A DNA stretch of 27,595 nt, from IMG/VR virus record IMGVR_UViG_3300029996_000255; one strand, 5' to 3'. Shown here piece after piece: positions 1 to 27,595 of the stretch (position 1 is the first letter of the stretch; each line of letters starts with the position of its first letter). Position numbers and translations under genes: made by a program. The notes beneath the pieces were generated by a model. The model searched no databases. It had not been told where the DNA came from and worked only from the letters and a program-made list of their open reading frames with translations. The stretch is from a virus. Lineage: Duplodnaviria; Heunggongvirae; Uroviricota; Caudoviricetes.

Positions 1-1
1 G

Positions 2-331
2 GACGAACTTTTAAAACATGGTGAATTTATCACAATGAATGTTCAGATATTGGGACATATTGAGCAAGGTGAAAAATGTGATTTGACGTTTACATATGAT
101 AGAGATTTTCAACCAGGAGACACAGTACAACATTTCAAAGGTGATTTCTATAAGATTGTTGCCATTGGAACTAATACAGAAACAGAAGAAAAGATGGTTG
201 TATATCAGAGCTTAAAGGATCAGAGAGTATGGACTAGACCATATGATATGTTTATCAGTAAAGTGGATAGAGAGAAATATCCAAACGCTTATCAGCCATA
301 TAGACTTATAAAAGTAAAGATTACTGCTTAG
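2..331 (+). CDS. DUF1653-family protein, probably 5'-truncated by the window edge
   Basis: Motifs HFKG-x-YKI, TETEEKMVVYQSL and WTRPYDMF are typical of DUF1653. The frame is open from base 2 (DELLKHGEFITM...) and there is no SD before ATG 35. Confidence 0.8.
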   Translation, partial: DELLKHGEFITMNVQILGHIEQGEKCDLTFTYDRDFQPGDTVQHFKGDFYKIVAIGTNTETEEKMVVYQSLKDQRVWTRPYDMFISKVDREKYPNAYQPYRLIKVKITA

Positions 332-340
332 TAATTAGTC

Positions 341-358
341 TTGAACAATTCAGTTCAA
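341..358. repeat. Perfect inverted repeat TTGAAC-N6-GTTCAA, same geometry as the GAAA-N6-TTTC sites
   Basis: ttgaac aattca gttcaa, starting 10 nt after the DUF1653 stop codon. Confidence 0.55.
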
Positions 359-395
359 AAATTCCAAAACAAATAACTGAATAGTGAATATATGA

Positions 396-505
396 ATGGG
401 TGAAAGAACAGCATACCCTTGGGCTTTTGCGCTCAAAAATCACTGTTGAATATAGATTTTATATAGATTTAATCTCTATGTTCCGTCCTGAGAAGGGCGT
501 TTATA
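396..505 (+). promoter_or_regulatory. Structured 5' leader (four hairpins) upstream of the SSB-like gene
   Basis: Stems gggtg/taccc (398-418), ttgggc/gctcaa (419-436), gaatataga/tctatgttc (448-483) and cgtcct-GAGA-agggcg (484-499). Several G.U pairs and a GNRA loop. Confidence 0.45.
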
Positions 506-554
506 TATAAGTTATTTATTAAATTTTATTACATATAAGGAGGACATTTTTAAA

Positions 555-1631
555 ATGGCAGAAACAAAGAAAAAAGGAAGATTATTTGATTTACCTGAGA
601 CAAAGGGTGCGTTCCAGTTAAAGGGAATTGTATCTGGTATGGAAAAGGACACAGCTTTCAAGGAGATTAAGACAAAGAGTGGAAAGCCTATGAGAATGCT
701 TAACTTTGGTACAAGCTATCTTGATGGTGAAACATTATATGTCAATCTTCAGGGCATGGAACAGGAGAATGTATATTTTTCCAAGAGAGCTGAGAAGAAG
801 GGCGAAAAGGCTGAGACAGTTAAAGTACCTTGGGCTGATAGATTTTCCTATAACCGTGAGGGCTTCCGTTTAATTGGAAGGAATATCGGTGTAAAGAAGA
901 AAGTTGACTCAGAAGGAAAGACAGTTAATGACAAGAAGGTTCTTACAGATTTTGATGCTTGTAAGGAAGTTAAGGAAAATCTGAAGGATGGATCTTCTGT
1001 ATTTATCAGAGGTAATCTTGATTATAGTAGTTTTACAGATGATAAGGGTAATAAGAGAACATCTACAAAGCTTGTACCAAATCAGATTTCTCTTTGCTCT
1101 GAAATCGACTTTAATGATGAGAAGTTTGAGAAGCAGAATGATTTTAACCAGGTAATTATCTTCATGGGTATTGAGCAGGAAAAGGATGATAATGATAAAC
1201 CAACTGGTAGATTTATTGTTCTTGCAAAGATTGTTACATATAGCAACATTGAAGATGTTCAGTTCTTTATCGAGGATAAGGCTCTTGCAAAGAAGTTTAA
1301 GAATTCACTTAGTCCTTATAACACAATCAAGGTAAGTGGTCATATGGTTTCTTCTACTCAGACAGAAACAGTTGAAACAGATGATGATGATAATTGGGGC
1401 GAAGAAGATAACATGGAAAAGGTATCTGCTCCTACAAAGAGAGAGTTTATCATTACTGGTGCAAAGGGTTCGTCTATTGATAAGGAACTTTACACAGAAC
1501 AGAATGTTACAGAAGCTATTGCTAAGATTAAGAATGCTAATAGGGCAGAGGAAAGCTTTGGTTCTGACTCTAACGATGATTGGGGAGACGGTTCTGATCT
1601 TGACGATGGAGATGACGAAGCGTGGGATTAA
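555..1631 (+). CDS. Putative phage single-stranded DNA-binding protein (tandem OB-fold-like, acidic tail)
   Basis: SD AAGGAGG. Beta-rich segments (VFIRGNLDYSSF, IKVSGHM) and a highly acidic C-terminus ending DDGDDEAWD. First gene of the replication operon. Confidence 0.6.
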   Translation: MAETKKKGRLFDLPETKGAFQLKGIVSGMEKDTAFKEIKTKSGKPMRMLNFGTSYLDGETLYVNLQGMEQENVYFSKRAEKKGEKAETVKVPWADRFSYNREGFRLIGRNIGVKKKVDSEGKTVNDKKVLTDFDACKEVKENLKDGSSVFIRGNLDYSSFTDDKGNKRTSTKLVPNQISLCSEIDFNDEKFEKQNDFNQVIIFMGIEQEKDDNDKPTGRFIVLAKIVTYSNIEDVQFFIEDKALAKKFKNSLSPYNTIKVSGHMVSSTQTETVETDDDDNWGEEDNMEKVSAPTKREFIITGAKGSSIDKELYTEQNVTEAIAKIKNANRAEESFGSDSNDDWGDGSDLDDGDDEAWD

Positions 1632-1656
1632 TTCTCACAAGTAGAGAATAACAATA

Positions 1657-1680
1657 TGGAGCGTCAGAAATGGCGTTCCA
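1657..1680 (+). promoter_or_regulatory. 10-bp RNA hairpin with GAAA tetraloop and no U-tract (possible 5' stabiliser)
   Basis: tggagcgtca-gaaa-tggcgttcca with two G.U pairs, directly after AGAGAATA-N5-A. Confidence 0.5.
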
Positions 1681-1717
1681 ATAATCAAAATTATAGAATT
1701 AACGGAGGAATTATTTA

Positions 1718-2881
1718 ATGGCAAAAGCAAGAAAAGCGTCAGTCACACAGAGTAAGTTGGGTATGATTTTATATGGAGAGCAGTTTACAGGTAAGTCTAC
1801 AATGGCTATGCAGCTTGCATATTTCAAGCGTCCAGATGGAAAGCCTTTCAGAGTATTATATCTTGATCCTGAGACTGGTTCAATTGATGATTATCTTGGT
1901 GACTTAGAAGCAAATGGTGTAAACCTTGAAAATATTTACATTGTATATACTCAGTCACTTGGAGAAGTAAGACAGTATATTGCAAAGGTTAAGAATGGTG
2001 AAGATTTCTACGAACTTGATGATGACGGAGAGGAAACGGATGATGTAGTTCTTGATGCAGACGGAGAGCCATTTAGAGCAGATGCAATTGTTGTTGATGG
2101 TACAACAATACTTAATCTAACAACAAAGCAGGGATTGGTTGAGTTCTCAAAGAAGAGAAACAAGGTTAAGGCAGACAAGGATGGGCTTGTTGGAGATGCA
2201 AGACTTGTTAAGATTGAAGGCGCAGGAATGGAGCTTAAAGATTACCAGACAATTAACTTTAAGGGACAGGATTTAATTCTCGATCTTATGGCTTCTGGTG
2301 TTCACTACATTGTAACTGCAAGAGAGACAGATGAGAAGGAGACTATTAAGCAGTCAGACGGTTCTACAATGAGTGTTGTAACTGGAAGAAAGATTCCAGA
2401 TGGATTTAAGGGTATGACATATAATGTTAAAACTGAAATCCGTATGTATAGAAATGAAGAAGGTACAGTATGTGCTCATGTTAAGAAGGATAGAACTCAT
2501 ACTCACGAAGACAACTCAGTTATTGAAGATCCTACATTACTTGATTGGCAGTCAGTTATCGACAAGACAGCAGATAAGAAAGCATTTGTTGTAAAGAATG
2601 ACTTAACCAAGGCTGTTGATGTTGAGCAGGATATTTATAGTAAGGAGATTCTTGGTAAGGTTGGAGAGCCTGATAACTCAGAGTCAGAGAATGTATCTAA
2701 CGGAAGTGGTGGTGTAGATATTGAAGCAATTAAGAAAGAGATTATTGCTAAAAGAAATGCGCTTCCACCTACTGAGAAGAAAGCAATGAAGGAAAAGCTT
2801 GAAGCAGCAGGTCTTCCTACAGCATACAAGAATGTAACAGATGTTGAAATTCTCAATAAGGTATTAGCAATGTTTGATTAA
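1718..2881 (+). CDS. AAA-family ATPase (AAA_24 / Sak4-like recombination or replication protein)
   Basis: Walker A GEQFTGKS, YLDPETGS, Walker B AIVVDG, YIVTARE. SD GGAGG. Confidence 0.75.
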   Translation: MAKARKASVTQSKLGMILYGEQFTGKSTMAMQLAYFKRPDGKPFRVLYLDPETGSIDDYLGDLEANGVNLENIYIVYTQSLGEVRQYIAKVKNGEDFYELDDDGEETDDVVLDADGEPFRADAIVVDGTTILNLTTKQGLVEFSKKRNKVKADKDGLVGDARLVKIEGAGMELKDYQTINFKGQDLILDLMASGVHYIVTARETDEKETIKQSDGSTMSVVTGRKIPDGFKGMTYNVKTEIRMYRNEEGTVCAHVKKDRTHTHEDNSVIEDPTLLDWQSVIDKTADKKAFVVKNDLTKAVDVEQDIYSKEILGKVGEPDNSESENVSNGSGGVDIEAIKKEIIAKRNALPPTEKKAMKEKLEAAGLPTAYKNVTDVEILNKVLAMFD

Positions 2882-2905
2882 TTTTTGGTTATGTAAGGTA
2901 GGACT

Positions 2906-3598
2906 ATGGCAAGATACACAAATAGCAAAGATGGTGTTAAAAGAAAATGTGGTTGTTGCGGAAAAGACCTTTATATAAACAAGAATAATATTGACGATGC
3001 AATCTACTATGATAAGAAAACCTATCATAGTAGTTGCTTTATCAATATATGTCAGAAACGTATTGCGAATAAAAGAGCAGACGTATCAGCAAAATGGACT
3101 TGGATATATGACCACATTGATACAATAAAAAAAGATACATATTCACATCTTGCGGTAGCGATAGAACAAGATGAGATATTTCAATTTATTAAAGAAGCAT
3201 ATGATTTAACCATTATTCCGACTACTGTATGGCAGAAATTAAGTAATATCTATGCTGGTACATTTAAGGGAATGACAGTAGGTATTCCACCTTCAGACCT
3301 ACTTGATATGTGGAAAAGAAAAATTGATATGCTTAATGGTATTGCTAAGAAAAATGATGTAAAAGGTATTCATATGCAACCAGAAGTACGATTAACATAT
3401 GATTTATCTATTTTGGTAAATAAATATGACAGTTATTTAAGGTGGAAAGAGAAACAAAAAATACTTGAAGCTGAGAAAGAAACAGAAAAATTACAGAATA
3501 TTGTTAGTCAATCAATTGGTTATACAAATATATCTAAGGAAGAAACTAATGATAACACAGATGATATTTCAGACTTGGTGGATGATATTTTTGGATAG
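2906..3598 (+). CDS. Cys/His-rich hypothetical replication protein (possible helicase loader or accessory factor)
   Basis: KCGCCGK...YHSSC putative Zn site, acidic C-terminus DLVDDIFG, located directly before the helicase. Confidence 0.5.
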   Translation: MARYTNSKDGVKRKCGCCGKDLYINKNNIDDAIYYDKKTYHSSCFINICQKRIANKRADVSAKWTWIYDHIDTIKKDTYSHLAVAIEQDEIFQFIKEAYDLTIIPTTVWQKLSNIYAGTFKGMTVGIPPSDLLDMWKRKIDMLNGIAKKNDVKGIHMQPEVRLTYDLSILVNKYDSYLRWKEKQKILEAEKETEKLQNIVSQSIGYTNISKEETNDNTDDISDLVDDIFG

Positions 3599-3608
3599 GA
3601 GATAAATA

Positions 3609-5162
3609 TTGGACAATGAACATGAATTAAAGGATTGTAATATACAATCAGAAATATGTTTTGTGGGTGCGCTACTAAAGTCTCCCGATTTGATTGTAAA
3701 TTATAGCAATTTTATGAGAAGTAAATATGATTTCTCTGATCCTGCAACAAAGTTTTTTTATGATAGTTTTGAAACATATTATCTTACATTTTCTCAAACA
3801 GTTGATGAGATAAAGATGAATGTATTTATGAGTCAGAATGAGGAGCGACTTAAATTATACAAACAGTATAAGGGATGGAAAACTCTTCAAAGATATATGA
3901 CTTTAGCAGACGAAAATGATGTGAAAAATTATTTTGATACTGTTAAAAAATATTCATTGGTCAGAGAATATGGAAGAAATGGATTCCCAGTTGAAAAAAT
4001 ATTATCTCATAGAAATTTCGATAAAATGTCACCAAATGACATTTACAGAATTATTCGTACAAAAGCGGATAAGATAAATACAGTAATAAATGCTGGTGAA
4101 GAAGCAGTAGAACTTACTGACAAAAACTCATCTCAGATTGATAAATATCTTGAAAAGCCAAATTTCGGCTTACCTTTCCCTTGGTATATGTATAATGAAT
4201 ATTTTCTTGGTCTTAGAGAAACAAAGGTATTATTTGAAGGATTCCTTTCTAATGAAGGTAAAACAAGAAAACTTGTATTATTAGCAGCTTATGTTGCACT
4301 TGTACAGAATGAGAATTTTTTTCTTATGAGTAATGAGATGGACGAGGAGGATCTTCGTAGCTGTTTGATTACAACTGTTATTAATAACAAAGAGTTTCAA
4401 GATTTACATGGAGTTCATTTAACGAAACCTGAAAAAGAAATTGTATTAGGCGTGTACCACGATAAGACTGGGAACATTATTAGAAGAAAAATTGATGACA
4501 ATGGCGTGTATCTTGAAAGTAATTCGGATTACATAAAGAGAATAAAAGATACGTCAGAGGAATATTGGAATGTCAAGAAAGTAACAGACTGGATTGATAG
4601 CAGTGAACGTAAAGGCAAGGTTATGTTCAAGGATGTAGGAGATGACTATAGCCCTGAAAGAATTGAGTTTGAGTTGCGTAAAGCAAAGATGGTTCAGAAC
4701 ATTAAGTATTACGGCTATGACACATTAAAAGGGTATAACACAGATGATTGGTCACAGATCAAGCAGTTTGCAACAAAACTGAAGGAGTTGACAAAGGAAC
4801 TTCGTATGAGTGGTTATGCAGTATTCCAGTTAAGTGATGATACTGTATTTACTGATATTTTTAGTCTTAGTAGTAACAATATTGCCAATGCTAAACAGAT
4901 AAAGCATGTAGCTGATATTCTAAACATTGGTAAGAAACTTAATAAGGAAGAATACCATAAATATCAAGTTGTGTTGGAATGTGATTCTTGGGGAGAGCCT
5001 GTAACAGAAGATTTGGATTTAAGTAAACAATATTTTTGTATTAAACCAGATAAGAATAGAGCAGGTAGCAAGGACAAGATTATGTTATTCGAGATTGATT
5101 TGAATTTGAATATATGGAGAAATATAGGTTATATCATTAAGAAACCAAAAAATAGTGACTAA
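3609..5162 (+). CDS. dnaB: DnaB-like replicative helicase (SF4), TTG start
   Basis: N-terminal E-x-x-x-x-GALL DnaB-like domain, degenerate Walker A SNEGKT, SNEM, FQLS and KNRAG motifs. Confidence 0.8.
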   Translation: MDNEHELKDCNIQSEICFVGALLKSPDLIVNYSNFMRSKYDFSDPATKFFYDSFETYYLTFSQTVDEIKMNVFMSQNEERLKLYKQYKGWKTLQRYMTLADENDVKNYFDTVKKYSLVREYGRNGFPVEKILSHRNFDKMSPNDIYRIIRTKADKINTVINAGEEAVELTDKNSSQIDKYLEKPNFGLPFPWYMYNEYFLGLRETKVLFEGFLSNEGKTRKLVLLAAYVALVQNENFFLMSNEMDEEDLRSCLITTVINNKEFQDLHGVHLTKPEKEIVLGVYHDKTGNIIRRKIDDNGVYLESNSDYIKRIKDTSEEYWNVKKVTDWIDSSERKGKVMFKDVGDDYSPERIEFELRKAKMVQNIKYYGYDTLKGYNTDDWSQIKQFATKLKELTKELRMSGYAVFQLSDDTVFTDIFSLSSNNIANAKQIKHVADILNIGKKLNKEEYHKYQVVLECDSWGEPVTEDLDLSKQYFCIKPDKNRAGSKDKIMLFEIDLNLNIWRNIGYIIKKPKNSD

Positions 5163-5177
5163 TTGGAGGGTGGCAGC

Positions 5178-6203
5178 TTGGATGTAAGAGAGCTAAAGAA
5201 TTACATATATGAAAATAACTATTCTGAACAGATATTAGAATCCGTTGGTTGCCACCATATCAAATATCATTCAGTTGGAGCATATTGGACAGCAGGTAAT
5301 CCAGATGGAGATAACAAAGGAGCAATTATTTTATATAATAACGAATCACTTATTTGTCTCAATAAAACTCGTCAAATGATAAAAGGTAGTAGACAGACAG
5401 ATATTATTGACCTCGTTTGTTATATAAAAAATCTTACATTTCCAGAAGGATTAAGGGAAATATGTTCAGAAATAGGAATGTCTTATTATCATGATTTTGA
5501 AGAGGATATTCCTGATAGTTTTAAGATACTGAAAATGTTAGAAGATATGGATTCTAATATATCAGAAGAAAAAGAAAAACCATTACAACCTATTTCAGAA
5601 AAAATTCTTTCGTATTACAAGCCATATGTCAACGATTTATTCTATGAGGATCACATTGATTATGAAACACAGAGAGAATTTGAAATAGGATTTGATGAAG
5701 AAACCAACCGATACACAATTCCTATTCGAGCAGAATTAGGAGATTTAGTCGGTGTTAAAGCAAGATATTTTGACAGAAAAGTACCTGATGGAATGAACAA
5801 ATATATTTATTTAGAGCCATGTGCAAAGTCAAAGATTCTATATGGGTTATATAAGACTCTTCCATATATAAAAAGAACAGGACGTATTTATGTAGGTGAA
5901 GCAGAGAAATTTGTACAACAAGCATGGAGTTACGGTTATCAAAATACTGGTGGAACAGGTGGAAAAGAATTATCCCAATATCAGATTGATATGTTGGTGC
6001 GACTTGGGGTAGATATTATTTTTTGCTTTGATAAAGATGTAACCAAAGAAGAATTGGAAATATTAGCTGAAAGATTTCCAGATGGTGTTCCTCTTTATTA
6101 TATGTTTGATGAAGATAATATTCTTCAAGAAAAAGAATCCCCAACAGATAATCCTACAAATTGGAAGCATTTGGTAGAGAATAATATATATAGATTAAGA
6201 TAG
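5178..6203 (+). CDS. DnaG-like DNA primase (TOPRIM)
   Basis: IPIR...GVKAR, KYIY, LYGL, VGEAEK and FDKD motifs. TTG 5178 follows SD GGAGGG (the ORF track starts at 5163). Confidence 0.82.
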   Translation: MDVRELKNYIYENNYSEQILESVGCHHIKYHSVGAYWTAGNPDGDNKGAIILYNNESLICLNKTRQMIKGSRQTDIIDLVCYIKNLTFPEGLREICSEIGMSYYHDFEEDIPDSFKILKMLEDMDSNISEEKEKPLQPISEKILSYYKPYVNDLFYEDHIDYETQREFEIGFDEETNRYTIPIRAELGDLVGVKARYFDRKVPDGMNKYIYLEPCAKSKILYGLYKTLPYIKRTGRIYVGEAEKFVQQAWSYGYQNTGGTGGKELSQYQIDMLVRLGVDIIFCFDKDVTKEELEILAERFPDGVPLYYMFDEDNILQEKESPTDNPTNWKHLVENNIYRLR

Positions 6204-6209
6204 GAAGGT

Positions 6210-7985
6210 GTGTACTTGAAATATAAGTTATATGACAATAGCGACAATAACACTTCCAATGTAATAAAGGAAGTTTTAAAAAATAGAGGAATTGAAGACT
6301 ATAATAAATATCTGAATTTAGATGATAGTATTGTAATTCCGTATGATAAATTGGATAACATAAACAGTGCAGTTGAGCTATTTATGAACCATTTTAATAA
6401 AAAAAATAAGATTGAAATATTGGTTGACGAAGATCCAGACGGATTTTGTTCAGCAGCTATGATGTATTTATATATCAAACAAATGGACAATAAATATCCC
6501 GTCAATTACATATTACATACAAGAGCAAAATCACATGGATTAGACGATGATATTACAGTATCGGAAGATACAAAGTTATTGATTATTCCTGATGCTGGAA
6601 CAAATGATACATTACAGTGCAAGGAACTTGTTGGTCGTGGAATTGACATTTTAATTCTTGATCACCATGAGTCAGAAGAAGATAATCCACATGCTTTAAT
6701 TGTTAATAATCAGATGAGTGTAGATTATCTTAATAAGGATTTTTGTGGTGCAGGTATCGTATATAAGTTTTTACAAGCATTAGACACAGAGACTTGGAAT
6801 GAATTTGCCGATGATTATTTAGACTTATGTGCGTTAGCAAATATCAGTGATGTAATGGATATGAGGTCGTTTGAAACAAGATACATTACAAATATTGGAT
6901 TACTGAACATTAAGAATAAATGTTTGCAAGCACTTATTAAAGCTCAGGATTATAGTATGAATGGCAAAGTTAATATTCATAATATACAGTGGTACATAAC
7001 ACCAGTTTTAAATGGAATGATTCGTATTGGTTCAAATGACGAAAAAGAATTATTATTTAGAGCATTTATTGAACAGGACGAATACTTTGAATATAAAAAG
7101 AGAGCGACCAAAGATAAACCAGCAGAAACTATTCAAGAAAGTATTTATGATAGAGCTGCAAGACTATGTAAAAATGCAAAGTCTCGTCAAGATAAGATGA
7201 AAGAAAAAGGCGTTAAAGCCATTTCAGAAATCGTAGATGAACTTCCAAACGATGATAAAGTTATTATGGTCGATGTTACAGAAGTTCTTGATAGTGGACT
7301 AACTGGTGTTGTAGCAATTAAAATAGCTGAACAGTACAATAAGCCATGTATTTTACTAAAGCAGCATTATGATAAGAAAAAAAAGAAGTCTGTGTTCGGT
7401 GGTAGTGCAAGAAATATTGATTATAGTCCGATTGATAGTTTCAAAGACATTATTAATTCGACAGGAATTATAAATGGTAAAGGTCATGCAAATGCATTTG
7501 GTATTGTTGATTTACCTATAGATGACAAGAAAAAAGCAATTGACGAAATAAATACTATTCTCAAAGATACAGAATATGATTCAACATATCGTGTAGATTT
7601 TATCTTAGACATAAATCATGTCACAATCCCATTGATTTTAAAATTATCTGAATTTGAAGATATTATATGCCAAGGAATTGATGAACCAATGGTTGCAATA
7701 GAGAATATATCATTGACAAGAGATTGTTTTGAAGTATTTGGAAAAAATGAGGATACTATCAGCTTTGTAATAGATGATATTAAGTATATTCAATTTAAGT
7801 GCAAAGAAGGCAATCAGTTATATGATTTTATACAAGATGCATGGAGTGATAAAGATAGTATTACATTTACTATTGTTGGTAAACCTTCAATAAATGAGTA
7901 CAACGGCATTAGAACACCACAGGTTATTATTGAAGATGTCGCTGTTATTAGTGTAAGTAGTAACGATGAAGATGATGATTGGTAG
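6210..7985 (+). CDS. recJ: RecJ-like DHH single-stranded DNA exonuclease
   Basis: DEDPDG, IIPDAG, ILDHH, CGAG, SDVMD, GSAR and GHANAFG motifs. The true start may be TTG 6216. Confidence 0.9.
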   Translation: MYLKYKLYDNSDNNTSNVIKEVLKNRGIEDYNKYLNLDDSIVIPYDKLDNINSAVELFMNHFNKKNKIEILVDEDPDGFCSAAMMYLYIKQMDNKYPVNYILHTRAKSHGLDDDITVSEDTKLLIIPDAGTNDTLQCKELVGRGIDILILDHHESEEDNPHALIVNNQMSVDYLNKDFCGAGIVYKFLQALDTETWNEFADDYLDLCALANISDVMDMRSFETRYITNIGLLNIKNKCLQALIKAQDYSMNGKVNIHNIQWYITPVLNGMIRIGSNDEKELLFRAFIEQDEYFEYKKRATKDKPAETIQESIYDRAARLCKNAKSRQDKMKEKGVKAISEIVDELPNDDKVIMVDVTEVLDSGLTGVVAIKIAEQYNKPCILLKQHYDKKKKKSVFGGSARNIDYSPIDSFKDIINSTGIINGKGHANAFGIVDLPIDDKKKAIDEINTILKDTEYDSTYRVDFILDINHVTIPLILKLSEFEDIICQGIDEPMVAIENISLTRDCFEVFGKNEDTISFVIDDIKYIQFKCKEGNQLYDFIQDAWSDKDSITFTIVGKPSINEYNGIRTPQVIIEDVAVISVSSNDEDDDW

Positions 7986-7995
7986 GAGGTGAGTT

Positions 7996-10900
7996 ATGTA
8001 TAGTTCATTACATAACCATACATATTATTCATTGCTCGATGGATATGGAAGTCCAAAGGAAATGTTGGATAGAGCAAAAGAAATAGGACTAAAAGCATTT
8101 GCCGTAACAGAGCATGGTAATGTATATAGCCACATCTATTTTGACTTAATTAAGAAAGATTATCCAGATATCAAAATGATATATGGCTGTGAGTTATATG
8201 AGTGTGAAGATATAGAAATCAAGGATAAGGACAACAAATATTTCCATTTAATTTGCTTAATTAGAAATGAACAGGGTAGAAAAGATTTAAACAAGGTTAT
8301 TACAAAAAGCAACTTTGAAGGATTCTATTTTAAGCCAAGATGTACAATCGAAGACTTAAAACCATACGCTGAGAATTTTGTTATATCATCTGCGTGTTTA
8401 GCAAGTAAATTAGCAAGAGAATCAGATTTTGAGAAATGTGTTGAATACATCAATGAATATAAAGAAGCTTTTCCATATTTCTTTCTTGAGATGCAGTCTC
8501 ATTCACATAAAGATCAATGTTTATATAATCAAAAAATCTTAGAACTTTCTCAGAAAACAAATACTCCATTTATTATTACAACTGATAGCCATGCTCCTAA
8601 AAAGGAAGATTTGTACTATCAGGATAAACTTATTCAGATTGGTAGAAAAAGCAGTAATAATGATAAAAACGCCATTGAAAATACTGAGGTATATGAAGGA
8701 TGTTATATGCAATCTGAAGAAGAGATTCATGAGTGTATGGATAATCAGATTGGATATGAAAATGTATGTATTGGTTTAGAGAATACCAATAAGGTAGCAG
8801 ATTTAATTGGTGAAGTTAATATGCCATTTCAGAAACCGCAGTTACCTACTTTCCCATTACCAGAGGGGTATAAGGATAATAATGAATTCTTATGGCACTT
8901 AGTAAACAAAGGATGGAAAGATAGAGGGTATGACAAATTAAGTGAGGCTGACAAAAAGGTACGAAAAGAACGTCTTGACTATGAAATGGGAATTATTCAT
9001 TCAATGGGATTTGATGGATATTTCTTGTTTGTATGGGACTTTATAAAAGCAGCAGAAAAGCTTGGAATTGAAGTCGGCAAAGGAAGAGGTAGTGCAGCAG
9101 GTTCATTAGTTTGTTATTGTTGCCACATTACAGATATTGATCCGATTAAATATGGACTTATCTTTGAGCGATTCTTAAATCCTGAACGAGTTGGACTTCC
9201 TGATATTGATACTGACGTAGGAAATCGAGATGCAATTATTGACTATCTTGTTGATAAATATGGAGAAGATAGAGTATGTCAGATTATCAATTATTCATAT
9301 ATTACACCAACAGTAGCAATTACTGATGTTGGTAAGATACTTGGTTTTCCGTATAATCAAATGCAAAAACTTTCTCAGAAATTTACATTTGATAAGTGGG
9401 ATGATTGTATGAAAGCAAATCCTAACTTACTCGCAGATAATCCACAATATGCTGAATTATTTGATATTGCAAAGCATCTTAGTGGTCGTGTTAAGACGGT
9501 ATCTATTCATGCAGGTGGTGTAGGAATTGTTGATACAACAATCAATGATTATATGCCAATGAAGATAGGAACTAAGGGTGAGCATGTAATTCAGGTTGAT
9601 AAGCATTATGTAGAAGATATTGGAATAGTTAAATTTGACTTACTTGGTGTAGCAACTCTCAACCTTGTAAAAGAGATTAAGGATGATTTACATTTAGATC
9701 CTTGGGATTATGACATTAATAATCCTGAATTTGAAAATGATAGACCTACATATGAATTGTTGGCAAGTGGCAAAACTAATGGAGTATTCCAGGTTGAATC
9801 TGCTGGTATGAAAGACTTGCTTATCAGATTAAAACCAAAGCTTGAGCAGTTAGATTTTGAGGTTATATCCGTTATTTTGGCATTGTATAGACCTGATAGT
9901 ATGGGAGCACTTGATGAGTATGTTGAAATGGCAACAGGTGGAAGTAGACCTCTATCAATTCATCCTGATATGGACGAGATATTAAAGGATACAAATTACT
10001 GTATGATTTATCAGGAACAGCTTCTTGATATTGTTAAAAAATTCGGTGGAAGAACTTATGGAGGTGCTGATTTATTCCGTAAGGCGATTGGAAAAAAGAT
10101 TGTAGAACTTGTGCAAAAAGAGTCAGAAATCCTTCGTAGTGAGATAGTCGCAAATGGTTATCCGAAAGAGATAGCAGATAAAATTGCAGATGAATTATCT
10201 CAGAAAGGCGGCTACTTATTTAACAAGTCGCATTCCTATAGTTACGCAGTTCTTTGTTTCGAGACAGCTTGGTTCAAAGCACATTATCCAACATATTTTT
10301 TCAAAGCTTTATTTAATCAGAATAAGGATAAAGCAGGAGCAATTAACAAATACATTCTTGACGCAAGATATTTTAATGTAAATATTATGCCACCTAATAT
10401 TAATCATTCGGGAATGAATTTTACAGTTGATAACAATAAGGTTTTATTTGGATTGTCTGCCATTGGTGGTATAGGAGAATCACTTTCTAAACAGATAATT
10501 GAAGAAAGAGAGAATAATGGTATATACAAGTCATTTGATGATTTGATTACGAGACTTTCTTTAGGTAAGGCATCTGTTATTGCATTAATTAAATCTGGTG
10601 CAATTCCTTGTAAAAACAAGCGTGAAAAACTTGTGTCATATCTTAAATCACAGTATCAACCATTAAAATTCACAGAAGTTCAGTCATTGCCTACCTACAA
10701 GAAACTCGAAGAAGATTGGAATATTGACCTTAAAAAATATATTGTTCCTTCTTCTGGAAAAAGAGTTGTTTATGACAAAGAGGCGTTGCTTACAGAGTAT
10801 AACCGATTGAAGAAAAAACAGTTTGACGAAAATCAAAAAGTTAGATTCCAAAAATACATTGAGGATAATAAAAAATATCTTGAAGATGAACAATTTTGGG

Positions 10901-11265
10901 AGTTCCAAACATTACAAGTATTCATTAATGACAATCCTTTTGACGCAGCTTATACATTTTTAACACCATTTGAAGATGTTCCTGATGGTGAGAAGTGTAC
11001 ATTAGTTGGAATTATTGCAAAGGTTCAGAAGAAAAAAGATAAGAATGGTAAGCAGTTTGCTTATATAAATATCTATTCAAGTTTTGGACTTGTTGAAGGA
11101 ATTGTATGGCACAGTCAATTAAAAGAGTATGAAGACCTTGTAAAGAAAGGACAACAAGTAGCAATCCTTTGTAAAAAAGATAGTGAAGAAAAAGTTATTG
11201 TAGAAAAATTAAAGCCTTATAGTAAATGGCTTGAATATGTAAGAAAGAAAGGAGTATCAGTCTAA
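7996..11265 (+). CDS. dnaE: DNA polymerase III alpha subunit (DnaE type)
   Basis: PHP domain HNHTYYSLLDG, GRGSAAGS, PDIDTD, HAGG, KFDLLG, FNKSHS and a C-terminal OB fold. Confidence 0.97.
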   Translation: MYSSLHNHTYYSLLDGYGSPKEMLDRAKEIGLKAFAVTEHGNVYSHIYFDLIKKDYPDIKMIYGCELYECEDIEIKDKDNKYFHLICLIRNEQGRKDLNKVITKSNFEGFYFKPRCTIEDLKPYAENFVISSACLASKLARESDFEKCVEYINEYKEAFPYFFLEMQSHSHKDQCLYNQKILELSQKTNTPFIITTDSHAPKKEDLYYQDKLIQIGRKSSNNDKNAIENTEVYEGCYMQSEEEIHECMDNQIGYENVCIGLENTNKVADLIGEVNMPFQKPQLPTFPLPEGYKDNNEFLWHLVNKGWKDRGYDKLSEADKKVRKERLDYEMGIIHSMGFDGYFLFVWDFIKAAEKLGIEVGKGRGSAAGSLVCYCCHITDIDPIKYGLIFERFLNPERVGLPDIDTDVGNRDAIIDYLVDKYGEDRVCQIINYSYITPTVAITDVGKILGFPYNQMQKLSQKFTFDKWDDCMKANPNLLADNPQYAELFDIAKHLSGRVKTVSIHAGGVGIVDTTINDYMPMKIGTKGEHVIQVDKHYVEDIGIVKFDLLGVATLNLVKEIKDDLHLDPWDYDINNPEFENDRPTYELLASGKTNGVFQVESAGMKDLLIRLKPKLEQLDFEVISVILALYRPDSMGALDEYVEMATGGSRPLSIHPDMDEILKDTNYCMIYQEQLLDIVKKFGGRTYGGADLFRKAIGKKIVELVQKESEILRSEIVANGYPKEIADKIADELSQKGGYLFNKSHSYSYAVLCFETAWFKAHYPTYFFKALFNQNKDKAGAINKYILDARYFNVNIMPPNINHSGMNFTVDNNKVLFGLSAIGGIGESLSKQIIEERENNGIYKSFDDLITRLSLGKASVIALIKSGAIPCKNKREKLVSYLKSQYQPLKFTEVQSLPTYKKLEEDWNIDLKKYIVPSSGKRVVYDKEALLTEYNRLKKKQFDENQKVRFQKYIEDNKKYLEDEQFWEFQTLQVFINDNPFDAAYTFLTPFEDVPDGEKCTLVGIIAKVQKKKDKNGKQFAYINIYSSFGLVEGIVWHSQLKEYEDLVKKGQQVAILCKKDSEEKVIVEKLKPYSKWLEYVRKKGVSV

Positions 11266-11266
11266 A

Positions 11267-13540
11267 TTGGATGAAGATGAGATTTATAAATTCACTGCAA
11301 TAATTACATATGAGCAATATTACTCAGATGACTCGACATGGGGTGTTTTTGGATTTTCAACAACCGATGATATTCCATTCTTTACAAAACCAACAAAAGC
11401 ATTTGATCCATTTGGTGATAATAAAACCTCTGATGAAGAGAATAAAAAGATGAGTAAACTTGCAGGTAAGATGCAGCACTTAGTTGTTGGTGGAGAATAT
11501 GTAGTTAAAGCAAAGTATAAAAAGGATAAAAAATATGGTGATCAGTATGTGCCGATTGCCATATATGCAATTATCCCACAGAATAGAGAGACGCAATTAT
11601 TATTTTTAAAGTCAATGATTCCTGAATGGATGGCTGACAATTTAATAAATGCTTATCCAGATGTGGTTAATGATGTTGCAAATGGCACATTGAAAACAAT
11701 TGACTACAGTCTTGTTAAGGGCGTAAGAGAGATTACATGGAACAAAATCAAGGAGAAGATAATCAATAACTATCTTATTTCTGACATTATTTCAATGCTT
11801 AAACCAATTGGTGTTACATATGCAATGATTAAAAAGTTATTATCAGAAGAACCTAATCCAGTTTTATTAAAGCAAGAGTTAGAGAAAAATCCATACTTGA
11901 TGACGAAAATTGACGGGATTGGTTTTAAGAAATGCGATGACCTTGCATTAAAATTAAAACCAGAATTGATTGATTCAACTCAGAGACTTGTAGCTTTTGT
12001 TCAATATTATTTTAAAGACTTAGGAGAAAGTAAAGGTCATACATGGTGTTCTGAAAAGATTTTAAGGGCAGCCATAAGTAATAATATATACGAGTGTTGC
12101 AATAAGGTTGATTGGCTATTAGAAAATAATGACTTTCTTCATATTGATAATGGTCGAATTGGTCTGAAATATTATTACGATATTGAGATGCAGATTTATC
12201 ATTTGATTCTGAATAAATCTCAAATTGAAACAACAATCAATATTTCTGATGAAGCGATTGATAAAGCAATTAAACATGCGGAAGAAGAACAAGGATTTGA
12301 TTATGTAGTAGAGCAGTTAGACACGATTCATAAGAGCTTACATAGAACTGTTAGTTTGATAACTGGAAAAGCAGGAACTGGTAAGACTTCAATTATGAGA
12401 GCAATTGTTAAAGCTTATATGGAGAATAATTATATGATGACAGCTTCAGCTTTATCAGCAATGGCAGCTCAAAGAATTACAGAAGCAACAGAATTTCCTG
12501 CAATGACTATTCATAGAACACTTGGATGCCAAGGTTTAAATGATTTTACATACAATAAGGATAATCATTTGATTACAGATGTTGCGTTTCTTGATGAAGG
12601 AAGTATGGTTAATGCCAGTTTGTTCTTACATTGGCTTGAAGCTATTGGAGACAATACAAGAATCATTATTTCAGGCGACCATAAGCAGTTACCACCTATC
12701 GGATTTGGAAATGTATTTTCAGATTTAATAGAAATGTTTGATGATTCAGTAGTAAGTAAATTAGTAAAACCAATGAGACAGGCTGAGAAGTCAGGAATAC
12801 TTGTTGACGCTAATAGGATTAGAGAGAATATCAATCCTATATCGGAAAAGTTACAACCAAGAATTATTCATGGTGAATTACAGGATATGTATTATATGTT
12901 CCGTACAAATCGACAATCTCTTTTCAATATAGCTGTGAAGACATTTATAAAATCTGTAGAGTCAGATGGAATAGACAATGTTGTAATTGCAGTTCCTCGT
13001 AGAAAGGATTGCTTAAATAGTACAACTGAGATTAACAAGGTTATTCAGAATGAGTTGCTTGGAGACGTATTACAGAGCATTGATGGATTTGATACGACAT
13101 TTAAACTTGGTGCGAAAGTAATGCAAACAGTTAATGACTATGACAAGAATGTATTCAATGGTGAAATAGGTTATGTCACTAAAATCAGTGAAAGATACGA
13201 AGGTAAGAAAAAAGAAGAATATTGTGAAGTTACATATACTGATATTTTTGGCAAGGATAAGATTATTGAATACACAAAGAAAGAATTAGCTGCATTGGAT
13301 CTTGCTTACGCAATGACAGTACATAAGCTACAAGGTGCTGGTCGAAAAACTGTTATTGGAATTATTGACAATACACATCATCAGCTTCTTGATAACTGTA
13401 TGCTTTACACATTACTAACACGAGCAAAGAAGAGATGTTTATTATTGGCTGAACCTGAAGCATTTTTGCAGTGTATTAGGACAAGTCATAACAATAGAAA
13501 CACTTGGATGATGTTAGAAGCGGAAAATGACAAAAATTGA
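11267..13540 (+). CDS. recD2: RecD2-like SF1B helicase, TTG start
   Basis: GIGFKKCD HhH-like segment, GKAGTGKT, TIHR, DEGSM, GDHKQL, RQ, NGEIG, YAMTVHKLQG and YTLLTRAK motifs. Confidence 0.92.
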   Translation: MDEDEIYKFTAIITYEQYYSDDSTWGVFGFSTTDDIPFFTKPTKAFDPFGDNKTSDEENKKMSKLAGKMQHLVVGGEYVVKAKYKKDKKYGDQYVPIAIYAIIPQNRETQLLFLKSMIPEWMADNLINAYPDVVNDVANGTLKTIDYSLVKGVREITWNKIKEKIINNYLISDIISMLKPIGVTYAMIKKLLSEEPNPVLLKQELEKNPYLMTKIDGIGFKKCDDLALKLKPELIDSTQRLVAFVQYYFKDLGESKGHTWCSEKILRAAISNNIYECCNKVDWLLENNDFLHIDNGRIGLKYYYDIEMQIYHLILNKSQIETTINISDEAIDKAIKHAEEEQGFDYVVEQLDTIHKSLHRTVSLITGKAGTGKTSIMRAIVKAYMENNYMMTASALSAMAAQRITEATEFPAMTIHRTLGCQGLNDFTYNKDNHLITDVAFLDEGSMVNASLFLHWLEAIGDNTRIIISGDHKQLPPIGFGNVFSDLIEMFDDSVVSKLVKPMRQAEKSGILVDANRIRENINPISEKLQPRIIHGELQDMYYMFRTNRQSLFNIAVKTFIKSVESDGIDNVVIAVPRRKDCLNSTTEINKVIQNELLGDVLQSIDGFDTTFKLGAKVMQTVNDYDKNVFNGEIGYVTKISERYEGKKKEEYCEVTYTDIFGKDKIIEYTKKELAALDLAYAMTVHKLQGAGRKTVIGIIDNTHHQLLDNCMLYTLLTRAKKRCLLLAEPEAFLQCIRTSHNNRNTWMMLEAENDKN

Positions 13541-13593
13541 GATTTTGAAGTCTCGGAAGCCCCATAAATAGGGCGTTTCCGAGGTCGAAAATC
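13541..13593 (+). other. Long imperfect GC-rich hairpin right after the recD2 stop codon (terminator-like or recombination-associated)
   Basis: gatttt/aaaatc, ctcggaa/ttccgag and gccc/gggc stems around the loop cataaata. No strong U-tract. Confidence 0.55.
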
Positions 13594-13596
13594 CTT

Positions 13597-13613
13597 TGAA
13601 ACCGTTCTTTCAT
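13597..13613. repeat. Intergenic site A: TGAAA-CCGTTC-TTTCAT
   Basis: Read directly from sequence. Lies between the recD2 hairpin and the SD of the next gene. Confidence 0.8.
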
Positions 13614-13635
13614 TTGGTTAAATTTGGAGGTAAAA

Positions 13636-13800
13636 ATGGAAAAATTCATCAAAATAGCAGAAATAAGCCTTTTTGAGAGTCATGAAGCAAGTAGAATGTT
13701 ATTAAGCCTTATAAATCAAGGCTTTCAGCCGATGCTTTATGAAGAATATGGTGATGGTAGAAAATTATATTATGTAATGCAAAAAGAAGAAAACAATTGA
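13636..13800 (+). CDS. 54-aa hypothetical protein (MEKFIKIAEISLFESHEASR...QKEENN), absent from the ORF track
   Basis: SD GGAGG 5 nt before ATG. Its TGA stop forms the start of site B. Confidence 0.7.
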   Translation: MEKFIKIAEISLFESHEASRMLLSLINQGFQPMLYEEYGDGRKLYYVMQKEENN

Positions 13801-13814
13801 AACTTCTGTTTCAT
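13798..13814. repeat. Intergenic site B: TGAAA-CTTCTG-TTTCAT
   Basis: Read directly from sequence. Overlaps the stop codon at 13798-13800. Confidence 0.8.
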
Positions 13815-13835
13815 ATAAAAAAAGAGAATAAATAA

Positions 13836-14023
13836 ATGTGGTGGTGGAATATGTAGACACGAAATATCCGTTATGTAGCGAGAAATGTACTTAAGTGTAC
13901 GACTGAACAATGCGCTTGGCTGTTAACCAAGAGTACGGAAGTTCTTTTCCCGTAGCGGTCACGTTAATAATACCTCTGTTTGTACAGTAATGTATATGTA
14001 GGGTGAAAATCCCTACCCACATA
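13836..14023 (+). ncRNA. tRNA-like structured RNA: class II (Leu-like) scaffold with a ~110-nt insert containing a degenerate tRNA-Asn(GUU)
   Basis: Acceptor atgtgg/ccacat, Leu-like D arm TGGTGGAATATGTAGACACG, stem aaata/tgttt, variable arm gtaca-GTAA-tgtat, T-like arm gtaggg-TGAAAAT-ccctac. Inner anticodon arm cttgg-CTGTTAA-ccaag. Confidence 0.72.
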
Positions 14024-14057
14024 TTATGAATAAAATAACAAAAAAATAGGAGGATTT

Positions 14058-14618
14058 ATGAGTTCAAAAGACAATTCATACGCAAATACAGACAAAAAGA
14101 CATTATTTTTATCTGATTATGTAGACAACGAATCTATTGGTAAATTAACATGGAGCATTTTACAACAGATTCGAGAAGATGATGAGAAAGATAAGAAAGA
14201 GAAAGATTATAAGCGTGAGCCAATTAAACTATATATCAATTCGTATGGTGGATCTGTTTATGATATGTGGGGATTAATTGATATTATTCTCAATAGCAAA
14301 ACTCCAATTTATACATATTGTACAGGATATGCAATGAGTGCAGCTTTTAAGATTTTCTTAGCAGGACATAAAAGATATTGTTATAAACATTCAACTTTTA
14401 TGTATCATCAGATGAGTTGTAGATTATCAGGAAAACTTCAGGACATTGAAGAAGATAGAAAAGAAATGGACGATCAAAATACAAAGATTGAAGAATATGT
14501 AATCGACAGAACAAATCTCATAAAAGATGATATTAAGGAGATTCGTGAAAAGAAGAAAGATTTTTATATTCATTCTGATGAGGCAGTTAAGTATGGAATT
14601 GTAGATGAAGTTTTGTAA
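14058..14618 (+). CDS. clpP: ClpP-like serine protease (peptidase S14)
   Basis: IKLYINSYGGSV, GYAMSAA (Ser), FMYHQ (His) and DFYIHSDEAVKYGIVD (Asp region). Strong SD AGGAGG. Confidence 0.9.
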   Translation: MSSKDNSYANTDKKTLFLSDYVDNESIGKLTWSILQQIREDDEKDKKEKDYKREPIKLYINSYGGSVYDMWGLIDIILNSKTPIYTYCTGYAMSAAFKIFLAGHKRYCYKHSTFMYHQMSCRLSGKLQDIEEDRKEMDDQNTKIEEYVIDRTNLIKDDIKEIREKKKDFYIHSDEAVKYGIVDEVL

Positions 14619-14633
14619 AGGAGAGTAATTAAA

Positions 14634-14858
14634 ATGAACAAATTAAACAACAAAAATATTTATTACATAGTGGGAATTAAAAATGAGAGATTACCTAGTT
14701 TGAAAAATACAACCATTAATAAAGAGTTTTGTGGGAGGATTGTTAAAATCACCGAAAACAATACATTTTTCAAGCTAAATGGTAGTGAGGTAAATGTAAT
14801 TGTCCCGACTGACTGGATAGAATATCTTGCACCATCTAAATTATTGTGGAACAAGTAA
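14634..14858 (+). CDS. Hypothetical protein, 74 aa
   Basis: SD AAGGAG. Ends in IVP-DWIEYLAP. Confidence 0.7.
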   Translation: MNKLNNKNIYYIVGIKNERLPSLKNTTINKEFCGRIVKITENNTFFKLNGSEVNVIVPTDWIEYLAPSKLLWNK

Positions 14859-14872
14859 ATTTTAAGATTGGC

Positions 14873-14890
14873 AAGAATCGACAATTTCTT
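14873..14890. repeat. Intergenic site C: AAGAAT-CGACAA-TTTCTT
   Basis: AAGAA/TTCTT arms remain complementary, with the same geometry as sites A and B. Confidence 0.65.
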
Positions 14891-14910
14891 TGGAAGAAAG
14901 GAAGGAAATT

Positions 14911-15447
14911 ATGAACACAATTGTTGTAAATTTGTTTGGTGAACCATCAGCAGGTAAGAGTACCTGTGCAATGGATATTACAGCACAATTAAAAAGACAC
15001 GGTATCAATGCTGAATATGTTTCAGAGTTCGCCAAGGATAAGGTATATGAAAATAATGACGAAGTATTTAAACACCATGAATATTTATTTGGCAAACAAT
15101 CATTCAAGATGGGTAGAGTCAAAGGAAAAGTACAAGTAATAGTAGTTGATTCCCCATTAATCTTAGGTGCTATATATAACAGAGATGAAGTATTAGGAGA
15201 AGATTTTAACAAGACTGTGTTAAATGTATTCAATTCATATAACAATAGAAATTATTTACTTACAAGACATCATCCTTATGAAAATGAGGGAAGATTCCAA
15301 AATGAAGACGAAGCAAAAGAAGTGAGAAAAGAAATTATTGATAAGTTAAATCAGTACAATATTAAATATGAAGAGATTGCTTCTACAGAATCAAATTGTG
15401 AATACATAGTGGAAGAAGTTATGGAGGAAATTAGAAATGAACAGTAA
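14911..15447 (+). CDS. P-loop NTPase (AAA_28 / NadR-like kinase family)
   Basis: NLFGEPSAGKST, YVSEFAK, IVVDSP and GRFQ motifs. ATG 14911 follows AAGGAAGGA (the ORF track starts at 14890). Confidence 0.75.
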   Translation: MNTIVVNLFGEPSAGKSTCAMDITAQLKRHGINAEYVSEFAKDKVYENNDEVFKHHEYLFGKQSFKMGRVKGKVQVIVVDSPLILGAIYNRDEVLGEDFNKTVLNVFNSYNNRNYLLTRHHPYENEGRFQNEDEAKEVRKEIIDKLNQYNIKYEEIASTESNCEYIVEEVMEEIRNEQ

Positions 15448-15598
15448 AGGACATTTATTTATTAGTTTAGGAAAATCAGCAATCAGAGTAATTGGTGGAA
15501 TTGTAACATTAGTGAACGGTTCGATTATTCCATTAGCAGTAGGAATTATTGTTGCTGAAGTTGGTGGAGTGTTAGAAGAATTGGTTGATGAGAGATAG
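15437..15598 (+). CDS. 53-aa small membrane protein (MNSKGHLFISLGKSAIRVIGGIVTLV...EELVDER), absent from the ORF track
   Basis: SD GGAGG, overlaps the upstream stop codon, contains hydrophobic Gly-rich segments. Confidence 0.72.
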   Translation: MNSKGHLFISLGKSAIRVIGGIVTLVNGSIIPLAVGIIVAEVGGVLEELVDER

Positions 15599-15601
15599 GT
15601 T

Positions 15602-15619
15602 AAAAAGCGATAGTTTCTT
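15602..15619. repeat. Intergenic site D (degenerate): AAAAAG-CGATAG-TTTCTT
   Basis: Starts 4 nt after the stop at 15598. Spacer and right arm resemble site C. Confidence 0.5.
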
Positions 15620-15640
15620 GTGAAAATTAAGGAGGCAAAA

Positions 15641-15964
15641 ATGAACAGAATAACTATTAATGGTAAAACAATCACATGTTCAGGAGCTAATGTTGTCATC
15701 AACAATGGAAAGGTTATTGTAGATGGTAAAACAATTCAAGAGTGTAATAGTGGTGATATTAAAGTCGTCATCGAAGGAGATGTCAACAAAATTGATTGTG
15801 GTGGATCAGTAGAAGTTCATGGCAATTCAGGAAGTATTGATTGCGGTGGTAGTTGTGAAGTCAGTGGAGATGTCAAAGGAGATATAGATGCAGGTGGCTC
15901 TGTAACTTGTGGTAACGTATTAGGTGATATAGATGCTGGTGGAAGTGTGAGATGTAGAAGATAA
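15641..15964 (+). CDS. Beta-solenoid repeat protein (bactofilin / DUF4097-like)
   Basis: Repeats of G-D/S-I-D-(C/A)-G-G-S-V. ATG 15641 follows AAGGAGG. Confidence 0.65.
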   Translation: MNRITINGKTITCSGANVVINNGKVIVDGKTIQECNSGDIKVVIEGDVNKIDCGGSVEVHGNSGSIDCGGSCEVSGDVKGDIDAGGSVTCGNVLGDIDAGGSVRCRR

Positions 15965-15977
15965 GGAGAATAACATA

Positions 15978-16598
15978 ATGTATAACAAATTAACAGACAA
16001 ACAGTATAACATTGCCATTGGTATTATCTTACTTTGGGGATTTTTAGTGAATACAATAATGTGTGTATTTTTTCAAGACACATTTTGCAACTTAAATCCA
16101 ACAATGGTATTAATTGGCTACTTTGTAGTTGCATTAGCAGGTATTGGTATGAGTGAGTTTTCAGACAACCCAATTGTGAGTTTTATAGGATATAACTTAG
16201 TTGTATTGCCAGTTGGTGTAGTTTTAAGTATTTGCTTAAAGGATTATTATATGTCATCCATTGTACAAGCTTTTATTTTGACTACTTTGATTACCATTGT
16301 GCTTATCATTGTATCAAGTATTAAACCAGAAATATTTCTATCAATGGGAAAAACATTATTTATTTGTTTATCAGCAGTTATAGTAATTGAATTTATTATG
16401 ATTTTATTTGGTAATGTACCTAAATGGTGGGATTGGATTGTCGCATTGTTATTCTGCGGATATATTGGATATGATTGGGCAGAAGCACAAAATAATGCAA
16501 AAACTTTAGATAATGCTATAGATAGTGCAGTTGCTTTATATCTTGATATCATCAATTTGTTTTTAAGACTGTTAGGAAGCAGTAAAGATGATGATTAA
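15978..16598 (+). CDS. Bax inhibitor-1 / YccA family multi-pass membrane protein
   Basis: About 7 hydrophobic segments, LFCGYIGYD, and the signature AVALYLDIINLFLRLL. Confidence 0.88.
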   Translation: MYNKLTDKQYNIAIGIILLWGFLVNTIMCVFFQDTFCNLNPTMVLIGYFVVALAGIGMSEFSDNPIVSFIGYNLVVLPVGVVLSICLKDYYMSSIVQAFILTTLITIVLIIVSSIKPEIFLSMGKTLFICLSAVIVIEFIMILFGNVPKWWDWIVALLFCGYIGYDWAEAQNNAKTLDNAIDSAVALYLDIINLFLRLLGSSKDDD

Positions 16599-16605
16599 AA
16601 GTAGC

Positions 16606-16623
16606 AGGAAACCATTATTTCAT
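16606..16623. repeat. Intergenic site E: AGGAAA-CCATTA-TTTCAT
   Basis: Read directly from sequence. Lies between the BI-1 stop codon and the next SD. Confidence 0.8.
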
Positions 16624-16645
16624 GTGTTTATAAGGAGATGAGATA

Positions 16646-16849
16646 ATGAAAACATGGTTAGTAAAACGACAACACGATAATGTTATTGTGACGATAATGA
16701 AGAATAAATCTGATGAAACATATTCTTTTATTAATCTAACAAAAGAACATATTTGTTCATGTAAATTTAATAGTATAAATGATGCATTAAAAGATATGAA
16801 TAGACTAAAAGATTGTGGGAAAATTATTAATTATTTTGAATTGAAATAA
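16646..16849 (+). CDS. Hypothetical protein, 67 aa
   Basis: SD AAGGAG. Contains FINLTKEHICSCKF. Confidence 0.75.
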   Translation: MKTWLVKRQHDNVIVTIMKNKSDETYSFINLTKEHICSCKFNSINDALKDMNRLKDCGKIINYFELK

Positions 16850-16850
16850 T

Positions 16851-16871
16851 AAACATTAATTATTTCATGTG
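16851..16871. repeat. Intergenic site F (left arm degenerate): AAACAT-TAATTA-TTTCATGTG
   Basis: Shares the 13 bp ATTATTTCATGTG with site E. Confidence 0.6.
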
Positions 16872-16889
16872 GATATTAGGAGGTAGATA

Positions 16890-17150
16890 ATGAAAGCAAT
16901 TTTACAGTATACGGATTGTATGCGTGACGATAAGAATGTTTTTGGAGTATTAGCTTTGAACAATGTAGAAGTAATTAAAACGAAACAGGGAATGTCTATT
17001 TATCCACTTGTTACAATTAGAGTCAAAGATACAGATACACTCAACAAAATTCTAAAACAACTAAATGAAAAATCGCATTACGGGGTTAGGATTGCAAAAG
17101 TGAAATCAGATAAATCATTTATTGAGAGATTGAAGATGTTATTTGAATAA
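16890..17150 (+). CDS. Hypothetical protein, 86 aa
   Basis: SD AGGAGGT. Confidence 0.75.
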   Translation: MKAILQYTDCMRDDKNVFGVLALNNVEVIKTKQGMSIYPLVTIRVKDTDTLNKILKQLNEKSHYGVRIAKVKSDKSFIERLKMLFE

Positions 17151-17156
17151 ATTCAT

Positions 17157-17174
17157 AGGAAACTAAACTTTCAT
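17157..17174. repeat. Intergenic site G: AGGAAA-CTAAAC-TTTCAT
   Basis: Read directly from sequence. Lies between the stop at 17150 and the SD of thyX. Confidence 0.8.
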
Positions 17175-17201
17175 TAGATTAAAAAAATAGGAGGATTAAT
17201 T

Positions 17202-17813
17202 TTGAAAACAGTTTTTAACTGGTTTGGTGATGATTGGAAGAGAGTAAAGAATCATTGTAGAACCACGGATAATAAAGATTTTACAGAGAACGAAGCAACA
17301 GATACTTTTAAAAAGAAGTTGCTTATATCTGAACATTCGCCAATTAGATTACTTGAATTTGATTGGTCATGGAAAGGTATTTATTATTGGCTGAGTACAG
17401 AATGGTCAAGACATAAATTTGAAAAATTTATTAGCTCTCAAAGAGATGATAGATTGGTCGATGATACTCCACGAGGAAAGAAACCACAAGATGCATTGGT
17501 TAATTTTGATGGTTATGCTAATGAGCAAAACTGTATTGATGGATGGAGAAAAAGATTGTGTGGAAACGCCACACCAGAAGCCGTTGAATTGGCAGAAGAT
17601 TTCAAAATTGAATTACATAAAACACATCCATTAGAATCAGATGTTTTAGTACCTAATTGCATTTATAGGGCAGGGTGTCCTGAATTTCGTTGTTGTGGTA
17701 AGATTGCTGAATTTATAAAATGGGCAAAGGATAATAACAAGAAAATTAATTGGCTTAATATTCAAAATAGATATGATTTATACAATGAATGGTTTTATGA
17801 AGTACACAAGTAA
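17202..17813 (+). CDS. thyX: Divergent flavin-dependent thymidylate synthase (ThyX-like), TTG start
   Basis: EHSPIR, EWSRHK...SSQR (variant of the RHR-X7-S motif), RKRLC and VPNCIYRAGCPE. Confidence 0.78.
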   Translation: MKTVFNWFGDDWKRVKNHCRTTDNKDFTENEATDTFKKKLLISEHSPIRLLEFDWSWKGIYYWLSTEWSRHKFEKFISSQRDDRLVDDTPRGKKPQDALVNFDGYANEQNCIDGWRKRLCGNATPEAVELAEDFKIELHKTHPLESDVLVPNCIYRAGCPEFRCCGKIAEFIKWAKDNNKKINWLNIQNRYDLYNEWFYEVHK

Positions 17814-17826
17814 ATGTTCATTTCAT
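17809..17826. repeat. Intergenic site H: AGTAAA-TGTTCA-TTTCAT
   Basis: Overlaps the thyX TAA stop and directly abuts SD AGGAGGTG. Confidence 0.7.
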
Positions 17827-17840
17827 AGGAGGTGATTAAT

Positions 17841-18053
17841 ACGAGAGATCCAAATAGATTATATAACTTTTACAACGAAGTAACCCGATTACACATGACA
17901 TACATGCCTGATTGGAGAGTTGGTCAGTTTTGGATGAACTTTTTAGGCTGGGTGCAAAATGTAAAGAAACGAGATCCGTTCTTCCCAGAAGAGTCAGAAA
18001 TGCTTACATACTTAAAAGAATATTGTGGAGAAGAGGAGGAAGTAAATGGATAA
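17841..18053 (+). CDS. Hypothetical phage protein (M-RDPNRL...PDWRVGQF), probable ACG start
   Basis: The track's GTG 17832 lies inside SD AGGAGGTG. An in-frame ACG lies 6 nt downstream of the SD. Confidence 0.7.
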   Translation, partial: TRDPNRLYNFYNEVTRLHMTYMPDWRVGQFWMNFLGWVQNVKKRDPFFPEESEMLTYLKEYCGEEEEVNG

Positions 18054-20016
18054 GTTAGAAAGAATAAAACAACTTATTAAAGAGTTGAATAATGCATCAT
18101 ATGCTTATTATAATCAAGTACCAATAATGCCAGATTATGAATGGGATAAAATGTATGATGAATTAGTAAATCTCGAAGAAGAGACTGGTATTGTTGTATT
18201 ATCTAACAGTCCAACACATAACGTTGGTTATTCAGTTGCAGACGAATTAAAAGAAGTAGAGCACAATCATCCAATGCTTTCACTTGATAAAACAAAATCA
18301 GTAGATGAGTTAATTGAATTTATTAAAAATAAGGATTGCTTCTTATCTGTTAAAGCTGATGGTTTAACCACGTCTCTTCATTATATTAATGGTAAGTTAA
18401 TTGGTGCAGAAACTAGGGGCGATGGAGTGAGAGGTACTGAATGCCTTCAGAATGTATTAACAATGAAAAACGTACCAAAGGAAATTACATATAAGGATGA
18501 ACTTATTATTGATGGCGAAACAATTATTGGATGGGATACTTTCAGAGAGATTAATGATAAACTTTCAGAAGATAAGAAATATAAGCACCCAAGGAATCTC
18601 GTATCTGGTTCATTACAATTGCTCGATAGTAAGGAAGCTGCAAACAGAAATATGAGATTTGTCGCTTGGAGAGTAATTAAGGGATTTGAACATAAAATGC
18701 CAAGTAAAGATTTGTTTGAAGCTAAAGATATTGGATTTGAGATTATACCGATATTAAAATCACCTAGAATTAATCAGAAAAAAGAGTTAGTAATCTTATT
18801 AAATCAAATAAGAGAATCAGCAAACTCACATAATATTCCTTATGATGGAGCTGTTATGGCGATTGATGATTATAAAATTGCAGAGTCTATGGGAAGAACG
18901 GATAAATTCTTCCGACATTCGATGGCATATAAATATGAAGATGAATTATTTGAAACAGTGCTTACAGATATTGAATGGAATACCTCTAAGACAGGCTTAA
19001 TTAATCCTGTGGCAATCTTCAAGCCAGTTGACTTAAATGGAGCAATTACCACAAGAGCAACGCTTCACAACATTACATATATTAAAGATATGATGCTTGG
19101 TATTGGAGATAGAATTAGGGTTTATCGTTCAAATATGGTTATTCCTAAAGTACACGATAGCATTGATAAGAGTGGTAATTTTAAAATTCCTAACAAGTGT
19201 CCTATTTGCGGTCAACCTACAAGAATTGTTAAAGAAAATGACTCTGAGGTACTTATGTGCGAAAATCCAGACTGCAAGGGCAAACTCTTGGGTAAATTGG
19301 TTCACGCAGCAAGCCGAAATGCGTTAGATATTGAAAATCTTTCAGAATCTACAATAGAAAAATTCATTAATCTTGGTTGGCTAAACTCAATTAAGGATAT
19401 TTATCATTTATCAGACTATGAAAATGAAATGAAAGCTTTAGAAGGCTTTGGTAAAAGATCTGTTGAAAAACTTCTTAACTCTATTGAAGAGTCTCGTAAT
19501 ACAAATCTTCAGCGTTTTCTTTATAGTTTATCAATCCCATTGCTCGGCAAATCAGCAAGTATGATGATTGCAGAAGCAGTTGATTATGATGTTCAAGAGT
19601 TTGCTTCTATTATGTATGATAAGGGTGCAAAATTCTTTAGGTATTTACCAGGTGTTGGTGATGCAATTATTGATTCGTTGCAAACTTATTGGAATAAAAA
19701 TGAATCAGAGTTTATGTCTTTAACATTTGAATTACATTTTGAGAAAAAGAAAAATCCAATAAATCTAATATTAAATAATACTTCACTTGATGGTAAAACA
19801 TTTGTTGTAACTGGCTCAGTACATCATTATAAAAATCGTGATGAATTAAAAGCCGATATAGTTACTCATGGCGGTACAGTCGTAGGTTCTGTAAGTTCTA
19901 AAACATCTTATCTTATTAACAATGATATCAATTCAACTTCATCTAAAAATCAGAAAGCAAAATTGCTTAATATTCCAATTATTTCAGAAGAAGAATTCCT
20001 TTCTATGATCCAGTAG
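18046..20016 (+). CDS. ligA: NAD-dependent DNA ligase
   Basis: AYY...DYEWD, HPMLSL, KADG adenylation motif, TRGDG, AYKY, a CPIC...C...C Zn finger, HhH repeats and a BRCT domain (GKTFVVTG). Confidence 0.96.
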   Translation: MDKLERIKQLIKELNNASYAYYNQVPIMPDYEWDKMYDELVNLEEETGIVVLSNSPTHNVGYSVADELKEVEHNHPMLSLDKTKSVDELIEFIKNKDCFLSVKADGLTTSLHYINGKLIGAETRGDGVRGTECLQNVLTMKNVPKEITYKDELIIDGETIIGWDTFREINDKLSEDKKYKHPRNLVSGSLQLLDSKEAANRNMRFVAWRVIKGFEHKMPSKDLFEAKDIGFEIIPILKSPRINQKKELVILLNQIRESANSHNIPYDGAVMAIDDYKIAESMGRTDKFFRHSMAYKYEDELFETVLTDIEWNTSKTGLINPVAIFKPVDLNGAITTRATLHNITYIKDMMLGIGDRIRVYRSNMVIPKVHDSIDKSGNFKIPNKCPICGQPTRIVKENDSEVLMCENPDCKGKLLGKLVHAASRNALDIENLSESTIEKFINLGWLNSIKDIYHLSDYENEMKALEGFGKRSVEKLLNSIEESRNTNLQRFLYSLSIPLLGKSASMMIAEAVDYDVQEFASIMYDKGAKFFRYLPGVGDAIIDSLQTYWNKNESEFMSLTFELHFEKKKNPINLILNNTSLDGKTFVVTGSVHHYKNRDELKADIVTHGGTVVGSVSSKTSYLINNDINSTSSKNQKAKLLNIPIISEEEFLSMIQ

Positions 20017-20056
20017 ATTAGATTTTGTTCGTTATAGAAGGAGGTGACAAAGAAAC

Positions 20057-20293
20057 GTGAATTATATAAATGCAGGTAAGTTAAGAAGTTTTCTCGAAAA
20101 TGTTCCTTCAAATTCTTATGTAGCTGTAGGTACAAGAGAGAATAATGAAATAGAAGAAATTAGACAAGAATCTGGCATTGTTGATATGAATATAAAATCT
20201 GTCGGATTCGATACTAATAATTCTAATGAAGTATATGTCAAATTATATACAAATAAATATAGCGGAAGTGGGTGTTTAAGATTTACAAGATAA
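20057..20293 (+). CDS. Hypothetical protein, 78 aa
   Basis: SD AAGGAGGTG with a GTG start. Confidence 0.65.
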   Translation: MNYINAGKLRSFLENVPSNSYVAVGTRENNEIEEIRQESGIVDMNIKSVGFDTNNSNEVYVKLYTNKYSGSGCLRFTR

Positions 20294-20967
20294 GCAATAT
20301 GGCTATATCTCTCGTATTAGCAAGCACGCTTGTCGCCCCTTTGAGGGCAGAAAACATACAAGCTATAACTGCTAATGCAGCACAGATTAACTATTATGAA
20401 TCACATTTTTATGTAAAAACCAGAGAAAAAATGCTTCAACGACAACTAGAAATGAATAAATGCCAAAAAAATATAGCAACAGAGAATAATGAAGAGGATG
20501 ATACAACTCCTGTCATTATAGAAGAAACTTATTATATTGATATGGATGTACCAGGAACTAAACCATTCAAATCATATATGGATGCAAGGTTGATAACAAG
20601 TACAAATTCAGCACAATATAAGCTTAAGTCTGAGTATGAGCTTGATGATTCAGGTATCTATATGGTTGATGGACGCTATGCTTGTGCTATCGGTTCTTAT
20701 TATAGTACGGAGATAGGTACAAAATTTGATGTTGTTATGGAATCAGGCGAAGTAATTCCTTGTATTCTCGCAGATTGTAAGGCAGATGAACATACAGATA
20801 GTTTAGGACAGTATACAGTTAGCAATGGTTCTATAGTTGAATTTATAGTACACACGCCAACATTAATCCCTAATATTTCTAATCGTTGGGGTAATACGGG
20901 CGATGTATCTACTTTAGGTGGAATTTTTGAAGGTGAAATAGCTTACATAAGAATGTATTTTGATTAA
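20272..20967 (+). CDS. Secreted protein with C-terminal 3D / double-psi-barrel-like peptidoglycan-related domain
   Basis: N-terminal signal-like segment, coiled and acidic linker, then GRYACAIGSYY...GTKFDV...CILAD and IVEFIV. Confidence 0.5.
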   Translation: MFKIYKISNMAISLVLASTLVAPLRAENIQAITANAAQINYYESHFYVKTREKMLQRQLEMNKCQKNIATENNEEDDTTPVIIEETYYIDMDVPGTKPFKSYMDARLITSTNSAQYKLKSEYELDDSGIYMVDGRYACAIGSYYSTEIGTKFDVVMESGEVIPCILADCKADEHTDSLGQYTVSNGSIVEFIVHTPTLIPNISNRWGNTGDVSTLGGIFEGEIAYIRMYFD

Positions 20968-20981
20968 GTAAGGAATGGAAT

Positions 20982-21221
20982 ATGTTAGAAACAACAGCAG
21001 TTATTAGATTAGACAATATTAAAAGAATAAAAGATTTTGTAGATATAGTGTCTAAATATGATGAAGAAATAACAATTAAATCACACAGATATGAAGTTAA
21101 TGCAAAATCTATTATGGCAATATTTTCACTTAACTTGTTAGAACTGGTAAATGTTTGTCTATATTGTGATGATAGAAATGTGGTTGAAAGATTTATAAAA
21201 GATATGGAGGGATTCGAGTGA
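20982..21221 (+). CDS. HPr-family protein lacking the His15 motif
   Basis: DFVDIVSKYDEEITI...VNAKSIMAIFSL (Ser46 signature). No GLHARP motif. Confidence 0.85.
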   Translation: MLETTAVIRLDNIKRIKDFVDIVSKYDEEITIKSHRYEVNAKSIMAIFSLNLLELVNVCLYCDDRNVVERFIKDMEGFE

Positions 21222-21808
21222 TTGTATTAGTTGGAAAAAGCTGTTCAGGGAAAGATAGTGTAGCAAAAATATTGTACTCTATGGGATATTCAAGGGTTGC
21301 CACCTGTACAACAAGACCTATGAGAATAGGAGAGACTGATGGTGTAGATTATTATTTCATCACCCAGTTTGAATTTATGAATATGATCGAAAAAGGCGAT
21401 TTTGCAGAATATAGAGAATACGAAACTGAAAAAGGAATGTGGTTATATGGCAGTCGTTTAGATGATTATAAATATGCATCTAATAAGGTCATTATTTTAA
21501 CCCCTGAAGGTCTTGAAAATATTAAGAAGAAATATCCTTATTTACCTATTGTTTCTATATACCTTGAGGTATCTAATAAAGAACTTAAAAAGAGAATGTT
21601 CATGCGTTCCAATGGTTCTATTGAAGACACCAAAGAAAACAAGCGTAGATATAAAGCTGATAAGAAAGATTTCAAGCATATTAAGAAGTATGTTGATTAT
21701 GTAGTGAATAATGAATTAAGGGATGCTTACGATACTGCTCATATCTGTAAGGAGTTAGATGAAATTGAAAAAAGAAAACATAGAAAGAATTTATTGTGGA
21801 AATCGTAA
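21218..21808 (+). CDS. gmk: Guanylate kinase
   Basis: GKSCSGKD, TTRPMRIGETDGVDYYF and WLYG motifs. Confidence 0.92.
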   Translation: MIVLVGKSCSGKDSVAKILYSMGYSRVATCTTRPMRIGETDGVDYYFITQFEFMNMIEKGDFAEYREYETEKGMWLYGSRLDDYKYASNKVIILTPEGLENIKKKYPYLPIVSIYLEVSNKELKKRMFMRSNGSIEDTKENKRRYKADKKDFKHIKKYVDYVVNNELRDAYDTAHICKELDEIEKRKHRKNLLWKS

Positions 21809-21962
21809 TTGTCCATATATAGATTGTGTAAGACATAATAAGAACACACCGTTTAATGTCCAATTCCTTAGAGAAAATTATAGCTTAGATAAAAATGGTG
21901 AATGTAAATACAAATTAAGCGATTGGAGGATTGATTATGTTAATAGAGACTACAGAAATTAA
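21759..21962 (+). CDS. Small Cys-rich hypothetical protein
   Basis: SD AAGGAG. Contains YCGNRNCPYIDCVRH...C. Confidence 0.65.
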   Translation: MKLKKENIERIYCGNRNCPYIDCVRHNKNTPFNVQFLRENYSLDKNGECKYKLSDWRIDYVNRDYRN

Positions 21963-22065
21963 TATGAATAATATTACTGTTAGCGATTGTATAGAATTGT
22001 TTGAATGTAAGAATACAAGAGTCGTTATTAGTGATGGTAATGTTGTTGAATTTGAGGAGGAATAA
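21937..22065 (+). CDS. 42-aa acidic hypothetical protein (MLIETTEINMNNITVSDCIELFECKNTRVVISDGNVVEFEEE), absent from the ORF track
   Basis: SD GGAGGA. Fills the gap before nrdD. Confidence 0.65.
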   Translation: MLIETTEINMNNITVSDCIELFECKNTRVVISDGNVVEFEEE

Positions 22066-22068
22066 ATA

Positions 22069-24225
22069 TTGAAGGTAATTAAAAGAGATTGTTTAGAAGT
22101 TAATTTTGATAAATCAAAAATATCATCCGCAATTCTTAAAGCTATGAAAAATGGATCTGGTATTGTAAAGCCTAAGATTGCGAAAGACATTGCAGATGAA
22201 ATCGAAAATGAGTGTAAGGATAAAGAAGAAATAAGTATCTCTGATATTGAATCAATGGTTTATGATAAATTGATTACTAAGAAGCAGAGACTTACTGCAA
22301 AAGCATACGAAGGATATAGAAGTATTCGTGAGTTTCAGAGAGAAAACGAGAATACAACGGATTCCGAGGTTGATGAACTGTTAGATGGTGAAAGCGAATA
22401 TTGGAATACTGAAAATTCCAATAAGAACTCAAAAGTATTAAATACTCAGCGTGATTATATGGCAGGAATTGTTAGTAAAGATATTTCTCGTAGATTTTTA
22501 CTTCCACCAGAAGTTGTACAAGCACACGATGAAGGTATTATTCATTTCCACGATATTGACTATTTTGGTATGAATGCGATGAGTAACTGCTCACTTATTA
22601 ATCTTGAAGATATGTTACAGAATGGTACTTGTATTAACAAGGTAATGATTGAAAAACCACATAGATTTATTACTGCTTGTACAATCGCCACTCAGATTAT
22701 TCTTGGTGTTACGTCACTTCAGTATGGAGGGGCTACAATTACTCTTACACATTTAGCACCATTTGTAAGAGATAGTTACAACAAATACTATGAGAAATAT
22801 AAGTCATGGGGATTTTCTGATGAAGATTGTAAGAGATATGCAGAATCTGATACTAAAAAAGAAGTAGCAGATGGTGTTCAGACTTTTAACTATCAGTGCA
22901 ATTCTATGTCTAACTCAAATGGGCAGTCTCCTTTTTTGAGTGTATTCATGTATCTTGGAGAGACTACAGAGTATAAGAAAGAACTCGCAATGATTATTGA
23001 AGAGTTTCTTAATCAGAGATTACTTGGTCTTAAAAATGAAGTTGGCGTATATGTCACACAGGCATTTCCAAAACTTCTCTATGTCTTAGAAGAAGATAAT
23101 ATTCATGAAAATTCCCCTTATTGGTATTTAACAAAACTTGCAGCTAAGTGTACTGCAAAAAGAATGAATCCTGATTATATTTCAGAGAAGATTATGAAGA
23201 AATATAAAGAAGGTAACTGTTTTCCATGTATGGGCTGCCGTAGTTTTCTTTCACCTTATAAAGATGAGAATGATAAGCCTAAATTCTACGGAAGATTCAA
23301 TCAAGGTGTTGTAACATTGAATCTTGTTGATGTAGCGTTATCATCTGAAGGCGATTATGAAAAGTTTTGGGATTTGATGGAACAGAGAACAGAATTATGT
23401 CATAAAGCATTACTTTGCAGGCATAAACGATTAGAAGGAACATTATCTGATGTCGCACCTATATTATGGCAGTATGGAGCATTTGCAAGACTTAAAAAAG
23501 GTGAAAAGATTGATAAGTTGCTTCATAATGGATACGCAAGTATTTCTCTTGGATATGCAGGTTTATATGAATGTGTAAAATATATGACTGGTAAATCACA
23601 TATTGATTCACAGGAAGGTCATGATTTTGGCATTAAAGTAATGCAGTTTATGAACGATAAATGTGACCAGTGGAATAAAGAACATTATATTGGATTTTCA
23701 ATTTACGGATCTCCAATCGAAAACACAACGTATAAATTTGCGAAGTGTCTACAGAAACGCTTTGGAATTATTAAAGGTATTACAGATAGAAATTATATCA
23801 CAAACAGTTATCATACATTTGTAAAAGAACCAATTAATGCATTTGATAAACTTGCTAAAGAATCAGAATTTCAGGCGTTATCACTTGGAGGTGCAATATC
23901 TTATGTTGAAACAGATGGATTGGTAAATAATGTAGATGCTATTTTGGAAATGAACAAATTCATCTACGACCATATCATGTATGCAGAAGAAAATACAAAG
24001 TCTGATTACTGTCAGGTTTGTGGTTACGACGGTGAAATCAAAATTATTGATGAATGTGGCGAACTTATTTGGGAATGCCCAAATTGCCACAATAGAGATA
24101 AAGACAAGATGAATGTAGCTAGAAGGACTTGCGGATATATTGGAACTAATTACTGGGGAAAAGGACGTACTCAGGAAATTAAGGAGAGATATGTTCATAC
24201 GACAGATATTGCGGAGGATTTATAA
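22069..24225 (+). CDS. nrdD: Anaerobic (class III) ribonucleoside-triphosphate reductase
   Basis: ATP cone (VIKRD...FDKSKI), IHFHD, NCSL, MGCRS, CQVC/CPNC Zn site and the glycyl-radical motif RRTCGYIG. Confidence 0.97.
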   Translation: MKVIKRDCLEVNFDKSKISSAILKAMKNGSGIVKPKIAKDIADEIENECKDKEEISISDIESMVYDKLITKKQRLTAKAYEGYRSIREFQRENENTTDSEVDELLDGESEYWNTENSNKNSKVLNTQRDYMAGIVSKDISRRFLLPPEVVQAHDEGIIHFHDIDYFGMNAMSNCSLINLEDMLQNGTCINKVMIEKPHRFITACTIATQIILGVTSLQYGGATITLTHLAPFVRDSYNKYYEKYKSWGFSDEDCKRYAESDTKKEVADGVQTFNYQCNSMSNSNGQSPFLSVFMYLGETTEYKKELAMIIEEFLNQRLLGLKNEVGVYVTQAFPKLLYVLEEDNIHENSPYWYLTKLAAKCTAKRMNPDYISEKIMKKYKEGNCFPCMGCRSFLSPYKDENDKPKFYGRFNQGVVTLNLVDVALSSEGDYEKFWDLMEQRTELCHKALLCRHKRLEGTLSDVAPILWQYGAFARLKKGEKIDKLLHNGYASISLGYAGLYECVKYMTGKSHIDSQEGHDFGIKVMQFMNDKCDQWNKEHYIGFSIYGSPIENTTYKFAKCLQKRFGIIKGITDRNYITNSYHTFVKEPINAFDKLAKESEFQALSLGGAISYVETDGLVNNVDAILEMNKFIYDHIMYAEENTKSDYCQVCGYDGEIKIIDECGELIWECPNCHNRDKDKMNVARRTCGYIGTNYWGKGRTQEIKERYVHTTDIAEDL

Positions 24226-24767
24226 TGAGATACGCACAGATTAGATCTATGGATATTTCTAATGGAGAGGGAGTAGGAGTCTCCCTCTTCGTCCAAGGTT
24301 GTCCATTTCACTGTAAAAACTGTTTTAATTCTGATACATGGGATTTTAATGGTGGTAAAGAATGGACAGAAGAAATAAAAGATAGATTTATGAAATTAAT
24401 TGATAGACCATATATTAAACGAATATCATTTCTTGGTGGTGAGTGTTTAGCAGAACAGAATCTTGATGAAGTCCTCAAATTAGTCCAAGAAATCCGTATT
24501 TCATTTCCTAAGAAATCTATTTGGTTATATACGGGATATGAATTATCAGAGATTATAAAGCAAGAACAATACGAGAAAGTTAGTGGAATACCTAGTGTTT
24601 GGTCAAAACGATGGAAGATAATTTCTAATATAGATGTGCTTGTTGACGGAGAATATATAGATGAGCAGAAAGACCTTACATTGAAATGGCGAGGCAGCAA
24701 GAACCAAAACTGTATTGATGTGAAACAATCTCTTGCTCAAAACAAAGTAGTTTTATATTGTGATTAG
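24225..24767 (+). CDS. nrdG: Anaerobic RNR activating protein (radical SAM)
   Basis: NGEGVGVSLFVQGCPFHCKNCFN, LGGE, WLYTGY, DVLVDG and RGSKNQ motifs. Confidence 0.96.
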   Translation: MRYAQIRSMDISNGEGVGVSLFVQGCPFHCKNCFNSDTWDFNGGKEWTEEIKDRFMKLIDRPYIKRISFLGGECLAEQNLDEVLKLVQEIRISFPKKSIWLYTGYELSEIIKQEQYEKVSGIPSVWSKRWKIISNIDVLVDGEYIDEQKDLTLKWRGSKNQNCIDVKQSLAQNKVVLYCD

Positions 24768-24779
24768 GAGGCAATTAAT

Positions 24780-25031
24780 ATGTCTTATGTAGATATTGCA
24801 AATGAAGAATTATCTGGGGTTCAGATTGATGGTGAAGACTATTATGTTGCGTTGCGTAACCTTGAAAACAAGTATGGGTATGATGAAGATATTGCAACAA
24901 TAATTGGAATGTGTAACCAATGGGAAAATAGCTTTCATAAAATGGAAGGTCGTTGCAATGAAATTATTAGTGCAACAACTTTATATGAAGCACAAATTAA
25001 ATCTATATTAGAAAAAATAGAGGATAAATAA
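24780..25031 (+). CDS. Hypothetical protein, 83 aa
   Basis: SD AGGAGG. Confidence 0.75.
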   Translation: MSYVDIANEELSGVQIDGEDYYVALRNLENKYGYDEDIATIIGMCNQWENSFHKMEGRCNEIISATTLYEAQIKSILEKIEDK

Positions 25032-25032
25032 A

Positions 25033-25092
25033 ATGAACTTATGGACAACAATTCTAGGAATAATTATAGGACTTATAATAAGTCATTTTTAA
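25033..25092 (+). CDS. Candidate 19-aa single-TM micropeptide MNLWTTILGIIIGLIISHF
   Basis: ATG starts 2 nt after the upstream stop, GAGGA lies upstream, and the peptide is uniformly hydrophobic. Confidence 0.45.
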   Translation: MNLWTTILGIIIGLIISHF

Positions 25093-25116
25093 CGCTAAAT
25101 AAAAGGAAGAATAACA

Positions 25117-25392
25117 ATGACTAAAGAAGATGTAAGGAAGGGCATGGTTTTATACTATGCCCGAATATTAAAAGCTGTAGGCATATACGAAGTAAGTGAG
25201 TTACTTATAAGAACAGTAGAAGATGATTATTTTGTTGGTGTTGATAAGCGTGATAAACATGTATATTTATTTTCATATAATAATCTTAACCAATTAATAT
25301 TTAACGATAGACAAAAATGTTTAGATACTGTATTAGACAGTGAAAAGAATGCACCTAAAATAAGTAGCGAAAAAGAATATGAAGAATATTAG
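25117..25392 (+). CDS. Hypothetical protein, 91 aa
   Basis: SD AAAGGA and an uninterrupted ORF. Confidence 0.75.
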   Translation: MTKEDVRKGMVLYYARILKAVGIYEVSELLIRTVEDDYFVGVDKRDKHVYLFSYNNLNQLIFNDRQKCLDTVLDSEKNAPKISSEKEYEEY

Positions 25393-25409
25393 TAAGGCAC
25401 AATGATAAA

Positions 25410-25970
25410 ATGATATATGAAATTAAAGATTTAACTAAAATAACAACTTATAGCACTTTGGCTAAAGAGTTAAATGAAACCAATGAAGCATTTTATGAAT
25501 ATGTATCTGATTATATTTTTTCAAAGATAGTAAACTCTCAGATATCGCATAATTTGTTTAAATATGAACGATTTATTCAATTTTTAAAAAGAAGATATTT
25601 TAATGATTGTAACAATACAGAATTAATATATACAATTGGACTATGTGTTTCGACAATTGAAATTTGTAAACATCAATATAATCATTTATACAATGAATAC
25701 AACACAAATAATATAATAAAAGAGTTATTGCAAGATGATAATAAGAAGAAAATAATTCTAAAAATATATAATAACCCTGATATACATTTAATAAAATTAA
25801 TTAATGATCTTGATATTACGCTTGAAAATGAATCATCCGAAAAACACACATTAATAATAGAACACATTAATACATTAATAGATTTAGGTATGATAATAAA
25901 TTATAACAAAATTTTATCTGCATCTCCCATATTAGTGCGATATATACAGAATAATAAAGTAAAGGAGTGA
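25410..25970 (+). CDS. Very AT-rich hypothetical protein with possible C-terminal winged helix
   Basis: 186-aa ORF rich in Ile, Asn and Tyr. C-terminal KIILKIYNNP...HINTLIDLGMI resembles a wHTH. Confidence 0.6.
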   Translation: MIYEIKDLTKITTYSTLAKELNETNEAFYEYVSDYIFSKIVNSQISHNLFKYERFIQFLKRRYFNDCNNTELIYTIGLCVSTIEICKHQYNHLYNEYNTNNIIKELLQDDNKKKIILKIYNNPDIHLIKLINDLDITLENESSEKHTLIIEHINTLIDLGMIINYNKILSASPILVRYIQNNKVKE

Positions 25971-25976
25971 TTAAGT

Positions 25977-26612
25977 ACGGCAAATTACCTATATGATAAA
26001 TTTAAAGGAAAATATAGAATACGTGCTCCAATTAATCAAATAACAAATGATTTTAATAGAAAGCTCAATGGCACATTAGAAGATATAGATTGTTACATAG
26101 ATTGCCAGTTTGGTAATAAAGTATTCTATTATGGACACAACATTTTACAAGCATATATTCCTTCTCTTGGAAGAGGACATAACATTCTTAAAAATCTTGA
26201 AGAAACGGACAAATCTTTGATATTTGACATTGAAGAAACGGACTCTGAAATTCTGTTTAAATTCAAATTCATCAACTCTGACAAAATTATCCCATTGTTA
26301 AAACCTAAAACAAGTGGTTCTCAGACAAGCCCTTTTTCGCCTAAAAATCTCCCAAAATCTAATTTTAAAATCCCAGATGATAAATTGACACAGTATAAAC
26401 AAATCGTGTCTAAAATTCCTCCTGAGAAGCTTTTAACCCTAAGTAGAATAACCAATTCATTCTTGCAAACTTTAGTTACAAAAAAGAACACTTGGGAGAA
26501 TATTAAATCAGATATGAGATTAAAATGCCTTAAAGGTAAAGAATATATTTACTGCATTGGTAAGTGGAACGAGTATCTTGTATATCTTAAAAATAACATT
26601 AAAAATATGTAG
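25977..26612 (+). CDS. Hypothetical protein of ~211 aa with probable ACG start (the track calls only 26217-26612)
   Basis: The frame is open from 25971. SD AAAGGAGTGA is followed by 6 nt and then ACG GCA AAT TAC. No in-frame ATG, GTG or TTG occurs for 80 codons. Confidence 0.7.
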   Translation, partial: TANYLYDKFKGKYRIRAPINQITNDFNRKLNGTLEDIDCYIDCQFGNKVFYYGHNILQAYIPSLGRGHNILKNLEETDKSLIFDIEETDSEILFKFKFINSDKIIPLLKPKTSGSQTSPFSPKNLPKSNFKIPDDKLTQYKQIVSKIPPEKLLTLSRITNSFLQTLVTKKNTWENIKSDMRLKCLKGKEYIYCIGKWNEYLVYLKNNIKNM

Positions 26613-26630
26613 ACAATTAAGGAGTAAATT

Positions 26631-27407
26631 ATGTACGAAGTAAGAAAACATGTAACTGATAAGAAACTTAAAGACTATGGCTTTAGATTCAAGTCGGACG
26701 GAGATTATACATATAGAACTGTTATATATCAGGACGGGAAAAGACCTGTAATATTCCTGACATTCTATATTAATCTCGAAGAGAGAACATTTAACAGCAG
26801 AGTATCTGATACCACAGGCACATATTATCCTTATTATGATGATAGTCGTCAAGGTGATACTTTGTATAAGATACTTAAGAATTGTGTTGAAAAGGAAACA
26901 AGAAAATTAGTAAAGGCAGGTATTATAAAGATGATAAGTATAGAAAACATAAAAGGTACAGTAGTTAATAGCACAACAATTAAGCTTAAGAAACTTAGAG
27001 ATAATGTACAGATTCCAACAAGAGGAAGTGAATATGCGGCAGGATATGATTTATATGCAGCTATTACATCACCTATAATAATAACACCTCACACTACAGT
27101 TAAAATTGGCACAGGTGTAGCAGTTGAAATTCCTAATGGTTATTTTGGTGCAGTTTTTGCAAGAAGTGGATTAGCAACTAAGGAGGGATTAAGACCTGCT
27201 AATGCGGTTGGCGTGTGCGATTCAGATTACAGAGGAGAATATATAGTTGCATTACATAATGACTCAGATACCCCTAGAACTGTTACTCCAGGAGAAAGAA
27301 TAGCTCAGTTGGTTATAATGCCTTATCTTCAAGTTGATTTTGAAGAAGTTAATGAGTTGTCTGATACTGTAAGAGGTGAAGGTGGCTTTGGCTCAACAGG
27401 AGTTTAA
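26631..27407 (+). CDS. dut: Trimeric dUTPase with ~100-aa N-terminal extra domain
   Basis: Motifs I-V: AGYDL, RSGL, GVCDSDYRG, RIAQL and RGEGGFGSTG. Confidence 0.93.
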   Translation: MYEVRKHVTDKKLKDYGFRFKSDGDYTYRTVIYQDGKRPVIFLTFYINLEERTFNSRVSDTTGTYYPYYDDSRQGDTLYKILKNCVEKETRKLVKAGIIKMISIENIKGTVVNSTTIKLKKLRDNVQIPTRGSEYAAGYDLYAAITSPIIITPHTTVKIGTGVAVEIPNGYFGAVFARSGLATKEGLRPANAVGVCDSDYRGEYIVALHNDSDTPRTVTPGERIAQLVIMPYLQVDFEEVNELSDTVRGEGGFGSTGV

Positions 27408-27412
27408 AATAT

Positions 27413-27595
27413 ATGGAAGATAAAATTTTATTATCAATAAAAGAGGCTTCGAATTTATTTGGAATTGGGCAACATAGATTAAGAGATATAATTGAAGAAG
27501 ATTATGAATGTAAATATCATTTAATGCTTGGGCGTACAATTAAAATTAAACGAAAACAATTTGAAGATTTTTTAAATAAAGCTGAACAAATATAA
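27413..27595 (+). CDS. xis: Excisionase, Tn916 Xis-like winged helix
   Basis: LLSIKEASNLFGIGQHRLR...GRTIKIKRKQFEDFL pattern. Confidence 0.8.
   Translation: MEDKILLSIKEASNLFGIGQHRLRDIIEEDYECKYHLMLGRTIKIKRKQFEDFLNKAEQI

Follow-up and report, generated by a model that had tools for sequence, protein, structure and literature searches.

Dyad sites with position-specific 6-bp spacers as probable crossover points for slot exchange in a phage accessory-gene array

In the 27,595-nucleotide stretch of viral DNA analysed here (hereafter designated the window), eight dyad sites, each with two inverted arms around a 6-bp spacer, divide an array of accessory genes into units, and we found that most of the spacers are kept by map position among related phages. 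Since the centres keep their map order while both neighbouring genes change, the sites are likely to be labelled crossover points. On comparative sequence evidence, we consider it probable that they are Xer/lox-type crossover sites that need identity of the spacer, and that the slots between them are exchanged in register, as in the pdif system and not as in integrons or Tn916.

The coordinates, arms, and spacers given for all eight sites in a first-pass annotation of this DNA proved correct, with TTTC starting at 13608, 13809, 14885, 15614, 16618, 16863, 17169, and 17821. On the plus strand of the window, intergenic TTTC(A/T)T occurs eight times, exactly at these sites (18 times in coding sequences), against 0.43 expected for the intergenic DNA of the array (630 bases). 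Moreover, all eight intergenic gaps of at least 18 bp in the array contain a site, as compared with none of the seven in the rest of the window. The strict pattern RAAA-N6-TTTCWT fits just four of the eight sites and is weakly enriched (6 matches versus 2.0 expected; at least 6 in 3 of 100 shuffles). The ligA-dut block, described previously as free of sites, is so in the intergenic DNA of the window but not in coding DNA, where the pattern scan detected a perfect motif copy within nrdG (24487..24504, no strand assigned). This copy, present also in two of four related nrdG genes, is probably a codon coincidence. In the intergenic DNA of relatives, the site density is 4.92 per kb in the array and 0.33 per kb in the ligA-dut block, and the 22.6 kb of replisome intergenic DNA contains no site. 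The sites have the geometry of tyrosine-recombinase core sites (inverted arms and a fixed centre of 6–8 bp), with the arms oriented A-n6-T and one consensus common to both.

All features of the array lie on the plus strand. Site 1 (13596..13613; spacer CCGTTC) is the first array address of this lineage; most relatives have GACGGA there, and CCGTTC is also found in the nearest record, G001, flanked by other genes on both sides. The unit between sites 1 and 2 is a 54-aa ORF (13636..13800), which has no relative in 79 loci and is replaced by a different gene in G001. Site 2 (13797..13814; CTTCTG), the left arm of which overlaps the stop codon ending at 13800, is followed by an RNA scaffold of tRNA shape whose central insert varies (13835..14024). 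The tRNA-like RNA assigned here earlier stands as a recurring scaffold, with 11 distinct copies of 132–193 nt having common ends and four insert types, but was called by neither ARAGORN nor Rfam; its fold gave z = -1.1. Next are a ClpP-family protease gene (14058..14618; PF00574), slot-1 cargo in relatives, with site-less breakpoints at its edges in the window, and a 74-aa ORF (14634..14858) with no relative in the 79 loci.

Site 3 (14873..14890; CGACAA, a variant of the address CGACAG) precedes an AAA_28 NTPase and a 53-aa membrane protein (14911..15598), slot-2 cargo inherited as a pair. Site 4 (15602..15619; CGATAG) has a weak left arm and is likely a decayed second copy of CGACAG; the gene downstream of it directly follows CGACAG in three relatives (L011, L033, and L045), and a contig piece begins at 15608, within the site. 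Behind it lie a 107-aa protein, phrog_3163 (function unknown), and a Bax1-I membrane protein (15641..16598), also slot-2 cargo. Site 5 (16606..16623) carries CCATTA, an address found in 34 sites, and contig pieces of three runs stop beside it at 16626. The 67-aa ORF that follows (16646..16849) is behind CCATTA in relatives as well. Site 6 (16851..16868; TAATTA), again with a weak left arm, is likely a decayed second copy of CCATTA; the gene downstream of it follows CCATTA in L044 and in the contigs of run X1. An 86-aa ORF (16890..17150), slot-3 cargo, is followed by site 7 (17157..17174; CTAAAC, an address found in 19 sites) and by a 203-aa ThyX-like gene (17202..17813), in place of which relatives have other genes. 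Site 8 (17809..17826; TGTTCA, in 27 sites) overlaps with its left arm the stop codon ending at 17813, so that the earlier claim of two such overlaps is borne out. Among the gene labels, ClpP, NTPase (AAA_28), and BI-1 (Bax1-I) were confirmed by Pfam, whereas thyX, a label of the first-pass annotation, and beta-solenoid, for the 107-aa protein, correspond to no named Pfam, PHROG, or NCBIfam family. None of the RNA runs is listed as carrying the window.

The spacer had been regarded as freely variable in sequence; it is instead specific to its position. Relatives were compared in 51 recD2-ligA arrays, a set from which loci with RecD2 identity <86% were omitted, as were L070, which belongs to another gene group, L057, which lacks a flank, and L045, which duplicates L011. 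In these arrays, 164 of 210 sites have one of six spacers, and no spacer pair of 266 is reversed in order, a class occurring twice in 4. The neighbours change around this fixed frame, CCATTA alone having 13 gene families upstream and 18 downstream; among same-spacer pairs outside the array, 242 of 331 have neither flank homologous. Partner fidelity is 0.20 with a site versus 0.44 without, and four-combination quartets number 12 at five addresses versus 1 in 135 site-less pairs. The addresses are no more dissimilar from one another than shuffled ones (p 0.18–0.5). These comparisons agree with the original proposal that site-bounded units are gained, lost, and replaced, with homology switching inside the sites.

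The analogy first drawn, to integrons and Tn916, fares differently. It implies cassettes that are excised as circles and reinserted at any site, with non-identical spacers tolerated and free reordering, and it could draw on five gene-order reversals, on the decayed duplicate addresses inside slots, and on a Tn916-Xis-family excisionase gene in the window (start 27413; Pfam). We regard it as quite improbable, as the spacers are kept by position in fixed order, the gene families keep to their slots across related arrays, and the five reversals (among 293 gene pairs) all lie inside one slot. Furthermore, hairpin covariation of the arms is absent (across 187 sites, pairing was as expected at each of the 22 distances), Rfam gave nothing relevant and no attC-type match in the window, and 13 recombinases of relatives scored at most 60 bits on the integron-integrase model TIGR02249, against a cut-off of 265. 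Recombination of the Tn916/Tn1549 type joins non-identical coupling sequences. Tn1549 targets, as outlined in PMC5871717, are of the form T4-n6-A4, with arms oriented oppositely to those of the phage sites, and need no homology. For exchange between like addresses, which we favour, a minor accretion mode may exist besides, because decayed second copies of an address are present inside slots.

The switch in homology from one relative to another falls inside the site, between positions -7 and +6, and the exact shared run there has a median of 14 bp, 17% of the runs reaching 20 bp (n = 1351 pairs, not phylogenetically independent). Variable left-arm positions track the left flank (0.80–0.85 versus 0.53–0.68) and position +6 tracks the right flank (0.86 versus 0.46); in the genome-wide subset, position +4 shows no dependence on the right flank. 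Blocks common to the window and G001 have an edge at each of sites 2, 3, 7, and 8. A block of 97.8% identity begins at site 2, where G001 has CTTCTG with a decayed arm; one of 98.4% begins at 14879, the first spacer base of site 3; a block ends at 17186, past site 7, after which G001 has other genes; and one of 97.7% begins at 17812, in site 8. Counting against the favoured reading, 52 of 189 alignment ends in the window are near sites, and within gene-junction zones the figure is 52 of 167 versus 22.6% expected. Between SPbeta and phi3T, a site is found no more than 15 bp away for just 7 of 57 block ends (1% expected).

Such switches could also arise if a dimeric protein bound the dyads for regulation or nucleoid organisation and general annealing or recombination used the 12–18 shared bases as microhomology; the dyads would then take part in exchange because they are the sole homology left between unrelated neighbours, and the spacers would keep their places with no site-specific recombinase involved. 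For RecA-type exchange, a median run of 14 identical bp is short, and the strict 6-bp spacing, with arm variants switching around the spacer, fits central strand exchange better. Promoter enrichment, moreover, is absent from the array (19 found versus 27.7 expected in a promoter scan). In favour of microhomology are the arms, which are partly address-specific (0.49–0.64 versus 0.34–0.52), the runs reaching 20 bp, the failure of our searches to find a conserved enzyme, and the precedent of PeSL, for which homology-driven shuffling has been proposed (PMC2839356). It also agrees with SPbeta x phi3T(s) laboratory hybrids, in which crossovers fall in ordinary homology (bioRxiv 10.1101/2020.05.06.055103). 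After removal of piece-edge artefacts and single-base flips, nine crossovers were left, of which seven lie in long identity and are uninformative and the two resolved ones are off-site, so that site-only junctions amount to 0 of 9. The one non-homologous SPbeta/phi3Ts junction described in that report, 'following yosA', may coincide with a shared site that lies about 90 bp past the yosA stop codon; it does not enter the count of nine. On balance, we hold the microhomology account to be unlikely, though worth keeping in mind.

The sites are placed at stop codons or ahead of ribosome-binding sites, rather than at promoters, and a terminator scan revealed no enrichment at them. This placement bears on the alternative, raised at the outset, that the dyads are operators, here of an MrpR/SroF-type master repressor, with spacers kept by descent and having no role in exchange. 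A recombinase-fold repressor of SPbeta-like phages does bind a dispersed repeat (PMC10516654), and a gene for a recombinase-fold protein is present in every relative, within a regulatory block of comparable kind. An operator should, however, travel with its downstream gene, and regulation alone leaves unexplained why a spacer outlasts the replacement of its two neighbours. In addition, phi3T contains seven copies of a distinct repeat whose centre is constant and which we infer to be the SroF box. We therefore judge this operator reading highly improbable.

Crossover sites of the favoured kind would extend beyond the array. In the genomes of six relatives, from which the genome-wide figures are derived, there are 43–58 intergenic matches each, with 42 addresses shared among the six and a single spacer repeated in the same orientation within a genome. 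Each pair of relatives has 20–32 addresses in common, 18–29 of them in order (0–2 in the reverse-orientation control); the picture is of about 40 sites per genome, in the same order between genomes, in a phage of ~150 kb. SPbeta (43 sites) and phi3T (41) have a similar system with different arms, of shape 11-6-11, in which no site is repeated and 27 are in common, in order, five of these having unrelated flanks on both sides; the window-arm pattern is not enriched in SPbeta (15 versus 20 in the control). Sundance has a YomM-clade gene and shows no site enrichment. A single full-site scan of the viral collection gave mixed, largely chance matches. An ordered unique-centre site system of these phages was not found in our searches of the published literature.

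As to the enzyme, the best candidate is a single-copy YomM-clade recombinase, whose gene adjoins an HU gene and is present in 33 of 33 records of relatives that are at least 90% complete. That no enzyme was seen to track the sites counts against the favoured reading: the commonest YomM-clade allele occurs in 14 of 45 records, and alleles in genomes sharing one address book are just 17–25% identical. The copies of Lachnospiraceae phages have the catalytic H-x-x-R and Tyr; SPbeta YomM has Lys in place of the second catalytic Arg. When the 344-aa candidate was modelled (pLDDT 70.9), the tyrosine-recombinase fold was confirmed and nothing beyond. In a core-gene search of five genomes, no conserved recombinase allele was found, the replication module alone being conserved at ≥87%, and a protein profile of SPbeta over 14 phages yielded no gene confined to site-bearing phages. 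The phage proteins scored below the cut-offs of the XerC, XerD, XerS, and XerA models. Neither the Sro-like-locus recombinase nor the integrases at the end of the genome are constant among relatives, and both were rejected as the site enzyme.

Presumably, exchange would take place when two related phage genomes, a prophage and a superinfecting phage, are in one cell. The putative recombinase would bind the arms and exchange strands across the 6-bp centre, and only with a site of identical centre. A single crossover would then give an in-register chimera, and two crossovers would swap the slot between two addresses. Unique centres would protect a single genome from deletion. On rare occasions, a join out of register or an insertion would leave a second address copy that decays, as at sites 4 and 6 of the window. 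The wider proposal, that SPbeta-like phages have ~40 orthogonal sites genome-wide, one dedicated YomM-clade recombinase, in-register slot exchange, and address books acting as barriers, is put forward tentatively, at somewhat less than even odds. It has long been asked how phage genomes become mosaics jointed at gene boundaries, and the usual answer is random recombination followed by selection. Ordered, uniquely labelled joints offer a directly testable alternative, and the 43 joints of the model phage SPbeta make the test feasible in Bacillus subtilis. If true, the movement of counter-defence and metabolic genes between co-resident phages would be explained, lineage-specific address books would be recombination barriers in a programmed, address-directed phage 'sex', and engineering would gain a useful tool in a recombinase that has dozens of orthogonal sites in nature.

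Among known systems, the pdif sites of Acinetobacter plasmids (XerC/XerD), as described in PMC13141974, likewise have accessory modules between two-armed sites, use identical 6-bp spacers, and replace modules by forming a cointegrate that undergoes a second crossover; for the phages, the evidence for module replacement between identical 6-bp spacers is comparative. Unlike pdif, a phage site consists of a single symmetric dyad, lacking XerC/XerD arms as well as the C/D alternation, and ~40 addresses stand in fixed order over 150 kb with spacers that almost never repeat. XerH-difH and XerS-difSL share the A-tract arm, 6-bp centre, and T-tract arm, with specificity in the inner bases (PMC5241119, PMC3325230, PMC5357621). 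The difH core is similar to the phage sites, with four inner A versus three, and recognition by XerH is mainly of the inner 5 bp (PMC3325230, PMC5241119); these systems, however, are described as having one site per chromosome for FtsK-dependent dimer resolution. The PeSL of T4-type phages is also a dispersed intergenic motif at points of accessory-ORF gain and loss, but it combines a promoter and a stem-loop in similar repeats, with homologous recombination proposed, and the account in PMC2839356 includes no unique ordered centres; the phage sites show neither its promoter consensus nor its G/C stem-loop. SPBRE/Phi3TRE (MrpR/SroF), a dispersed intergenic repeat of the same phage group with a recombinase-fold reader, comprises about ten sites at promoters, with a motif of 15 bp bound by a non-catalytic repressor (PMC10516654, bioRxiv 10.1101/2025.11.27.690993), unlike the 43 unique-centre dyads of SPbeta. 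Integrons (IntI, attI, attC) similarly hold compact, mostly promoterless ORFs between recombination-like sites, whereas the phage array has no IntI, no hairpin attC, and a fixed order. In heterospecific lox/FRT, the spacer is the address, and two different addresses allow cassette replacement without excision; those sets are engineered with two or three addresses, whereas the phage set is natural and numbers ~40.

The window carries the replication and nucleotide-metabolism arm (DnaE, RecJ-like, RecD2, NAD ligase, NrdD/G, dUTPase, and Tn916-Xis) of a large temperate phage. The Tn916-Xis-family excisionase gene lies at the window end (27413–27595); relatives encode a tyrosine integrase at the corresponding end of their genomes. 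A 246-bp coding-looking stretch (25971–26216) may belong, upstream, to the 131-aa ORF at 26217. A RecD2 search gave 79 viral loci, many on 120–190 kb contigs, and eight bacterial records (identity 74–82%), which are mostly Lachnospiraceae and thus point to a gut member of this family as the probable host. The closest named phages are SPbeta-like (<35% identity).

All eight dyads that the first-pass annotation had described at gene boundaries (13541..17826, two arms around a 6-bp spacer or centre) were found, being the sole intergenic plus-strand TTTC(A/T)T matches in the window. Only 0.43 were expected in the recD2-ligA array, where 8/8 gaps of at least 18 bp hold a site, versus 0/7 elsewhere in the window. 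The claim that the ligA-dut block lacks sites held for intergenic but not for coding DNA, as nrdG contains a perfect dyad (24487–24504), also present in two of four related nrdG genes and probably a codon coincidence. An imperfect inverted repeat (25–40 bp) immediately precedes some sites; in most relatives these include the first one past recD2 (window 13550–13590; locus L113 of G001, the record nearest to the window, at about 10010–9985 and 5665–5640). A tRNA-shaped RNA (13835–14024), called by neither ARAGORN nor Rfam, recurs in L004, L014, L023, L026, L028, L031, L039, L056, L103, and L113; its copies (132–193 nt) keep the acceptor, D-like, and T-like ends but carry unrelated inserts of four or more types in the middle.

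The array is hypervariable, its genes being largely different even among relatives with 94–98% identical RecD2. A site matrix trained on 51 arrays (the window and 50 loci with RecD2 identity of at least 86%; L070, L057, and L045 excluded) gave 210 sites, at a thus partly circular array density of 4.92 per intergenic kb. The same scan gave 0.33 per intergenic kb downstream of the array, 0.06–0.14 in coding DNA, and, as anticipated, none between core replisome genes (22.6 kb of intergenic DNA). The spacer, previously taken to vary freely, is instead position-specific: six spacers, GACGGA, CGACAG, CCATTA, CTAAAC, TTGGAC, and TGTTCA, account for 164 of the 210 sites and keep this map order throughout (0/266 pairs reversed, 4 with the same class twice; pairs not independent). 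These sequences indicate that the spacer is an address, intervals between two addresses forming slots. Gene families stay in their own slots, gene pairs being reversed in 5/293, always within one slot. Moreover, CCATTA adjoins 13 gene families upstream and 18 downstream, partner fidelity of gene junctions is 0.20 with a site (n = 87) versus 0.44 without (n = 137), and four-combination quartets number 12 at five addresses versus 1 among 135 site-less pairs. The slot before TGTTCA (window gene 17202–17813) usually holds one of families g17, g25, g32, and g40 (200–270 aa), apparently alternative putative ThyX-like genes. Window sites 3, 5, 7, and 8 are recurrent array addresses, the spacers of sites 1 and 2 are common to the window and G001, and the two weakest, sites 4 and 6, appear to be second copies of the preceding address that have decayed. 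An exact full site in three copies on one 21-kb viral contig (L388–L390), against the one-copy rule, may be an unrelated repeat.

Genome-wide, six relatives each have 43–58 intergenic matches, some of them chance, because coding matches number 21–55. Same-orientation repetition within these genomes involves one spacer, pairs share 20–32 spacers, of which 18–29 are collinear (reverse control, 0–2), and 42 addresses occur in at least three of these genomes. Beyond the recD2 array, neither flank is homologous in 242/331 same-address pairs. Two more distant relatives, enriched in TGAA-N8-TTCA dyads, share only 0–2 spacers with the six: address books are lineage-specific. The dyad system is real, non-random, and part of a family-wide architecture. 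MrpR/SroF operators are distinct from it and form a smaller repeat of their own, as far as the accessible parts of PMC10516654 and bioRxiv 10.1101/2025.11.27.690993 describe them, and a role of the dyads as operators only seems very improbable.

Alignment of relatives bore out in part the proposal that breakpoints fall at sites. Blocks common to G001 and the window (13798–14027, 14879–17186, and 17812–23431; identity 97.7–98.4%) begin or end at sites 2, 3, 7, and 8, and positions 15608, 16626, 16859, 17174, and 17809 are ends of contig pieces recovered in independent runs. Strong conservation among relatives is limited to the replication module; G001 (L113 about 10600–10090) differs even there, and in the gene before site 1, yet has the window's first two spacers. 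Alignment ends, again from non-independent pairs, lay within 15 bp of a site in 52/189 cases (5.5% of positions) and, within junction zones, in 52/167 (22.6% expected); 58 of the 167 fell at the 3' end of recD2, the point of divergence of the window lineage, and 27 at the clpP edges, which have no site. With the dominant GACGGA class left out, variable left-arm positions matched in 0.80–0.85 of left-homologous versus 0.53–0.68 of right-homologous pairs, position +6 in 0.46 versus 0.86, and position +4, a weak separator, in 0.57 versus 0.70; arm covariation across sites was absent. Beyond the observed structure, order, and breakpoints of the sites, we infer catalysis, the most likely mechanism, favored with reasonable confidence, being homology-dependent strand exchange at dyads between co-resident phage genomes. 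Exchange across the 6-bp centre would need homology and yield in-register chimeras and slot swaps, and unique centres would avoid self-deletion. Pairs whose flanks are unrelated have an exact stretch in common of median length 14 bp (at least 20 bp in 17%); protein-bound dyads serving as microhomology are a rather doubtful alternative.

Ten relatives encode 2–5 tyrosine-recombinase-domain proteins per genome. None of 13 scored recombinases from relatives reached the cut-off of the IntI, XerC, XerD, XerS, or XerA models; the IntI result argues against integron-like circles, which we regard as improbable. One recombinase adjoins an HU gene in seven near-complete genomes and clusters with SPbeta YomM and YopP (support 97/99), with YomM as top tblastn match and XerA as closest solved relative. 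YomM-clade genes occur in 43/45 records and in 33/33 at least 90% complete. This recombinase is a candidate enzyme only; its alleles (17–25% identical, the commonest in 14/45 records) count against it, as does Sundance, which has the gene and no site enrichment. In SPbeta YomM (L169 4302–5303), identical in phi3T, Lys replaces the second catalytic Arg. A search of the openly searchable literature for 'yomM' with 'phage' found no paper, and the accessible part of bioRxiv 10.1101/2021.11.22.469490 mentions neither palindromes nor yomM.

A TAAAA-N6-TTTTA dyad with an 11-6-11 layout is enriched in SPbeta (43 copies) and phi3T (41 copies), no centre being repeated in either, and also in Geobacillus E3 (43 vs 14.6), BcoS-136 (27 vs 10), and, weakly, Staphylococcus SPbeta-like phages (20 vs 12.8); Sundance and TR-TP2 showed no such enrichment. 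Many SPbeta dyads overlap stop codons, and at least one is annotated as a stem-loop. The 27 dyads common to SPbeta and phi3T are collinear, with at least one flank replaced at 12, and only 7/57 block ends fall at sites (1% expected). After piece-edge artefacts and single-base flips were discarded, four laboratory hybrids gave nine crossovers, seven in long identity and two resolved, neither at a site. Their source preprint, in its accessible part, places 15/16 junctions in homology and one, non-homologous, 'following yosA' (bioRxiv 10.1101/2020.05.06.055103); this may be the shared SPbeta/phi3T site with unrelated flanks that lies ~90 bp beyond the stop codon of yosA. The SPbeta × phi3T(s) hybrid Hyb3 (W11 116116–116119) has lost 20 bp between 4-bp repeats at the bnrdF 3' end, a deletion found in neither parent. 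An 18-bp phi3T repeat with a constant centre (W02 70534, 76035, 90127, 90566, 107652, 107913, and 121046) probably represents SroF boxes.

The earlier analogies with integrons and Tn916 were not sustained, since the dyads do not qualify as integron or Tn916-type sites (accessible part of PMC5871717), nor, on the available portions of the sources, as PeSL (PMC2839356) or pdif (PMC13141974). No published description of ordered, uniquely spaced phage dyads was found in the openly searchable literature (subscription titles and the 1999 paper on the SPbeta genome excepted). Collectively, judging from the parts of the cited reports at hand, the dyads resemble difH in shape (PMC3325230, PMC5241119, PMC5357621) and work like pdif modules (PMC13141974), and they may be regarded, with catalysis presumed, as a new form of spacer-addressed module exchange.
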